A stretch of DNA of 64,000 nucleotides from Dehalococcoidales bacterium (GTDB lineage Bacteria; Chloroflexota; Dehalococcoidia; Dehalococcoidales; RBG-16-60-22): the NCBI GenBank assembly GCA_050014095.1, contig JBEKDZ010000003.1, positions 215,700 through 279,699 of the forward strand. Direction: 5' to 3'. The notes beneath the pieces are model-generated. The model ran no database searches. It was not told the DNA's origin and saw only the letters and a list, made by a program, of their open reading frames with translations. Shown here piece by piece: positions 1 through 64,000 of this stretch (position 1 is its first letter; the number at the start of each line of letters is the position of its first letter). The translations under genes were made by a program, and so were the position numbers.

Positions 1-1005
1 AGTGGGGAGCAGACCTTCAGATCGTAACCATGCTGCCTGGTCATGGATAGACTCCTGCCACGGTCGCGAGGTGAAACCGAGTTCTTTACGAGCCCGCGCC
101 GAACTTACCAGAGAGTTACTCCGCAGCACATCGATGGAGTAAGCAGTGAAAACAGGCTTACGCCGGAGCAACCGATAATAAACGCTGGCGAGTACCCCTG
201 CAGTACGAGCGATTATAGTAGGTATCCTATAAGAGGGAGCAGGATAGCCGATGTCACGTTCCAGTTCTTTCATTAACTCCGGTACCTGAACCTGCGCACC
301 GGAGAGGATGTAGTGACGTCCGGATTGTCCCTTTTCCATAGCAAGTATTAGACCGCGGGCAACATCACGCACATCGACGAAATCATAGGCGCCGCTAACA
401 TAGGATTTCAGTTGTCCGCTGGCAAAATCGATGATAAGCTGCCCTATATTGGAAATGCCAAAGTCCCAGGGGCCGATAACACCTGTCGGGCAACAGATAA
501 CCGCATCTAATCCCCCCTGGCGAACTTCGTCGAGGAGAAGGAGTGTGGCACGGGCTTTGCTTCGAGCATAATCGCCCAAGACATGGTCAGGAGAAAATGG
601 CTGTGATTCATCAATGACGACACCATGAGGCGGTTCAGCCACAGCGTGAATAGAACTGGTATAGACAAGTCGGCGGACCCCGCAAGCGCGACAGGCAAGG
701 ATGACATTACGCATGCCCCCTACGTTTACCCGCTCGAGGATGTTTGCCATGCCCGGCATGATGGTGACAATACCAGCAAGGTGAAAAACGACATCAGCGC
801 CTTTGAACGCTGATTTCAGGCTTTCGGAGTCGGTAACATCGCCGTAGACAGTATCTACAGTCAAACGAGCAAGGGGGCGTTTATCGTCATCAGGTAAAAC
901 CAGAACTTTTACACTCATACCCCTGGCAAGCAACTCACGTACAAGAACGTTGCCAATATGTCCCGTCGCCCCGGTTACAATAACCACTCTCCCACTTCCT
1001 CTCAT
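1..1005 (-). CDS. NAD-dependent epimerase/dehydratase family protein (SDR, dihydroflavonol-reductase-like); 3' end runs off the window
   Basis: Absent from the ORF track because there is no stop in the window. Reverse-strand ATG at 1005 gives MRGSGRVVIVTGATGHIGNVLVRELL (GxxGxxG Rossmann motif). I checked the start (codons 1-30) and the last 20 codons down to position 1 and found no stop; the ORF track lists no minus-strand ORF across this region. Confidence 0.75.
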   Translation of the reverse strand, partial: MRGSGRVVIVTGATGHIGNVLVRELLARGMSVKVLVLPDDDKRPLARLTVDTVYGDVTDSESLKSAFKGADVVFHLAGIVTIMPGMANILERVNVGGMRNVILACRACGVRRLVYTSSIHAVAEPPHGVVIDESQPFSPDHVLGDYARSKARATLLLLDEVRQGGLDAVICCPTGVIGPWDFGISNIGQLIIDFASGQLKSYVSGAYDFVDVRDVARGLILAMEKGQSGRHYILSGAQVQVPELMKELERDIGYPAPSYRIPTIIARTAGVLASVYYRLLRRKPVFTAYSIDVLRSNSLVSSARARKELGFTSRPWQESIHDQAAWLRSEGLLPT

Positions 1006-1175
1006 ATTAATTGTATGAGGGTGAGAAACAGGTTGTCAATGCAAGAATATATCAATTCTCTAGTAATGACGAGATATTAGTTACCATTTAGTTAAACAGA
1101 AAAAAAGCGGTACATGCAATATTAGCTGCAACGTGGGGGTTATAAACTAGGTTATGGTACGCCAGCGGATTTTGC

Positions 1176-1880
1176 TTAAAGTCCCAGGTAGGCTTTCTTG
1201 ATATGCTCGCTGGCAAGGCAGGTGGCACAGTCGCCTTCCATCACGATTCGTCCGTTTTCCAGCACATAAGCCCTATCAGCAATCTCCAGGGTAGCCCTTA
1301 CGTTCTGCTCGATTAATAGTATCGTAATACCCTGCTTGCGGAGCGACTGTATAATTTGAAAAACCTCCAATACTACCATTGGCGCCAGGCCGTTTGAAGG
1401 TTCATCGATGATACAAAGCTTGGGTATAGACATCAGCCCTCGCCCCATCGCCAGCATTTGCTGCTCCCCGCCGCTGAAGGTTCTGGCAAGCTGACGCTCC
1501 CTCTCTTTTAACTTGGGGAACATTTCATATACTCGTTGCAGCGTCTCTTTCTTGCTTTTCCAGGCGTTTTTGGCATAAGCTCCCATCTCCAGGTTCTCTC
1601 TTACGCTCATCTCGGTAAAAAGTTTTCTGCCCTCCGGTATATGGGAAACCCCCATTTCTGTGATTATATATGGAGCCAGCTTATCAATACGTTTATCTAG
1701 AAAGTCAATTTCACCAGATGTGATACGCAATAAACCCGTAATAGAATTAACCAGAGTGGTTTTACCGGCGCCGTTGGCGCCAATGAGGGCGACAATCTCT
1801 CCCTGGTTTACCTTTAGACTGACATCCCATAATATCTGTATATTGCCGTAACCGGCACTAATATTTTTAACTTCCAACAT
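1176..1880 (-). CDS. livF: branched-chain amino acid ABC transporter ATP-binding protein (LivF type)
   Basis: Walker A GANGAGKTT, signature FSGGEQQ, Walker B CIIDEPS. Start moved to the internal ATG (MLEVKNISAGYG), which overlaps the livG stop by 14 nt. Confidence 0.85.
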   Translation of the reverse strand: MLEVKNISAGYGNIQILWDVSLKVNQGEIVALIGANGAGKTTLVNSITGLLRITSGEIDFLDKRIDKLAPYIITEMGVSHIPEGRKLFTEMSVRENLEMGAYAKNAWKSKKETLQRVYEMFPKLKERERQLARTFSGGEQQMLAMGRGLMSIPKLCIIDEPSNGLAPMVVLEVFQIIQSLRKQGITILLIEQNVRATLEIADRAYVLENGRIVMEGDCATCLASEHIKKAYLGL

Positions 1881-2601
1881 CAGCTTTTTCTCCCAGATAC
1901 ACCTCGATGACCTTTTCACTGTTTGTAATTTCTTGAGGAGTACCTTCAGCGATTTTTTTGCCGTAATTCAGTACGACAATCCTATCGCAGATACCCATAA
2001 TCGCCTTCATAACATGTTCGATCACGACAACCGTAACACCTTTTTTATGTATCTTATTGACCAGTTCCATCGCCTCGAGAAGCTCAGTCTGGTTAAGACC
2101 GGACATAATTTCATCAAGCAACAGAAGCTCCGGCTTGGTGGCGAGGGCTCTGGCAACTTCGACACGTTTCTGGTTTGCCAGGGTCAGGCCTCCGGCAGGC
2201 GCATAGGCAACGTCGGAGAGTCCCACAAACTCTAGCAGCTCTTTAGCTTCGGTAGTGGCATCCACGGCAAGCCGTTTCTGAGCGCCGAAAAGTGAACCTA
2301 TACGTACATTCTCGATAACGGGTAAACTACCCCATAGTTTTACAGTTTGAAAAGTCCTGGCTATACCCAGGCGGCAGACTTGATAGGGCTTTAACCCGTT
2401 GATTTTCTTGCCCTTGAACATTATCTCGCCTGGTTTGGGCTGCAACGCTGCCGATATCAAATTGAACAGGGTTGTTTTGCCGGCGCCATTGGGCCCTATC
2501 AGACCGACAACTTCACCTTCGTCGACATAAAAATCAACTTCGGATAGCGCGGCCAGTCCGCCAAAATGAATGGTGACCCCTTTACCCTCGAGTAGGTGCA
2601 C
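1867..2601 (-). CDS. livG: branched-chain amino acid ABC transporter ATP-binding protein (LivG type)
   Basis: GPNGAGKTT, LLLLDEIMSGL, GTPQEI. GTG start. Operon context with the permeases. Confidence 0.85.
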   Translation of the reverse strand: MHLLEGKGVTIHFGGLAALSEVDFYVDEGEVVGLIGPNGAGKTTLFNLISAALQPKPGEIMFKGKKINGLKPYQVCRLGIARTFQTVKLWGSLPVIENVRIGSLFGAQKRLAVDATTEAKELLEFVGLSDVAYAPAGGLTLANQKRVEVARALATKPELLLLDEIMSGLNQTELLEAMELVNKIHKKGVTVVVIEHVMKAIMGICDRIVVLNYGKKIAEGTPQEITNSEKVIEVYLGEKADVGS

Positions 2602-3544
2602 TTTTCGCTCCCTTAATTCGTCTCCAAAGGTTCTGGATTAATCCCATCAAACCATTAGGCAAGTATAGTATAGTGGCGACCAGCATAGCGCCAAAGATAA
2701 GCATATAATAGTTTTTCAGACTGCCTGTCTGCAATATTTCCTGGATATAGGTGAATATCACCGCACCCAGAACCGGGCCATAAATATTACCCATACCGCC
2801 GAAAATAGCCATTAGCGCCGGACTGAAAGACATCATCGGGTTAAAAGCTGTGCTCGGGTCAACATAGGTATTTTTTGTCGCCATAATCACGCCAACAGCG
2901 CCCATAAATACCGCGCTGATGGCAAAGGTGAGTATCTTGGTCATAGTGACATTGACGCCGGTATGCGCGGCCGCTTCTTCATTCTCACCGATGCTTTGCA
3001 GCGCCAGACCGTATTTCGACTTTCTTATAATGTAAGCGACAAGCATGGTAATGACGAAGATAGCCAGCAGATAATAATATACTGTCTCGTTGCTTTCAAG
3101 AGCGACAATACGACCTCGGGTTCCTTCGATAACAATTTCCCAGTAAAAGATGACTTCCTTCAACAGTAGCACAAGACCGAAAGTAAACATGGCAAAATAG
3201 ATACCCTTTAGTCTAAGTGTAATGGCGCCGACGATGAAGGCGAGAATAAAGCTGGCTACGCCTCCGATTAAAACAACGACATATAACGGTAGAGTGTTTC
3301 CGTATAACGCCGCGGCATAGATGCCAATCCCGTAAAATGCGGCGGTCGCCAGCGAGATATAGCCAGTGGCGCCGGAGAACATCGTCCAACTTACGGAAAT
3401 AATAATATAAAACAGGAAATTGGAGAACAATGTAACGCCATAATCCCAGCCGTAGTTAGGCATAAAGCCCAGTATCACCAGGATTATCAGAGGTATCCCT
3501 GCTGTGATGCCAAGCTGTTTCCAGTTTATCTTGCTAAAGTTCAT
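2582..3544 (-). CDS. livM: branched-chain amino acid ABC transporter permease (LivM type)
   Basis: 320-aa polytopic membrane protein adjacent to LivH/LivG/LivF homologs. Confidence 0.8.
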   Translation of the reverse strand: MNFSKINWKQLGITAGIPLIILVILGFMPNYGWDYGVTLFSNFLFYIIISVSWTMFSGATGYISLATAAFYGIGIYAAALYGNTLPLYVVVLIGGVASFILAFIVGAITLRLKGIYFAMFTFGLVLLLKEVIFYWEIVIEGTRGRIVALESNETVYYYLLAIFVITMLVAYIIRKSKYGLALQSIGENEEAAAHTGVNVTMTKILTFAISAVFMGAVGVIMATKNTYVDPSTAFNPMMSFSPALMAIFGGMGNIYGPVLGAVIFTYIQEILQTGSLKNYYMLIFGAMLVATILYLPNGLMGLIQNLWRRIKGAKSAPTRG

Positions 3545-3545
3545 T

Positions 3546-4412
3546 TTATTGATTCCCCATGAGACCCTTTGGTCTAACCAGTAATAAAATGATAAATATT
3601 ACATAGTAAGAAGCCACAGCTAAACCCGGTTGCCAGTAAGCAACACCAGTACCAATAATGCCCAGAATAAAACCCCCGATAAAACTGCCAGGGATGCTGC
3701 CCAGCCCGCCCAGCGTGATAACAACGGTGGCGATGACGGTATATCCCAGACCCATGGTTGTCAATATAGGATAACATATGCTAATTAGCACGCCGGCGGT
3801 GCCCGCCATGGCGGCGCCGAAGCCAAAACACAACGCCAGCACAAAATTGATATTTACACCCATCAGACCGGCGGTAGCGGGGTCCTGGGCGGCTGCCCTG
3901 ATAGCCTTGCCGGTGCGGGTGCTGGCCAGGAACAAATAAAATATAATACCGATAGCAACGGCAAATACCGCTGCCACTATCCGGTTCTCGATAAATAATG
4001 CGCCGCCGATATTAATGCCGGTGTTCAGAAACAAGTAACTTTTTGGCGTCGAACCCCAGATAAGAACCGCAATATTTTGCACGATAAAATAAAGCCCGAA
4101 GGCGGCCAGCATGCCATTGCTTTCAAAAACGCCCGGGTTAGGTGATTTTACCCTTATTCCTGTAAAGATAGTACGGTAAAGGATAAAGCCAACAATAAAC
4201 ATTACCGGAGCAATCACGACAATGGTAAGCAGTGGGTTAACGCCAATTTGCTGCAGCGCAAAAGTAATGAAAGCCCCAATCATTAGAAACTCGCCGTGAG
4301 CGATATTAAATACTTTGGCGACGCCGTACTGCAGGCTAAGCCCCATGGATACCAGCGAATAAATGGCGCCGATTAGTAATCCACCAATTAAGACATTTAA
4401 AAACAGTTCCAT
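3546..4412 (-). CDS. livH: branched-chain amino acid ABC transporter permease (LivH type)
   Basis: 288-aa polytopic membrane protein in typical LivH position, 1 nt from the livM start. Confidence 0.8.
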   Translation of the reverse strand: MELFLNVLIGGLLIGAIYSLVSMGLSLQYGVAKVFNIAHGEFLMIGAFITFALQQIGVNPLLTIVVIAPVMFIVGFILYRTIFTGIRVKSPNPGVFESNGMLAAFGLYFIVQNIAVLIWGSTPKSYLFLNTGINIGGALFIENRIVAAVFAVAIGIIFYLFLASTRTGKAIRAAAQDPATAGLMGVNINFVLALCFGFGAAMAGTAGVLISICYPILTTMGLGYTVIATVVITLGGLGSIPGSFIGGFILGIIGTGVAYWQPGLAVASYYVIFIILLLVRPKGLMGNQ

Positions 4413-4485
4413 TGTGTTATCTCAAAAGTTTTCGATTTATTATACATGATTACTAATAATAATGCCAATTACAATTGCAGGCCAC

Positions 4486-4549
4486 CTGAAGGTCATAATC
4501 GGTATCTTTAGAGGATACCGGCGGGATTAACCCGTGGTATGACCTCCAG
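4486..4549 (-). promoter_or_regulatory. intercistronic Y-shaped RNA structure between the binding-protein gene and livH
   Basis: Outer 12-bp stem (4486-4497 with 4538-4549; the single plus-strand mismatch becomes a G-U pair in the sense RNA). It encloses hairpins CGGTATC/GATACCG (4500-4520) and CGGG/CCCG (4522-4534). Confidence 0.5.
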
Positions 4550-4596
4550 ACAGCCTGTAATTTGAATGTCCTACTATTTAGTGTTTAAGTTAAGCC

Positions 4597-5853
4597 TTAT
4601 TTTGCAGGCCACGGTGGTTTAGGATATACGAATGGCGCGGTGTTGTTCTTATCATTGTCAACGACTTCGAAGATACCGTTCTGCCATTGTCCTATCTGAC
4701 CATTGTAGCATGCCTGCGGTAGTAGACCGCCGCCTTTGCCGTTCCCCTGGATATCCCAATAAAAGTCTCCTAATAATGTTGGGAAGTGAGTGGTCTTGTA
4801 AACTTCCAGGATTTTGTCGGTATCAAGGGTACCGGCTTTTGTGATTGCCTGCGCTAAGTACTGGAGAGTGGAATAGTATAAATTACTGCCCCAATAGTCC
4901 ATGTTTCCCTCGCCGCCGACAATTGGCCGGATTTTATCTGCGTAAGCGGCAAGCGCGGGCGAGCTCTTCGCGTTCCAGGCGCCCTCGCCACAAACATCCT
5001 CTAGAGCTTTGCCAAACGTGAGGGGAAAGAACCCGAAGTTACAGCCTGGGCCGATGAGAATACATTTGGGGTTAAAATTAAGCGCCATGGCTGTCTGCAT
5101 GAAAAGAATATTCTGGTTCGGATAGGCGAACATGCAGAAGACATCAGGATTTAAATCCTTGGCTTCTTTGATTATCGGGTCCATGTCCGTAATGGAAATC
5201 GGGATACTCTTGGCTTCCAGGACCTGGATGCCATGTAAACCACACTCACTCTGCATGGTAAGGTTATATTCAGCGCCATGCAGGTCGTTCATGAAGCAGA
5301 TATAAACCGTCTTGGCGCCCTTTGCGGCTATAAGGTTCACAAACATGGGTAGCTGGAAATGGTTAGAGTAGTTCAAAACCGCGAAGACATAGGGCATATT
5401 AGCCAGCTGCGGTTCCATGGTGGTAGCGCCGCCTTCGCCGCAGAGCATCATCGTCTTGTATTTATTGGCGATAGGTGTCGCGGCGAACATCATAGCTGTG
5501 CCGGTAGGCCCAAAGAGGAAGTTAACATGATCCTGCGTGCACAGCTTTTCAATATTCTTGACGCAGACGCCGGTGTCGCTGGCATCATCGTACTCAATCA
5601 ATCTTACCTTGAGTTTCTTGCCACCGACATCGATGCCGCCGGCAGCATTGACTTCATCTATCCACATCTTATAGACAGGCGCGTAGCCATATGCCTGGAA
5701 ACCAGCCTGTGGGCCGGTAATATCGCGGGAAGCGCCGATAACGATTTCGGTCTGTGTCGTGCCGCCCCCGCCGCAGCCAGTAAAGGTAACGGGCACAATA
5801 AGAGCTAAACAAAGGATTAATGGTATTGAAATTTTTAATATTTTACTCCACAT
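4597..5853 (-). CDS. ABC transporter substrate-binding lipoprotein (LivK/LivJ-like, type I periplasmic binding fold)
   Basis: Signal peptide plus lipobox (LALIVPVTFTGCGGGG). Start placed at ATG 5853, preceded by AAGGAGAGG 6 nt upstream, rather than the track start at 5907. Confidence 0.8.
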   Translation of the reverse strand: MWSKILKISIPLILCLALIVPVTFTGCGGGGTTQTEIVIGASRDITGPQAGFQAYGYAPVYKMWIDEVNAAGGIDVGGKKLKVRLIEYDDASDTGVCVKNIEKLCTQDHVNFLFGPTGTAMMFAATPIANKYKTMMLCGEGGATTMEPQLANMPYVFAVLNYSNHFQLPMFVNLIAAKGAKTVYICFMNDLHGAEYNLTMQSECGLHGIQVLEAKSIPISITDMDPIIKEAKDLNPDVFCMFAYPNQNILFMQTAMALNFNPKCILIGPGCNFGFFPLTFGKALEDVCGEGAWNAKSSPALAAYADKIRPIVGGEGNMDYWGSNLYYSTLQYLAQAITKAGTLDTDKILEVYKTTHFPTLLGDFYWDIQGNGKGGGLLPQACYNGQIGQWQNGIFEVVDNDKNNTAPFVYPKPPWPAK

Positions 5854-6426
5854 TATTTGCCTCTCCTTTTTGATAATTTTCTCGGGACTTTTTGCCACTT
5901 TTGTCACATATAGCTACCTCCCTTTTTTACATTACTTTTTATGATTCAACATAGCGTAGCACAACGGCTACTAAATTGCAACACAAAATTATCTATATAG
6001 CGTATAGTACTTTTAGTTTATACTAGTTCTCGGTAAGAAACTTAAAAAAATAGATAAAGGTAAAGCTATTTTAATACCTGAAACTAATTCTGTCAAATAT
6101 TTGGTTTTTAAGGTTTGTTCAAAACGTAAAATAGCTATAAATCAATCGGAACGAAAGCAGTTATCTGCCTCTCGTTGTCACTCTCCAGACAATCAGGATG
6201 AAAAGCAGACCGGCGGCAAAAGCAGGTACGCCTGAACTTTGGCCAGAAATTAGGAGAGCTTTTCACGACCCATCCCAATATGCTCAAAAGGGTGAGGCAA
6301 ATCTCTACTCTTATAGGCTGATAATATTCTGGACAATATAATTGGTTTTCGTTATACTTTCAGTGTAATAACCAAGAAGGTACGATCAACTTTAAGACGT
6401 GATTGTTGATAGGTCTAAGGGGCGTT

Positions 6427-9400
6427 ATGCGAAGAACATTAGGTCGTGCGGTTCTCCCACTGCTGACACTAGCTTTAGTACTGATAATACTCTGTGCCAG
6501 TTCCGTTAGTGTTCAGGCAGCCACCCCCGCCATTACCATTAATCCAATAAGCGGGCTTCCAGGCACCGTGGTGACCGTTACTGGCTCCGGCTTCAGTGCC
6601 AACGAGACGGGCGTCAGGATAACCTTCGATAGTAACCCGATTACTTCGGCTATAACGGCTGACTCTCTGGGAAACTGGAGCGGCACTTTCACCGTTTCCA
6701 CCGCGGTATTAGGACCCCATACGGTGAGTGCCTTTGGTTCCATTACTCCTTCCGGCGTGGTTCCTAACGTAACTTTTACGTTGCTGAATCCCAGCCTCTC
6801 TATCAGTCCAGCAAATGGGCCTCCGGGTACTTCGGTGACTGTTATCGGCTCAGGCTTTGCCGCCAGTGAAACCGGCATTACAATAACCTTTGACGGTAAC
6901 CCTGTCGCCTCGGGCATTTCGGCCAACTCCCTGGGTAACTGGATCGGTACCTTCATTGTCCCCGCTTCATCCTCCGGTGCCCATAGTGTTAGTGCCTACG
7001 GTCCCATTACCCTGTCCGGTTTTGTTCTTAGCATCACCTTCACAGTCCCGAATCGCATCCTTGCCATTAACCCGAGAAGCGGACCTCCGGGTACTGTGGT
7101 GACCGTCACCGGCTCTGGATTTGGTGCCGGTGAAACCGGCATAACAATAACCTTCGACGGTAACCCTGTCGCCTCGGGCATTTCGGCCGACTCCCTGGGG
7201 AACTGGAGCGGCACCTTCACTGTTCCCGCTGCGCCCTCAGGTGCCTATGCACTCAATGCCTACGGTTCCATTACCCCGGCTGGCTTCATACACTCTATAA
7301 ACTTCATGGTGAACCCCACCATTGCCGTTAGTCCGACAAGCAGGCCTCCAGGCGGTTCGGTGACCGTCACTGGCTCTGGATTTGGTGCCGGTGAAACCGG
7401 CATAACAATAACCTTCGACGGTAACCCTGTTGCCTCGGGCATTTCGGCCAACTCCCTGGGGAACTGGAGCGGCACCTTCACTGTTCCCGCTGCGCCCTCC
7501 GGTGTCCATGCACTCAATGCCTACGGCTCTATCACCCTGACTGGCTTCATACCCTCTATAAACTTCATGGTGAACCCCACCATTGCCATCAATCCGACAA
7601 GCAGGCCTCCGGGCAGTCCGGTGACCGTCACTGGCTCTGGATTTGGTGCTGGTGAAATCGGCATAACAATAACCTTCGACGGTAACCCTGTTGCCTCGGG
7701 CATTTCGGCCAACTCCCTGGGGAACTGGAGCGGCACCTTCACCGTTCCCGATTCACCCTCCGGTTCCCATACGGTGAGTGCCTACGGCTCTATCACCCTG
7801 GCTGGCTTCATACCCTCTATAAACTTCATGGTGAACCCCACCATTGCCATCAATCCGACAAGCGGGCCTCCAGGCGGTTCGGTGACCGTCACCGGCTCTG
7901 GATTTGGTGCTGGTGAAACCGGCATAACGATAACGTTTGATGGTAACCCTGTTGCCTCGGGCATTTCGGCCAACTCCCTGGGGAACTGGAGCGGTACTTT
8001 CACTATTCCTGCTTCAGTTCTAGGGTCCCACAGCGTTGGAGCCAAGGGCTCGATTACCCAGGGGGGCAGCCTCGGTGGAACCAACTTTGGGGTCACACCA
8101 GGTATCTCATTAAAACCCATCTCCGGCTATGTGGGGAGCACGGTTCAAATCAGCGGCTCCGGCTTCGCCGTTAATAGTCCCCTCACCTTTACTTATGACG
8201 ACAAAGAGATTCTGGCAGAAGGGGCCACCACCGATGCTACCGGTAGCTTCGTTAATTCGTTCGTCGTGCCCAAGTCGAAGGCTGGCGGTCACACTATCAG
8301 CGTCACGGACGTGCAAGGGAACAGCGCCAAAACCACTTTCAACATGGATAGCACCCCACCACCCATGCCCGTCCCGCTTTCCCCCGATGACGACGCCAGA
8401 ATTGGTATACTGGGGAACATCACTCCAAACTTTACATGGTCTAACGTCTCCGACCCCAGCGGCGTTACCTACTCTTTTCAAGTGGATACGTACCCGGACT
8501 TCTCTCAGCCTGTATTAGACAAGACGGATATCACGGCCAGTCACTATACTCTAACGGCGATAGAAGCTTTGCCGCGTGGCCAGTTTTACTGGAGGGTTAA
8601 AGCCATTGATGGTGCTTCTAATGAGAGCGCATGGTCACAGGTACGGTTACTAAAGTCCGGGCTCATGCCGCTGTGGGCTCTAGTGCTCATAATCCTGGTC
8701 GGCATCGCCGCCGTAGGCTCAGGTGGCTATTTCGGCCTGCTTCTTCTGAAAACGCGTCGGCGACAGGTAGTAACTGTTCCTGAAATCACGGTGCCTCAGA
8801 TTATTACAGGGGAATGGCGAGAGATTGAATCTGCCGAGGAAACTCCAAAATTACCCTGGAGGCTGTCTCTACCCCAGCCGACAAAAGGAGCCAAGAAACT
8901 CTCTACCGAAGACCAAGCCCGCCTCATGGTGATTATAGACTTTGCTCAGTCTTTGCCCCTGGTGGAGCCCGGTTATAATGTGAACTGGCTGGTTGACCTG
9001 ATAGAAACTGGAAGGGGGATCAAGATGTCAGCTCCGGTTTATAAGCAGTTGCTTAAAGGCGGACTTGAGGTGAGCTATGAGCCACAATGGACGCGCCACC
9101 CCATTTATCAGGACCTGTTGTCCTTATTAGAGGGGCAGTCAATCTTGCAGGACCTGAACGGGTTTGTTGACGCAGTTAACCGGTGCGCCTCCCAAGTAGT
9201 TTCGTTCCTGCAAGATATCTACCAAGATACGATCAAAGAAGCCCCGCCGGGCTTTATGAAGAAGGGTGGTTGGGAATTTATCTCCTCGGTTTACGCTGAT
9301 GCCGTGAGTTGGTTCCGCGGGAAATCTCTGCATGACCCCTCGGAGCGGGACTACATTATAAAACCTCAAAAGGGTCTTGTGCACGGGACAAAGGCCCTAG

Positions 9401-9618
9401 AGTTAAAAGGCGAGGAGACCACATCTTTCGCTGGCCCGATTATACGGGCCTCCAGTGATGAGGAAGCCCTGCGGCTCCGGTCTCTTCACCTGAAGCTGCG
9501 CTGCGCGTACAGGGACAATAACAGGGCTAAAGAAATCGCTACCATGCTCACCCAACTGGAGGTGCAGCGGAGCCGGTTACTTATTTTCTTTAGCGAATTC
9601 GGCAGACTCAAGCAATAA
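6427..9618 (+). CDS. large surface protein: signal peptide, 7 IPT/TIG-like Ig repeats, FN3-like module, one TM helix, ~290-aa cytoplasmic domain of unknown function
   Basis: ATG 6427 gives MRRTLGRAVLPLLTLALVLIILCASSVSVQA (signal peptide). Repeats carry the motif INPxSGPPGxxVTVTGSGFxxxETGITITFDGNPV. TM helix LWALVLIILVGIAAVGSGGYFGLLLL is followed by KTRRRQ. Confidence 0.85.
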   Translation: MRRTLGRAVLPLLTLALVLIILCASSVSVQAATPAITINPISGLPGTVVTVTGSGFSANETGVRITFDSNPITSAITADSLGNWSGTFTVSTAVLGPHTVSAFGSITPSGVVPNVTFTLLNPSLSISPANGPPGTSVTVIGSGFAASETGITITFDGNPVASGISANSLGNWIGTFIVPASSSGAHSVSAYGPITLSGFVLSITFTVPNRILAINPRSGPPGTVVTVTGSGFGAGETGITITFDGNPVASGISADSLGNWSGTFTVPAAPSGAYALNAYGSITPAGFIHSINFMVNPTIAVSPTSRPPGGSVTVTGSGFGAGETGITITFDGNPVASGISANSLGNWSGTFTVPAAPSGVHALNAYGSITLTGFIPSINFMVNPTIAINPTSRPPGSPVTVTGSGFGAGEIGITITFDGNPVASGISANSLGNWSGTFTVPDSPSGSHTVSAYGSITLAGFIPSINFMVNPTIAINPTSGPPGGSVTVTGSGFGAGETGITITFDGNPVASGISANSLGNWSGTFTIPASVLGSHSVGAKGSITQGGSLGGTNFGVTPGISLKPISGYVGSTVQISGSGFAVNSPLTFTYDDKEILAEGATTDATGSFVNSFVVPKSKAGGHTISVTDVQGNSAKTTFNMDSTPPPMPVPLSPDDDARIGILGNITPNFTWSNVSDPSGVTYSFQVDTYPDFSQPVLDKTDITASHYTLTAIEALPRGQFYWRVKAIDGASNESAWSQVRLLKSGLMPLWALVLIILVGIAAVGSGGYFGLLLLKTRRRQVVTVPEITVPQIITGEWREIESAEETPKLPWRLSLPQPTKGAKKLSTEDQARLMVIIDFAQSLPLVEPGYNVNWLVDLIETGRGIKMSAPVYKQLLKGGLEVSYEPQWTRHPIYQDLLSLLEGQSILQDLNGFVDAVNRCASQVVSFLQDIYQDTIKEAPPGFMKKGGWEFISSVYADAVSWFRGKSLHDPSERDYIIKPQKGLVHGTKALELKGEETTSFAGPIIRASSDEEALRLRSLHLKLRCAYRDNNRAKEIATMLTQLEVQRSRLLIFFSEFGRLKQ
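6529..8349 (+). repeat. in-frame tandem repeat array: 2 x 264 bp, 4 x 261 bp, 1 divergent 249-bp unit
   Basis: The marker string ggcat(a/t)acaataacctt recurs at 6874, 7138, 7399 and 7660, with diverged forms at 6610 and 7921. ataaacttcatggtgaacccc recurs at 7297, 7558 and 7819. Repeat 4 versus repeat 5 cores differ at 3 of about 123 nt by manual alignment. Confidence 0.95.
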
Positions 9619-9758
9619 ATTCGCCGCGCTTCTTTCTGAAGAAAATTGTGGGTAACTTTTTGGCTTAATGTACAGCGACAAAATATAAAATGTGCATTAT
9701 AATTTTTTCATATGAACTATTAAAATAGCATCTGGTTAGCGCATCATTGTTAATTTCA

Positions 9759-9788
9759 TTGACAGATTTCAGGCACCCTGTCTATACT
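9759..9788 (+). promoter_or_regulatory. sigma70-like promoter upstream of the AAA+ gene
   Basis: TTGACA (9759-9764), 18-nt spacer, TATACT (9783-9788), about 140 nt upstream of ATG 9930. Confidence 0.4.
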
Positions 9789-9929
9789 TTAATTAGCAGG
9801 TTTTATTTTCAATACAGGTCAAGCCGAGTTAGCATCAGGCAAATAGATTTTCCCTCTAACGGCAAAACCAATTTCTATTCCTTTTATCCTGTATGAATAA
9901 CCTGCTTGGCGGAAGACAGGTGATAAAAA

Positions 9930-11477
9930 ATGAAAATACCGGACAGCTTGGGATTTATTTCCCACATACATAAAAAAGAAACTAAGATCACCCGAGAAGA
10001 AACAAAGGCGACTCCTGTGGAGGGCGTTCGACAACCAACAGATAAATCTGAAAAGGCCGATATTACCAACGTCACGGAAGCGCGGAATAAGCCAAAGACC
10101 TTAGGCGAGCTTAGAGCATCGGGTTACCGGCCTTTACCGATAAGGGAAGAGATGAGGCGCAATCTCATATCGATGATAAAGGCAAAAAAGCCCATCTTTA
10201 ACGGTATCATCGGCTATGATAATACGGTAATTCCACAGGTGGAAAACGCTGTATTGTCCGGCCAGAACATCATCTTCCTTGGTGAAAGGGGGCAGGCTAA
10301 GTCCCGCGTGATGCGCCTTCTCGTCGGCCTGCTGGATGAAGCTATTCCCATCATCCGGGGCTGTGAAATCAACGATAACCCCTTCTCACCGATATGTAAG
10401 TATTGCCGGGAAAAAGTAGCCAGTGAAGGAGATAAGACGGAAATCGTCTGGCTATCGCGCGAGGACAGGTACGGAGAAAAACTCGCCACACCGGACACCA
10501 CGATTGCCGACCTCATCGGCGATGTCGACCCTATTAAAGTTGCCGAAGGACGTTATCTTTCCGATGAGCTGACCATGCACTACGGGATTATCCCGAGGAC
10601 GAACCGCGGGATATTCTGTATCAATGAGCTTCCCGACCTGGCGGAAAGGCTGCAAGTTGGCCTGTTCAACCTGTTGGAAGAAGCGGACATCCAGATAAAA
10701 GGCTATCGCGTCAGGCTGCCGCTGGATATCGTCCTTGTCGCCAGCGCCAATCCTGAAGACTATACCAGCCGAGGCCGGATTATTACTCCGCTGAAAGACC
10801 GTTTTGGCGCGCAGATTCGCACTCATTACCCTGTTACGATTAAAGATGAAATAGCCATCGTCGAACAGGAATGGCAGCGGTTCAATGATGGAGACGTTAG
10901 TTTTTATGTTCCAGACTATGTCAAAGAAGTAATTGCCGAGATTACCCACCTGGCACGGAACAGCTCGGACATTGGCCAGCGCTCCGGCGTTAGCGTAAGG
11001 GTCTCTATCGCCAACCTGGAAACAGTTGTCGCTAATGCCATCAGGCGGGCTACCGTGCTTGGCGAAAAGCTGGCCGTGCCGCGTATCAGCGACCTTCCTT
11101 ATATCGTCGCCTCAACCACTGGCAAGGTGGAGATGGAAGGCTTCGAGGATAAAAACGAGCAAAAAATCATCGACGACCTTACAAAAAAGGCGGTGCTCAT
11201 CGTATTCAACCGGTATTTCCAGTTTGAAGAACTTGACCCCATCGTCAGGCAGTTCAATGGCGGTTTCAACGTCGAGACTTCGGATGGCATGAACGCAAAA
11301 TCTTATGTGCGTTACACAAAAGAGATACCCGGTATGGCCAAAGCGGTTAAAAAGATGACCGATGCGGAAACGCCGGAGATAGTAGCATCGGCCATAGAGT
11401 TTATTCTCGAAGGCGCGCATCTGAATAAAAGGTTAAACAAGACAAAGGTCGAAGGCAAGACAGTCTACAGGCATTAA
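9930..11477 (+). CDS. AAA+ ATPase, ChlI/MoxR-like (Mg-chelatase subunit I family)
   Basis: Walker A GERGQAKS (10281-10304). The Walker B region reads GIFCINELPDL. VASANPEDYTSRGRIITPLKDRF is typical of ChlI/MoxR sensor regions. Followed 2 nt later by a vWA gene. Confidence 0.75.
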   Translation: MKIPDSLGFISHIHKKETKITREETKATPVEGVRQPTDKSEKADITNVTEARNKPKTLGELRASGYRPLPIREEMRRNLISMIKAKKPIFNGIIGYDNTVIPQVENAVLSGQNIIFLGERGQAKSRVMRLLVGLLDEAIPIIRGCEINDNPFSPICKYCREKVASEGDKTEIVWLSREDRYGEKLATPDTTIADLIGDVDPIKVAEGRYLSDELTMHYGIIPRTNRGIFCINELPDLAERLQVGLFNLLEEADIQIKGYRVRLPLDIVLVASANPEDYTSRGRIITPLKDRFGAQIRTHYPVTIKDEIAIVEQEWQRFNDGDVSFYVPDYVKEVIAEITHLARNSSDIGQRSGVSVRVSIANLETVVANAIRRATVLGEKLAVPRISDLPYIVASTTGKVEMEGFEDKNEQKIIDDLTKKAVLIVFNRYFQFEELDPIVRQFNGGFNVETSDGMNAKSYVRYTKEIPGMAKAVKKMTDAETPEIVASAIEFILEGAHLNKRLNKTKVEGKTVYRH

Positions 11478-11479
11478 AA

Positions 11480-13501
11480 ATGGAAAACAATCGCTATTCA
11501 GAATGGGATGGCTCGCAGAATATCTTCGAGCCGGATGCCGATGCAATCATGCAGGAGCTACAGCGTAACCTGATGCATGACGGCGACCTGGCCGAAGCCC
11601 TGCGTATGATGCAACGTAACGGCCTAACAGATAGACTGGGGAGACGTTTGCCCAGCCTCCAGGAACTCATTAAAAGGCTGCGGCAGCGGCGGCAGGAACA
11701 CCTTAAGAAATACAAGCTGAACTCCATGATGGAAGACATACGTAAGAGGCTCGACGATATTATCAATACCGAACGGCAGGGCATACAGAACCGGCTGGAT
11801 GAAGCCAGAAAAAAAGCGGCGGACGGCAGCCGGGACCTCGACCCGGAAATGCAGGAAAGACTGCTCAAGAACCTGGAAGAACGCGCTTCTCAGAACATGG
11901 AGAAGCTGGAAGGCCTGCCCAAGGATGTCGGGGGCCGGATAAAAGACCTGAACCAATACGACTTTATGGACGGAGGGGCCAGGCGGCAGTTCCAGGAACT
12001 CATGGACATGCTTAAAAGAAATGCCATGTCTTCTTACGCCAAGGAGATGACACAGCGACTCAAGAACATGGACGCCAATTCTCTCGCTGCCATGAGGCAT
12101 TTCATAGAAGCCATCAACCAGATGCTGGAGGCGCGGCGGCGGGGAGAGGAGCCAGACTTCGAGGGCTTCATGAAGCAATTCGGCGATTTCTTCGGCGATA
12201 ATCCGCCTAAAAACCTTGATGAATTGATTGAACGACTACAGCAGCAGATAGCCCAGGCGCAGGCATTGATGGAGAGCCTTTCGCCGGCGGACAGGCAAGA
12301 GCTCCAGAACCTGATAGACTCCATGCTTGATGAGTCCACCAAATATGAAATGGCCAAGATGATGGCCAATATGGAATCCCTGTATCCCGGCTGGCTTGAT
12401 ACCCAGGGGTATTCTTTCAGCGGTGAAGAATCGCTCTCTTATTCCGAAGCTTTAAAGCTGATGGAACACCTCCAGAAAATGGATAAATTAGAAGAGCAGT
12501 TCCAGGATTCCCGATATGATGATTCTCTGGACGAGATAGATGATAAATTAGTGAAGGAGCTTTTAGGCGAAAGTACGGCAGAAGAGCTGAAAAGGATGCG
12601 TGAAATTACTAAAATGCTCGAAGATGCCGGCTACATTAGAAAAAACCGCGGCCAGTATGAGTTAACGCCGCGCGGCATGAGGAAAATCGGGGAAAAAGCC
12701 CTGAACACAGTTTTCGCCAGCTTAAAAAAAGACCGTACCGGCTCCCATAATATCAGGCAGCGCGGCACCGGCGGCGAAAGAATTGATGAAACGAAGAGGT
12801 ACGAGTTCGGGGATGACTTCGATTTACATCTTCAAAAGACCTTGACCAACGCCCTGCTACGCCGTCCGCAGGTACCGATAAAGCTTGATGTCCAGGACTT
12901 TGAGGTTTTCCGGCAGGAAGAGGCTACCCGCTCTGCCACTGTAATGATGCTGGATATGAGCATGTCCATGCGGATGGGCGGAAATTTTGAAGCGGCCAAA
13001 ATCGTTTCCATTGCCCTTAACTCCTTAATCGCCGGCAAATTTCCTAAAGATAGCCTGTATATCCTGGGCTTCTCGGCTGTTGCCCGGCGCATGACTCCGG
13101 AAGAGCTGACCTATATTAGCTGGGACGATTTTACGCCCTATACCAATATGCAGCATGGGTTTATGACGGCGAGGAAAATCCTGGCGAAAGAACGCGCCGC
13201 CAACAAACAGATAATCATGATTTCCGATGGCCAACCCACCTCGCATATTGAAAACGGGCAGATTGTCTTTCATTTGCCAACCACCCAACGCTGCATCGAT
13301 GTAACGCTAAGGGAAGTGAATAACTGTACCCGTGTGGGTATTGTCATCAACACTTTCATGCTGCCCAGCCATGACATATTCAACATGTTTGTTGACAGGA
13401 TGGCGCGCTTGAACCACGGGCGGGTCTTTTTCACCGAACCCGGTGACCTGGGCAAGTATATTATCGTTGACTATATCAACAATAAAAAGACGAAAATTTA
13501 G
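11480..13501 (+). CDS. vWA domain protein with a long charged helical N-terminal region
   Basis: C-terminal vWA with MIDAS DMSMS (12963-12977), then ISDGQPT. The N-terminal ~470 aa are E/K/R/M-rich and predicted helical. Classic partner of ChlI/MoxR ATPases. Confidence 0.75.
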   Translation: MENNRYSEWDGSQNIFEPDADAIMQELQRNLMHDGDLAEALRMMQRNGLTDRLGRRLPSLQELIKRLRQRRQEHLKKYKLNSMMEDIRKRLDDIINTERQGIQNRLDEARKKAADGSRDLDPEMQERLLKNLEERASQNMEKLEGLPKDVGGRIKDLNQYDFMDGGARRQFQELMDMLKRNAMSSYAKEMTQRLKNMDANSLAAMRHFIEAINQMLEARRRGEEPDFEGFMKQFGDFFGDNPPKNLDELIERLQQQIAQAQALMESLSPADRQELQNLIDSMLDESTKYEMAKMMANMESLYPGWLDTQGYSFSGEESLSYSEALKLMEHLQKMDKLEEQFQDSRYDDSLDEIDDKLVKELLGESTAEELKRMREITKMLEDAGYIRKNRGQYELTPRGMRKIGEKALNTVFASLKKDRTGSHNIRQRGTGGERIDETKRYEFGDDFDLHLQKTLTNALLRRPQVPIKLDVQDFEVFRQEEATRSATVMMLDMSMSMRMGGNFEAAKIVSIALNSLIAGKFPKDSLYILGFSAVARRMTPEELTYISWDDFTPYTNMQHGFMTARKILAKERAANKQIIMISDGQPTSHIENGQIVFHLPTTQRCIDVTLREVNNCTRVGIVINTFMLPSHDIFNMFVDRMARLNHGRVFFTEPGDLGKYIIVDYINNKKTKI

Positions 13502-13560
13502 GACGTTAACTTTAAAATTCACGGCCGGTACGGGGTACTGACAAACAGGAAGAGGAAACC

Positions 13561-14373
13561 ATGGCTAGAACCCAACGGTGGGCGGATTGGATGTTTCGCA
13601 GGACAGATGAGAACTTTTCTATCCTCGATGTCGTGAAGTCCGGTACCATCGATTTTAAGCTTGCTGGGCTATTATGGCTCTTGATGGAGCACCGGGCTTC
13701 GGTAATGGTGGCAGCCGGTCCTGTCTGGGCTGGAAAAACTACACTGTTTCACGCCCTGTTGGATTTTCTCCGTCCTGAAATAGAACAGGTCTCTTTACGC
13801 GGCTATGATGAAGATTTCAAGTCTTTAGGAAATGATAAACCAGAAAATACCTATCTCATTACCGAAGAAATAAGTAATCACAGTTATGAATATCTCTGGG
13901 GCTACCAAGTCACTAAAGCGTTCGAGTTACTGCCAAAGGGCTACGCCCTGGGAGGCACGATACATGCCCGCAACATCAGGGAAGTCGCCTATGTTCTAAA
14001 TGCCCTCGGAGTACCTTTGCCGCTAATTGCCACTCTTGGGGTTATCATAACTCTCCAGGTTACCCGCGGACGCTCTTACTATGATGAACCACTCCGCTAT
14101 GTGGACACGGTAAGCACCTTCAATATTACCAAAGATGGTCTGGTCGCTCAAATCCTGGTCACGCGACATTTACCGGATGAAAAGTTTATTTATACCCCGG
14201 AACAATTGTTGCACGATAATCTTTTTAATAAGTTCCCTATCAAGTATAGTTCTGTATCTTCAGAGATGGAGCTTCGCGGGCATTATTTAAGCCAACTCGA
14301 CAATAGGGGTGTATCATCCCGTGAAGAAGTAAGAAAAGCAATTTTGAAATATTATCAGTCGCGATTTTCATGA
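13561..14373 (+). CDS. P-loop NTPase distantly resembling the PilT/VirB11/GspE secretion-ATPase core (degenerate)
   Basis: Walker A GPVWAGKT (13717-13740). YLITEEIS and GGTIHARN line up with the IIVGEIR and sTiHA motifs of T2SS/T4SS ATPases. Only 270 aa. RBS GGAAGAGGA. Confidence 0.45.
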   Translation: MARTQRWADWMFRRTDENFSILDVVKSGTIDFKLAGLLWLLMEHRASVMVAAGPVWAGKTTLFHALLDFLRPEIEQVSLRGYDEDFKSLGNDKPENTYLITEEISNHSYEYLWGYQVTKAFELLPKGYALGGTIHARNIREVAYVLNALGVPLPLIATLGVIITLQVTRGRSYYDEPLRYVDTVSTFNITKDGLVAQILVTRHLPDEKFIYTPEQLLHDNLFNKFPIKYSSVSSEMELRGHYLSQLDNRGVSSREEVRKAILKYYQSRFS

Positions 14374-14427
14374 ACTATGTGGGTTACACTTTCTGACGAA
14401 TTGTGCAGCGTATAGTTTCCCGGTTAT

Positions 14428-14639
14428 ATGCTGGCGGATTCGGAAACCGTAGCTAAATACGTAGCAGACCTGCATGATTTACTTAACGAGAGCTCTTTTG
14501 CCGAGAGGAAATCCTTTGTCAGAAGCTTCATCAAAGAGGTTAAAGTTACTGGGGATGACGTGCTATTAACTTATACAATGCCAATGCTGCCTAGGGGTTT
14601 AACGGAGGAGAAATTGCCAGTTCTGCCTGTTGATACCCT
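14428..14639 (+). pseudogene. C-terminal remnant of a large serine recombinase-like gene, reading into the tRNA-Leu 3' end
   Basis: ETVAKYVADLHDLLNESSFAERKSFVRSFIKEVKVTGDDVLLTYTMPM resembles the C-terminal tail of recombinase-family proteins. No catalytic N-terminal domain lies upstream. The ORF tail (GGEGGTRTPT) is simply the translated tRNA. Confidence 0.5.
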
Positions 14640-14724
14640 TGGTGGGGAAGGGGGGACTCGAACCCCCACGCATTGCTGCACTGGATCCTAAGTCCAGCCC
14701 GTCTGCCAGTTCCGGCACTCCCCC
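14640..14724 (-). tRNA. tRNA-Leu (anticodon UAG), encoded CCA
   Basis: Manual cloverleaf: acceptor GGGGGAG/CTTCCCC, anticodon arm CTGGA-CTTAGGA-TCCAG, long variable arm, T arm GGGGG-TTCGAGT-CCCCC, discriminator A plus CCA. Confidence 0.9.
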
Positions 14725-14834
14725 GCGGTGGTGAGAATCACTCTCCCGTACTATAGCATTTTATATGGGCAGTCTCAAGTATATTTATCAATTAAATGCG
14801 CTCAAATGGTCCTTACTTATGATAGAAAAGGTGA

Positions 14835-14879
14835 TTGACAAATTTCTTAAGTTCTGCTATTATACCTAGAGTATCTAGG
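14835..14879 (+). promoter_or_regulatory. promoter plus palindromic operator upstream of the small membrane-protein gene
   Basis: TTGACA (14835-14840), 17-nt spacer, TATTAT (14858-14863), then the perfect inverted repeat CCTAGA-GTA-TCTAGG (14865-14879). Confidence 0.5.
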
Positions 14880-14938
14880 TATTCAACACGTCGCGGCAGC
14901 CCTACTGGAAAAACAACAACATTACAGGAGGTTAACAA

Positions 14939-15079
14939 GTGAAATTACTAAGTCTGGCAATCTGCTCACTGGGAATTTGGGTTCTATTAAGTGCCTTCGT
15001 TAGCGCCTCATGGGTAAGCATCGTTTTTGGCGCCATTACCGCCGTTTTGGCATTAGGTGCCGCTGGTACATCTAAATAG
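14939..15079 (+). CDS. small hydrophobic protein (46 aa, two predicted TM segments)
   Basis: Below the track size cutoff. GTG start 8 nt after AGGAGG. Sequence VKLLSLAICSLGIWVLLSAFVSASWVSIVFGAITAVLALGAAGTSK. Confidence 0.45.
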   Translation: MKLLSLAICSLGIWVLLSAFVSASWVSIVFGAITAVLALGAAGTSK

Positions 15080-15175
15080 CACCAACTATCATTTAATATA
15101 AAAACTGGCTGCCCCGGTAACTTTAAATTTATTGTTTTATTAACCTCTTGCAAATGCGTAACATCTTTGATAGTA

Positions 15176-15204
15176 TTGACATACATAGAGTATCTAAGTA
15201 ATAA
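15176..15204 (+). promoter_or_regulatory. promoter with a second copy of the TAGAGTATCTA operator core, upstream of padR
   Basis: TTGACA (15176-15181), 17-nt spacer containing CATAGAGTATCTAAG (15184-15198), TAATAA (15199-15204). Confidence 0.5.
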
Positions 15205-15227
15205 TAACCGTGCTCGAGGTGATTAAT

Positions 15228-15569
15228 ATGGAACCGAAACGCGATCTCTTAAAAGGAAGCTCTAACTCGCTGCTCCTTTGTTTGCTGGAGCGGCAGCCGA
15301 TGTATGGCTACCAGATAGTAAAAGAGCTTGAGGTGAGGAGCCAAGGGTATTTCAAATTTAAAGAGGGCACGCTTTATCCAGCCCTCCACCGCCTGGAAAA
15401 GTCCGGGTTGATAACCGGGAAATGGGAAACGTTGCCTAATGGAAGGAAGCGGCGTTATTATCTCATTACCGCTAAGGGGCAAGCCAAGCTCGCCGAGGAA
15501 CGAACGCAGTGGTTAGATTTCTTTACCGCAGTTAAACTGATACTTGAGCCTGAAGTTAATAGAATCTAA
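15228..15569 (+). CDS. PadR family transcriptional regulator
   Basis: MYGYQIVKELE...GTLYPALHRLEKSGLI...RRYYLITAKG is the PadR winged-helix signature. ATG 15228 follows GAGGTGA. Confidence 0.85.
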   Translation: MEPKRDLLKGSSNSLLLCLLERQPMYGYQIVKELEVRSQGYFKFKEGTLYPALHRLEKSGLITGKWETLPNGRKRRYYLITAKGQAKLAEERTQWLDFFTAVKLILEPEVNRI

Positions 15570-15582
15570 AAGGACAGACATA

Positions 15583-16488
15583 ATGACACTGGATTTAACC
15601 CAATATCTGGAGAGCATAAAAGCTGATGCCCGGCTGGAGCAACCCGACGAAACGGGAATTATAAGCGAGCTTGAAGCCCATATCGAAGATAAGCTCCAGG
15701 AACTCAGCGATGCCGGCCTGACAAAAGAAGAGGCTATGAAAACATGTCTCAGTCAAATGGGCAGCATCAAGTCAATCGCCCGACAGATATATGAGGCTTA
15801 CAGTCAAGGCAGCTGGAAACAGGTACTATTAGCCGCCATGCCCCACTTCCTTTTCGGGCTATTGTTCGTTCTTAACTGGTGGCACTATCCCGGTTGGTTG
15901 TCGCTGGTGCTGGTGCTCATTCTCGGGACGACGTTCTACGGCTGGTCTCACGGTAAACCTTCTTGGGTTTTCCCCTGGCTGGGATACACTATGGTGCCGT
16001 TAATCATCGTAGGACTGATGTTTCTTTATCTGCCTAAAGGATGGTCATTCCTGGCAATACTGGTCTATCTACCCCTGGCGCTCTGGTGGCTCTTCCGCAT
16101 TATCATTCTAAGTATCAAAAGGGACTGGCTTTTCAGCTCATTAATGCTACTGCCGATGCCGATCATCATCGGCTGGTACCTGGCGATATCACCATCGGGC
16201 GAATTATCTGAAGAAACTTTACAGCAGCTTTCTTATTTTGCCCCATGGATAGGATTGAGCTTTATGGGACTGGCGCTGACAATCGCAGTTTTCATCCGTT
16301 TACGCCAGCGTTGGTTGAGAATCAGCTTGCTGGCAGCATCGGGACTAACGACATTGATCCTGATTGTCTATCACTCGACTGGTTACGTGAATAATCTCGC
16401 CTTCCTCGGACTTTTGTTTATTATGTGGGGAGTATTGCTCATTCCCCCCATATTGGAAAGACGACTGAAAAACATCCGGGTGAAATAA
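15583..16488 (+). CDS. PadR-associated membrane protein (N-terminal helical sensor-like domain plus ~7 TM)
   Basis: The N-terminus LTQYLESIKADA...ELEAHIEDKLQEL...GSIKSIARQI is typical of proteins encoded downstream of padR. The remainder is polytopic. Confidence 0.6.
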   Translation: MTLDLTQYLESIKADARLEQPDETGIISELEAHIEDKLQELSDAGLTKEEAMKTCLSQMGSIKSIARQIYEAYSQGSWKQVLLAAMPHFLFGLLFVLNWWHYPGWLSLVLVLILGTTFYGWSHGKPSWVFPWLGYTMVPLIIVGLMFLYLPKGWSFLAILVYLPLALWWLFRIIILSIKRDWLFSSLMLLPMPIIIGWYLAISPSGELSEETLQQLSYFAPWIGLSFMGLALTIAVFIRLRQRWLRISLLAASGLTTLILIVYHSTGYVNNLAFLGLLFIMWGVLLIPPILERRLKNIRVK

Positions 16489-16489
16489 C

Positions 16490-17347
16490 ATGAGGCAGGT
16501 AGCCATCGTTACCGATACCACTGCCTGTGTACCCCAGGAACAGGTTATCAGGTATGATATCGAAGTGGTGCCGGTACCCCTGATAATTAATGAGAAGACC
16601 TACCGCGACGGGATAGACATCACGGCCACCGAGTTCTATGGGATGCTGCGTAACGCGAAGAAAATGCCGACGACTTCCGCCTCTTCTCCCGAACCCTATT
16701 TACAAGCCTACCGTAATGCGAGCCGCAAGGCACCCAATGTTCTTTGTTTAACGGAGCCGAGCAAGTTTAGCGCGATGTTCAACTCCGCCCGCACGGCCAT
16801 TGAAACAGCCAAAACCACCCTGAAAAAGGTAACCATAGAAGTTATGGAATGCACTACCGCCGCCGCGGGCCAGGGACTGGTGGCTCTAGCAGCCGCGCGT
16901 GCCGCCGCAGCGGAGAAATCCTTAGAAGAAGTTAAACAAATCGTTCGCAGCGTTATGTCAAGGGTCAACCTGTTCGCGACACTGGATACCCTGCGCTACC
17001 TAGCAAGGAGCGGGCGGGTGCCGCAAGCCGCGGCGCTGATTAATTCCCTCCTTAATATCAAACCCGTTTTTACGCTCAACCACGCCAGCCCCCGTACTGT
17101 ATCTCTCCCGAGGACGATGAAAAGCGCCATTAACCGCATGCTGAAGGAAATGGAAGACGTCGTAACTAAAAAACAACAGCTACATGTTGCCGTCATGCAT
17201 GCCGACGCCATGGAAGAAGCGATAACTCTGAAAGACATGATTTCAGCTCGGTTCGAATGTAAAGAAATATATATCACTGAGTTCACCCCGGTAATGGGGG
17301 TGCATACAGGACCGGGATTAGTAGGCGTAGCCTTCTACGAAGAATAG
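16490..17347 (+). CDS. DegV family fatty-acid-binding protein
   Basis: Start IVTDTTACVP, TSASSPEPY, the ending FTPVMGVHTGPGLVGVAF, and a length of 285 aa. Confidence 0.8.
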   Translation: MRQVAIVTDTTACVPQEQVIRYDIEVVPVPLIINEKTYRDGIDITATEFYGMLRNAKKMPTTSASSPEPYLQAYRNASRKAPNVLCLTEPSKFSAMFNSARTAIETAKTTLKKVTIEVMECTTAAAGQGLVALAAARAAAAEKSLEEVKQIVRSVMSRVNLFATLDTLRYLARSGRVPQAAALINSLLNIKPVFTLNHASPRTVSLPRTMKSAINRMLKEMEDVVTKKQQLHVAVMHADAMEEAITLKDMISARFECKEIYITEFTPVMGVHTGPGLVGVAFYEE

Positions 17348-17410
17348 AACCTCACCAAGCTCCTTCTCTGTCTAGCCAAACTAAACAAAACAATCTATAA
17401 TCAATATGTT

Positions 17411-17998
17411 ATGCATGCTCCACAAGTTATCACCGATGCTCACCGGTTAGCCAATACCTTTGGCACCCTCCCCGAAGCGGAGGCGCAACCTACTGCCATT
17501 ATCGTCAGCGGCTTGCCGGGAACCGGTAAATCATATTTTTGCCGTCGGCTGGCGGAGCGTTTGCCATTTGTTATCCTAGAAAGCGATGCCCTACGCAAGC
17601 AACTTTTCGCAACCCCAACCTATACGGCGGAGGAGAGTGCCTATCTTTTCCGTGCCATTCACTGTTTGATGGAAGACCTCCTCAAGAGAGGCATGCCTAT
17701 CATCCTGGATGCTACCAACCTTGCTGAGAAACATCGGGAACGTATTTACAATATTGCCGAACTTCTCAACGCGCGGTTAATTATCGTGCACGTAAAAGCG
17801 CCACCGGAGCTGGTGCAGAAGCGACTTAAACAAAGGATGGAAAGAAAAACCCCGCAGGATAATTCCACTGCCGATTGGTCAGTCTACCAGAAGATGAGGA
17901 CATCAGTAGAAAAAATCAATCGCCGCCATTTTACCGTGGATACGTCTAAAGATATTACCCTGGCAATTGAGAAAATCGTCAGAGAAGCCAACCGCTGA
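17411..17998 (+). CDS. AAA-family P-loop kinase-like protein
   Basis: Walker A GLPGTGKS, ILDATN, 195 aa. Confidence 0.6.
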   Translation: MHAPQVITDAHRLANTFGTLPEAEAQPTAIIVSGLPGTGKSYFCRRLAERLPFVILESDALRKQLFATPTYTAEESAYLFRAIHCLMEDLLKRGMPIILDATNLAEKHRERIYNIAELLNARLIIVHVKAPPELVQKRLKQRMERKTPQDNSTADWSVYQKMRTSVEKINRRHFTVDTSKDITLAIEKIVREANR

Positions 17999-18012
17999 AA
18001 GGAGACCTTTTA

Positions 18013-19506
18013 ATGGAAATTAAAGCCGCCACCGGTGAGATTATCGGAGCTAAAACCGGCGCTATTATCATCAACCACTTCGAGGGTGCGAAGCAACCTG
18101 AAGGTGCTGCCGCCATCGTTGATAAAGCGTTAGGCGGCGCTATATCGAATCTTATGAAGCAGGGGGATATTAAAGGCAAGCTCAATGAGATAACCCTGTT
18201 GCATAGCCTGGGTAAACTGCCGGCGAGCCGCATCGCCGTTCTGGGACTGGGCAAGAAAAAGGAGCTAACGGTCAATAAAGTGCGTGGCGCCATTGGTGAG
18301 GTCTGCCGCTATCTACGGGGTAAAGGCGTCAGCAGTATCGCCAGCATCATCATCGGCGATGGAGTTAACGGGATAAAAACCGACGTCGCTGTTCAGGCAA
18401 TGACCGAGGGAGCTATACTTGGTCTTTATGCTTTCCGGCGCTACATCACCAAGCAAGAAAACGGCTTCGGTGAGATAAAAGAGTTCACGATAATCGGCAA
18501 GGAAAAGCAGCAGATGGAAAAAGCCATCGCCATCGGCAAAATTACCTCCGAGGCGGCTAACTACGCGCGGGACATGGTCAACGAGCCAGGCAATGTCATG
18601 ACGCCCACCAAAATGGCAGAAACCGCCCGCGATATTGCCAAAAAGTACGGGCTTAAGGTGGAGATTTTCGATAGAGATAAAATGAAGGAATTAGGGATGG
18701 GGGGCTTACTGGGGGTATCGCAAGGCAGCCAGCAGCCGCCTAAATTTATCGTCCTCAAATATAACGGCCGTAAATCCAGTGAAATCGATTTAGCATTAGT
18801 GGGTAAGGGCATCACCTTCGACTCCGGCGGCATCTCGATTAAACCGTCGGAGAACATGGCGGATATGAAAGATGACATGGCGGGTGGGGCTGCGGTACTG
18901 GCGACGCTAATGGCGCTGGCGCAGCTTAAACCCGCGATTAACGTGACGGCATTCGTCCCGGCGACGGAGAACCTGCCGAGCGGCACGGCGCTTAAACCGG
19001 GCGATATCATTACCATCATGAACGGCAAGACCATCGAGGTGCTTAATACCGACGCCGAGGGACGGCTGATTCTTGCCGACGCCTTAAGCTACGCCGTGAA
19101 AAGCGGGGCAAAAGCCATCATCGATGTGGCTACCCTGACCGGCGCCTGCCAGGTAGCGCTAGGAAAAATCACCACCGGGGCTTTTACCAACAACCAAGCG
19201 CTCGTGGATAAGGTAATCGCCGCCGGCAATGAGGTTGGCGAGCCTGCTTGGCAGCTACCAATGTTCGATGAATATAAAGAGTTTATCAAGAGCGATATCG
19301 CCGATATTAAAAACTCCGGCAACAGATACGGCAGCGCTATCACCACCGCTAAATTCCTCGAGGAGTTTGTGGATAAAACACCCTGGGTACATCTTGACCT
19401 TACTGGACCTGATAACGATAAAGAAAAAGGCTACCTGGTCAAAGGAGCAACCGGCGTGCCGGTGAGAACGCTGATAAGCTTTGTGATGGCACAGGCAAAG
19501 AAATAA
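18013..19506 (+). CDS. pepA: leucyl aminopeptidase (M17)
   Basis: VGKGITFDSGGISIKP and the NTDAEGRLILADAL signature. Confidence 0.9.
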   Translation: MEIKAATGEIIGAKTGAIIINHFEGAKQPEGAAAIVDKALGGAISNLMKQGDIKGKLNEITLLHSLGKLPASRIAVLGLGKKKELTVNKVRGAIGEVCRYLRGKGVSSIASIIIGDGVNGIKTDVAVQAMTEGAILGLYAFRRYITKQENGFGEIKEFTIIGKEKQQMEKAIAIGKITSEAANYARDMVNEPGNVMTPTKMAETARDIAKKYGLKVEIFDRDKMKELGMGGLLGVSQGSQQPPKFIVLKYNGRKSSEIDLALVGKGITFDSGGISIKPSENMADMKDDMAGGAAVLATLMALAQLKPAINVTAFVPATENLPSGTALKPGDIITIMNGKTIEVLNTDAEGRLILADALSYAVKSGAKAIIDVATLTGACQVALGKITTGAFTNNQALVDKVIAAGNEVGEPAWQLPMFDEYKEFIKSDIADIKNSGNRYGSAITTAKFLEEFVDKTPWVHLDLTGPDNDKEKGYLVKGATGVPVRTLISFVMAQAKK

Positions 19507-19525
19507 TAATCAAGGAGGGGGTAAA

Positions 19526-20167
19526 ATGAAGATTAAGTATTTAGCCCATTCCGCCTTTTTAATAACGTCGGAGAAAGGTACGAGAATCGTTACCGACCCC
19601 TATACCGCCTCGCCGGGAATGGGATACGGTGCGATAGCCGAAACGGCAGACATCGTTACCGTAAGCCACGAGCACGGTGACCATAATAACGTATCCGCTG
19701 TAAAAGGCAACCCGAAAATAGTTAAAACCAGCACCAATGTCAAAGATATTGTATTTATAGCCGTCCCCACCTCCCACGACGACCAAGGAGGCAGCCAGCG
19801 GGGTGAAAATACAATATTTTGTTTTGAGGTGGATGGTGTAAAAATGTGTCATGCCGGCGACCTCGGCCATGAGCTGACTGCCGAACAGGTAAAAGCCACC
19901 GGTAATGTTGACGTTTTAATGATTCCGGTGGGGGGCTTTTTTACGATAGACGCTAAAACCGCCGGGAAAGTCGTCGACCAGCTTAAACCTAAAGTGATTC
20001 TCCCCATGCACTATAAAATGGGTAAATCCAACTTCCCCATCGCCGGTGTGGAGGACTTCCTGAAGGGCAAGAGTAACGTGATTCGCTCGAATGATAGCGA
20101 GATAGAGCTCGAGGCAGGCAAGCTAACGAACACAGCAGAAATTGTTGTTTTAAAACCATCTCTATAA
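19526..20167 (+). CDS. MBL-fold metallo-hydrolase
   Basis: VSHEHGDH motif, 213 aa, UPF0173-like. Confidence 0.7.
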   Translation: MKIKYLAHSAFLITSEKGTRIVTDPYTASPGMGYGAIAETADIVTVSHEHGDHNNVSAVKGNPKIVKTSTNVKDIVFIAVPTSHDDQGGSQRGENTIFCFEVDGVKMCHAGDLGHELTAEQVKATGNVDVLMIPVGGFFTIDAKTAGKVVDQLKPKVILPMHYKMGKSNFPIAGVEDFLKGKSNVIRSNDSEIELEAGKLTNTAEIVVLKPSL

Positions 20168-20185
20168 GTTTGAGGAACAAATTAT

Positions 20186-20815
20186 ATGAATGACTATTGG
20201 GATAAAAGGTTCCGGGTTGAAGGTAAAATATGGGGCGATGTGCACAGCCGTACCGCCGAGTATGCTTTAGAGCTATTTAAAAAGAACGATGTTAAAAAGC
20301 TACTGGTGCCGGGGTCGGGCTATGGCAGGAACACCCGGCTGTTCTCGGCGTCAGGATTCAAGGTAACCGGCGTAGAAATCTCGGAAACAGCCTGTAAGAT
20401 GGCGCATAAATTCGACCCGGCTACCAGAATATTTAATGACTCCGTCCTGGATATGTCTTATCTTGGGACTAATTATGACGCTATCTATTGTTACAACGTG
20501 CTGCACCTGTTTCTGCAATATGACCGGCAGCTCTTTTTACAACAATGCATCAGCAGAATTAAAAAACAGGGGCTGATGTTTTTCACCGTCTTTTCAGAAA
20601 AAGAAGAGAGCTTCGGGAAAGGTAAAAAGGTCGAGAAAAACACCTTTGAAAGTAAACCAGGCCGGCCGGTGCATTACTTCGACGAGGAAGACCTGAAAGC
20701 CTATTTTAAGCGTATGGACATACTGGAAACAGGCACCATGGAAGACCCGGAAGACCACGGCGAGGGACCGCATACGCATTTGTTACGCTATATCTACGTT
20801 AGAAAAATCAAATGA
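20186..20815 (+). CDS. class I SAM-dependent methyltransferase
   Basis: LLVPGSGYGRN (motif I), 209 aa. Confidence 0.65.
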   Translation: MNDYWDKRFRVEGKIWGDVHSRTAEYALELFKKNDVKKLLVPGSGYGRNTRLFSASGFKVTGVEISETACKMAHKFDPATRIFNDSVLDMSYLGTNYDAIYCYNVLHLFLQYDRQLFLQQCISRIKKQGLMFFTVFSEKEESFGKGKKVEKNTFESKPGRPVHYFDEEDLKAYFKRMDILETGTMEDPEDHGEGPHTHLLRYIYVRKIK

Positions 20816-22104
20816 TCAACCCCAACGACGTCAACCTGATTATCTTCGATATGGACGGGACCATCGTCCCCTCCCTGCCGCCAGTATACGAGTCGATTAA
20901 AAGGGCTTTTAACAAGCTGGGCTGGCCAGTCAATTTCACTCCGGAGGAAATCAACCAGTTCTTCGGGGTAACGACGGCAGCCACCCAGGGCGGGCTGTAT
21001 GAATTCATTACCCCGCCGAACAGCCATCTTACCATACCGGAGGTCAGGGAAAAAGTGCGCGAAGAATATGAAGGAGTATTCCGCGACATGGCGCAGCCCT
21101 ACCCGGGGGTAAAGGAAACGCTCGCAGCTTTGAGAAAACGGGGCTATAAACTAGCCCAATATACTAACGCGTCGACCAAGTATCTTGGTGTTGTTATGTC
21201 AACTCTAGGCATGGAAGATTATTTCGACTATATTGAATGCATCCAGGATAATAACCTCACTAAACCCGAGCTGGTGAGGAAAATTAGAGAAAAGTTCGGT
21301 GGGTTAACCACCGCCATCGTCGGCGATAGAGTTCACGACATCGAAGCCGCCAGGGAGACCGGTTCCCTATCTATCGGCGCCCTGTATGGCTACGGCGATA
21401 ACGAACCGAAACAAGCTGACCTTGCGATAAACAAGTTCGACGACCTGCTCTCGATTTTCGATAAACGGCTGCCAATATTTGAGAAAATACTTAAAGAGAC
21501 CCGCGAGAAAAAGCCAAAAGATAAGGCTTTCGTTATCGGGGTAAATGGGATTGACGGGGCAGGGAAAACGCAATTTGCAGAGGCGCTGGAAGTATTTTTA
21601 AAAACGCAGGGCGAATTAACACAACTCATCCACCTCGATGATTTTCATAATCCAAAGGCAATCCGGTATGGCGGCAGCGACCAGGCTGATAACTATTATA
21701 ATAGAAGTTTCAATATAGGTCTGGTTATCGATAAATTACTATCGCCGATGCAAAAGAAGCAGCCGATATCCTTAAAACTCAAAACCCTCGATTTACAGAC
21801 AGATAAATATACCAACGAGCGCAAGTATGTCATCAAGCCAAACACCATTGTAATCTTCGAGGGGGTGTTCTTATTCCGGAAGGAACTTGCGCCTTATATC
21901 GACCTGAAAGTCTTCCTGCATATTTCTTTCGATGAAAGTAAAAGACGGGCTATGATAAGAGATTCAGAAGCAGACATAAAAAAGTACGATGAAAAGTACC
22001 TGCCGGCGCAGCGAAAATACTTAACGGAATATCCCCCTGCTAAAGTCGCCGATATCATCATCGATAACACCAATTGGGATTATCCAGTGATAAAGTCGGT
22101 CTAA
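20812..22104 (+). CDS. fusion protein: N-terminal HAD phosphatase plus C-terminal uridine-kinase/PRK-like P-loop kinase
   Basis: HAD motif I FDMDGTIV and motif IV VGDRVHDIEAA. Second half has the Walker A GVNGIDGAGKT and VIFEGVFLF. ATGA overlap with the upstream gene. Confidence 0.65.
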   Translation: MINPNDVNLIIFDMDGTIVPSLPPVYESIKRAFNKLGWPVNFTPEEINQFFGVTTAATQGGLYEFITPPNSHLTIPEVREKVREEYEGVFRDMAQPYPGVKETLAALRKRGYKLAQYTNASTKYLGVVMSTLGMEDYFDYIECIQDNNLTKPELVRKIREKFGGLTTAIVGDRVHDIEAARETGSLSIGALYGYGDNEPKQADLAINKFDDLLSIFDKRLPIFEKILKETREKKPKDKAFVIGVNGIDGAGKTQFAEALEVFLKTQGELTQLIHLDDFHNPKAIRYGGSDQADNYYNRSFNIGLVIDKLLSPMQKKQPISLKLKTLDLQTDKYTNERKYVIKPNTIVIFEGVFLFRKELAPYIDLKVFLHISFDESKRRAMIRDSEADIKKYDEKYLPAQRKYLTEYPPAKVADIIIDNTNWDYPVIKSV

Positions 22105-22238
22105 ATAGCTTAAGTATCCACATATATTATCATAAAAAAATTAGTATAATTTTTATATTATCCTCTAGTTAATGTTGACTTCTTATAGTATAATTATATA
22201 TAGGGGGTTAAGTGCGCGCTAGAAACTAGGCAGAAATT

Positions 22239-22853
22239 TTGGATATAAGCTGTATTATTCTGGCTGGTGGAAAAAGTACCCGCTTCGGACATGACAAGGT
22301 TTCAGAAAGAATCGGTAACACAAGCCTACTTGAACAGGTAATATCCCACGTAGACCCCATTTGTAAAGATATTATTATTGTTACAGCGAAAGGGAGAACT
22401 TTCGCCCAGTTGGCGAATCACCCAAAGATTAAAATAACGAATGACATTCTCCCGGGACGAGGCTCTTTGGGTGGCATATATACCGGACTAGTAAAATCAG
22501 AATCCTTTTATAACCTTGTTGTGGCTGCAGATATGCCTTTTTTAAACGAGCCTTTATTACGCTACATGATTGAGGTTGCTGATGGCTACGACTTTATACT
22601 ACCGCGAATCGACAATATGTATGAACCGCTGCATGCCATCTATTCCCGGAACTGTATCAGTCCCATTAAATCCGTATTAGAACAAGGTAAAAAGGTTATC
22701 ATCGAGCTTTTTAACTACGTCAAGGTGAGGTTCGTCGAGGCTAAGGAAATCGATAAGTACGACCCGAAGCATATAAGCTTTTTCAACATCAATACCAGAG
22801 CAGATATGAAGCGAGCAAAAGAGATAATTGGCGAAGGAGTAAAGGAATGCTAA
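22239..22853 (+). CDS. mobA: molybdenum cofactor guanylyltransferase
   Basis: ILAGGKSTRFG, AADMPF. TTG start. Confidence 0.8.
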   Translation: MDISCIILAGGKSTRFGHDKVSERIGNTSLLEQVISHVDPICKDIIIVTAKGRTFAQLANHPKIKITNDILPGRGSLGGIYTGLVKSESFYNLVVAADMPFLNEPLLRYMIEVADGYDFILPRIDNMYEPLHAIYSRNCISPIKSVLEQGKKVIIELFNYVKVRFVEAKEIDKYDPKHISFFNINTRADMKRAKEIIGEGVKEC

Positions 22854-24127
22854 GCGTTGAAGAGGCTCTCCAGAAGATATTAAGCGAGGTAAATGCACTC
22901 GAGGCAGAGTCCGTCCCTATCATGGAATCGCTGGGACAGGTTCTCGCCGAGGATATCATCTCCGATATCAATGTGCCGCCGCTGGACAATTCCGCCTTCG
23001 ACGGTTACGCCGTGCGTTCGGAGGATACCAAGGGGGCGAGTGAAAAAACGCCTAAAACCTTTAAGGTAATCGATACGGTCATTGCCGGCGACATTTCTAA
23101 GAAAGAAGTCGTGTTGGGCACAGCTATCCGTATTATGACCGGCGCGCCGATTCCGCCGGGGGCAGATAGCGTCGTGCAGTTCGAGGATACCGACGATCCC
23201 AAGAATAAAGACACCTCCTCTAACCAATCCCCCGGACAAGTGAACATTTTTGCCGAGACTAAAACAGACCAGAGCATCCGGCATGCCGGCGAAAATATTA
23301 CCCGAGGCAAGATAGTTTTAAAGAAAGGAACCGTTATCCGGCCGGCGGAAATAGGCTTGGTGGCATCAATGGGGCGCAGCCGGCTTGAGGTTATCCGGCG
23401 CCCGGTAGTGGCGGTGCTTTCCACCGGCAACGAACTGGTGGAAATCGATAAACCGCTGACCGAGGGCAAGATATACGATAGCAACATTTACAGCATTGCA
23501 GGTTTGGTCAAGCGTTATGGATGTGTCCCTAAAATCCTGGGAATAGCCCGCGATAATGAAAAGGACCTGGTAAAGAAACTACAACAGGCGCAGGACACGG
23601 ATATGCTGTTAACGACCGGTGGGGTTTCTATGGGCGATTACGACTTGGTAAAGGATATTCTAGCCAGAGACGGCAAGATGGTTTTTTGGAAAGTGCGGGT
23701 CAAGCCAGGGAAACCATTAGCCTTCGGGAAGATAAAAGGCAAAGATAAACAGGGCAAGGTCAAAAGCATACCCCACCTCGGGCTGCCCGGTAACGCCGCT
23801 AGCTGCATGGTTAGCTTCGAATTGTTCGTACGGCCGGCGCTGCTAAAGATGATGGGCAAAAGTAACCTGGTGAAACCCACCGTGGAAGCGATTATCGAAA
23901 ATACCGTGAAAAACGATGCTGGCAGGCGCATTTACGACCGGGCGATTATCCAGAAGCGCGACGGTCACTATTATGCCAGATTGACCGGCCCGCAAGGCTC
24001 GGGAATCCTTACGTCCATGAGTCTAGCGAACGGGCTGGTGCTTATCCCGGAAGAAGTAGAGCAGGTAAACAAAGGCGATACCGTCCAGGCGTTGATGCTG
24101 GACTGGAATGAAGAAGTAAATATTTAA
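22847..24127 (+). CDS. moeA: molybdopterin molybdenumtransferase
   Basis: PPLDNSAFDGYAV, TTGGVSMGDYD, VRVKPGKP. Confidence 0.9.
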   Translation: MLSVEEALQKILSEVNALEAESVPIMESLGQVLAEDIISDINVPPLDNSAFDGYAVRSEDTKGASEKTPKTFKVIDTVIAGDISKKEVVLGTAIRIMTGAPIPPGADSVVQFEDTDDPKNKDTSSNQSPGQVNIFAETKTDQSIRHAGENITRGKIVLKKGTVIRPAEIGLVASMGRSRLEVIRRPVVAVLSTGNELVEIDKPLTEGKIYDSNIYSIAGLVKRYGCVPKILGIARDNEKDLVKKLQQAQDTDMLLTTGGVSMGDYDLVKDILARDGKMVFWKVRVKPGKPLAFGKIKGKDKQGKVKSIPHLGLPGNAASCMVSFELFVRPALLKMMGKSNLVKPTVEAIIENTVKNDAGRRIYDRAIIQKRDGHYYARLTGPQGSGILTSMSLANGLVLIPEEVEQVNKGDTVQALMLDWNEEVNI

Positions 24128-24136
24128 TAGTAGCTA

Positions 24137-24787
24137 ATGAATATGCGGTCGATAATATCTTTCGTCGGCAAATCCAGTGCGGGTAAGACGACCCTGCTGG
24201 AAAAAATAATCGCCGAACTTAAAAAGCGGGGACATAAGGTGGCTATCGTCAAGCATTCGCACCATAAAGACGACCTGGATACCGCCGCCAAAGATACCTG
24301 GCGTTTTACCAAGGCAGGCAGCGAGCTTTCCGCCATCAATTCGCTGGACCACCTGGCGATTTACCGGCGTATGGATAGCTTCTTCGACCCGCAGGATATT
24401 GCTAATTACGTACTGTGGGACTTCGATATTATTTTGACCGAAGGCTTCAAGGGCAGCAGCTATCCCAAGATAGAAGTGCACCGTAGCGAACAGGGTGGTG
24501 AATTATTGACCGACCCCAAGTTTCTACTGGCGGTAGTCACCGATAAACCGCTGAAGGTGGATGTGCCGCAGTTTTCCCACGATGATATTGCCGGCATAGC
24601 CGATATCATAGAAAAGACGATGGCTAAACAAAACGGCGAAACGGAGCTGGAGCTGGTTATCAACGGCAAACATGAGACTATCAGCCCTTCTCTGAAAGAC
24701 CTATTGACCCGTACCTTCTCTGCCATGATACCGCAGAACAACGGCGAAATTAAAAACCTGCATATCTCCATGAGGAGGAAGCATTGA
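24137..24787 (+). CDS. mobB: molybdopterin-guanine dinucleotide biosynthesis adapter MobB with a ~50-aa C-terminal extension
   Basis: GKSSAGKTTLLEKII, VAIVKHSHH, ILTEGFK. Confidence 0.8.
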   Translation: MNMRSIISFVGKSSAGKTTLLEKIIAELKKRGHKVAIVKHSHHKDDLDTAAKDTWRFTKAGSELSAINSLDHLAIYRRMDSFFDPQDIANYVLWDFDIILTEGFKGSSYPKIEVHRSEQGGELLTDPKFLLAVVTDKPLKVDVPQFSHDDIAGIADIIEKTMAKQNGETELELVINGKHETISPSLKDLLTRTFSAMIPQNNGEIKNLHISMRRKH

Positions 24788-25515
24788 TTTTCGATACCTC
24801 GAATTTTGTATTTAAAGTACCATCGGTGGTAGCGAGGGCGCGGCGTGTCCTGATAAAGCCCAGTGCGTCTTACCCGTTGCCGTATCCGGTTACCACCAGC
24901 GCCGATATGCTGGCAGCCATCATCTCCAGCATCCGGAGAGTGAGCGATGCCGATATCATCCTGCTGGAAGGCACCCCGGATGGCATACCTACCCGACCGA
25001 TTTACCAGGCGCTGGGGTATAATTTCCCGCGGGTATTGACGCTGGATGTTAAGGACTGCATCTTTGTGGAAGTGGATAATCCCCTGCCTAAACCCTTCGC
25101 CGTGCCTACCTTCTGGGTGCCTAATGTGATATTATCCAGCGACTACCTGATTACAGTCGCGCCGCTAAAGACATACAACAGCTCGGGGAGCTTTACTATC
25201 CCCAACCTGCTTTCGCTCCTGCCGAGCAGCAAGTATAGCGGGGATACGCCGGGAGGGTGGGAAAATCTCTACGGCCTGGGCATCGATAAAGTGCTGGCTG
25301 ACCTCTATTTTACCCTCCCCTTCGACCTGGGAATTATCGAGGCGAAACAAAAATTCGCAGTCAAGGAAGACCCCAACGAAGGCGATATCGAAGATTATGA
25401 TAAGATATTTATCGGCGAGCCTTATGATACCGACCGTGAGGTTGCGGATACGCTGGGACTAAAAATCAACTATCTTGACCTGATAAAATCAGCCAAGGTT
25501 GAACTTCAAGCCTAA
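24784..25515 (+). CDS. DUF362-like protein
   Basis: RVLIKPSASYPLPYPVTTSADMLAAIISSIR resembles DUF362 N-termini. TTG start overlaps the mobB stop by 4 nt. Confidence 0.4.
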   Translation: MIFDTSNFVFKVPSVVARARRVLIKPSASYPLPYPVTTSADMLAAIISSIRRVSDADIILLEGTPDGIPTRPIYQALGYNFPRVLTLDVKDCIFVEVDNPLPKPFAVPTFWVPNVILSSDYLITVAPLKTYNSSGSFTIPNLLSLLPSSKYSGDTPGGWENLYGLGIDKVLADLYFTLPFDLGIIEAKQKFAVKEDPNEGDIEDYDKIFIGEPYDTDREVADTLGLKINYLDLIKSAKVELQA

Positions 25516-25529
25516 CCCTTACCGGACTT

Positions 25530-25814
25530 TTACCTGATACGAAAATTGGCAAAGCTGCCAGTATATTCCCCCCAGGTGGTGATGATATCCTTCACGCTGG
25601 CGGCCGGCGGACCGACCTTAAGATATTCCAACAATTTTTCCAGATTGGGCTTATCTCCCTCTGCCATGACCTCCACCAAATTGCCGGGACGGTTACGCAC
25701 GTAACCGGTCAGACTCAATTGTAAAGCCCGCTCTTCAACTGAAGTTCGGAAAAAGACACCCTGTACACGACCTTGAATGGTCGCATGAAACGACGCCTTT
25801 TCATCCATCAGCAT
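25530..25814 (-). CDS. acyP: acylphosphatase
   Basis: VQGVFFR and GYVRNRPGNLVEV motifs, 94 aa. Confidence 0.85.
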   Translation of the reverse strand: MLMDEKASFHATIQGRVQGVFFRTSVEERALQLSLTGYVRNRPGNLVEVMAEGDKPNLEKLLEYLKVGPPAASVKDIITTWGEYTGSFANFRIR

Positions 25815-25847
25815 TCACCCATAACTTCCGCTCTTATCACGGAAGAA

Positions 25848-25994
25848 CTATTCCTCATCCTCCTGCGGCTTTCTTTTCTTTCTAATGACTTCGACCTCTG
25901 CCGGCGGCGCCGTCATGGAAATAGGGGCTATTTTCTTGAGGTCTTTTTTAGTCTTCTTCTTTTCTCGATGAGAATAATCTCCTTGTCTGCCCAT
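25848..25994 (-). CDS. small basic protein (48 aa), hypothetical
   Basis: Below the track cutoff. ATG follows GAGGTGA. Sequence MGRQGDYSHREKKKTKKDLKKIAPISMTAPPAEVEVIRKKRKPQEDEE. Confidence 0.35.
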   Translation of the reverse strand: MGRQGDYSHREKKKTKKDLKKIAPISMTAPPAEVEVIRKKRKPQEDEE

Positions 25995-26051
25995 AATAAT
26001 CACCTCGCTAAGGTATTTTAGATATTCTCGATGCAGTTTACCAAATATAAT

Positions 26052-26753
26052 TTACTTCGTAAAGTCCATGTTAAGCGCTGCCAGCGTCAGATGGGCAGCT
26101 TCTGTTTCGGCGATTTTTTTACTCTTGCCAGTGCCTCTGCCCATTGACTTTCCATTTATGACTACCTCAACCATAAACACTTTATCATGGTCAGGACCTG
26201 TTTCCGAAACCAGGCGATATACCGGCGCCGACTGATACCTCGACTGCGTTAGCTCCTGGAGTTTCGATTTATATTCGATGTCAGCGCCCCGGCTGGTCAG
26301 CTTTTTCCACTCTTCAGCGAGAAGTCTGTTAACTACAGCCCCGGCGGTGTCGATACCCTGGTCGAGATATATCGCCGCGATAACAGCCTCCAGCGCTCCC
26401 GCCAGGTTAGGCGCTTTATTGCGTCCTCCGCTCGTTTCCTCCCCTTTGCCCATATATAAAAAGTCACCTAGTTTGATTTTGCCGGCGATATGAGATAGGG
26501 TATCGCGTCGCACCAGGGTCGCCCGGGCTTTGGTCATTTCACCTTCGGTTAAATCAGGGAAATCCTGATACAGTCTATCGGCGACGATAAAATCCAGGAC
26601 AGCATCACCGAGGAACTCCAGTCTTTCATTGTGGCTAATAGGACCGGCGGGGTTTTCGTTGATATAGGAGCTATGCACCAGCGCCTGCTCTAGCAACGCA
26701 GGTTGGCTAAAAGAGACCCCCAGGATTTTCTGCAGTTCAGCAATATCAGGCAC
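26052..26753 (-). CDS. rnc: ribonuclease III
   Basis: NERLEFLGDAVL catalytic signature plus a C-terminal dsRBD. Confidence 0.9.
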   Translation of the reverse strand: MPDIAELQKILGVSFSQPALLEQALVHSSYINENPAGPISHNERLEFLGDAVLDFIVADRLYQDFPDLTEGEMTKARATLVRRDTLSHIAGKIKLGDFLYMGKGEETSGGRNKAPNLAGALEAVIAAIYLDQGIDTAGAVVNRLLAEEWKKLTSRGADIEYKSKLQELTQSRYQSAPVYRLVSETGPDHDKVFMVEVVINGKSMGRGTGKSKKIAETEAAHLTLAALNMDFTK

Positions 26754-26859
26754 GTTCTAATCCCCTTTCTCGTAATAACAATAGACCGTTGGGAATAGAG
26801 TGTCAATAGGCACAGATTATTGTTTCCAGCCAATCTACGTGTTATAATTTACGTGTCGC

Positions 26860-26933
26860 TGGGGAGTCGTCTAGTGGTAGGACAGCAGACTCTGGATCTG
26901 TATGCGAAGGTTCGACTCCTTCCTCCCCAGCCA
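26860..26933 (+). tRNA. tRNA-Gln (anticodon CUG), encoded CCA
   Basis: Acceptor TGGGGAG/CTCCCCA with the U1-A72 pair typical of bacterial tRNA-Gln, anticodon loop CTCTGGA, T arm GAAGG-TTCGACT-CCTTC, discriminator G. Confidence 0.9.
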
Positions 26934-27025
26934 TTCAAGACGCTTCAGTTTACACGCTAATTCCACAAGGTTATAATATATAGCAGTGTATTCTTTTTAT
27001 TCCATGAGTAATTAAGGGATTATTT

Positions 27026-30000
27026 GTGATGAAAATAGGCATTGATATCGGCTCGGTCACGGCGAAGGCTGTAGTTTTTGATGATGCCGATAATATATTA
27101 GAGTCAAGATACATCCGCACCATGGGACAGCCTATTGAGACTGCTCTTGTTATTCTTGAAGACTTATTAACCAAATATCCAACCGCCAATTTCAATTCTG
27201 CGGCAGCTACCGGCACGGGAGGACAGCTCATTGCTACCCTGCTGAACATACCTTTCGTTAACGAAATTACCGCGCAGGCTGCCGGAACAGCCCGCTTCCA
27301 TCCGGAAGTCCAAACCATTCTGGAAATAGGCGGCGAGGATTCAAAGCTTATCGTCCTGCAAAAAGAGTCCGGTGAAGCTTTGCCTAAGGTTATCGATTTC
27401 GCTATCAATGGCGTCTGTGCCGCCGGCACCGGCTCCTTCCTCGACCAGCAGGCTTCCCGTATGGGCATCCCTATCGAAGAGTTTGGCGAAGTAGCTTTAA
27501 GGTCGGAACACCCCCCTCGTGTCGCCGGCCGCTGCAGCGTCTTCGCGAAAAGCGATATGATTCACCTCCAGCAGGTTGGCACACCCGTGCATGACATTGT
27601 CGCCGGCTTATGTTTCGCCATGATACGTAATTTTAAGGGACAGGTTATCCGTGGGCGTGACCTGGGTAAACCCATCGCTTTCCAGGGTGGTGTTGCCGCC
27701 AATAAAGGTATCCGGCGCGCCCTGTTGGAGGTCCTTGAACTAGAGGAAAAGGACTTAATCACACCAGAGCATTTTGCCGTCCTCGGCGCGGCTGGCGCCG
27801 CATTAGTAAGCAAGGAAAGCTCGCTGCCCACTGACACTATCCAGCGTCTGAAAGACCACATTAGCAGACACGATTATAAGTTCGTCACCATGTCGCCTTT
27901 AAAGGGCGATAACTATCCTATAGATATCGAGTCGGTAAAATTGGATACCGATAAACCCATCGAAGCTTATGTCGGTGTGGATATCGGCTCCATCAGCACC
28001 AACGTCGTCGTTATCGACCGGGAGAATAGGGTGCTAGCCAGACGTTACCTGATGACAGCCAGTCGCCCTATCGAAGCCGTTAAGCAAGGGCTTCTTGAGG
28101 TTGGCAAAGAGCTGGGGAACAAAGTCATTATTAAAGGCACCGGTTCCACCGGCTCCGGACGGTATATGACCGGCGAGTTCTTCGGCGCCGATGTCATCCA
28201 TAATGAAATTACTAGCCACGCCAAAGCCGCTTCATTCGTCTGCCCGAATGTCGCTACCATCTTTGAAATCGGCGGGCAGGACGCTAAATACATCAGCCTT
28301 CAAAATGGCACGATTATCGACTTCGCCATGAACAAAGTTTGCGCCGCCGGCACTGGTTCCTTCCTGGAAGAGCAGGCGGAGAAGCTGGGTATCAATATCA
28401 AAGAGGAGTTCGGGCAGCTGGGACTGGCTTCCAAACAGCCGCTGGACCTAGGCGAGCGGTGCACCGTTTTCATGGAAAACCAGCAGAACTACTGCAAGCA
28501 AAGGGGTGCCGCCAAGGAAGACCTGGTGGCGGGGCTGGCTTATTCCGTGGTAAAAAACTACCTGACCAAGGTCGTCGAGGACCGCAAAATCGGCGACCAT
28601 ATTTTGTTCCAGGGGGGCACTGCCTTCAACCGCGCCGTTAAAGCCGCCTTCGAGGCGGTGCTGGGCAAGAAAATCACCGTGCCGCCCCAGCATGATATCC
28701 TCGGGGCTATCGGCGTCGCGATGCTGGCGAAAGACGAGATGGAAGCGAGCGGTAAAAAGACTTGCTTCCGCGGCTTCGACCTTGCCAGTCGTAATTATGA
28801 GCTATCATCCTTCGAATGCCAGAGCTGCTCTAACCGATGCGAAATCCACAAGGTTGTCTTCGAGGGAGAGCAGCCGCTTTTCTACGGCTCCCGCTGCGGC
28901 AAGTGGGATAGCACAGAAAAGAAAGAGAAACGGCAGTCCTCCAAAATACCGCGCCTTTTCGAAGAACGCGCGCAGGCTTTGCTTAACACCTACGCCAAAG
29001 ATAAACCGGATAAACCTAACGGCAAGACCGTCGGTATCCCCCGCGTCTTGTTCTTCCATGAGCTTTTCCCTCTCTGGAAAGGCTTTTTCACCGAGCTTGG
29101 CTTCCAGGTAGTCCTCTCCGACCCTACCAATCGGCATATCATCCGGCAGGGGGTAGAGAATATCGTCGAAGAGCCGTGCCTGCCTATCAAGCTGGCGCAC
29201 GGGCACATGCTTAATCTGCTGGAAAAGAAACCAGACTTTATCTTCATGCCGGTGCAGTGCACCATGGAAAAACTCTCTGAAGATTTCAAAAAGTCCTGGA
29301 ACTGCCCATTAACACAGAGTCTGCCCTACCTCATGCTTAGCTCAACGCATATCAAAGAAGCACTGGAAGATGCCGCGGATAAACCAAAGCTGCTGCAGCC
29401 GGTCTTCCATCCCGACCGCGGCCGTAAATGGCTGAAAAAGAACTTAAGGGACACTGCTCGCAGTGTCGGGATTACGTCCCGCGTGCTGATAGAGAAAGCT
29501 ATCCAAGCCGGGCTTGATGCCCACGACGCATTTAGCCAGTGGCAAAGCAAGCGCGGGGAAGAAATCCTCTTGCAGCTTAAACCCGATGAAAAAGCAATCG
29601 TCGTCATCGGTAGGGCATATAATACCTACGATGAAGCCATGACCCTGGATATCCCAGGAAAATTGCGGGATATGAATATACTGGCAATACCGCTGGATTT
29701 CCTGCCGCTGCAGTCGCTGGCGGGAGAGGTCATTAAAGCCCACCCCAATATGTACTGGAAGGCGGGACAAAAAATATTAGGTGCTGCCAGGATGATTGCT
29801 AATGACCGCCGCCTCTTCGGACTGTATGTCACGAACTTCAACTGCGGGCCGGATTCATATCTGGTTAAATTTTTCAGCAAAGAGACCGAGGGTAAGCCCT
29901 TCCTGACGATAGAAATCGACGAGCATTCCGCCGATGCCGGCATCATCACGCGGTGCGAAGCTTTTATCGACACCATCCGCAACGCCAGGACACAGGGCAT

Positions 30001-31243
30001 CAGTAAACAAATACCACTCATCAGCATCTCGTCCAATCACACCAACGAGCGTATCGTCTATATCCCTTACATGATAGATCACGGGTATATCCTGGCCGCC
30101 GCCATGCGACACGGGGGCGTTAATGCCCAGCCGCTGCCGGAGTCCGACCAAATGACGCTGGAAATCGGGCGGAAATACACGACGGGCAAGGAATGCTACC
30201 CGAGTATCATCACCACCGGCGATATCGTGAAAAAGACCATGGCGCCGGACTTCGACCCGGAAAAATCTGCTTTCTTCATGCCGGCGGCGAGCGGACCCTG
30301 CCGCTTCGGGCAATATAACCGACTACACCGGCTGATACTCGATGAGCTGGGACTACAAAATGTGCCTGTCCTCGTCTTCGACCAGACGGGCGGCTACCAC
30401 CGGGACATGATATCTATGGGCAAAGGCTTCCGCCTCAACGCCTGGAAGGGCTTTATCGTCCTTGACTCTATGCAGAAAATGGCGCTGGAGAGGCGACCTT
30501 ATGAGGTCAATAGAGGCGAAATCGACGCCGTCTATAAGGAGTGGCTGGAAAAGCTCATTAAAAACGTGGGGCAGCACGTAAATGTGCTGGAAAAACTCTC
30601 TAAAGATGCCCGTGACGCCTTCGAGGCGGTGAAGATAGATGCCAGCTCGCGTAAGCCGCGTATCGGCATCGTGGGGGAGATATTCGTGCGGAGCAACTAC
30701 TTCGCTAACGATAGACTTATCCAAAAGCTGGAGGCATTGGGAGCGCAGTGCGGTGTGCCGCCCATCGAGGAGTGGTTCGACTATATAGACTTCGAGCGGG
30801 AATTCCGCTATGGCAAGCACATCGAGGGCGGCTGGAAAGACTGGACGATGCAGAAACTGACGGAAATCGTCATGGAGACGACCGTCGAGCGCTTAAGAAG
30901 GCAGTTCGATAAGTCCATCGAGTCGTTCGCGCGAGAACTGCCGATGCATGATATCGTCGTCAAAGGACATAAGTACCTGACGCCAGCGGTGGAGGGCGAG
31001 GCAATCTTAAGCATGGGGCGCGTGGTGGAGTACGCGGAGCACGGCTACGACGGGATTGTGAACATCATACCCTTCGGGTGCATGCCGGGGACCATCGTGA
31101 GTCTGCTGCTGCACCAGTTCCGCCAGGATTACGGGCTGCCCGTGCTGAACGTGGTGGTGGAGGGGACTAAAGACCCCGGCGAGGCGATACGCTTCGAGGC
31201 GTTCATCCAGCAGGCGAGAGAGCACCTACTTAAGCGTAAGTAA
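27026..31243 (+). CDS. 1405-aa fusion: two BcrA/BadF/HgdC-type activase ATPase domains plus a 2-hydroxyacyl-CoA-dehydratase-related C-terminal region
   Basis: Two copies of IGIDIGS...EIGGQD...VCAAGTGSFL (ASKHA activase motifs), a Cys cluster CQSCSNRCE, and a long C-terminal region typical of putative CoA-substrate-specific enzyme activase proteins. Confidence 0.7.
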   Translation: MMKIGIDIGSVTAKAVVFDDADNILESRYIRTMGQPIETALVILEDLLTKYPTANFNSAAATGTGGQLIATLLNIPFVNEITAQAAGTARFHPEVQTILEIGGEDSKLIVLQKESGEALPKVIDFAINGVCAAGTGSFLDQQASRMGIPIEEFGEVALRSEHPPRVAGRCSVFAKSDMIHLQQVGTPVHDIVAGLCFAMIRNFKGQVIRGRDLGKPIAFQGGVAANKGIRRALLEVLELEEKDLITPEHFAVLGAAGAALVSKESSLPTDTIQRLKDHISRHDYKFVTMSPLKGDNYPIDIESVKLDTDKPIEAYVGVDIGSISTNVVVIDRENRVLARRYLMTASRPIEAVKQGLLEVGKELGNKVIIKGTGSTGSGRYMTGEFFGADVIHNEITSHAKAASFVCPNVATIFEIGGQDAKYISLQNGTIIDFAMNKVCAAGTGSFLEEQAEKLGINIKEEFGQLGLASKQPLDLGERCTVFMENQQNYCKQRGAAKEDLVAGLAYSVVKNYLTKVVEDRKIGDHILFQGGTAFNRAVKAAFEAVLGKKITVPPQHDILGAIGVAMLAKDEMEASGKKTCFRGFDLASRNYELSSFECQSCSNRCEIHKVVFEGEQPLFYGSRCGKWDSTEKKEKRQSSKIPRLFEERAQALLNTYAKDKPDKPNGKTVGIPRVLFFHELFPLWKGFFTELGFQVVLSDPTNRHIIRQGVENIVEEPCLPIKLAHGHMLNLLEKKPDFIFMPVQCTMEKLSEDFKKSWNCPLTQSLPYLMLSSTHIKEALEDAADKPKLLQPVFHPDRGRKWLKKNLRDTARSVGITSRVLIEKAIQAGLDAHDAFSQWQSKRGEEILLQLKPDEKAIVVIGRAYNTYDEAMTLDIPGKLRDMNILAIPLDFLPLQSLAGEVIKAHPNMYWKAGQKILGAARMIANDRRLFGLYVTNFNCGPDSYLVKFFSKETEGKPFLTIEIDEHSADAGIITRCEAFIDTIRNARTQGISKQIPLISISSNHTNERIVYIPYMIDHGYILAAAMRHGGVNAQPLPESDQMTLEIGRKYTTGKECYPSIITTGDIVKKTMAPDFDPEKSAFFMPAASGPCRFGQYNRLHRLILDELGLQNVPVLVFDQTGGYHRDMISMGKGFRLNAWKGFIVLDSMQKMALERRPYEVNRGEIDAVYKEWLEKLIKNVGQHVNVLEKLSKDARDAFEAVKIDASSRKPRIGIVGEIFVRSNYFANDRLIQKLEALGAQCGVPPIEEWFDYIDFEREFRYGKHIEGGWKDWTMQKLTEIVMETTVERLRRQFDKSIESFARELPMHDIVVKGHKYLTPAVEGEAILSMGRVVEYAEHGYDGIVNIIPFGCMPGTIVSLLLHQFRQDYGLPVLNVVVEGTKDPGEAIRFEAFIQQAREHLLKRK

Positions 31244-31259
31244 GAAACACTTAAGAGTT

Positions 31260-31298
31260 AACCTCTCCCTTTTGTAAAGGGAGACGGAGAGGGTTTTT
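31260..31298. repeat. hairpin repeat (family B); probably also the terminator of the activase gene
   Basis: TCTCCCTTT-tgt-AAAGGGAGA (31264-31284), with an alternative outer pairing AACCTCTCC/GGAGAGGGTT, followed by TTTTT. Confidence 0.7.
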
Positions 31299-31316
31299 AG
31301 GAAATAGAGAGTTTTT

Positions 31317-31667
31317 ATGCACCCATATAATCCCAAACTAAAGCAACTGTCCCAAGAACTTAGAAAAAATATGACCGATGCTGAAAAACTGCTGTGGTCT
31401 AAGCTTAGAATAAAACAGCTTAAAGGTTTGATGTTCTCACGTCAAAAGCCTTTAGGCGAATATATCGCCGACTTTTATTGCCACCAAGCAAAGCTGGTGA
31501 TTGAAGTCGATGGCGGTCAGCACTTTTCCGATGATTCTATTAAATACGATAAAATCAGAGATGAGTTCATAGGTAGTATGGGGTTGACGGTGCTAAGATT
31601 CACAAATAACGACGTGTTGAATAATATTGACGGTGTTATTGAAGTAATTGAGAGAAATCTCCCTTAA
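31317..31667 (+). CDS. DUF559 (Vsr-like) endonuclease domain protein
   Basis: ADFYCHQAKLVIEVDGGQH...DKIRDEFIGSMGLTVLRFTNNDV is the DUF559 pattern. 116 aa. Confidence 0.8.
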   Translation: MHPYNPKLKQLSQELRKNMTDAEKLLWSKLRIKQLKGLMFSRQKPLGEYIADFYCHQAKLVIEVDGGQHFSDDSIKYDKIRDEFIGSMGLTVLRFTNNDVLNNIDGVIEVIERNLP

Positions 31668-31671
31668 TTAC

Positions 31672-31925
31672 TAAAAACTCCCTTCGTCCCTCTTTACGAA
31701 AGAGGGAGATGGGGAAAGGCAGCTGGATTCCTCCCATTTGCCCATCCCTTCTCCAAATTCGTTTAGTTCTAAAATCCCTCTCTCATCTCCCCTTACGAAT
31801 GGGAGACGATATCATTTTCTAATTCCAAAACAGCTACAACGACAGTCAGTGAGATTGCCACGTCACTTCGTTCCTCGCAATGACAGGGCGGTATTTGCCC
31901 ATTCCTTCTCCAATTTCGTAAAATA
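31672..31925. repeat. cluster of nested hairpin repeats (families A and B) bracketed by a 27-nt direct repeat
   Basis: TCCCTCTTT-acg-AAAGAGGGA (31687-31707), TCTCCC...GGGAGA (31786-31806), GAGATTGCCACG...CTCGCAATGACA (31851-31885). Direct repeats at 31736-31762 and 31893-31919. Confidence 0.8.
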
Positions 31926-31930
31926 GTTGC

Positions 31931-33019
31931 ATGAACAAATCCATCCAGCCCGCTCACCCTGAGCCCGTCGAAGGGCTTTCCTTCCTGGATAGATTTCTTA
32001 CGCTGTGGATATTCCTGGCGATGGGTTTAGGGGTATTGCTGGGGTGGGGGTCGCCGGAAGTTGGCAAATTCATTAACTCCTTAAGCGTGGGCACAACGTC
32101 CATCCCTATCGCCGTCGGTCTCATACTTATGATGTACCCGCCGCTGGCTAAAGTGCGCTACGAGGAGATGGGGCGGGTCTTCCGCAACTGGCGGGTGCTG
32201 CTGCTTTCGCTGGTGCAGAACTGGGTCATCGGGCCTATCCTCATGTTCCTGCTGGCGGTGCTGTTCCTCGGCAAAATCTGGCCGATGCCGGCATACATGT
32301 ATGGCTTGATAATGATAGGACTGGCGCGGTGTATCGCCATGGTCATTGTCTGGAACGAGCTGGCGCAGGGGGACAGGGAATACGCCGCGGGACTGGTGGC
32401 TTTAAACTCCATTTTCCAGATTCTCTTTTACTCCGTTTACGCTTACATCTTCATCACCGTGCTGCCGCAGTGGTTCGGTTTAGCCGGCTCGGCAGTGGAT
32501 GTGACGATGGGGGATATCGCCCGGAGCGTTTTCATCTACCTGGGGATACCGTTTTTCGGGGGGATGTTGACGCGCTTCATATTTTTAAAGACCAAGGGGC
32601 GCGATTGGTACGAGACCAGGTTCATCCCTAAGATAAGCCCGATAACGCTGGCGGCGCTGCTATTCACCATCGTGGTGATGTTCTCGCTCAAAGGCGAGCT
32701 GATTGTGCAGATACCGCTCGACGTGCTGAAGATAGCCGTGCCGCTATTAATCTACTTCGTGATTATGTTCCTGGTGTCCTTCTGGATGGGACGAAGAATA
32801 GGCGCGGATTATTCCCAAACTGCCAGTATCGCCTTTACGGCGGCTTCAAATAATTTCGAGCTGGCGATTGCCGTAGCGGTGGCGGTCTTTGGGATCGGGA
32901 GCGGGGAGGCTTTCGCGGCGGTAATAGGACCGCTGGTAGAAGTGCCGGTACTGGTGAGTCTGGTGAACCTGGCGCTGTATTTCCAGAAGAGGTACTTCAG
33001 GGGAGAAAAGGTGAGTTAA
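31931..33019 (+). CDS. acr3: arsenite efflux transporter, ACR3 family
   Basis: [14 protein letters not shown]-terminus, 10-TM profile, [12 protein letters not shown] motif. Confidence 0.85.
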
Positions 33020-33045
33020 CAGTTATTAGTAATCAGTTAGGGAAA

Positions 33046-33110
33046 AGACGGCTGGATTCCCAATCAAGTTGGGAATAACACTTGGGGGGTAAAGGGGAGG
33101 GGTGTATTCT
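33046..33110. repeat. hairpin repeat (GGATTCCC family) plus a G-rich tail
   Basis: ATTCCCAA-tcaag-TTGGGAAT (33056-33076), related to the hairpins at 50758-50778 and 50682-50701. Confidence 0.65.
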
Positions 33111-33175
33111 TGATTTCAACATCAGCTAAAGATATACTCTAAGCAAGGGTAAAGTATCATCGGGGAGGTAGCAAA

Positions 33176-33913
33176 ATGAAACGTGTTATCTGCATCATCG
33201 GTTCATTAATCTTAATTATGCTCATGCTCGGGCTGGCCGGCTGCGATATCTCGGGTTCTATCGGCACCAACCCCAACCAGACCAGCGGCATCTGGGTAAC
33301 GGGGGAGGGGAAAGTGACCGTTACGCCGGATGTGGCGATACTAAGTGTCGGCGTCCAGACCGAGAATAGCTCCGTAGCCCAGGCGCAGGAGCAAGCTTCT
33401 GTGGCGATGAATGCCGTCCTCAAAGCGCTGAAGGATAACGACATCGCCGATAAAGACGTCCAGACGCAGTACTTCAGCATCTCGCCGGTCAGAAACTACG
33501 TGATGAATACTGGGGAACAAAACATCACTGGCTACCGAGTGGACAACTCGCTAACAGTAAAAATCCGGAAAGTCGATGACGCCGCCAAGATTATCGATGC
33601 CGTTACCGCGGCCGGTGGCAACAATATCGTCATTAACAGTATTTCTTTTACGGTGGAAGACCCTACCACTTACCAGAAAGACGCCAGAGAAAAGGCGCTG
33701 GATAACGCCAAGATGAAGGCTCAAGAGATAGCCACTAAAGCGGGCCTAACCCTGGGTGAGCCGACCTTCCTCAACGAGACCTCCAGTTACAACCCGCCAT
33801 ATTCTGGTATAATGGCTTCGGCCATACCCACCCCAGTGATAGTAGGGTCGTCAGTTAACGCGGGAGAGATAGAAGTAACCGTCTACATACAGGTAGCGTA
33901 CAGCATAAAGTAA
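33176..33913 (+). CDS. SIMPL/DUF541 domain lipoprotein
   Basis: Lipobox LGLAGC. GEGKVTVTPDVAILSVGV...AQAQEQAS pattern of the 26-kDa periplasmic immunogenic protein family. Confidence 0.75.
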   Translation: MKRVICIIGSLILIMLMLGLAGCDISGSIGTNPNQTSGIWVTGEGKVTVTPDVAILSVGVQTENSSVAQAQEQASVAMNAVLKALKDNDIADKDVQTQYFSISPVRNYVMNTGEQNITGYRVDNSLTVKIRKVDDAAKIIDAVTAAGGNNIVINSISFTVEDPTTYQKDAREKALDNAKMKAQEIATKAGLTLGEPTFLNETSSYNPPYSGIMASAIPTPVIVGSSVNAGEIEVTVYIQVAYSIK

Positions 33914-33944
33914 ATATCGATTCTGGAGCAAGGAGAGAGTAAAT

Positions 33945-35045
33945 ATGGCAGTTATAGATTTCGGCGGCGTAAAGGAAGAGGTGGTCATGCGGAGCGAGTT
34001 CTCTATGGAGAAAGCCCGTAAGGTTTTAAAGGATGAAACGATAGCGGTAATCGGATATGGGGTACAGGGACCGGGACAGTCCTTAAATATGAAAGACAAC
34101 GGCTTCAACGTTATCATCGGGCAATCAAAAGACTTCATGCGGGACTGGGACCGGGCGGTGGCGGACGGCTGGAAGCCCGGTAAAGACCTATTCGAGATAG
34201 AAGAAGCAGCCAAACGCGGCACGATTATCGAGATGCTGACCAGCGATGCCTCCCAGCGGTTAATCTGGCCGACTATCAAAAAACAACTAACGGCTGGCAA
34301 AGCGCTGTATTTCTCACACGGATTCTCTATCGTCTATAAAGACCAGACAGGTATTATCCCGCCCAAAGATGTGGATGTTATCATGGTGGCGCCTAAGGGG
34401 AGTGGGACATCACTGCGGCGCAACTTCCTCTCCGGGGCAGGCATTAACGCCAGCTTTGCTATTTTCCAGGATGCTACGGGGCGGGCTAAAGAGCGCTGTC
34501 TGGCGCTGGGTATTGCTATCGGGTCCGGTTACCTCTTCCCGACGACCTTCGAAAGCGAGGTCTACAGCGACCTGGTGGGGGAGCGGGGGGTTTTGATGGG
34601 GGCGCTGGCGGGAATCATGGAAGCGCAGTACGACACCTTAAGAGCCCACGGACACACGCCCAGCGAAGCCTTTAACGAAACCGTCGAGGAGCTGACGGAA
34701 AGCCTGATAAAGCTAGTAGCGGAGAACGGGATGGACTGGATGTATGCTAACTGTTCCGCTACCGCCCAAAGGGGTGCCCTCGACTGGAAACCAAAGTTCA
34801 AAAAGGCGGTCATGCCCATCTTTAAAGACCTTTATAAGAGGGTGGCGAACGGGACGGAAACAAAACGTGTGATTGAGGCCTGCGGCGGAGCTAACTACAG
34901 GGAACTACTGGGCAAAGAATTATCGGTGATGGGCAACTCCGAGATGTGGCAAGCCGGCAAGGCTACCCGCTCTTTACGTCCTAAGGAGCCGGAAAAAGCT
35001 AATATCAAAACGGCTAAAGGGACGGCGGGGAGACAAACGAATTAA
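33945..35045 (+). CDS. ketol-acid reductoisomerase-like oxidoreductase (divergent)
   Basis: IGYGVQGPGQSLNMKDNGFNVIIG (Rossmann), VMVAPKGSGTSLRR, TTFESEVYSDLVGERGVLMG. Same order as KARI motifs but diverged from canonical IlvC, and no ilv neighbours. Confidence 0.6.
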   Translation: MAVIDFGGVKEEVVMRSEFSMEKARKVLKDETIAVIGYGVQGPGQSLNMKDNGFNVIIGQSKDFMRDWDRAVADGWKPGKDLFEIEEAAKRGTIIEMLTSDASQRLIWPTIKKQLTAGKALYFSHGFSIVYKDQTGIIPPKDVDVIMVAPKGSGTSLRRNFLSGAGINASFAIFQDATGRAKERCLALGIAIGSGYLFPTTFESEVYSDLVGERGVLMGALAGIMEAQYDTLRAHGHTPSEAFNETVEELTESLIKLVAENGMDWMYANCSATAQRGALDWKPKFKKAVMPIFKDLYKRVANGTETKRVIEACGGANYRELLGKELSVMGNSEMWQAGKATRSLRPKEPEKANIKTAKGTAGRQTN

Positions 35046-35057
35046 AAATTAATGCTT

Positions 35058-35392
35058 TATTGTCATTGCGAGTCCTTCCGTAGAAGGACGTGGCAATCTC
35101 CCGAATGAATTCACGACGATGATAGAGATTGCCGCGTCATCCCGATTACATCGGGATTCCTCGCAATGACAGTTTTTAATTATTGCGCCTTTCTTATGAC
35201 AAGGTTGCAGCAAAATCTCCCTCCTGTCCCTTCCTTCGGCTTCGCTCAGGACAGGCCTTACGAACGAGGGACGCCAATACCCCAAAAAGGGGTGTTAAAG
35301 AGGGGCATCAGCCCCTCTTAATTGAATATAACCCCCTCTCCAAACATATTAATAACAGGTTTGCTCCCTGTTCCGTTTGGAGAGGGGGCAAG
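35058..35392. repeat. cluster of nested hairpin repeats (families A, C, D and others)
   Basis: TGTCATTGCGAG...CGTGGCAATCTC (35061-35100) faces its inverted copy (35125-35171). Also CCTGTCC/GGACAGG (35223-35255), AAGAGGGGC-atca-GCCCCTCTT (35298-35319), and a 14-bp stem CCCCCTCTCCAAAC/GTTTGGAGAGGGGG with a 29-nt loop (35332-35388). Confidence 0.85.
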
Positions 35393-35469
35393 GGGGTGAG
35401 GCTTAGAGTAGATTCTGGCTTTTTCTGGGACGACACTTTCTCTCATTATTGCGCCTTTCTTATGACAAG
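35179..35469 (+). repeat. perfect 25-nt direct repeat bracketing 241 bp of hairpin repeats
   Basis: ATTATTGCGCCTTTCTTATGACAAG occurs at 35179-35203 and again at 35445-35469, spaced 266 bp. Confidence 0.9.
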
Positions 35470-35515
35470 TGTTAAAATAATATCAAACGATTATTTTCCC
35501 TCAAAGGGGTAAGGC

Positions 35516-36145
35516 ATGTTTACCGGCATCGTAGCAGAAGTAGGGAGTATTGTCTCCGTTAGCGCGGGCAAGCTAACCATCGGCGCCAGGCAGACGCTCA
35601 AGGATTTACAAATCGGCGGGAGCATCGCCGTCAACGGCGTCTGTTTAACGCTGACCGATTTCAATGACAAAACGTTTTCTGTGGACGTCATGCCGGAAAC
35701 ACTGAAAAGAACCAACCTGGGGCAATTGCACGTTGGCGATAGAGTAAATCTGGAAAGGCCCCTTAAGCTTAATGGGGAAATCGGCGGGCATTTTGTGCAG
35801 GGCCATATCGACGACACTGGCAGGGTCGTCCAAATCGCTAAAGAAGGCGAGGCAATGCTGATGCGCTTCCAGGCAGAACCCGAGGTAATGCGTTATATCG
35901 TGCCCAAGGGCTTTATCGCCGCGGACGGGACAAGCCTGACGGTGACCACCAAAGAAGCCAATACCTTCGGCGTATCCATCGTCGGCTATACCCGCGAGCA
36001 TACGATTTTGGCGGAAAGAAAACCGGGCGACCTCGTTAATCTGGAAGTGGACATCATCGGCAAATACGTAGCTGAACTAAATAAAGCACCAAGCACAGGC
36101 TTGACCGCCGAGTTTCTACGCGAGCACGGTTTCATGGTGAACTAA
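35516..36145 (+). CDS. ribE: riboflavin synthase
   Basis: MFTGIV start, duplicated lumazine-binding halves (NGVCLT / DGTSLT). Confidence 0.9.
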   Translation: MFTGIVAEVGSIVSVSAGKLTIGARQTLKDLQIGGSIAVNGVCLTLTDFNDKTFSVDVMPETLKRTNLGQLHVGDRVNLERPLKLNGEIGGHFVQGHIDDTGRVVQIAKEGEAMLMRFQAEPEVMRYIVPKGFIAADGTSLTVTTKEANTFGVSIVGYTREHTILAERKPGDLVNLEVDIIGKYVAELNKAPSTGLTAEFLREHGFMVN

Positions 36146-36154
36146 GGAGAAAAT

Positions 36155-37381
36155 ATGGCACTGGCAACTATACCGGAAGCTATTAAAGATATCAAGGCAG
36201 GCAAATTCGTTATCGTGGTGGACGACGAGGACCGTGAAAATGAAGGCGACCTTGTCATGGCAGCCGAGAAAGTGACAGCGGAATCCATCAACTTCATGGC
36301 TAGATATGGGCGGGGACTTATCTGCATGCCGATGACCGGCGAAAGGCTGGACGCGCTGCGGATACCCATGATGGTAAGCAATAACACGTCGCACTTCGGC
36401 ACGCCATTTTCGGTACCAGTCGAAGCTAGAGAGGGCACTACCACCGGCATTTCGGCGGCGGACCGGGCAAGGACAGTGCAAGTGATGGTCGACACCAAGA
36501 CCAAACCTGAAGACATACTTATGCCGGGGCACATGTTCCCATTACGCGCACGGGAAGGCGGCGTATTGGTACGCACTGGGCAGACCGAGGCGACAGTAGA
36601 CCTTGCCAGAATGGCGAGGCTTAAACCAGCGGGAGTCTGCTGTGAAATCATGAATGAAGACGGTACCATGGCACGGATGCCGCAACTTGAAGTATTTGCC
36701 AAAAAACACGATTTAAAAATAATCAGTGTTGCCGACTTAATCGCTTACCGCTACCGCCACGAGCGATTGGTGACGCGGGTGGCGGAAGCCAAGCTGCCAA
36801 CGAAATACGGTAATTTTAGAGTAATCGCCTACAAAAGCACCACCGACCCCGACGAGCACCTGGCGATGGTGATGGGCGATGTGAACACCGACGAGCCAGT
36901 GTTAGTCCGAGTGCATAGCCAATGCCTGACCGGCGATGTTTTCCACAGCATGCGCTGCGACTGCGGCGAGCAGATCGAAATGGCGATGAAGCGTATCGCC
37001 GATGAGGGGCGGGGAGTCGTGCTTTATATGCGGCAGGAAGGGCGGGGCATCGGTATCCACAACAAGATAAAAGCCTATGCCCTCCAGGATAAAGGACTGG
37101 ATACCGTCGAAGCAAACCTATCGCTGGGCTTCAAAGCCGACCAGCGTGATTATGGCATCGGCGCGCAGATACTCGCCGACCTGGGAATACACAATATGCG
37201 GCTGATGACGAACAATCCCAAGAAAATGAGTGGGCTGGAAAGCTACGGACTTAAGATAACCGAGCAGCTACCCATCACCACCAAGCCCAACCCGCATAAC
37301 CGCCGCTACCTCCGCACCAAGCAGGAAAAACTGGGGCATCTCCTGACCATCGCGGATGCCGATAGCGATAAAACAAACTAA
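36155..37381 (+). CDS. ribBA: bifunctional 3,4-dihydroxy-2-butanone-4-phosphate synthase / GTP cyclohydrolase II
   Basis: [11 protein letters not shown] (DHBP synthase) and [19 protein letters not shown] (GCH II zinc site). Confidence 0.9.
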
Positions 37382-37391
37382 GGAGAATGAT

Positions 37392-37859
37392 ATGAGCAAG
37401 ACTTACGAAGGGAATCTACTAGGCAAGGGATTGAAATTCGGGATTGTGGTCTCGCGGTTTAACGAGTTCTTCAGTACGAAGCTGCTGGAAGGCGCGAAAG
37501 ACGCCCTGCTGCGCCACGGGGTGGTTGATACAGATATCGAAGTTGCCTGGACACCGGGCTCGTTCGAGATACCGCTGATAGCGCAGAAAATGGTGGAAAG
37601 CAAGAAATATAACGCCGTAATCTGCCTGGGGGCGGTGATTAGAGGGGGGACGCCGCACTTCGACTACATTGCGTCAGAAGTCGCCAAAGGTATCGCCAAC
37701 GTGGGACTGAAGACGGGCGTGCCGGTAATCTTCGGGGTAATCACTACCGATACGCTGGAGCAGGCTATCGAGCGCTCCGGCACCAAGGACGGCAATAAGG
37801 GCTTCGACGCGGCGGTAAGCGCCATCGAAATGGCGAACCTGATAAAGACGATTGTGTAG
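37392..37859 (+). CDS. ribH: 6,7-dimethyl-8-ribityllumazine synthase
   Basis: [33 protein letters not shown]. Start moved to ATG 37392 after AGGAGA. Confidence 0.9.
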
Positions 37860-37914
37860 TTGTTGACTAGTTGTTAGTATAGAGTGAGAAAAGGGGCGGT
37901 TTCTTGACCTTACC

Positions 37915-38130
37915 CCCTACCCCCTCTCCAAACTTGAGTATGAATAATACTGTGTTTGCTATGTTTGGAGAGGGGTTTTTTGTTTCTTAAGAGGGGGCTA
38001 GCGCCCCCTCTTTAACACCCCGGTTGTGGGGAAAAGGGGTGAACCTCTCCCCCTTGTGTTCCCCCTCTCCGTACACAGAGAGGGGAAGTAATTATAAAAA
38101 CCCTCTTAATCTCCCTTTACGAAAGGGAGA
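37915..38130. repeat. cluster of hairpin repeats (families C, D, B) downstream of ribH
   Basis: 13-bp stem CCCCTCTCCAAAC/GTTTGGAGAGGGG with a 29-nt loop (37921-37975) followed by a T-run. Also AAGAGGGGGC-tagc-GCCCCCTCTT (37989-38012), CCCCTCT/AGAGGGG (38062-38085) and TCTCCCTTT-acg-AAAGGGAGA (38110-38130). Confidence 0.85.
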
Positions 38131-38299
38131 GACTGGCAAAGGTAACAGAACCCAGTCTTATCAGAACTATGCCCTAGAATATGGGAATAGAATATGTCTA
38201 TATCACGATTACTCTAAAGAACACCATGTGAACGCTAAGGCGATAAAGCAGATGCACACCGACTTTAGCCCGATTGCCGGTCTAGCGTTATCGGCTTAA

Positions 38300-38332
38300 C
38301 AGAAATAAATAACAACAAACCGAGGCTCGGTT
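38300..38332 (-). terminator. rho-independent terminator of the membrane-protein gene
   Basis: AACCGAG/CTCGGTT hairpin (38318-38332), followed on the minus strand by TTTGTTGTTATTTATTT. Confidence 0.55.
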
Positions 38333-38338
38333 GCGTCC

Positions 38339-38875
38339 TTAGGGTTTAGTTGTCGTAGGAGGAGATGATGTTGACTTAGTTGGACGCGTAGCGAAGTACA
38401 TGACAACCGTGAAAAGGAAACCGCCAATATACAAGAGCGCGGGGACTAATACGGGTGACGTGTCACGGTCTATCCAAACTATTGCTAACCCACCGATGAA
38501 AAACATACTACATCCCAGCCAGACCTTGTTGCCTTCCTGTTTGAAGCTTATTTTGTCGTGTAGGATTATAAAGGCTATTGCTGAAATTACACTAGCCAAC
38601 ACTCGAAAGGCTCCTGCGACAGCGAATGCATAAGCCATTCCTTCCGGTATACTTGTTAGTGTGATTTTGAGGCCGGATTGGGACCATCCGTTTGAGATTG
38701 TTAGCCAGGCAAAGCCCATAACGATTAAGCCTGATGCAGCGCGTACGATGTTCGTGATGCGCCGTTGTTTTGCGGTCAAGTTCACGGGGTTGCTACTCGT
38801 GTCTGATATTAGTGTAACGAGATTGTCCAGGGCGATGGCGAGCCCCGACACTATAAATACGTACCAAGGGTTCAT
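38339..38875 (-). CDS. hypothetical membrane protein (5-6 TM)
   Basis: 178 aa, hydrophobic segments throughout, no recognised motif. Confidence 0.5.
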   Translation of the reverse strand: MNPWYVFIVSGLAIALDNLVTLISDTSSNPVNLTAKQRRITNIVRAASGLIVMGFAWLTISNGWSQSGLKITLTSIPEGMAYAFAVAGAFRVLASVISAIAFIILHDKISFKQEGNKVWLGCSMFFIGGLAIVWIDRDTSPVLVPALLYIGGFLFTVVMYFATRPTKSTSSPPTTTKP

Positions 38876-39034
38876 AATTTGATAGCCTCCCGTTATGATT
38901 TATTACTTTTTTCAGATTCGAGTTGCTCGTTGAGCCGATTGAGCTTTATTTCAATTTCGCGCAACTTACGGTTTAAGCGTCGATTGTTCATGCGCTAATT
39001 ATAGCACGCGCTCGCGCGATATCAAATTGTCTTA

Positions 39035-39286
39035 TTATGTAACCTTGTAAACCACGTCTCCCGGTCTAACGCGCTCGGGGACTTTAATGCCGACGGACTG
39101 GCCCTTTTTAGCCTGTTTAACGTTCTCGTTGTCGATCTGCATCGAGGTCAAGTCCATCTCGATATCCGTGGTGTGGCCCTTGATGTGAATCTTGTCCCCC
39201 ACCTTCAGCGTGCCGGTCATATCAATGCCGGCGACCACTACATGAGCAAAGAAATCGCTTACCTTGCCGACTGCTTTCTCCTTCAT
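39035..39286 (-). CDS. small EF-Tu domain-2-like beta-barrel protein
   Basis: 83 aa. GTLKVGDKIHIKG...GQSVGIKV...PGDVVYKV resembles translation-factor domain II. Strong RBS GGAGGGAGG. Confidence 0.6.
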   Translation of the reverse strand: MKEKAVGKVSDFFAHVVVAGIDMTGTLKVGDKIHIKGHTTDIEMDLTSMQIDNENVKQAKKGQSVGIKVPERVRPGDVVYKVT

Positions 39287-39382
39287 ATTTCCTCCCTCCT
39301 TAATAAATTATATCGGGCAAAATTACAGTTTGTGTTAAGGATTATACGCCCCGAGATTCAGGAAATCAACACCAGTCGAACC

Positions 39383-39481
39383 GTCATTGCGAGGAGTCCC
39401 GATAAAATCGGGACGACGTGGCAATCTCCATCATTGGTTTTGTTCTGACATAGGGATTGCCACGCTTCGCTCGCAATGACA
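39383..39481. repeat. composite palindrome made of two inverted family-A units
   Basis: GTCATTGCGAGG-[GTCCCGAT aaa ATCGGGAC]-GACGTGGCAATCTC (39383-39428) faces GGGATTGCCACG...CTCGCAATGACA (39453-39481). Confidence 0.85.
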
Positions 39482-39550
39482 TCCCGTTTTTGACTAATTT
39501 TCTTTCAGGACATATAATAGGTCTAAATAAAAGATTTAGAGGACCATTCT

Positions 39551-39766
39551 TTGGCCAAGACACAAGAAACCACACCAGCAGACAACCTGGAGAAAATAGA
39601 AAAACGCCTCGATTCATTGGATAGTCGTTTGGATAATATTGACTCCATGGTTAGCGCTGTTGCCGAGCGCGTCATGAAACAACCGATTACGCTAAACGTT
39701 ACCTGCAGCCATTGCGGTCACAAATTAGAAATAGCCATTTTAGGCACCGAAAAACCGACCAAGTAA
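39551..39766 (+). CDS. hypothetical protein (71 aa) with a coiled-coil N-terminus and a CxxC near the C-terminus
   Basis: TTG start 7 nt after GAGGA. No recognised family. Confidence 0.35.
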   Translation: MAKTQETTPADNLEKIEKRLDSLDSRLDNIDSMVSAVAERVMKQPITLNVTCSHCGHKLEIAILGTEKPTK

Positions 39767-39847
39767 ATCCAGCAGATATAAACAATTTTCCCTATTTGTT
39801 TCATTGGGCGTGAACATACAACAAAACCATCATACCAGGAGGCAAGG

Positions 39848-40507
39848 ATGACGATATCGGCGAGAATCAGCGAGACTAGATATAACGTTTTCAAATGGCG
39901 CTATGAGTTAAGCATACCCAAGAAACTGGCGCTGGCTCTGGGGGTAGCCATACTCACCGGTCTGCTGGCGCAGCTTAGATTCTATCTCCCGTGGAGTCCT
40001 GTGCCACTTACCGGGCAGACCTTCGGGGCTCTCTTTGCCGGCATCATACTGGGGACATGGTGGGGAGGCATCAGCATGGCGCTTTACGCCGGGCTGGGGG
40101 CGGCGGGTTTACCCTGGTTCCAGGGGTGGAGCGGGGGATTTGCCTATCTAACCGGGCCCACCGGCGGCTATATCGTTGGTTTTATCCTGGCGGCGCTTTT
40201 CCTGGGGTATTTCACCGATAAATTCGTGAGGTCGCGGAGCTTCTTTGCCATGCTCGGGCTGATGCTCATCGCCAACTTTATCCTTATCTATGGACCGGGA
40301 CTTTTACAACTTAACCTCTGGCTTGCCAACGTCAAAGGCGAGCCGGTAGCGTTCGGCCAGCTGCTCACAATGGGCGCCATACCCTTTATCGTCGGGGACA
40401 TCACCAAGGCGGTTATGGCGGCGCTTATCGCCCGTGGCATCACACCTAAAAAAGCCTACGCCAAAGAGACAGATGGAGATAAGTGGGCGAGGTGGAGATT
40501 GCCGTAA
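39848..40507 (+). CDS. bioY: biotin transporter BioY (ECF S component)
   Basis: PVPLTGQTFGALFAGIILG, GPTGGYIVGF, IPFIVGDITKA. Confidence 0.85.
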   Translation: MTISARISETRYNVFKWRYELSIPKKLALALGVAILTGLLAQLRFYLPWSPVPLTGQTFGALFAGIILGTWWGGISMALYAGLGAAGLPWFQGWSGGFAYLTGPTGGYIVGFILAALFLGYFTDKFVRSRSFFAMLGLMLIANFILIYGPGLLQLNLWLANVKGEPVAFGQLLTMGAIPFIVGDITKAVMAALIARGITPKKAYAKETDGDKWARWRLP

Positions 40508-40518
40508 AAGAAATATCA

Positions 40519-40751
40519 AGATACAAGATACAATAACCAAACAATACTCAAAAAATCAAAGGACAAACAAAATCCTTCTCATTCTCCCTTTATAAAAGGG
40601 AGACGATATTGTTTTCCTTAACAAGCATCGCTTGCAGCCCATTCGCTTGTCCCTCTTTCGCAAAGAGGGTTTACCCTGAAGACTCACCCTGAAGGGAGAA
40701 AGGGAGATTTTGTTTCACCCTCACCCTTCCCTCTCCCATCAAGGGAGAGGG
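40519..40751. repeat. cluster of hairpin repeats (family B variants) plus the AAGATACAATAACCAAA motif
   Basis: CAAGATACAATAACCAAA is also present at 50650. Hairpins: TCTCCCTTT-ata-AAAGGGAGA (40583-40603), CCCTCTTT-cgc-AAAGAGGG (40651-40669), CCCTCTCCC-atcaa-GGGAGAGGG (40729-40751). Confidence 0.8.
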
Positions 40752-40786
40752 TTTAGAGAAGAGGACTGGTTAAAACTCTAATCTAA

Positions 40787-40815
40787 TTGCGCCCCTAGCT
40801 GAACGTTGCTATAAT
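40787..40815 (+). promoter_or_regulatory. candidate promoter giving a leaderless thrS mRNA
   Basis: TTGCGC (40787-40792), 17-nt spacer, TATAAT (40810-40815). The thrS ATG begins 7 nt after the -10 element and there is no Shine-Dalgarno. Confidence 0.4.
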
Positions 40816-40821
40816 GGGTCT

Positions 40822-42561
40822 ATGAGTCAAGAGCATCAGCTAAATACTATGCGCCATTCCGCATCCCATGTAATAGCGGAGGCAGTACTGTCTATCTTCC
40901 CGGATGCGAAATTCGCCATCGGCCCGGCAATAGAGGACGGATTTTATTACGACTTCGATTTACCGCGCTCGCTAACGCCGGAAGACCTGCCCATCATCGA
41001 GAAAAAGATGGCGGAAATCATTAAAGCCAACCTACCCTTCAAGCATAGGGAAATATCCAAAGCCGAAGCGAAAAAGCTTTTCGCCAAACAGCCATATAAG
41101 CTGGAACTAATCGAAGAGCTCCCCGACGACAAGGTGGGCATTTACGAACAGGGCAACTTTATCGACCTCTGCAAGGGACCACATGTTAACACGACCGGCG
41201 AGATAAAGGCTTTCAAGCTGACGAGCATCGCCGGTGCGTACTGGCGCGGGGATGAGCATAACGCCATGCTCCAGCGCATCTACGGTCTGGCATTTAATAC
41301 CCAGAAAGAGTTGGATGATTATTTAGTTCATCTTGAAGAAATCAAAAAGAGAGACCATAGAAAAATAGGCAAGGATTTAGACCTTTTTGTATTTTCGGAA
41401 TTGGTAGGGAAAGGGCTACCGCTCTTTACGGAAAAGGGGTCGATAATAAGGCGGGAACTGGAACGCTTCGTGGTGGATGAGGAGTTGAAGCGTGGTTATA
41501 AACATATATATACACCAGACCTTGCTCTTGTAGCGCTTTTCAAGACTTCTGGCCACTACCCTTATTATAAAGATACCATGTTCCCTATCATGAAAGTAGA
41601 TGATGAAGAGCTTATTTTAAGACCCATGACCTGCCCCCACCATTATCAATACTATGCCAGCAGGCCAAGGTCTTACCGGGAACTGCCGTTTAAAATAGCC
41701 GAACTGGCTAAACAATTCCGCTATGAAAAATCCGGCGAACTTACCGGCCTTATCAGAGCCCGTATGTTCTGCCTGGCGGATTCCCATATCATCTGCCAAA
41801 AAGAACAAGCGGTCAGTCAAATAAACGAGGTTTTGGACTTAATAGAATATGCCGCCGGGGTTTTATATAAAAACGGCGCAGAATACCGCTACCGGCTGTC
41901 TCTTGGCGATAGAAAAGATGATAAAAAATATTACAAAGACGATGAAGCCTGGGATTACGCGGAAAACGTCTTACGCAGTGTGTTGAAACAAAGAGGAGCC
42001 AATTTCTTCGAAGCCGATGATGAAGCCGCTTTTTACGGCCCCAAAATTGATATCCAGATGAAAAACTTCGCCGGTAAGGAAGACACGGCTTTCACCGTCC
42101 AGTATGACTTTGTAGGGCCGAAACGTTTTAAGCTAACCTATATCGACACCGATGGTAAAGAAAAAGAGCCTATCGTTATTCACCGCTCTTCCATCGGCGC
42201 CATCGAAAGAACCATGGCATTCCTCATCGAGCATTATGCCGGAGCCTTCCCCACCTGGCTGGCGCCGGTACAGGTAAAGCTCATACCCATCTCCGACCGG
42301 CATATTGAGCATGTAAAAAAGGTGGCTGCCGAGCTCAAGGAGCGGGGCATAAGGGTGGAAACGGACGACCGTTCCGAGCGAATGAACCTTAAAATCCGCC
42401 AGGCGCAGCAGGAAAAGATACCGTACATGGTCGTCATCGGGGATAAAGAGGCGGCGGATAATACCGTATCCGTACGCAAACGCAGCGGAGAGCAGCTGCC
42501 TGTACAGCCTCTCGCAAATTTTATTGAGATGCTAACGGCAGAAATTGCCAACAAAGCATGA
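40822..42561 (+). CDS. thrS: threonine--tRNA ligase (short form without the N-terminal TGS domain)
   Basis: Starts at the editing-domain HSASHV motif. Class II motifs (RPMTCPHH, FRYEKSG, GPKID). 579 aa. Confidence 0.9.
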   Translation: MSQEHQLNTMRHSASHVIAEAVLSIFPDAKFAIGPAIEDGFYYDFDLPRSLTPEDLPIIEKKMAEIIKANLPFKHREISKAEAKKLFAKQPYKLELIEELPDDKVGIYEQGNFIDLCKGPHVNTTGEIKAFKLTSIAGAYWRGDEHNAMLQRIYGLAFNTQKELDDYLVHLEEIKKRDHRKIGKDLDLFVFSELVGKGLPLFTEKGSIIRRELERFVVDEELKRGYKHIYTPDLALVALFKTSGHYPYYKDTMFPIMKVDDEELILRPMTCPHHYQYYASRPRSYRELPFKIAELAKQFRYEKSGELTGLIRARMFCLADSHIICQKEQAVSQINEVLDLIEYAAGVLYKNGAEYRYRLSLGDRKDDKKYYKDDEAWDYAENVLRSVLKQRGANFFEADDEAAFYGPKIDIQMKNFAGKEDTAFTVQYDFVGPKRFKLTYIDTDGKEKEPIVIHRSSIGAIERTMAFLIEHYAGAFPTWLAPVQVKLIPISDRHIEHVKKVAAELKERGIRVETDDRSERMNLKIRQAQQEKIPYMVVIGDKEAADNTVSVRKRSGEQLPVQPLANFIEMLTAEIANKA

Positions 42562-42670
42562 ACGTCAGGTCATTTCCCAATGGCCAGCCGCCAGAGGGTT
42601 GATTTCCCACACATAATATGATATAGTTTTGTTCGTAGAGCACCTATCAACGGAGGAGGTTAGAGAGTAT

Positions 42671-43345
42671 ATAATTAAGCAACTGCGCGTCAACGAGCGA
42701 ATAATCGCCAGAGAAGTTCGCCTGGTCGGAGAGAAAGGCGAACAGCTTGGCGTTATGCCAGTGTTGCAGGCAAGAGAACTGGCGAAGAAAAGCAACCTTG
42801 ACCTTGTCGAGGTAGCGCCGACATCAGTCCCTCCGGTCTGCCGCCTTCTCGACTACGGTAAGTTCAAATACGAACAGCAGAAAAAAGAGCAGCAGGCGAA
42901 GAAGAGTCAGAAGGTAACATTATTAAGAGAGATACGCCTGCGACCCAAGATAGGCGTCCACGATTTTAATTTTAAAGCCAAGACAGCTTCAAAGCTGCTG
43001 GCTGACGGAGCCAAGGTAAAGGTTACGCTAATGTTCCGGGGACGCGAAATCACGCATCCCGAATTGGGCTGGAAAATTTTACAGCGTATGGCGGAAACAT
43101 TAAATGAAGTAGGTACGCTGGAGAGGCAGCCGGTGATGGAAGGCCGAAGGATGGATATCATCATCGCGCCCATCGGCTCCAAGCCCAAGGTTAAAACAGA
43201 AGCCAAGCCGGAAGCGAAAAAAGAGATAAAAACGGAAGCGAAAGCAGCAACAAATACCGAAGTAAAAGCCGAAGCCAAAAAGGAAACCAAAGTTAAAGTA
43301 GAAGCCAAAGCGGGAGTAAAGGAAGTCCAGAATGCCAAAACTTAA
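42671..43345 (+). CDS. infC: translation initiation factor IF-3 with a non-AUG start and a ~50-aa Lys/Glu/Ala-rich C-terminal tail
   Basis: VNERIIAREVRLVGEKGEQLGV is the IF-3 N-domain. GGAGGAGG at 42652-42659 is followed by ATA (42671) and ATT (42674). The tail is KTEAKPEAKKEIKTEAKAATNTEVKAEAKKETKVKVEAK. Confidence 0.85.
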   Translation: MIKQLRVNERIIAREVRLVGEKGEQLGVMPVLQARELAKKSNLDLVEVAPTSVPPVCRLLDYGKFKYEQQKKEQQAKKSQKVTLLREIRLRPKIGVHDFNFKAKTASKLLADGAKVKVTLMFRGREITHPELGWKILQRMAETLNEVGTLERQPVMEGRRMDIIIAPIGSKPKVKTEAKPEAKKEIKTEAKAATNTEVKAEAKKETKVKVEAKAGVKEVQNAKT

Positions 43346-43535
43346 GACTCATAAAGGGGCCAAGAGCCGTTTCAAGATTACGGGAACCGGTAAAATATTA
43401 CGCACCCAGGGGCCAAAAAGCCATCTGCGTGTACATAAAGCCAAACGCGTGCGGAATACATTCGATAAGATGACGGAGCTTTACGCGGGAGACCGCAAGC
43501 GCATATCAAGGCTGATACCTAACGGCATCAAGTAG
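43332..43535 (+). CDS. rpmI: 50S ribosomal protein L35
   Basis: MPKLKTHKGAKSRFKITGTGK. The ATG lies 14 nt inside the infC tail. Confidence 0.9.
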   Translation: MPKLKTHKGAKSRFKITGTGKILRTQGPKSHLRVHKAKRVRNTFDKMTELYAGDRKRISRLIPNGIK

Positions 43536-43553
43536 GACAGGAGTAACAGTAAC

Positions 43554-43913
43554 ATGCCTAGAGTTAAAAGAGGTGTAACCTCTCACCATAAACATAAGAA
43601 GGTGTTAGCCCTGACCAAAGGGCACCGGAGCACCAGTCACCGCCTTATCAAGCGCGCCCACGAGTCAATGATGCACTCCTTGAGCTATGCCTATTTCCAC
43701 CGTCGGGAACGCAAAGGCGATTTCCGGCGACTCTGGATACTACGCGTTAACGCCGCCTGTCGCGCCCAGGGCTTAACGTATAGTCAGTTCATGAACGGGC
43801 TTAAAAAAGCCGGCATCGAAATAAACCGGAAGTCGCTGGCCGATATGGCCGTCAAAGAGCCGGCGAGCTTTAGCAGCCTGGTCGCTCTCGCGGGAGGGAA
43901 AGGCCAGGACTGA
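43554..43913 (+). CDS. rplT: 50S ribosomal protein L20
   Basis: [18 protein letters not shown]...[18 protein letters not shown]. Confidence 0.9.
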
Positions 43914-43949
43914 AAGACTCCGGTTCTCAACTAATTTAGTTTTTTAGTT

Positions 43950-43983
43950 CCCCTTCCCCTACCCAGCGGAAGGGGATTTTTTT
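43950..43983 (+). terminator. rho-independent terminator/attenuator between rplT and pheS
   Basis: CCCCTTCC (43950-43957), 10-nt loop, GGAAGGGG (43968-43975), then ATTTTTTT. Confidence 0.65.
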
Positions 43984-43996
43984 AAGGAACGTAGCG

Positions 43997-45034
43997 ATGC
44001 TGAAAGAAATAGAAAAAATAAAAACGGAAGCCCTCAAGCAGCTGGGGGTTATTAGCAATCCAAAAGACCTGGAGGCATGGCGCGTCCACTACCTCGGCAA
44101 GAAAAGTCCGCTGACCCAAATACTCCGGGGATTAACAGCACTTTCTATCGAGGATAGAAAAGCGGTCGGCGCAGCGGCGAACCAGCTGAAAAACCTGCTG
44201 GAAACCAGCGCCGGGGAAAAGGGACAGGCTCTGCGTGAGACACAGCTAAAATCCGCCGCCCAAAAAGAGTCCATCGATATCTCGCTGCCGGGGCGACCAT
44301 TATCCATAGGTCATCAGCACCCCATTACCCAAGCCATCGAAGAGATTTGCGATATCTTTATCTCAATGGGATTTCAGGTTAAAGAGGGACCGGACGTGGA
44401 GTGGGACTATTACAATTTCGAGGCGCTCAATATACCCGCCGAGCACCCCTCCCGCGATAATATGTCGTCCTACTGGATTAATGCGCCGCCGGGGGAAAAG
44501 GGGAAGCAGCTTTTAAGAACGCACGGCACCGCTATCAGCGCCCGTATCGTAGAGAATATGAAGCCGCCCATCCGTACTATCGAGCCGGCGCGGGTCTATA
44601 GATACGAAGCGGTCAACGCCACCCATCTTAACATCTACCACAATCTCGACGGACTGGCAGTAGACAAAGGCATCACCATGGCAGACCTGAAGGGCGTGCT
44701 TTTTGAGTTGGTGCGGCGGTACTTCGGGGGGAAGAGGAAAGCCAGGTTCCGCACCGATTTCTTCCCATTCGTAGAGCCGGGCGGGGAAATTGCCATCGAC
44801 TGTATCGTTTGCAAAGGCTCGGGCTGCCGTGCCTGCGGGAACAGCGGCTGGCTGGAGCTAGGGGGTTGCGGTATGACCCACCCTGATGTACTGCGGCGGG
44901 GAGGTATCGACCCGGAGGAATATACCAGTTTTGCCTTCGGTCTAGGTCTTGAGAGGTTCCCGATGCAGCGCTACGGCATCGAGCAGATGCGGACATTCTA
45001 TAATAACGACCTGCGATTTTTAAGGCAATTTTAA
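43997..45034 (+). CDS. pheS: phenylalanine--tRNA ligase alpha subunit
   Basis: HPSRDNMSS, LLRTHGT, FFPFVEPG, GCGMTHP. Confidence 0.9.
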   Translation: MLKEIEKIKTEALKQLGVISNPKDLEAWRVHYLGKKSPLTQILRGLTALSIEDRKAVGAAANQLKNLLETSAGEKGQALRETQLKSAAQKESIDISLPGRPLSIGHQHPITQAIEEICDIFISMGFQVKEGPDVEWDYYNFEALNIPAEHPSRDNMSSYWINAPPGEKGKQLLRTHGTAISARIVENMKPPIRTIEPARVYRYEAVNATHLNIYHNLDGLAVDKGITMADLKGVLFELVRRYFGGKRKARFRTDFFPFVEPGGEIAIDCIVCKGSGCRACGNSGWLELGGCGMTHPDVLRRGGIDPEEYTSFAFGLGLERFPMQRYGIEQMRTFYNNDLRFLRQF

Positions 45035-45052
45035 AGGGGAGTTGAAGGCATT

Positions 45053-45128
45053 TGTCATTCTGAGCGAAGCGAAGAATCCGCTTGAATAGAATAGAGATTC
45101 CCACGTCGCTTCGCTCCTCGGAATGACA
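45053..45128. repeat. 76-bp palindromic repeat (family A variant) inserted between pheS and pheT
   Basis: TGTCATTCTGAGCGAAGCGA (45053-45072) pairs with TCGCTTCGCTCCTCGGAATGACA (45106-45128). Confidence 0.85.
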
Positions 45129-45146
45129 GTTGAACAGGATAATCGA

Positions 45147-47558
45147 ATGAAAGTCCCATTAAAGTGGCTTAAGGATTATGTAGAGGTAACGCTACCGATA
45201 CCGGAACTAGCGGAAAGACTAACGCTGGCCGGATTCGAGGTAAGCGAAATTATCACCACCGGCGGCAGCTGGGATAATATAATCATCGGGGAAATAACCG
45301 CCATTAATCCCCACCCCAACGCCGACCGCTTAAAGCTGGCAACTGTCAATCTGGGAAAAGAGCAAGAGACGGTCGTCTGCGGCGCTCCCAACCTGACTAA
45401 AGGCGATAAAATAGCTTTTGCCAAAGTAGGCGCGCGCCTGACCAACCCGGAAAACGGCAAAGTCGAGACTCTTAAACCCGCCAAAATACGCGGCGTGGAA
45501 TCCAAAGGCATGATTTGCTCGGAGAGAGAGCTCGGTATCTCGGAAAGTCACGAAGGGATTTTAGTCCTGGCCAAAGGGGCGGAGGTAGGCACCGCGCTGG
45601 CGGATTTCATGGGCGATACGGTGCTGGACATCGATATCACCGCCAACCGGCCGGACGGGTTATCCGTGATTGGGATAGCGCGAGAAGTGGCGGCGATATG
45701 CGGGCAGAAATCTCATATTCCAGAAATCAAATACCCAGAAACGGGCGATTCTATTGAAAAACAGATAGCCATCGAGATTATCGATAGTGAGCTTTGTCCG
45801 CGGTACTGCGCCAGCCTCATCACCAACGTCAAAATAAGAGAGTCGCCGGCGTGGCTGCAGGAAAGGCTGATAGCCTGCGGGCAGCGTCCCATCAATAATA
45901 TCGTCGATATCTCCAACTACGTTATGCTGGAGTACGGGCAGCCGCTCCATACCTTCGACTACGAAAAGCTCAAGGGCAAGAAAATCGTCGTCAAACGGGC
46001 GAAAGACGGTGAGAAATTTATTACCCTCGATGCTAACGAGCGCCAGCTTGCTGGCGACATGCTGGTCATCGGAGACGGCGAAAGAACCGTCGCCATTGCG
46101 GGTGTCATGGGCGGACTGAACAGTGACGTGACGGAAAGTACAACATCCATCCTGCTGGAAGCCGCCAGCTTTAAAGCAGCCAGCCTGCACTACACCAGCC
46201 GCAAGCTCGGCTTGATGAGCGAAGCTTCGGCCAGGTTCGAGCGGGGCATCAGCGCGGGGCTAACGCTACCCGCCCTGAAACACGCTACCCAGCTTATCGC
46301 CGAGCTGGGCGAAGGCAAGATAGCCAAAGGAATTATCGACGTTTACCCGGGTAAAAAAGAGCCTAAGCCGATTACCGTGAGGGTAGAAAGAGTCAAGCGT
46401 CTCCTCGGCATTGAATATAGCGTCAAACAAATAGTGGGCGCGCTGGAAGCTCTCGGCATCGAGTGTCAAGCGGATAGCGCTAAAGTGAGCGCTACCGTCC
46501 CTTACTGGCGCAGCGATATTAAGATAGAAGAAGACCTCATCGAAGAGATGGCGCGCGTCTACGGCTACGATAAAATCCCGACCACGCTGCTGGCTGATGA
46601 AATACCCATACCTGATCCCGCACTGGATATTAGGTTGAAGAAAAACATTAGACGCAGCCTCGTCGGTTTCGGCTTCCAGGAGGTTATGACCTACACCCTG
46701 ACCAGTCTGCAAGCTTTGAGCAATACCGTTGCCGAACCGCATCCACCGGAGCCAATGCCCGTGCATATCGTCAACCCCATGACCGCAGAGCAAGAATATC
46801 TGCGGTCCAGCCTGCGCGCCAATCTTCTAGCAACATTGGCAATTAACCGACGTCACGATGATGGCGGTATCAGACTATTTGAAATAGGTAAGATATACAT
46901 ATCAAGAGGGAACGACCTGCCAGAAGAGCCGGAAATACTGTGCGGTCTGATGCACGGCAGCCGGGTGGAGAGGTCGTGGCTGGGGGGCGACAGCGCTTAC
47001 GATTTTTACGATGTCAAGGGGACGGCGGAGGGACTTTTCCAAAAACTGGGCATCGACGTATCCTTTGAATCCGGCAACGACGAGGGACTGCATCCCGCAC
47101 GGCAGGCAGCCATCATCGGGAAAAACGACGGGAAAAAGATAAGGCTGGGTGTCCTCGGGGAGCTGCACCCGAAGGTGGCCGACGCTTTCGAGATTGAAGG
47201 TACGGCCTGTCTTTTCGAGGTGAGTATCCAAGCGCTGCTACCTTGCATTACCAGAGAAAAAATATATCAACCGATACCCCGCTTCCCCAGTACCGTCAGA
47301 GACCTGGCGCTGGTCGTCGATGCCGATGTGACCAACCAGCAGATACTGGACGTCATTAAAAGCTTCAAGCTGATTAGCGAAGTAATTCTGTTCGATGTTT
47401 ATGCCGGCAAGCAGGTGGCAGAAGGCAAGAAGTCGCTCGCCTACCGGCTGGTCTACCAATCGCTCGACCAGACCCTGACCGACGAGACCGTCAACAAGGT
47501 GCAGGAGCAGGTGTTGGCCAAGCTCACCAAAGAGTTTGGGGCGACGCTAAGGCAATAA
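45147..47558 (+). CDS. pheT: phenylalanine--tRNA ligase beta subunit
   Basis: MKVPLKWLKDYV canonical N-terminus, tRNA-binding, B3/4, B5 and FDX-ACB regions. The track start at 45123 lies inside the repeat, so the start was moved to ATG 45147. Confidence 0.9.
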   Translation: MKVPLKWLKDYVEVTLPIPELAERLTLAGFEVSEIITTGGSWDNIIIGEITAINPHPNADRLKLATVNLGKEQETVVCGAPNLTKGDKIAFAKVGARLTNPENGKVETLKPAKIRGVESKGMICSERELGISESHEGILVLAKGAEVGTALADFMGDTVLDIDITANRPDGLSVIGIAREVAAICGQKSHIPEIKYPETGDSIEKQIAIEIIDSELCPRYCASLITNVKIRESPAWLQERLIACGQRPINNIVDISNYVMLEYGQPLHTFDYEKLKGKKIVVKRAKDGEKFITLDANERQLAGDMLVIGDGERTVAIAGVMGGLNSDVTESTTSILLEAASFKAASLHYTSRKLGLMSEASARFERGISAGLTLPALKHATQLIAELGEGKIAKGIIDVYPGKKEPKPITVRVERVKRLLGIEYSVKQIVGALEALGIECQADSAKVSATVPYWRSDIKIEEDLIEEMARVYGYDKIPTTLLADEIPIPDPALDIRLKKNIRRSLVGFGFQEVMTYTLTSLQALSNTVAEPHPPEPMPVHIVNPMTAEQEYLRSSLRANLLATLAINRRHDDGGIRLFEIGKIYISRGNDLPEEPEILCGLMHGSRVERSWLGGDSAYDFYDVKGTAEGLFQKLGIDVSFESGNDEGLHPARQAAIIGKNDGKKIRLGVLGELHPKVADAFEIEGTACLFEVSIQALLPCITREKIYQPIPRFPSTVRDLALVVDADVTNQQILDVIKSFKLISEVILFDVYAGKQVAEGKKSLAYRLVYQSLDQTLTDETVNKVQEQVLAKLTKEFGATLRQ

Positions 47559-47582
47559 CCAATAACCAATCGGAGAGTTCTT

Positions 47583-47709
47583 AAGAGGGGCTAACGCCCC
47601 TCTTTTTATTTCACCCCCTTCCTTTGGCAAAGGAAGGGGGACAGGGGGATAGATTACTTATAGAAACAAAAAGGGCGAGGACGGATTCTTCACTGCGTTC
47701 AGAATGACA
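47583..47709. repeat. hairpin repeats after pheT; the first one doubles as a terminator
   Basis: AAGAGGGGC-taac-GCCCCTCTT plus T-run (47583-47607), 12-bp stem CCCCCTTCCTTT-ggc-AAAGGAAGGGGG (47614-47640), GGATTCTTCACTGCGTTCAGAATGACA (47683-47709). Confidence 0.8.
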
Positions 47710-47721
47710 GCGAGTCCATTC

Positions 47722-47759
47722 TTGACAAAAGATATTTGTTCCCTTATACTATCAGTATA
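47722..47759 (+). promoter_or_regulatory. promoter with an inverted repeat overlapping the -10 element, upstream of the abrB-like/arsM genes
   Basis: TTGACA (47722-47727), 17-nt spacer, TATACT (47745-47750). TATACT-atc-AGTATA is a perfect inverted repeat (47745-47759). Confidence 0.5.
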
Positions 47760-47800
47760 GTCTGATTTTTCTGAATTTTCTGTTTATTAAGGAGGCATCA

Positions 47801-48067
47801 ATGGCTAAGGAAGAGAAGAATAGCTTCTGTTCTCCCGCAGGGTGCTGTAAGGTGGAGGCGGTAGTGAGTGTTGATGAAAGAGGGCAGATGATATTGCCTA
47901 AGGAGCTAAGAGACAGAGCCGGTATACATGCCGGTGATAAGCTGGCCGTGGTCAGTATGGATCAAGACGGCAAAACCTGCTGTCTTTCTTTAATTAAAGT
48001 CGAATCGATAACGAACATGGTTAAAGACATGCTCGGGCCGGTAATGGAAGAAGCATTCAAAAAATAG
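47801..48067 (+). CDS. AbrB/MazE/SpoVT-type DNA-binding protein with an N-terminal Cys cluster
   Basis: ERGQMILPKELRDRAGIHAGDKLAV is the SpoVT-AbrB swapped-hairpin motif. Preceded by CSPAGCC, and a second CC lies at KTCCLS. Confidence 0.7.
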   Translation: MAKEEKNSFCSPAGCCKVEAVVSVDERGQMILPKELRDRAGIHAGDKLAVVSMDQDGKTCCLSLIKVESITNMVKDMLGPVMEEAFKK

Positions 48068-48081
48068 AAAGAGGCAATGAA

Positions 48082-48918
48082 ATGAAAGGCACTGAAATAA
48101 AAAGGTCAGTTAGAGAAGGTTATGCTAAAATCGCCAAGGAAGGCGGCTCCTGCTGTGATAGCAGCACTAAAGCCTGTGGCTGCAACAGTAGTCAATCTGC
48201 TAAAGATATCAGCCAGAGTATCGGCTACTCCGAAGAAGATGTCAATAACGTGCCTGATGGAGCCAATCTGGGGCTAGGGTGCGGCAATCCTATCGCACTG
48301 GCTTCTTTAAAAGAAGGCGAAACGGTGCTCGATTTGGGGTCGGGGGCGGGGTTCGATTGTTTCCTAGCGGCGAATAAGGTCGGTAAAAAAGGCAGGGTCA
48401 TCGGGGTGGATATGACGCCGGAGATGCTGGAAAAAGCCCGGGAGAACGCCATTAAAGGCAAATATACCAACGTAGAGTTCCGCCTCGGTGAGATAGAGTC
48501 GTTACCCGTGGCCGATAGCACGGTGGATATTATCATTTCAAACTGCGTAATCAACCTATCCGTAGATAAAGAGAGGGTTTTTAAAGAGGCTTTCCGCGTG
48601 CTTAAGCCGGGAGGCCGCTTAATGGTTTCCGATATCGTCTTAACCAAACCCCTCCCCGATGTTGTCAGGAAATCCGTCCAGGCTTACATCGGCTGCGTGG
48701 GAGGAGCGATGCTGGAATCGGACTACCTGGGGGCTATCGAAGGGGCGGGATTCGTTAACGTAAGGGTAGCCGACGAGGGAGGCATCGATGCGGACTCGCT
48801 GGAGAATGACCCGTTGGCATCATCAATAGCAGAGAGCTCTGAATTAACGCCCGACCAAATGCGTGACCTGGCGCGCTCGATAAAGAGCATCAGGGTATCC
48901 GCTGGTAAACCTAAATAG
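48082..48918 (+). CDS. arsM: arsenite S-adenosylmethionine methyltransferase
   Basis: VREGYAKIA, Cys-rich GGSCCDSSTKACGC, GETVLDLGSGAGFDCF, LKPGGRLMVSD. Confidence 0.85.
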   Translation: MKGTEIKRSVREGYAKIAKEGGSCCDSSTKACGCNSSQSAKDISQSIGYSEEDVNNVPDGANLGLGCGNPIALASLKEGETVLDLGSGAGFDCFLAANKVGKKGRVIGVDMTPEMLEKARENAIKGKYTNVEFRLGEIESLPVADSTVDIIISNCVINLSVDKERVFKEAFRVLKPGGRLMVSDIVLTKPLPDVVRKSVQAYIGCVGGAMLESDYLGAIEGAGFVNVRVADEGGIDADSLENDPLASSIAESSELTPDQMRDLARSIKSIRVSAGKPK

Positions 48919-48935
48919 AATAAAGCGGGGTCGAT

Positions 48936-49676
48936 TTAATCCCATCTAAAGAAGCGTGCCGCCAGCAGCGCTGAGACGACCGTAATCCCTACCGTGATTA
49001 AAGACGCGCTGGTATACCAATCAAAACCGAGCCAAGGGTTCTGCAGCGTGTAGATTACCCAATGCAGCGGCGTTATATTCCCGATTACCTGCATCGCGCT
49101 GGACATGACTTCCATCGGCGGCCCGGCGCCGCCAAGTATCATCATGATAAAGAAGAGCAGCATCCCTACCCCCTGGGCAGAACGGGTGGAGGGTAATACC
49201 GCGCCGAGGAAAAATCCAAAGCAGGTAAAGCATACCGTACCCATTACAAAAGCCACCACCAAAAGCCCGGGGTTAACCGGCCAATGGGGCGAATAGGCTA
49301 CCTTACCCATTATGGTTACCAGGATGCTGCCGGCTATCGCAATAACAAAGCTTACCAGCAGCTGCGAACCTAGTACCGACCATACGGAGAAAGACGACGC
49401 CCTAAAACGCCGCAGTATGCCGCGTTCGCGGTAGCCGGCCAGGTGCACGGGCAGCGCCACGGTGCCGATAGCCATCATTATCAGTCCATAATAGGACGGC
49501 ATGTAGTAATCCATAGGACCGACGCCGCGGTAAATATCCGGACTAGGTGTGTTACCAAAAACCCCACCCATTACGAAGAGGAAAATGATGGGTAAAGCGA
49601 GCGTAAAGACTACCGTGATAGGCTCACGGATAAAGAGCTTGATTTCCACCCAGGTCAGTTTAAACAATGTACTCAT
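48936..49676 (-). CDS. ABC-2 type transporter permease
   Basis: 246 aa, 6 TM, directly downstream of the ATPase gene. Confidence 0.7.
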   Translation of the reverse strand: MSTLFKLTWVEIKLFIREPITVVFTLALPIIFLFVMGGVFGNTPSPDIYRGVGPMDYYMPSYYGLIMMAIGTVALPVHLAGYRERGILRRFRASSFSVWSVLGSQLLVSFVIAIAGSILVTIMGKVAYSPHWPVNPGLLVVAFVMGTVCFTCFGFFLGAVLPSTRSAQGVGMLLFFIMMILGGAGPPMEVMSSAMQVIGNITPLHWVIYTLQNPWLGFDWYTSASLITVGITVVSALLAARFFRWD

Positions 49677-49685
49677 TCAAATTCA

Positions 49686-50594
49686 TCATTCCGCAGCGGA
49701 GTGACCCGTCACCTTCAAGAAAACATCCTCTAAAGACGGCTGCTCAACGCGAAGGTCGGACGGCACGATACCGTGCTCGACCAGCGCCGCCGCTACTAAA
49801 GCCAACAGCGGACCCGTGCCTGCAACTTCGACTTGCTTACCTCTATGGCTGATTCTTTTCACACCGGCTACTTTCTTCAGCCAGGCAAGGTCGGTTTTAT
49901 CCGTGGAGAAAATAACACGCACCGCGGTGGCATGACTGGCAACAAGACCTTGCGGACTATCTGAAGCAACGATTTTGCCTTTATCGACGATGGCAACGCG
50001 GTCGCAAAGGTTTTCCGCCTCATCCATAAAGTGGGTGACCAGCAAGACGGTGGTGCCCCTATCTCGTACAGAGCGAATCAGGTCCCAGGCGACGCGGCGG
50101 GCGGCGGGGTCGAGACCGGTGGTCATTTCATCCAGAAAAACGACCTCCGGATTATTTACCAGCGACAGCGCGATAAATAGTCGCTGTTTTTGCCCGCCGG
50201 AGAGACTGGCAAAGCTGGACTTTCGTTTATCGGCTAGTCCCCACTGCTCCAGAAGGACATGCCAATCTAAAGCCTTAGAGGCGACCGAGGCAAAGAGGTC
50301 TAAAGCCTCCCAGGCCTTGATGCGGTCAGGCAAGGCTGATTCCTGAAGCTGTGAGCCGATACGACGACGTAGCTCCTGGGCATCACGTAAGGGGTTAAGA
50401 CCAAGCACGCGGATATCACCGGAATCGGGATGTCTTAAAGCCTGAAGGCATTCCACCGTGGTAGTCTTGCCGGCGCCATTGGGGCCGAGGATACCGAAGA
50501 TTTCACCTTTAGTGACTTCGAAAGAGATATCATCGACGGCAACAGTTTTGCCATAGGTTTTACGGAGGTTTTGGACGGATATAATTGAAGGCAT
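49686..50594 (-). CDS. ABC transporter ATP-binding protein (DrrA/ABC-2 exporter type)
   Basis: GPNGAGKTT, LSGGQKQRL, VFLDEMTTGLD. Confidence 0.85.
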   Translation of the reverse strand: MPSIISVQNLRKTYGKTVAVDDISFEVTKGEIFGILGPNGAGKTTTVECLQALRHPDSGDIRVLGLNPLRDAQELRRRIGSQLQESALPDRIKAWEALDLFASVASKALDWHVLLEQWGLADKRKSSFASLSGGQKQRLFIALSLVNNPEVVFLDEMTTGLDPAARRVAWDLIRSVRDRGTTVLLVTHFMDEAENLCDRVAIVDKGKIVASDSPQGLVASHATAVRVIFSTDKTDLAWLKKVAGVKRISHRGKQVEVAGTGPLLALVAAALVEHGIVPSDLRVEQPSLEDVFLKVTGHSAAE

Positions 50595-50648
50595 TTAAGG
50601 TTAATTATAACGGAGAATAGAAGTAGATTTCAATAAATAACCAATAAC

Positions 50649-50828
50649 CAAGATACAATAACCAAATAGGAAACTCTAACCATTCCGATGTAAATCGGAA
50701 TCCAGTGAGACGGAGTTGCTTTAATTGCCGCAATCGCTGCTAACTTTATTGAGCTGGATTCCCGATCAGGTCGGGAATGACGTGGTTTTTAGGCTTTTTA
50801 TCAAACGTCATTCCCGCGAAGGCGGGAA
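50649..50828. repeat. cluster of hairpin repeats (GGAAT-type)
   Basis: ATTCCGAT-gtaa-ATCGGAAT (50682-50701), ATTCCCGA-tcagg-TCGGGAAT (50758-50778), TTCCCGC-gaag-GCGGGAA (50811-50828), plus the AAGATACAATAACCAAA motif. Confidence 0.8.
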
Positions 50829-50849
50829 CCCAGAGGGGAAAAGGGGTGG

Positions 50850-52541
50850 TTAAATACACGCTTTTATCTTCTTAATTATCTCCGCCAGCGGCACGATTTC
50901 CGAATCTTTTTCCGCGCGTTTTTTAAGCTCCACGCTGTCTTTCTCTAAAGTGCGGGGGCTGACGGTAACGCGGAAAGGTACGCCGATTAAGTCAGCGTCG
51001 TTGAACTTTACGCCGGCGGATTCAGTACGGTCGTCGAAAAGCACCTCAATGCCAGAAGCTTGAAGGTCGGCATAAAGCTTTTCGGCAACCTCGCTTACTT
51101 TAGAGTTCTCACGATACAGCGGGCAGAGATAGATGTGGTAAGGCGCGATAGCCGCGGGCCAGATAATGCCTTTATCGTCGTGGTTTTGCTCGACAGCGGC
51201 CGCCAGCAAACGACTGGGTCCCAAGCCATAACAACCCATTACAATAGGATGAGAGTTACCCTTTTCATCAATATAGTTTGCACCGAACTTGACACTATAA
51301 ATCGTACCCAGCTTAAAGATATGGGCAGCCTCGATGCCACGCTTGGACGTAAGCTTACCGCCGCAATTAACGCATTTATCTCCCGCGCGAGCCGATACAA
51401 TATCGGCTACGATATCCGCCTTAAAATCACGCGGGTAGTTAACGTTTTTCAGGTGGGTATCCGGCTTGTTGCCGCCGGCGACGAAATTTACACCGGATGT
51501 TACAGAATCGTCGGCAATGACTTTAATACCCTTTAACCCTACCGGTGAAGCGAAACCAGCTACGATACCCGCGGCAGTAATCTCAGCCTCGGTAGCCAGA
51601 CGCAGGTCGGCGCAATGCAGCTGGTTCTTAAGCTTGGTTTCGTTAACCGCAAGGTCGCCGCGGATGACGCCGAAAACAAATGAGCCATCGGCGATATAGA
51701 AGACGGCTTTAAGGGTTTGAGAGGGAGGCACCTTAAGAAAACCAGCTACTTCCTCGATGGACTTCATACCGGGGGTGGCGATTTCCTCCATAGGGAGGGG
51801 TTTGCCGGTATCGATTTTCTCCTTTACGCTAATCGCTTTTTCGCCGTTGGCGGCGTATTGACATTTCGGGCAATAGATAACCTCATCTTCGCCGGTATCG
51901 GCGATAACCATGAACTCACGGGAGTCCTTACCGCCGATAGCGCCGCTATCCGCCTCGACGACCATAACCGGCAAGCCGCAGCGTTTAAAGATATTCTGGT
52001 ATGCCTGGAGTATTTTATCGTAAGAGATATCCAGTCCGGCTTCGTCGATGTCAAAGCTATAGGCGTCCTTCATGGAAAACTCGCGCGCCCGGACCAAGCC
52101 GCCGCGGGGCCTAGGCTCATCGCGGAACTTGGTCTGTATCTGGTAAAGCATGAGGGGTAAATCGCGGTAGCTCTGGGCATAGCGCGATACCAGCGTGGTA
52201 ATGACTTCCTCATGGGTAGGGCCAAGAGTCAGCTTGCGCTCCCGCCGGTCGAAGAGGTGAAAGAGGACGTCATTCATCGTAAGGTCACGCCCGGAGGTCA
52301 CCCAGAGGTCATTGGGCTGTAGAATCGGCATATGCAGTTCCTGCCCGCCGATTTTATCCATCTCGTCGCGGACGATGGCTGATATCTTTTCTAACGACCG
52401 CCAGCCCAGCGGCAGGTAGGAATAGACGCCCGCCATGAGCTGGTTGATTAAGCCCGCCCGGACCATCAACTGATGCCCGATAGTATCCGCATCGGCGGGG
52501 ACCTCTCTTACCGTTTTGCTAAGCAGCTTTGAAATGCGCAC
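50850..52541 (-). CDS. proS: proline--tRNA ligase (bacterial type with INS editing domain)
   Basis: 563 aa. FRDEPRPRGGLVRAREF, the INS region, and a C-terminal anticodon-binding domain. Confidence 0.9.
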   Translation of the reverse strand: MRISKLLSKTVREVPADADTIGHQLMVRAGLINQLMAGVYSYLPLGWRSLEKISAIVRDEMDKIGGQELHMPILQPNDLWVTSGRDLTMNDVLFHLFDRRERKLTLGPTHEEVITTLVSRYAQSYRDLPLMLYQIQTKFRDEPRPRGGLVRAREFSMKDAYSFDIDEAGLDISYDKILQAYQNIFKRCGLPVMVVEADSGAIGGKDSREFMVIADTGEDEVIYCPKCQYAANGEKAISVKEKIDTGKPLPMEEIATPGMKSIEEVAGFLKVPPSQTLKAVFYIADGSFVFGVIRGDLAVNETKLKNQLHCADLRLATEAEITAAGIVAGFASPVGLKGIKVIADDSVTSGVNFVAGGNKPDTHLKNVNYPRDFKADIVADIVSARAGDKCVNCGGKLTSKRGIEAAHIFKLGTIYSVKFGANYIDEKGNSHPIVMGCYGLGPSRLLAAAVEQNHDDKGIIWPAAIAPYHIYLCPLYRENSKVSEVAEKLYADLQASGIEVLFDDRTESAGVKFNDADLIGVPFRVTVSPRTLEKDSVELKKRAEKDSEIVPLAEIIKKIKACI

Positions 52542-52574
52542 GCGAGGCTCCTTTTTCTTAAAATCCCCCTTGGT

Positions 52575-52652
52575 CCCCCTTTTTCAAAGGGGGAAACGCG
52601 GAGGAAAACGTATTTATAAAATCTCCATTAATCCCTCCTTACGAAGGAGGGA
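52575..52652. repeat. two family-B hairpin repeats upstream of proS
   Basis: CCCCCTTT-ttc-AAAGGGGG (52575-52593) and TCCCTCCTT-acg-AAGGAGGGA (52632-52652). Confidence 0.8.
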
Positions 52653-52673
52653 AGGAAAAACATTCTACCACAC

Positions 52674-52934
52674 TTAAGTATCACCTTCATCTCGAATCTG
52701 CGGCCAAGAGTGGTGTTTTTTCCAATATGATTGTAATTTTAATGCTACTTTTTTATCATGGTGGCAAATTTGTTCGAGAGAAACCTTAAAAAATCCTTCT
52801 AGCCAAATAGTATGTTCGCCTCCTGGGTGTTCGTTAAGTGCTGTTAAGTTCATATGTTCAGCTAAAGCCAAGAAACTTTGTGACTGATAATCTACTATCG
52901 GACAAGTGACTATTTCCTTATTTTTTCTTCTCAT
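52674..52934 (-). CDS. hypothetical protein (86 aa), His/Trp-rich, AT-rich gene
   Basis: ATGA start/stop overlap with ispG. No recognised motif. Confidence 0.45.
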   Translation of the reverse strand: MRRKNKEIVTCPIVDYQSQSFLALAEHMNLTALNEHPGGEHTIWLEGFFKVSLEQICHHDKKVALKLQSYWKKHHSWPQIRDEGDT

Positions 52935-53977
52935 ATCCCATCCACCTCTCTCATTAACGCGGTTAAAAAGTCTTTTTCTTCGACTACGGCGAGTTGTTGG
53001 CCTTTTTTAAAGATAACGCCTTTACCTTTACCACAGGCGATGCCGACATCGGCGTCTTTAGCCTCGCCGGGGCCATTGACCACGCACCCCATGACGGCAA
53101 CCTTAATCGGCTTATTAATTTTCAAGAGTCGTTTTTCGACCTCTTGCGCCAATTTTACCACGTCCGCCTCGGCGCGACCACAGGTGGGGCAGCTAACGAG
53201 GACGGGGCCATGCTGGCGTAAATCCAGGCTCTTGAGGATTTCATAAGCGGCGAAGACCTCCTCCTGGGGCGGGGCGGTTAAAGAGACGCGGATGGTATCG
53301 CCAATACCGAGCCAAAGCAAAGTGCCGATGCCCACCGAACTCCTGATAACGCCGCTCCTTGGCGTGCCCGCTTCGGTGATGCCGATGTGGAGGGGATAAG
53401 GTATTTTCTCCGCGATAGCCTTATAAGCCGCGATGGTGGTAGGGACGTCGAAAGCCTTAAGCGACACTTTTATAAGGTCGAAGTTTAAACTCTCCAGCAG
53501 CTTTATCTGCCCTAAAGCGACGTCGACCATTCTTTCCGCGATTGTTAGAGATGAATCTTTTGTTGGGGGCAAGCTGCCGGCATTCAAGCCGATGCGGATG
53601 GGCACTCCCCTTTCTTTAGCGGCCAAAGCAACCTTCTTTACCTTATCCGGCTCTCCTATATTGCCGGGGTTAAGGCGGAGTCCATCCACGCCAGCCTCCA
53701 GCGACATAAGAGCCAGCCGATAGTCAAAGTGGATATCCGCGACCAGAGGAATTTTTGCCTTCTTCTTTATGTCAACTAATGCTTTGGCGGCTTCCGCGTC
53801 CGGGACGGCGACGCGCACGATTTCACAGCCGACCTCCTCAAGTTGTTTAATCTGGTGGAGGGTGGCTTTAACATCGCGGGTATCGGTCTTGGTCATGGAC
53901 TGCACGACAATAGGCGCTCCCCCGCCGACGGTAACGCCGCCGATTTTTATTGCTTTACTAATGCGTCGCTTCATCAT
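52931..53977 (-). CDS. ispG: 4-hydroxy-3-methylbut-2-en-1-yl diphosphate synthase
   Basis: IGGVTVGGGAPIVVQSMT, C-terminal CPTCGR and GCVVNGPGE. Start placed at ATG 53977, 12 nt after the rseP stop. Confidence 0.9.
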   Translation of the reverse strand: MMKRRISKAIKIGGVTVGGGAPIVVQSMTKTDTRDVKATLHQIKQLEEVGCEIVRVAVPDAEAAKALVDIKKKAKIPLVADIHFDYRLALMSLEAGVDGLRLNPGNIGEPDKVKKVALAAKERGVPIRIGLNAGSLPPTKDSSLTIAERMVDVALGQIKLLESLNFDLIKVSLKAFDVPTTIAAYKAIAEKIPYPLHIGITEAGTPRSGVIRSSVGIGTLLWLGIGDTIRVSLTAPPQEEVFAAYEILKSLDLRQHGPVLVSCPTCGRAEADVVKLAQEVEKRLLKINKPIKVAVMGCVVNGPGEAKDADVGIACGKGKGVIFKKGQQLAVVEEKDFLTALMREVDGI

Positions 53978-53988
53978 CTTCTTGCCTG

Positions 53989-55050
53989 CTAGCCTCCCAG
54001 CAAACTCCCTCCAGAAATCCACCGGACGAGATCCTGATAGGTAATCAGCACCATCAAAGTCAGCAGTATCATAAAGCCCACGGAATGCACAATGCCTTCG
54101 ACTCTCGGGGAGATGCGTTTACCACGCCGTAGCCATTCGACAACGACAAAGAGCATCCGGCTGCCATCAAGCGCCGGGAACGGTATCAACTGGGTAAGGG
54201 CGATAGCGATGCTGATAAAAGCCGTCAGCTCCAGCACCGGGCTGAAGCCGGAATGAGCCACTTCTCCCGCTACTTGCACAATACCGACCGGTCCCGCCGG
54301 TACGAAAGGCACCGCGCCGATAATCATTTCGATGATGCCGTTTTTATACAAAATAAGCGTCTCCCAGACCGAAGTTGCGCCTGCGGGAATCGCTCGCCAG
54401 AACGGCAAACTTCCGCTAACGATATCCGGATTCATCGTCTGGGAGGCTATCCCGATAGACCCCTGCCCTTCCGGGGGCTTCCAGCGGGGCACCAGGTGAA
54501 CTGTTTCGGTGGATAAATCGGCGTGCTTGATATCGAGTGAAATTTCCGTACCCAGATGCAATTGTATAAAGCGGGAAAGGTCACCTACGCTCTCGATGGC
54601 GTTGCCATCACCGCTCAAGATAGTATCGCCGACCTTGATGCCTGCCAGCTCCGCCGGCGAGCCGACGGCAACCTCCTGGATAACCACCTGTCCCTGGACA
54701 ATATCATGAGGGACCATGTAAGCAATAAACATCAGCACAAAGGGTAAAATCAAATTCATCAACATGCCCCCGCCGAGCACCAGCAACCTCACCCAGTACT
54801 TCCGGGCAGCTAAAGCCCGTGGTGCGGCGGGGTCGACTTCTCCGGAAATCTTATTAAAGCCGCCGAAGGGAATCCAGTTAATGGAATAAATCGTGTCCCC
54901 AATCTTTTTACCGTAAAGACGGGGCGGGAAACCGATGCCGAACTCTTCCACCCAGCAGCCCGTGGCTTTAGCCGCGATGAAGTGTCCCAACTCATGAGCG
55001 ATGATAAGCACGGACAGAACGACGATGCCGACGACTATCGTGAGTATCAT
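53989..55050 (-). CDS. rseP: RIP metalloprotease RseP (site-2 protease)
   Basis: HELGHF zinc motif, PDZ segment (GIKVGDTILSGDG), NLIPFPALDG motif. Confidence 0.9.
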   Translation of the reverse strand: MILTIVVGIVVLSVLIIAHELGHFIAAKATGCWVEEFGIGFPPRLYGKKIGDTIYSINWIPFGGFNKISGEVDPAAPRALAARKYWVRLLVLGGGMLMNLILPFVLMFIAYMVPHDIVQGQVVIQEVAVGSPAELAGIKVGDTILSGDGNAIESVGDLSRFIQLHLGTEISLDIKHADLSTETVHLVPRWKPPEGQGSIGIASQTMNPDIVSGSLPFWRAIPAGATSVWETLILYKNGIIEMIIGAVPFVPAGPVGIVQVAGEVAHSGFSPVLELTAFISIAIALTQLIPFPALDGSRMLFVVVEWLRRGKRISPRVEGIVHSVGFMILLTLMVLITYQDLVRWISGGSLLGG

Positions 55051-56201
55051 TATTCATTACCACCGATAATCTTTAATGCCGTTTCCCGCGCCCATTTATC
55101 CGCCGCCTTAATATCATCAAGCGTAGGATGAGAAACACTGCTATGTTTCTCCAGCGTTTTTTCGACGATAATAGGAATATCCGTAAAACGTATTTTCTCC
55201 TGTAAGAAAAGGTCGACGGCCACCTCGTCGGCAGCGCAGAGAACGGCAGGATAGGTACCGCCCCTGTTGCCAGCCTCGATAGCCAGGCGGAGACAGGGGA
55301 ACTTAGTCATATCCGGCTGCTGAAACGTAAGGTCAGCGAAATTAGACCAGTCGAGATTTGGCAATATCGTGTTGGGGAGGCGGTCAGGGTAAGAAAGGGC
55401 GTACTGAATAGGCAAACGCATATCGGGATAGCTCAACTGCGCCTTGACCGAGCCATCGATGAACTCCACCATGGAGTGGACGATGCTTTGCGGGTGGATG
55501 AGCACCGTTACATCCTCCAGCGGCACACTAAAGAGCCAGTGCGCCTCGATAACCTCAAGCCCTTTGTTCATCAAGGTAGCCGAGTCGATGGTGACCTTTT
55601 TGCCCATCTTCCAGGAGGGGTGGGCTAAAGCCTGCATAACGGTAATATTAGCCATCCGCTCAGGCGGATAATCTAGGAAGGGTCCGCCGGATGCTGTAAG
55701 GATAATGCGGCAGGGTGCCTGCTTTTCACCGTTAAGGCACTGCCAGATGGCGCTATGCTCGCTATCAACGGGGTGAATGTGGGCTTTACTTTTTTTCGCG
55801 GTGGCGTTAATGATTTCGCCTGCGGCTACCAGCGACTCTTTATTGGCGAGGGCAATAGTTTTGCCGGCTTTGACCGCCGCTAACACAGCGTCCAAACCTG
55901 CCACACCGGAGGTGGCGATAACCACGATATCCACATCCTGATGAGTCGCCATTTGCTCGAGGGGGAGGTAGCGGGGTCGCAGGAATACCGCACGGTCGGT
56001 ATTCTCGCTGCTATATCCGGCGTAATAAAAGAATTCCGGTTTGAACTCCTGTATCTGTTGCATAAGTAAAGCATGGTTATCGCCGGCAGCTAAGCAAACG
56101 ACTAAGAAACGCTCCGGCATCGCGCGGACAATATCCAGCGTCTGCTGCCCGATCGAGCCCGTGGAGCCCAGTAACGACAGCTTCTTTATCTTGGTCACCA
56201 T
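55050..56201 (-). CDS. dxr: 1-deoxy-D-xylulose 5-phosphate reductoisomerase
   Basis: LLGSTGSIG, LANKESLV, PVDSEHSAI, HPSWKMG. Confidence 0.9.
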   Translation of the reverse strand: MVTKIKKLSLLGSTGSIGQQTLDIVRAMPERFLVVCLAAGDNHALLMQQIQEFKPEFFYYAGYSSENTDRAVFLRPRYLPLEQMATHQDVDIVVIATSGVAGLDAVLAAVKAGKTIALANKESLVAAGEIINATAKKSKAHIHPVDSEHSAIWQCLNGEKQAPCRIILTASGGPFLDYPPERMANITVMQALAHPSWKMGKKVTIDSATLMNKGLEVIEAHWLFSVPLEDVTVLIHPQSIVHSMVEFIDGSVKAQLSYPDMRLPIQYALSYPDRLPNTILPNLDWSNFADLTFQQPDMTKFPCLRLAIEAGNRGGTYPAVLCAADEVAVDLFLQEKIRFTDIPIIVEKTLEKHSSVSHPTLDDIKAADKWARETALKIIGGNE

Positions 56202-56491
56202 AACATCTATAGTTTACAACAAATGATAAACCGAAGCTATCGAGCGTAAAACTAACGCAGTATGACCCGCAGGGAGTCATTAGTTCAAGTCCATTAACGC
56301 CCACCATCGATGCTAGCCGAGGTTTCCTGACCTCGGTAGTGATTCAACTTGACAAAGAGAATCATTTTAATATATACTTTATGTATAGTTCCGGTTTAGG
56401 TTATTATCAACTTCTTAGAATCCCCTTAGATTTTTATCAAGTATTGGATGACCCGAGCTCTAACTAAAATTTTAAGAGAGGAGGCCATCCA

Positions 56492-56680
56492 ATGAGTTTT
56501 CAAGACAAGTCAATCCAGTGTTTAGATTGCAAGACTACCTTCACTTTCACTGCGGGGGAACAAGAATTCTACCAGACTAAAGGTTTTACCAATGAGCCTA
56601 AGCGCTGTTCCTCGTGCCGCCGCATCAACAAAGCACAACGTTCCGATAGTGGCAGCAACAGCTACGCGTCGCGGTATTAA
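56492..56680 (+). CDS. zinc-ribbon domain protein (62 aa)
   Basis: CLDCKTTFTFTAGEQEFYQTKGF...PKRCSSCR pattern of a widespread small CxxC...CxxC family. RBS GAGGAGG. Confidence 0.65.
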   Translation: MSFQDKSIQCLDCKTTFTFTAGEQEFYQTKGFTNEPKRCSSCRRINKAQRSDSGSNSYASRY

Positions 56681-56876
56681 GTCTTCTGCGTATCTATAAC
56701 TAGGTGTCGCCCATAGAATGAAGTTACCTTAAAAGGACAGGCAATATGAATAATTATCTTGTATCGTCTGCCCTCTGGGACTACTAGCAAGACCCTTTAA
56801 AATGATGGCTATATTATCTAAATAAGCCTATCAAGAGACGCCATTTAAATAAATTAGCAAGGAGTGGCCTGCATAA

Positions 56877-57014
56877 ATGAATACGAATAATTTATCAAAA
56901 TCAAGGAAAATATTTATTCGCAGGGAGAAGGCTCGGATTCGCCGGGATGTTTTTGATTTAAAAGAACAGGAGAAATTGATTAGTGGCTTATATTCAATAG
57001 TTCATCAGGCGTAG
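56877..57014 (+). CDS. possible small basic protein (45 aa)
   Basis: Below the track cutoff. MNTNNLSKSRKIFIRREKARIRRDVFDLKEQEKLISGLYSIVHQA. AAGGAG lies 12 nt upstream, which is far. Confidence 0.2.
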   Translation: MNTNNLSKSRKIFIRREKARIRRDVFDLKEQEKLISGLYSIVHQA

Positions 57015-57083
57015 ATACGCTTGGTAAGGCATTTCGATTCAGACAATAAAATTTCCATTACCCAGGAATGAAACGGAGGTATT

Positions 57084-57260
57084 ATGACTTTAGACTCCTT
57101 GTGTGTTCATTGGTGGATGATCGGAGAATACTCGGTAGGTCACTGCAAAAAGTGCGGTGCCACAAGAGATTTTGAAAAACTAAGACAAGAAGAGCAGGCA
57201 CGCAAGAATATTCACAGGGCGAAAATGCATAGTCCAGTCGTCAGTGTTCTCAAATTATAA
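57084..57260 (+). CDS. small Cys/His protein (58 aa), paralog of 57899..58162
   Basis: Below the track cutoff. GGAGGT lies 5 nt upstream. Shares the motif C-x-H-x-W-x-I...G-x-C-K-x-C-G-x-T-[RK]-[DE]-F with the 87-aa ORF. Confidence 0.5.
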   Translation: MTLDSLCVHWWMIGEYSVGHCKKCGATRDFEKLRQEEQARKNIHRAKMHSPVVSVLKL

Positions 57261-57356
57261 TTAGACCGGGTTTTAGGGTCAGGTCACGAGGACCAAATAA
57301 GCCTGGATTGTTTACTTTTATACAAAAGATTGAACTTAACTAGTATCAGAGTATAC

Positions 57357-57881
57357 TTAAACGATAATTTCGGATTTACCCTTTTCACCAGCGCGCAGGA
57401 AGAGAATCGCCGCGATATCACCGGGTTTCAATCCCGCTAAAGCTCTTTCCATATCGTCCGCGCTGTCGATTCTCCCACCATTGATTTCAGTAATAATGTC
57501 CCCGGTTTTTAAACCCGCCTTCTCCCCCAGTAAGCCCGGAGATACCTCCCCGATGATAGCGCCGTGCGTGGGACTCAAACCCATCTGCGGTGCGACGCTA
57601 ACGGCATCGGCGATTTTAATTCCGAAGCGGAGCGGCTGGGAAGGGCGGGCGCCGCCTGATAATAGCTCTTGGATACGGGTACGGTCGAAGCCGATGACAT
57701 CTTGACCGTCAATAACGATAACGGGCACGCCCATCTGCCCGGTGAGGCTAACCATCTCTTCCGCCGCCGCACTATCGCGGGAAACATCGAACTCCTTGAA
57801 CGGTACGCCAAGCTGGCCAAGAAAGCTCTTGGCTTGATAGCAATAGCCTCATGTAGGTGTAGTGTAAATTTTCACGTCCAT
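57357..57881 (-). CDS. glutaredoxin-like domain fused to a PDZ domain, with an in-frame TGA (candidate selenocysteine) at codon 11 in place of the first Cys of CxxC
   Basis: ATG 57881 gives MDVKIYTTPT-TGA-GYCYQAKSFLGQLGVPFKEFDVSRDSAAAEE, in frame (126 nt = 42 codons) with the track ORF 57357..57755. Grx homologs read TPTCPYC at this position. The PDZ region contains GLKTGDIITEINGGRI. Confidence 0.6.
57816..57833 (-). promoter_or_regulatory. SECIS-like hairpin downstream of the in-frame UGA
   Basis: mRNA GCCAAGA-GCUU-UCUUGGC: a perfect 7-bp stem with a 4-nt loop starting with G. The stem begins 15 nt after the UGA (57851..57849). Confidence 0.5.
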
Positions 57882-57898
57882 AGCATCACGTCACCACT

Positions 57899-58162
57899 TC
57901 AGGACTTACTATCTTTATCGATTTCAATGCTCGGCAGCTTCGGCAACCGAAGAGGATTGCCATTTTTCTTTAAAGGATTAAAGGTTGGGAACGCATTAAA
58001 AAACTCTTTAGTTTCACCGCAATATTTGCATGTACCAATACTGCTGGGTCCGTTAGCCACTTCGATTACCCAGAAATGATGGCACGCTTGTTTTTCTGTT
58101 TTTTCTTCAACCATTTCCTTAGTTTTTACTCTCTGTCTCATCACACACCCCCTGTTCTCCAA
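57899..58162 (-). CDS. small Cys/His zinc-ribbon-like protein (87 aa; may start at the internal Met at 58141)
   Basis: ACHHFWVIEVANGPSSIGTCKYCGETKEF. Its stop lies 17 nt before the Grx-PDZ ATG. Confidence 0.55.
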   Translation of the reverse strand: MENRGCVMRQRVKTKEMVEEKTEKQACHHFWVIEVANGPSSIGTCKYCGETKEFFNAFPTFNPLKKNGNPLRLPKLPSIEIDKDSKS

Positions 58163-58327
58163 TCAATATAATTCTAGGTTAAAATAGCATCGCCGTATGC
58201 GACTTTTGTCTTATATAGATAATAACGTGCGAATATGAAGATTTTGTTAATATAAAGTGAAAAGATAAACTTTCAGAGGGAAAACAACAAAAGACAAGAT
58301 AGAATACCCGGGACGAGAAAAACGCGA

Positions 58328-58546
58328 CTATTCGCTATCGTCTTCAAGAACGATTTCAAAGGGGCAGGAGATAGCCCCGGTTGGGCAAACAAGCTCGCAC
58401 ATGGTGCACCAGCCGCATTCGTCGGCTTTGACAACTTTTACCACATTATCCTCCATCGCCAGAGCACCACAGGTACAAATGCTAACACATAAACCACACT
58501 GTTCGCATTTCGCTTCGTCGATTATCGGCACGTCACCCATATTCAT
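58328..58546 (-). CDS. 2x[4Fe-4S] ferredoxin
   Basis: CEQCGLCVSIC and CGWCTMCELVCP cluster motifs, 72 aa. Confidence 0.85.
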   Translation of the reverse strand: MNMGDVPIIDEAKCEQCGLCVSICTCGALAMEDNVVKVVKADECGWCTMCELVCPTGAISCPFEIVLEDDSE

Positions 58547-58602
58547 ATCTCTCCATAATCACATTCTAGTAGGCAAATGGTAAAACGTCTGCGACATTTC
58601 TC

Positions 58603-59265
58603 TCATTCCATAATACCGGCGATTTTCTTTAAAACCGCATAGTTAGTGATAATGATACGGTTACGCTCGACCCTGATAGCCCCCTCTTCCTCCAGGTTTC
58701 TGAAGGACCTACCCACCATCTCTCGCGCGGTGCCTATCATCGCCGCCATCTCCTGCTGCGTCAGACGCGGCCTTTCACCGTTCGCGGCATATTCCAGTAG
58801 TATCTTAGCGACCCTGCCATTGACATGGCGGAAGGAAAGGTCTTCAACCAAACCTACCATCTCCTGCACCCGTAGGGATAGCACCTTAATGATATTCAAG
58901 GCAACCTGCGGATATTCTCTGGAGATATTTTCCAGGTCTTTCTTCTTGATACCGTGAAGAGTGACGGCACTCATCGCCGCTGCGCTGGCCAGATTAATCC
59001 CGCCGAGAGCCGGTACATCATTAAAGGAGTCGCCGGGGCGAATGATACGCAGTATCTGCTCCTTGCCGTCGGCAGAGGTCTTGAAGACTTTTACGACGCC
59101 GGAGATGACGAAATACAGCGCTTCGGTAGGTTCTCCCTCGAAAACTACGATATCGCCCCGCACCGCCTTCTTTTCAAAAACATGACTGTTTATCGAAGCC
59201 AGCACGGACTCGCTCAAGCCGGAGAAATAAGGTATATTTTTTAACGCATCCAGGTTTTCCGTCAT
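58603..59265 (-). CDS. Crp/Fnr family transcriptional regulator
   Basis: cNMP-binding fold (GDIVVFEGEP...LYFVISGVVKV) and a C-terminal HTH (QQEMAAMIGTAREMVGRSFRNLE). Start moved to ATG 59265, giving 220 aa. Confidence 0.85.
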   Translation of the reverse strand: MTENLDALKNIPYFSGLSESVLASINSHVFEKKAVRGDIVVFEGEPTEALYFVISGVVKVFKTSADGKEQILRIIRPGDSFNDVPALGGINLASAAAMSAVTLHGIKKKDLENISREYPQVALNIIKVLSLRVQEMVGLVEDLSFRHVNGRVAKILLEYAANGERPRLTQQEMAAMIGTAREMVGRSFRNLEEEGAIRVERNRIIITNYAVLKKIAGIME

Positions 59266-59401
59266 ATCGAACCTTAAGCCTGCGTCCAGGCAATTTTCTT
59301 CAAGGATTATAACAGCTTGTGGCAGATACAGTAAAGGATGCCAAAATACTGGAATGCGGTTCTCGATCGGCAATAAAAGTGATATAGCTGGTATCGTTCT
59401 G

Positions 59402-60100
59402 TTAGTTTATACTCTGAAAGTAATAGCCTACGCCAGCCTCGGTCAAGATATACCTCGGCACTGATGGATCCGGCTCGATTTTCTGTCGGAGGTGAGAAAT
59501 ATATATCCGCACGTAGTCAATATCGTCAATGTATTCAAAACCCCAAACATGCTCCAGAACCGACTGGTGAGAGACGACACAACCAACATTTTCTAAAAGC
59601 AGGGCTAAAAGCCGAAACTCATGCGGGGTGAGCCTAACTTTTTTGCCACTAACCATGACTCTGTGCTCCGCTACATCTATCGTAAGGATATCATCGGAAA
59701 AATGGACACTCGCTATTTTTTTAATTGGCGGGCTATCAGCGCGCCGCAAGATCGCTTTAACCCTGGCTACAAGTTCCCGGTTACCAATCGGTTTAGAGAG
59801 ATATTCATCAGCTCCGCATTCCAATCCCCGCACAATGTCTGCTTCTGTATTATGTTTGCCGGTAAGCATGATAATTGGTATTTCATCGAAATCACGAATC
59901 AAACGACATGTCTGCCAGCCGTCTATTTCCGGCATCATAACGTCAAGCAGGACAAGGTCAGGCTTTTCTTTGTTGACGATATTTACAGCTTCATGCCCGC
60001 TAGTGGCTTTCAATATCTTATATCCACTAAAAGAAAGAAGCTGGGCAAACATTTTAACCTGGACTGGGTCATCATCAACGACGAGAATGCTTTTAGCCAC
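59402..60100 (-). CDS. OmpR-family response regulator
   Basis: ILVVDDD, LVLLDVMMP, LTGK receiver motifs plus a winged-helix output domain (LTPHEFRLLALL...GVGYYF). Confidence 0.9.
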   Translation of the reverse strand: MAKSILVVDDDPVQVKMFAQLLSFSGYKILKATSGHEAVNIVNKEKPDLVLLDVMMPEIDGWQTCRLIRDFDEIPIIMLTGKHNTEADIVRGLECGADEYLSKPIGNRELVARVKAILRRADSPPIKKIASVHFSDDILTIDVAEHRVMVSGKKVRLTPHEFRLLALLLENVGCVVSHQSVLEHVWGFEYIDDIDYVRIYISHLRQKIEPDPSVPRYILTEAGVGYYFQSIN

Positions 60101-60197
60101 TACGTTATTTCCACCAAGAATTTTTATTTTTTATTATTAAAGTAATATTAATTGAAATTTGATAACTTATTAAATAACACCTATGATATTATGGATT

Positions 60198-60545
60198 TTA
60201 CTTCTTTCCCGATTTAGTTTCCAATTGTTTTAATATGTTGCTTGTTAAGTCATATAGTCGATTGCCGTAGGTTAAAATATTCTGCAATGCCTCACGTTGT
60301 GCCATGTTGATTTTTCCGCTTGCCCCGTCCAGCATTATTTGAGCATAGCCGATAATAACATTTATCGAACCGCGAATATCATGAGCAATTTTATCGAGAT
60401 TGTCCAGGGCATCGTAATCAATTCTCGGGTAGGGATACTCCGATACGGGCATCCGACTATTGCCAGGATTTTCAACTTCAATTTGACTGATATTTTTACG
60501 CACTACGGGGCATATTATATCATCTGTATGGACACCAGACAACAT
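60198..60545 (-). CDS. stand-alone HisKA (DHp) domain protein lacking a catalytic ATPase domain
   Basis: H-box LDKIAHDIRGSINVIIGYAQIML. The ORF ends about 50 aa later, and the 97 nt before the response-regulator gene are AT-rich non-coding. Confidence 0.6.
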   Translation of the reverse strand: MLSGVHTDDIICPVVRKNISQIEVENPGNSRMPVSEYPYPRIDYDALDNLDKIAHDIRGSINVIIGYAQIMLDGASGKINMAQREALQNILTYGNRLYDLTSNILKQLETKSGKK

Positions 60546-60690
60546 AACAATTAAAGCAAACGTTACATAATCGTTATTTCTGTTAAAAAAGTGACGTTTT
60601 TATCGTTTAGTCATTTAAATAATACGTGATAGCCGGCAGGTTGTATTTACATGAAAATTTTGTCTATAATAATTTTAGATAGAGGACAAT

Positions 60691-61464
60691 ATGAGCAAAC
60701 TAATAGATAAACTCCGCAAGCTATCCCAGGCAACGCCCCAGCCGATGGGATTCCGTACCTCTCGACAAGTAGAAGCCAGCTCGAAAATCCTGATTATCGG
60801 CAGGTTAGCATTAAACAGCGCCACCCCACCATTAAAAAGCGACCCCGTCGCCGATGCCGTTCTGGTTCAAATAGATGCATCCAAACCTACGGATAAAGAT
60901 ATCCAAAAGGCTGCAAAATTGCTGGGGGATATTCCCTGGGGGGTCTATCTCGAAGAAAGCGACGGCGATTTGGCAACCTTAATCGAGGCTGGTTGCGATT
61001 TCGTGGTATTTTCACCAGCCAGCCTGGTTCCCGACCTGCCGCAGGATGAGAAAGTGGGAAAAATCCTCCAGGTGGAGTCATCCATGGATGACGGGCTATT
61101 GAGAGCGATTAACGACCTGCCGGCCGATGCCGTGCTGATTAACGATACTTTAGACAACGATACGACGCTGACTGTCCACCGCCTGATGATATACCGTCAC
61201 CTGGCGAATTTCATCGCCAAACCGCTGATAGTGCCCGTGGCAACCAACATTACCGAGGCGGAGCTTAAAGCCCTCCAGGACGCGGAAATCGACGGCGTGA
61301 TGGTAGAGATGGATGGAAAAGACCTGAAAGAGCTGCGTCAGGCTATCAGCAAGCTGCCGGCACGTTCCGCGAGGAAGCGGGATAAAACAGGCGTACTGCT
61401 ACCCCACCTCGGCGGCGAGACTATCCCTACACCCCCTGACGAAGAAGAGGAAGAAGACGAGTAA
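60691..61464 (+). CDS. hypothetical protein with a poly-acidic C-terminal tail
   Basis: 257 aa ending PPDEEEEEDE. No recognised motif. Confidence 0.5.
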   Translation: MSKLIDKLRKLSQATPQPMGFRTSRQVEASSKILIIGRLALNSATPPLKSDPVADAVLVQIDASKPTDKDIQKAAKLLGDIPWGVYLEESDGDLATLIEAGCDFVVFSPASLVPDLPQDEKVGKILQVESSMDDGLLRAINDLPADAVLINDTLDNDTTLTVHRLMIYRHLANFIAKPLIVPVATNITEAELKALQDAEIDGVMVEMDGKDLKELRQAISKLPARSARKRDKTGVLLPHLGGETIPTPPDEEEEEDE

Positions 61465-61475
61465 CTCTCTTTAGT

Positions 61476-62348
61476 CTATTTTACTGTCCCTACCCCACAT
61501 ATAATCGCGATGAATATATGGGGTTTGCGGAATTCCCTATAACGCAGCGGTCGGTGCTTTACACCACTAGAGATAAATAGGGAGCTGGTAGTATTGAACG
61601 TTAATAGCTGCCCGCCGAGATAAAACTCCATCTCACTACCGAGGTCTTCAGGATTAGCCGGGTCGCCGCCGAGGTTGATGATAATTTCATCGGCGTCCTG
61701 ATGTGCCATTTCCTTGATACTTTCAATTCTGGAAGCAGATTGTCCAGTTATCCAGCCATACTCAATATGGTGCTTCACGCCCGGCACCTGTAAGCTGCTC
61801 ATATAGGTCATTGCCGATGCCGCGCCTGCCTCAAATAAAGGACTCCGCACCACGTACCGCTCGTAGTCGTATTCCTTCGTCTTCTTCGGTAAGGCTCCCT
61901 TCTCATCATGGATACCGCTGGTGCCCCAGGCTTCGCCAGCACTGCCGGTGCCGCACATTATCGCCATCTGGAGGTGAGGAAACTGAAATTTTTTCCAGAT
62001 TACCGGACCGTGCGGCGTGCCTTTGGGAATATAAAAAGTGGTCGACGTATTAAAGATAATCGGCTGCCCGCCGACGTAAAACTCCACCTCCCCGCCGAGC
62101 ACCTGCGGCGTCCGGTAATCCCCACCCATGTGCATGACAATCTCATCAAAGTCGTGAACGTGCTCATGGAGGCTGGGGTTAGGGTCGGGGATACCGTATA
62201 TCCAGCCGGGCTCTATATAGTAGTTAGACCCCGGCACCTGCTTGTTGCTCATCATGGTCATGGTGGGACTCTGGCGATTTTTCGTACCGCCGAAGGCTTC
62301 GTAAAGAGGCTTTCTTACCAAGTATTTTTCATAGTCGATTTTAGGCAT
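61476..62348 (-). CDS. hypothetical protein with an internal tandem duplication (cupin-like halves)
   Basis: Both halves share DYE+Y-V+-PL-EA...QVPG...IE-GWI-G...H-D-DEI...GGD...LG-E-EFY-GGQ...FNT...H-P. Confidence 0.5.
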   Translation of the reverse strand: MPKIDYEKYLVRKPLYEAFGGTKNRQSPTMTMMSNKQVPGSNYYIEPGWIYGIPDPNPSLHEHVHDFDEIVMHMGGDYRTPQVLGGEVEFYVGGQPIIFNTSTTFYIPKGTPHGPVIWKKFQFPHLQMAIMCGTGSAGEAWGTSGIHDEKGALPKKTKEYDYERYVVRSPLFEAGAASAMTYMSSLQVPGVKHHIEYGWITGQSASRIESIKEMAHQDADEIIINLGGDPANPEDLGSEMEFYLGGQLLTFNTTSSLFISSGVKHRPLRYREFRKPHIFIAIICGVGTVK

Positions 62349-62464
62349 ATGTCTCTACTCCATTTATGTATTTGTGTTAATCATAGCGGGAGAAAGGTAA
62401 AGTGTCAAAGCGAATATGGGCTGACTTTACAGCTAGTATCTGGTAATAATATAATGCGAAAACA

Positions 62465-63013
62465 ATGAAGAACAACCACAATACATATATCCATTCTCGG
62501 CGCTCAATCAGGCTTAAAGGTTACGATTATTCTCAATCCGGAGCATATTTCGTTACCATTGTCACCCATCAAAGGATATTATTATTTGGAGATATAACAA
62601 ACCCCGTAGGAGCGAATTTAAAACCTTTCCTTACCCTGAATCAATATGGAGAGATAGTACAAACATCCTGGTATGATATTCCTAATCATTATTCCAATAT
62701 TTTATTAGATTCTTTTATCATCATGCCAAATCATGTTCACGGGATAATTATGATTAATAATCCTGTAGGGGCGGGTTTAAAACCCGCCCCTACGAAAAAT
62801 CATCCCCTTTCTGAAATCATTCGCGCGTTTAAAACATTTTCCGCCAGGCGTATTAACGAAATACATAAAACATCTAGCGTACCCATATGGCAACGTAACT
62901 ATTATGAGCGTATCATTAGAGACGAAAAAGAACTCAACTTAATACGTGAATATATTGAAAACAATATCATTAGGTGGGAATCCGATAAAGAAAATCTAAA
63001 ATCTATCCATTGA
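62465..63013 (+). mobile_element. REP-associated tyrosine transposase (RAYT, IS200-like HUH Y1 family, COG1943)
   Basis: SIRLKGYDYSQSGAYFVT, HUH motif MPNHVHGII, catalytic-Tyr region WQRNYYERIIRDEKELNLIREYIENN. No IS ends recognised. Confidence 0.8.
62765..62793 (+). repeat. GC-rich hairpin inside the RAYT ORF
   Basis: GTAGGGGCGGG-tttaaaa-CCCGCCCCTAC (11-bp stem) encodes VGAGLKPAPT. A decayed copy GTAGGAGCGAATTTAAAACCTTTCCTTAC lies at about 62606-62634 and encodes VGANLKPFLT. Confidence 0.8.
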
Positions 63014-63040
63014 AACTAAAAGACGTCGTAAAAAAACCAA

Positions 63041-64000
63041 CTACACTCGCTGCGCCATCTGGTAGGACTTGCCCTCGGTGACGATGGACGGCGCGATGAC
63101 CATCTCGGCTTTATGGAACTCTTTGATATTGGCGGCGCCACAAAAGCCCATCGCCGTACGTAAAGCCCCGACGAAGTTTTCCGTGCCGTGGACGACTGAT
63201 GTAGGGCCGAAGAGCAGCTTTTCCAGCGTGGTATTCGTTCCGACTTTTATGCGTGTACCTCTTGGCAACGCGGGGTGGGGATGAGACATGCCCCAGTGAT
63301 AGCCGCGTCCGGGGGCTTCCTTTGTCTGGGCGATGGGTGAACCTATCATCACCGCGTCCGTGCCAGCGGCAAAAGCTTTACAGATATCCCCGCCTTTGCG
63401 CAGACCGCCGTCGGTAATAATCGGGATATACTTACCGGATTCCTGGTAATATACATCTCTGGCCGCCGCGCAATCGATAGTAGCGGTTATCTGCGGAACA
63501 CCGACCCCGAGCACTTCCCTTGAGGTACAGGCGGCTCCGGGACCGACGCCAACCAGCACGCCGGCAATACCTGTTCTCATGAGCTCCAGGCAGGCCGTAT
63601 AGCTAACACAGTTGCCGACAACAATCGGCATTTTAATCTGCTTGACCATTTCCGAGAATATTAAGCCGCGGTAGCTCTTGGAAATATGACGGGCGCTGGT
63701 AACGGTGGACTGCACTACCAGTATATCGCCGCCGGCTTCCACTACGACTGGCGCCAGGCGCTTGGTGTTGGCCGGTATCAGCGAAATAGCGCAGATGGCA
63801 CCGGCTTGTTTAATCGCCCTTACCCTATCGCCAACCAGGTTATCTTTAATCGGCTCTTTATATACCTTTTGCAACAAAGCGGTAACTTCGGCATCGGAAG
63901 CTTTAGCGATTTTATCCAGAATCTCATCGGGATTGGCATAGCGTGCCTGGATGCCATCCAGATTGAGAACGCCGAGTCCTCCCAGCTTGTTTATCTGGAT
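63041..64000 (-). CDS. IMP dehydrogenase-family protein (GuaB3-like, no CBS insert seen); 5' end outside the window
   Basis: GVGPGAACTSREVLGVGVPQ, ITDGGLRKGGD, MIGSPIA. The frame stays open upstream to 64000 (…LGGLGVLNLDGIQARY…). Confidence 0.8.
   Translation of the reverse strand: MQINKLGGLGVLNLDGIQARYANPDEILDKIAKASDAEVTALLQKVYKEPIKDNLVGDRVRAIKQAGAICAISLIPANTKRLAPVVVEAGGDILVVQSTVTSARHISKSYRGLIFSEMVKQIKMPIVVGNCVSYTACLELMRTGIAGVLVGVGPGAACTSREVLGVGVPQITATIDCAAARDVYYQESGKYIPIITDGGLRKGGDICKAFAAGTDAVMIGSPIAQTKEAPGRGYHWGMSHPHPALPRGTRIKVGTNTTLEKLLFGPTSVVHGTENFVGALRTAMGFCGAANIKEFHKAEMVIAPSIVTEGKSYQMAQRV

What the first reader, a model, noticed from the sequence alone, without database searches (positions are those of the whole stretch)
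62465..63013. RAYT-type HUH transposase carrying a REP-like GC hairpin inside its own coding sequence
The ORF has the HUH motif (NHVHGII) and the catalytic Tyr region (WQRNYYERIIR) of REP-associated tyrosine transposases. It is a single-copy, domesticated-looking gene with no IS ends that I can see.

Just after the HUH motif the DNA forms GTAGGGGCGGG-tttaaaa-CCCGCCCCTAC (62765-62793), translated as VGAGLKPAPT. A decayed copy of the same element lies about 160 nt upstream (VGANLKPFLT), with a similar 5' context (ACCCCGTAGG versus ATCCTGTAGG).

The enzyme class thought to mobilise REP hairpins therefore has hairpin insertions embedded in frame in its own gene. It sits in a genome segment flooded with other hairpin families, which makes it the obvious candidate mobiliser, although the internal hairpin does not match families A-E.
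Basis: partly seen in the sequence, partly recalled or inferred. Interest (0 to 1): 0.6.

Follow-up and report, generated by a model that had tools for sequence, protein, structure and literature searches.

The report
RAYT transposase gene with in-frame REP hairpin
This is an intact gene for a REP-associated tyrosine transposase that carries its own target-type DNA hairpin, in frame, in a surface loop; the hairpin is real and kept at the DNA level, but it is the published hallmark of this enzyme subclass and not a new phenomenon.

Summary
ORF 62465-63013 (+) encodes a 182-aa Y1 HUH endonuclease. Nucleotides 62765-62793 are a perfect 29-nt palindrome, GTAGGGGCGGGTTT-A-AAACCCGCCCCTAC, read as VGAGLKPAPT.

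A decayed copy lies at 62606-62634. It is a 7-codon insertion private to this lineage.

Quentin et al. 2018 (PMC6006769) describe TnpA_REP subclass 2.4 (RAYT Group 4). Its "unique feature" is GTAG "double-foot" REPs inserted in frame between the HuH and Tyr motifs, and their Table S1 lists GTAGGGGCGGG... REPs.

I add that the hairpin, not the peptide, is what is conserved. In homologue genes chosen independently of the hairpin:
- 35 of 69 hold a perfect stem of at least 12 bp at this site, against 0.14% after synonymous resampling;
- the foot sits in two reading frames and never in the TAG-stop frame;
- the upper stem covaries;
- three genes have an empty site.

Where flanking REPs exist, the internal one matches them. 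An ortholog in the same chromosomal slot shows a compensated synonymous pair change at dS of about 1.5.

Two corrections. The catalytic Tyr is Y163 (YIENNI), not in WQRNYYE. Nothing links this enzyme to the window's other hairpin families, which lack the GTAG foot.

Verdict: new member of a known kind; interest 0.3.

The parts
62426..62455 (+). Promoter-like site TTTACA-18 nt-TATAAT, 9 nt upstream of the ATG
   Evidence: It matches the consensus at 11 of 12 positions. The same TTTACA and TATAAT hexamers are present upstream of the ortholog in L206 (intergenic sequences printed). Function is inferred only.
62465..63013 (+). Intact 182-aa Y1 HUH endonuclease gene (TnpA_REP / RAYT subclass 2.4, Group 4). 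It is AT-rich, with GC 0.355 against 0.51-0.56 in the neighbouring genes.
   Evidence: dN/dS is 0.15 against the ortholog in L206.
62606..62634 (+). Decayed REP copy GTAGGAGCGAATTTAAAACCTTTCCTTAC, read as VGANLKPFLT. It is a lineage-private insertion in the beta-hairpin between strands E42-45 and E55-58 of the model.
   Evidence: Direct repeat D1 is 70% identical over 44 nt. There is no fold. The segment is a 7-residue insertion against 40 homologues and a 21-nt gap in the ortholog.
62729..62740 (+). HUH motif N89-H90-V91-H92 (subclass 2.4 signature NH[IFV]H)
   Evidence: Read directly from the sequence. H90 and H92 are invariant in A1. The motif definition is in PMC6006769 Table 1.
62765..62793 (.). 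Perfect 29-nt 'double-foot' REP, GTAG-GGGCGGGTTT-A-AAACCCGCCC-CTAC, in frame 0 (VGAGLKPAPT). It lies in the loop between the HUH strand and the next helix. Because it is a palindrome, it presents a 5' GTAG-footed hairpin on both strands.
   Evidence: Residues 101-109 have pLDDT below 50. The same site is occupied in most homologues. The same 11-bp stem occurs in at least 120 genomic loci from many phyla.
62888..62920 (+). W142-Q143...E148-R149...R152, the region equivalent to W94, Q95, E100, H101 and R104 of E. coli TnpA_REP, which read the GTAG foot
   Evidence: W142, Q143 and R152 are invariant and E148 nearly invariant in A1. The residue roles come from PMC6006769 and PMC3479197. The equivalence is by offset and is inferred.
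62951..62968 (+). Tyr motif Y163-I-E-N-N-I (subclass 2.4 signature YIxNNP, with P replaced by I). Y163 is the predicted catalytic tyrosine and N167 corresponds to N119.
   Evidence: Y163 is invariant and N167 is conserved in at least 90% of A1. It lies on helix 154-166 of the model.

Best explanation
The ORF encodes an intact single-domain Y1 HUH endonuclease under purifying selection. It belongs to the REP-associated tyrosine transposase lineage that Quentin et al. call TnpA_REP subclass 2.4 (RAYT Group 4 of Bertels et al.).

Ten codons after the HUH strand are a cognate-type REP. This is a 29-nt palindrome with the GTAG guide tetranucleotide at its 5' foot on both strands ('double foot'). 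The codons form a disordered surface loop, so the protein tolerates them. Only two of the three reading frames are possible, because the third reads the foot as a TAG stop.

Inferred mode of action, by analogy with E. coli TnpA_REP and IS608/ISDra2 TnpA:
1. When the DNA is single-stranded (lagging-strand template or transcription bubble), the hairpin extrudes.
2. The enzyme binds the stem and reads GTAG through the W/Q/E/R cluster.
3. It cuts a nearby CT. One lies immediately 5' of the foot here, in AATCCT|GTAG.
4. Y163 forms a 5'-phosphotyrosine link, and the enzyme can rejoin strands.
5. Such cut-and-rejoin or copying events would spread REPs and homogenise them. They can also plausibly account for the in-gene copy, the second decayed copy 159 nt upstream, and the tandem half-REP arrays seen in homologues.

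What is shown: family membership, the fold, the motifs, the hairpin, and maintenance of the hairpin at the nucleic-acid level across the family. What is inferred: catalysis on this hairpin and the way the hairpin is maintained.
For: Enzyme:
- Pfam Y1_Tnp scores above its cut-off.
- The AF2 model has pLDDT 82.6. Foldseek matches ISDra2, IS608 and IS200 TnpA and TnpA_REP 4er8_A, with E between 1e-6 and 1e-5.
- NHVH, WQ and YIENN motifs fit the subclass 2.4 signatures.
- dN/dS is 0.15 against the syntenic ortholog.

Hairpin as a DNA-level entity:
- 80 homologue loci were picked through WQRNYYE and MPNHxH only. Of 69 usable genes, 35 have a perfect stem of at least 12 bp between HUH and WQ, and 56 have at least 9 bp. 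Synonymous resampling gives 0.14% and 1.5%.
- The GT[AG]GGGGC foot lies in frame 0 in 51 cases, frame 1 in 17 and frame 2 in none. The peptides are therefore unrelated (VGAGLKPAPT, RGTACRAPT, VGAIHELPL and others).
- Among 46 distinct internal hairpins, pairs 1-8 are nearly invariant. Pairs 9-13 show 2-4 Watson-Crick pair types.
- In the VGAG..PAPT class, all four third-codon/third-codon pairs are Watson-Crick in 12 of 12 sequences, with GC/AT covariation at pair 9-21.
- Empty sites exist in L141, L155 and L164, with 40-41 residues against 50 in the window.
- The internal REP equals the flanking REPs of the same locus in L125, L145, L151, L153, L157, L163, L168 and L175.
- The ortholog L206 differs by one compensated synonymous pair (G-C to A-T) although dS is about 1.5.

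Published description of exactly this arrangement: PMC6006769, with GTAGGGGCGGG... REPs in its Table S1. The GTAG and CT requirements come from PMC3479197.
Against: - There is no biochemical evidence for this protein.
- The window holds no second intact GTAG hairpin in 64 kb and no REP flanking the gene. A REP population for the enzyme to act on is therefore not shown for this genome.
- The NCBIfam REP_Tyr_transpos equivalog scores 59.8 bits, below its cut-off of 80.
- The Tyr motif is YIENNI rather than YIxNNP.
- H101 of the E. coli enzyme is R149 here.
- A perfectly paired 'double foot' buries GTAG in the stem, whereas in the 4ER8 complex the GTAG is unpaired. Recognition may therefore differ.
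- The hairpin sets were selected by pairing criteria, which inflates the percentage paired. It does not inflate the diversity of pair types.
Confidence: 0.85

Rival explanations
1. The internal hairpin is a selected cis-element and not a tolerated passenger. It could be a heritable 'master copy' of the cognate REP that travels with the gene. It could also be an autoregulatory site on the gene's own DNA or mRNA, through enzyme binding, a transcription or translation pause, or mRNA stabilisation. This is compatible with the best explanation's family assignment and differs only in why the hairpin persists.
For: - The internal copy is the most persistent one. Among 57 loci with at least 300 nt on both sides, 28 have an internal double-foot hairpin. 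Only 8 have one within 300 nt upstream and 9 within 300 nt downstream, and 19 have the internal copy alone.
- In the window the internal copy is perfect while no flanking copy remains. In the ortholog L206 the internal copy is perfect while the copy after the stop codon has decayed.
- There is a compensated synonymous change at dS of about 1.5.
- The same 11-bp stem occurs in many phyla.
Against: - Three homologues have an empty site and 13 of 69 have no stem longer than 8 bp, so the hairpin is dispensable.
- Repeated conversion or re-insertion from genomic REPs would give the same pattern, because the internal REP equals the flanking REPs.
- No T-run follows the hairpin on either strand and no terminator-like site is found there.
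- There is no Rfam match.
- Nothing here measures expression.
Confidence: 0.25
2. VGAGLKPAPT is an ordinary conserved protein motif, and the palindrome is a by-product of the codons for that peptide.
For: The ten residues are nearly invariant among the 40 close homologues in A1 and in most of the top 120 hits.
Against: - More distant homologues carry unrelated peptides at the same site, encoded by the same kind of palindrome in another frame or with another upper stem.
- Synonymous resampling of the same peptides gives stems of at least 12 bp in only 0.14% of cases, against 51% observed.
- Third-codon positions always pair.
- The loop is predicted disordered, with pLDDT below 50.
- Copies of the same palindrome lie outside the gene, in N- and C-terminal ORF extensions and elsewhere in genomes.
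Confidence: 0.03
3. This enzyme is the mobiliser of the other short hairpin families that populate the window at 31-53 kb.
For: Those families exist and exceed chance, with 15 perfect hairpins against 0-4 in shuffles. The RAYT is the only HUH enzyme noticed near the window's end.
Against: - The families (TCTCCCTTT-N3-AAAGGGAGA and AAGAGGGGC-N4-GCCCCTCTT) have no GT[AG]G foot. That foot is required for binding and cleavage by TnpA_REP and is the common feature of subclass 2.4 REPs.
- None lies within 9 kb of the gene.
- In related loci the enzyme's neighbours are GTAGGGGC-foot REPs identical to the internal one.
Confidence: 0.05
4. The gene is a domesticated relic whose product no longer acts on REPs in this genome. 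The internal hairpin is an old scar kept only because changing it is slow or mildly deleterious.
For: There is no other intact GTAG hairpin in 64 kb and no flanking REP. The upstream copy has decayed completely. The gene sits in the same slot in a distant relative, which fits vertical inheritance.
Against: - At dS of about 1.5, an unselected stem would have decayed. Instead it is perfect in both orthologs, with a compensated change.
- All catalytic and GTAG-reading residues are kept, and dN/dS is 0.15.
- One 64-kb window cannot show absence of REPs genome-wide.
Confidence: 0.12

Closest known systems
TnpA_REP subclass 2.4 of the TnpA_Y1 superfamily (Quentin, Siguier, Chandler, Fichant 2018, BMC Genomics 19:475, PMC6006769), which is RAYT Group 4 of Bertels, Gallie and Rainey 2017 (PMC5581495)
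   Same: - The HuH motif is NH[IFV]H, the W motif is WQ, and the Tyr motif is of the YIxNN type.
- There is a variable insertion between beta3 (HuH) and alphaC made of REP sequence, in frame.
- The REPs have a 5' GT[AG]G foot and a 3' C[TC]AC foot ('double foot').
- The GTAGGGGCGGG... stem is listed in their Table S1.
- The taxonomic distribution is patchy and spans many phyla.
- Copy number is low.

   Different: - This window has no REP flanking the gene; the paper finds REPs within 1 kb of most members.
- The last motif residue is I, not P.
- There is a second, decayed copy at another site (between beta1 and alphaA) that the paper does not mention.
- The host is a Dehalococcoidales-type Chloroflexota genome rather than the Cyanobacteria and Bacteroidetes that dominate their sample.
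E. coli TnpA_REP (RayT/YafM), PDB 4ER8 (Messing et al. 2012, PMC3479197; Ton-Hoang et al. 2012, PMC3333891)
   Same: It has the same fold (Foldseek E = 2e-6, rmsd 3.0 A over 152 columns). It has HUH plus a Tyr on the C-terminal helix 21 residues after the conserved W. The GTAG-reading W/Q/E/R positions are conserved. Its substrate is a GC-rich hairpin with a 5' GTAG foot, and it cleaves at CT.
   Different: - Sequence identity is only 16%, and it belongs to subclass 2.2 (DHLH, YIHYNP).
- Its REPs are imperfect with a bulge, have a single unpaired GTAG foot, and lie outside the gene.
- It has no insertion after the HUH strand.
- It has a C-terminal extension that contacts GTAG and is absent here.
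IS200/IS605 TnpA (IS608, ISDra2, IS200)
   Same: These are the best Foldseek matches (2xm3, 2vjv, 2f4f). The chemistry is the same, and so is the recognition of DNA hairpins on single strands.
   Different: - There are no subterminal hairpins at the gene's ends and no tnpB.
- NCBIfam transpos_IS200 scores 22.6 bits against a cut-off of 55.
- The motif is NHVH rather than DH[VI]H.
- The gene sits in a conserved chromosomal slot.
REPs and RPEs inside protein-coding genes (Di Nocera et al. 2013, PMC3733652; Rickettsia palindromic elements as cited there)
   Same: These are short palindromic repeats inserted in frame in functional genes, encoding extra loop residues. GTAG feet often supply or avoid TAG stops.
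   Different: There the hosts are unrelated housekeeping genes and the insertions are sporadic. Here the host gene is the REP's own presumed enzyme, and the site is occupied across most of the family.

Membership tests
Y1 HUH transposase superfamily (Pfam PF01797, Y1_Tnp) | Profile score above the curated gathering threshold | tested here: met
   The score is 31.5 bits against a cut-off of 23, E = 2.1e-7, over residues 79-167.
Y1 HUH transposase superfamily (Pfam PF01797, Y1_Tnp) | HUH metal-binding motif on a beta strand and a single catalytic Tyr on a C-terminal helix | tested here: met
   H90 and H92 are invariant and lie between strands E79-86 and E90-97. Y163 is invariant and lies on helix 154-166.
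Y1 HUH transposase superfamily (Pfam PF01797, Y1_Tnp) | TnpA-type alpha/beta fold | tested here: met
   Foldseek against PDB gives 30 hits with E <= 1e-3. All are IS200/IS605-type TnpA or TnpA_REP (2xm3, 4er8, 2vjv, 2f4f, 2ec2). phmmer against PDB found nothing.
TnpA_REP subclass 2.4 / RAYT Group 4 (PMC6006769 Table 1) | HuH motif NH[IFV]H and W motif WQ | tested here: met
   N89-H-V-H92 and W142-Q143 are present.
TnpA_REP subclass 2.4 / RAYT Group 4 (PMC6006769 Table 1) | Tyr motif YIxNNP | tested here: inconclusive
   The window has YIENNI, matching 5 of 6 positions. Many close homologues have YIxNNP and others have YIENN[VI].
TnpA_REP subclass 2.4 / RAYT Group 4 (PMC6006769 Table 1) | Variable insertion between beta3 (HuH) and alphaC made of REP sequence inserted in frame | tested here: met
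   The 29-nt REP at 62765-62793 encodes residues 101-110. 'Empty' homologues are 10 residues shorter there.
TnpA_REP subclass 2.4 / RAYT Group 4 (PMC6006769 Table 1) | Cognate REP with a 5' GT[AG]G foot, 'long' or 'double foot' (3' C[TC]AC) | tested here: met
   The element reads GTAG...CTAC with an 11-bp GC-rich stem. GTAGGGGCGGG... REPs are listed for subclass 2.4 in Table S1.
TnpA_REP subclass 2.4 / RAYT Group 4 (PMC6006769 Table 1) | REPs flanking the gene within about 1 kb | tested here: not met
   There is no other double-foot hairpin anywhere in the window and no inverted repeat in the flanks. The ortholog L206 keeps a decayed one after its stop codon. The paper says 'large majority', so this is typical rather than obligatory.
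TnpA_REP subclass 2.4 / RAYT Group 4 (PMC6006769 Table 1) | 8-residue insertion at the end of alphaB | not tested
   Testing this needs the authors' superfamily alignment, and no alignment to other subclasses was made here.
TnpA_REP subclass 2.4 / RAYT Group 4 (PMC6006769 Table 1) | Residues equivalent to W94, Q95, E100, H101 and R104 that read GTAG | tested here: met
   W142, Q143, E148 and R152 are kept. The H101 equivalent is R149 here and H in most homologues. The equivalence is by offset from W.
NCBIfam NF047646 REP_Tyr_transpos (equivalog) | Score at or above the curated cut-off of 80 bits | tested here: not met
   The score is 59.8 bits over residues 23-170, aligned to model positions 7-133. 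The query is therefore about 21 residues longer than the model over that span.
Functional REP/RAYT (REPtron, REPIN) system | Many dispersed copies of the cognate REP in the same genome, often as inverted doublets | not testable with these tools
   Only 64 kb of this genome is available, and it holds one intact copy and one decayed copy, both inside the gene. Elsewhere the same stem is dispersed: at least 120 loci, with 120 of 122 copies having no RAYT within 8 kb.
Functional REP/RAYT (REPtron, REPIN) system | Enzyme binds and cleaves its REP | not testable with these tools
   This needs biochemistry.
IS200/IS605 insertion sequence | Subterminal hairpins at both ends, an optional tnpB, multiple near-identical copies, and a NCBIfam transpos_IS200 score of at least 55 | tested here: not met
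   The score is 22.6 bits. There are no terminal hairpins. The neighbours are a cupin gene and an IMPDH-family gene. The ortholog in the same slot is only 72% identical at the nucleotide level.

The most novel reading that the evidence does not exclude
The in-gene REP is a selected element and not a tolerated passenger. By keeping one perfect copy of its cognate GTAGGGGC-foot hairpin inside its own reading frame, the transposase gene would carry a protected 'seed' or autoregulatory site. This copy survives when flanking and dispersed copies decay, and it travels with the gene on horizontal transfer. That would explain why one and the same 11-bp stem is found from Cyanobacteria to Chloroflexota, Acidobacteriota and Proteobacteria. 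My data show maintenance at the nucleic-acid level and greater persistence of the internal copy. They do not separate selection from repeated enzyme-driven conversion.
Probability: 0.2. Interest if true: 0.6.

Novelty: new member of a known kind. Interest (0 to 1): 0.3.

Why it matters
For annotation, this is a RAYT/TnpA_REP subclass 2.4 gene. Peptides such as VGAGLKPAPT, RGTACRAPT or GGFETRPY in ORF calls are translated REP hairpins, not protein motifs.

For biology, the arrangement itself is already published. What remains open, and is made sharper here, is why the internal copy stays a perfect hairpin. It does so at saturated synonymous divergence, and it outlasts the flanking copies.

If that reflects function (a seed copy or self-regulation), it would bear on how REP/RAYT systems persist for long periods and spread between phyla. 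The window gives a clean natural test case: one gene, one perfect internal REP, one decayed copy, no flanking REPs, and an ortholog for comparison.

Tried and rejected
- An exact-sequence look-up of the window protein in the contig collection found nothing.
- A full-text search for the hairpin-encoded peptides (GAGLKPAPT, GGFETRPY and others) found no paper. The relevant literature was found through 'GTAG / palindromic / RAYT / REP' instead.
- phmmer against PDB sequences gave no hit at E <= 1. A structure prediction plus Foldseek was needed. One collecting call failed because the structure machine did not answer.
I replaced it with my own scan.
- Rfam had no match at E <= 1 in 62200-63200.
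- The terminator scan found no terminator-like site at the hairpin, so I rejected a reading as an intrinsic terminator.
- I considered recent horizontal acquisition because the gene's GC is 0.355 against 0.51-0.56 around it. I rejected this as the simplest reading. The ortholog in the same slot of a distant relative is equally AT-rich (0.37) at 72% nucleotide identity.
- I tested whether the dispersed 29-mers lie inside ORFs. 74 of 122 are spanned by a stop-free frame of at least 120 codons. In GC-rich genomes this is weak evidence, and I draw no conclusion from it.
Full report
**1. What is in the sequence**

The ORF 62465..63013 (+) is real and encodes 182 residues. Its GC content is 0.35-0.39, between neighbours at 0.51-0.58.

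It scores above Pfam's threshold for Y1_Tnp (31.5 bits against 23). It scores below NCBI's equivalog threshold for REP_Tyr_transpos (59.8 bits against 80). In that NCBIfam alignment, 148 query residues cover 127 model positions. This is the first hint of about 20 extra residues.

Nucleotides 62765-62793 form a perfect 14 + 1 + 14 palindrome, GTAGGGGCGGGTTT-A-AAACCCGCCCCTAC.
- As single-stranded DNA it folds at -16.7 kcal/mol on the + strand and -16.5 kcal/mol on the - strand, with z-scores of -6.9 and -7.4.
- It is unique in the window.

The upstream copy at 62606-62634 is 70% identical over 44 nt, including 6 nt of 5' flank. It no longer folds.

**2. The enzyme**

A search of the protein collection returned more than 7,900 relatives. 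The top 120 are 47-68% identical and come from Dehalococcoidales, Anaerolineae, Nitrospirota and other metagenome-assembled genomes.

An AlphaFold model built on a 41-sequence alignment has mean pLDDT 82.6. Only residues 9-18 and 101-109 fall below 50, and the second segment is the hairpin-encoded loop.

Foldseek against the PDB returns only Y1 transposases at E <= 1e-3:
- ISDra2 TnpA;
- E. coli TnpA_REP 4er8_A (E = 2e-6, rmsd 3.0 A);
- IS608, IS200 and the Sulfolobus enzyme.

Invariant positions in the alignment include H90, H92, W142, Q143, R152 and Y163.

Quentin et al. give the W motif 'WQ' and the Tyr motif 'YIxNNP' for this subclass. They also give W94, Q95, E100, H101 and R104 as the GTAG-reading residues of the E. 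coli enzyme. By offset, WQRNYYERIIR is that GTAG-reading region.

**3. The hairpin is a family feature, and it is already described**

Nearly all of the 120 closest homologues have VGAG[LFS][KER]PAPT right after the HUH strand. Many have further copies in N-terminal ORF extensions, in C-terminal tails, as tandem partial repeats, or in another frame (GGFQTRPY, GRFETSPY).

The literature search led to Quentin, Siguier, Chandler and Fichant 2018 (PMC6006769). [quoted passage not shown] Some REPs have a 'double foot', with 5' GT[AG]G and 3' C[TC]AC.

Their Table S1 lists subclass 2.4 REPs beginning GTAGGGGCGGG.... Bertels et al. 2017 describe the same group (Group 4) as common in Cyanobacteria, Chlorobia and Caldilineae and spread over 17 classes. 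Di Nocera et al. 2013 describe GTAG-tagged REPs, some of them inside ORFs.

The finding is therefore a new member of a published kind.

**4. Tests that go beyond the paper's statement**

I fetched 80 homologue loci through peptide patterns that do not include the hairpin (WQRNYYE and MPNHxH[GA]).

*Occupancy of the site.* Between HUH and WQ, 35 of 69 usable genes hold a perfect stem of at least 12 bp, and 56 hold at least 9 bp. Resampling synonymous codons for the same peptides gives 0.14% and 1.5%.

*Reading frame.* The foot GT[AG]GGGGC is in frame 0 in 51 cases, frame 1 in 17 and frame 2 in none. Frame 2 would read TAG. This is why the encoded peptides differ completely between lineages (VGAGLKPAPT, VGARHAVPL, RGTACRAPT, VGAIHELPL, GGSRTAPT and others).

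*Covariation.* Among 46 distinct internal hairpins, pairs 1-8 (GTAGGGGC/GCCCCTAC) are nearly invariant. Pairs 9-13 show two to four Watson-Crick pair types. The set was selected for pairing, so the diversity of types is the informative number, not the percentage paired.

*Third-codon positions.* In the VGAG..PAPT class, the four stem pairs that join two third-codon positions are Watson-Crick in 12 of 12 sequences. Pair 9-21 alternates between G-C and A-T.

*Empty sites.* Three genes (L141, L155, L164) have 40-41 residues between HUH and WQ, against 50 in the window. This matches a 30-nt insertion.

*Match to flanking REPs.* Where REPs flank the gene, the internal one has the same sequence (L125, L145, L151, L153, L157, L163, L168, L175).

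*Persistence.* The internal copy is the most persistent. It is present in 28 of 57 loci with adequate flanks, against 8 upstream and 9 downstream. In 19 loci it is the only copy.

**5. The hairpin outside RAYT genes**

The hits came from:
- Chloroflexota, Acidobacteriota and Nitrospirota;
- Alpha-, Delta- and Gammaproteobacteria;
- Cyanobacteria, Patescibacteria, Omnitrophota and Planctomycetota;
- Rubrobacter, Parabacteroides and others.

My estimate of the chance expectation for 22 fixed bases in 596 Gb is below 1 for even base composition. It stays at only a handful even if all genomes were 65% GC.

The flanks are unrelated, so the unit is the 27-30-nt palindrome itself. Only one locus (L041) has the hairpin inside a RAYT gene. 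120 of 122 copies have no RAYT within the 8-kb locus. This is the pattern expected of dispersed REPs with a rare enzyme gene.

**6. Local history**

The neighbour gene (a cupin, 61476-62348 on the minus strand) has relatives at 98%, 85% and 73% identity.
- In the 98% relative, the slot between the IMPDH-family gene and the cupin gene holds a HicA/HicB pair (L201).
- In the 85% relative, it holds a methyltransferase and an acetyltransferase (L204).
- In the 73% relative, a Dehalococcoidales MAG, it holds a RAYT in the same orientation (L206).

That ortholog has the following properties:
- It is 72% identical at the nucleotide level and equally AT-rich (0.37).
- dN/dS is 0.15 and dS is about 1.5.
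- It lacks the 21-nt upstream insertion.
- It keeps a decayed REP right after its stop codon.
- Its internal hairpin is perfect and differs from the window's by one compensated synonymous pair (GCG/CCC to GCA/CCT) and one loop base.

A promoter-like TTTACA-18-TATAAT sits 9 nt before the ATG. Its hexamers recur upstream of the ortholog.

**7. Mechanism**

Shown here:
- membership of the Y1 HUH fold and of the subclass 2.4 sequence type;
- an intact gene under purifying selection;
- a REP of the cognate type in a disordered loop;
- maintenance of the stem at the nucleic-acid level.

Inferred from the E. coli TnpA_REP and IS608/ISDra2 work (PMC3479197):
1. The hairpin forms on single-stranded DNA.
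2. The enzyme reads the GTAG foot.
3. It cleaves at a CT; one abuts the foot at 62763-62764.
4. Y163 makes the covalent intermediate.
5. Strand transfer copies, moves or homogenises REPs.

The shared 5' flank of the two in-gene copies (AAYCCY before GTAGG) fits a copied unit a few bases longer than the palindrome. This is conjecture.

Whether the internal copy persists through selection for a function or through repeated conversion from genomic REPs is not resolved.

**8. Rivals**

- A conserved-peptide reading is close to excluded.
- A terminator reading has no support, because no T-run follows the hairpin.
- No Rfam family matches.
- The idea that this enzyme mobilises the window's other hairpins lacks support. 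Those hairpins (TCTCCCTTT-N3-AAAGGGAGA at six sites and AAGAGGGGC-N4-GCCCCTCTT at three) have no GTAG foot and lie 9 kb or more away.

**9. Verdict**

This is a new member of a known kind, with interest about 0.3.

The open question worth a follow-up is why the in-gene REP outlasts all other copies.

Noticed in passing
window 31264-31284, 31687-31707, 38110-38130, 40583-40603, 52574-52594, 52632-52652; 35298-35319, 37989-38012, 47583-47604; 47614-47640; 40729-40751; 43949-43976: The AT-rich intergenic stretches hold two families of short perfect hairpins with polypurine/polypyrimidine arms, plus single relatives. The families are TC[TC]C[CT]C[TC]TT-N3-AA[GA]G[GA]G[AG]GA (6 copies) and AAGAGGGG(G)C-N4-G(C)CCCCTCTT (3 copies). 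The window has 15 perfect hairpins with a stem of at least 9 bp, against 0-4 in block shuffles. None has a GTAG foot. Their nature (terminators or a separate repeat family) was not examined.
   Followed up: partly
window 62349-63040 compared with L201:3373-4000, L204:2450-4000, L206:770-1436: The slot between the IMPDH-family gene and the cupin gene is a variable spot in related Dehalococcoidales genomes. It holds a RAYT here and in L206, HicA/HicB in the 98%-identical relative (L201), and a methyltransferase plus a GNAT acetyltransferase in the 85% relative (L204).
   Followed up: partly
L206:770-807 (reverse strand), just after the RAYT stop codon: There is a decayed flanking REP, GGATGGGTTAAAAACCCGCCCCAAC. 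Its right arm is nearly intact and its left arm is lost. The internal REP of the same gene is perfect.
   Followed up: yes
L157, L179, L137, L185, L123 (HUH-WQ segments); proteins P0046, P0061, P0092: Homologues carry tandem arrays of half-REP or foot-proximal units inside the loop. Examples are VGAVQN repeated before VGAIHELPLQ, GATNVGATHVGTTNMG..., PAPTRPAPTRPAPT, and TPVPTPVPTPVPT. This suggests slippage, or repeated cut-and-rejoin at the hairpin foot.
   Followed up: no
window 62465-63013 and L206:808-1326: The RAYT gene is strongly AT-rich (GC 0.355 and 0.37) inside GC 0.51-0.56 neighbourhoods in both orthologs, despite dS of about 1.5. The low GC is therefore a stable property of the gene and not a sign of recent arrival. 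The hairpin is its only GC-rich island.
   Followed up: partly
window 62380-62455: Divergent promoter-like sites lie back to back in the 116-nt cupin-RAYT spacer. They are TTTACA-18-TATAAT on the + strand (62426-62455) and TTGACA-17-TATGAT on the - strand (62408-62380). Each matches the consensus at 11 of 12 positions.
   Followed up: no
L059, L062, L023, L092, L104, L157, L175 (flanks of the seeded hairpins): Different upper-stem variants of the GTAGGGGC-foot REP coexist within a few hundred bases in the same genome. For example, GTAGGGGCGGGTCTGAGACCCGCCCCTAC lies next to GTAGGGGCGCAGCGCGCTGCGCCCCTAC in L062. Several REP classes therefore share one foot.
   Followed up: no
P0006 (residues about 44-58): A second, independent REP-derived insertion (VPVGADLKSAPTAPT) lies within two residues of the window's decayed upstream copy. 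The beta-hairpin turn after beta1 may therefore be a second permissive site.
   Followed up: partly
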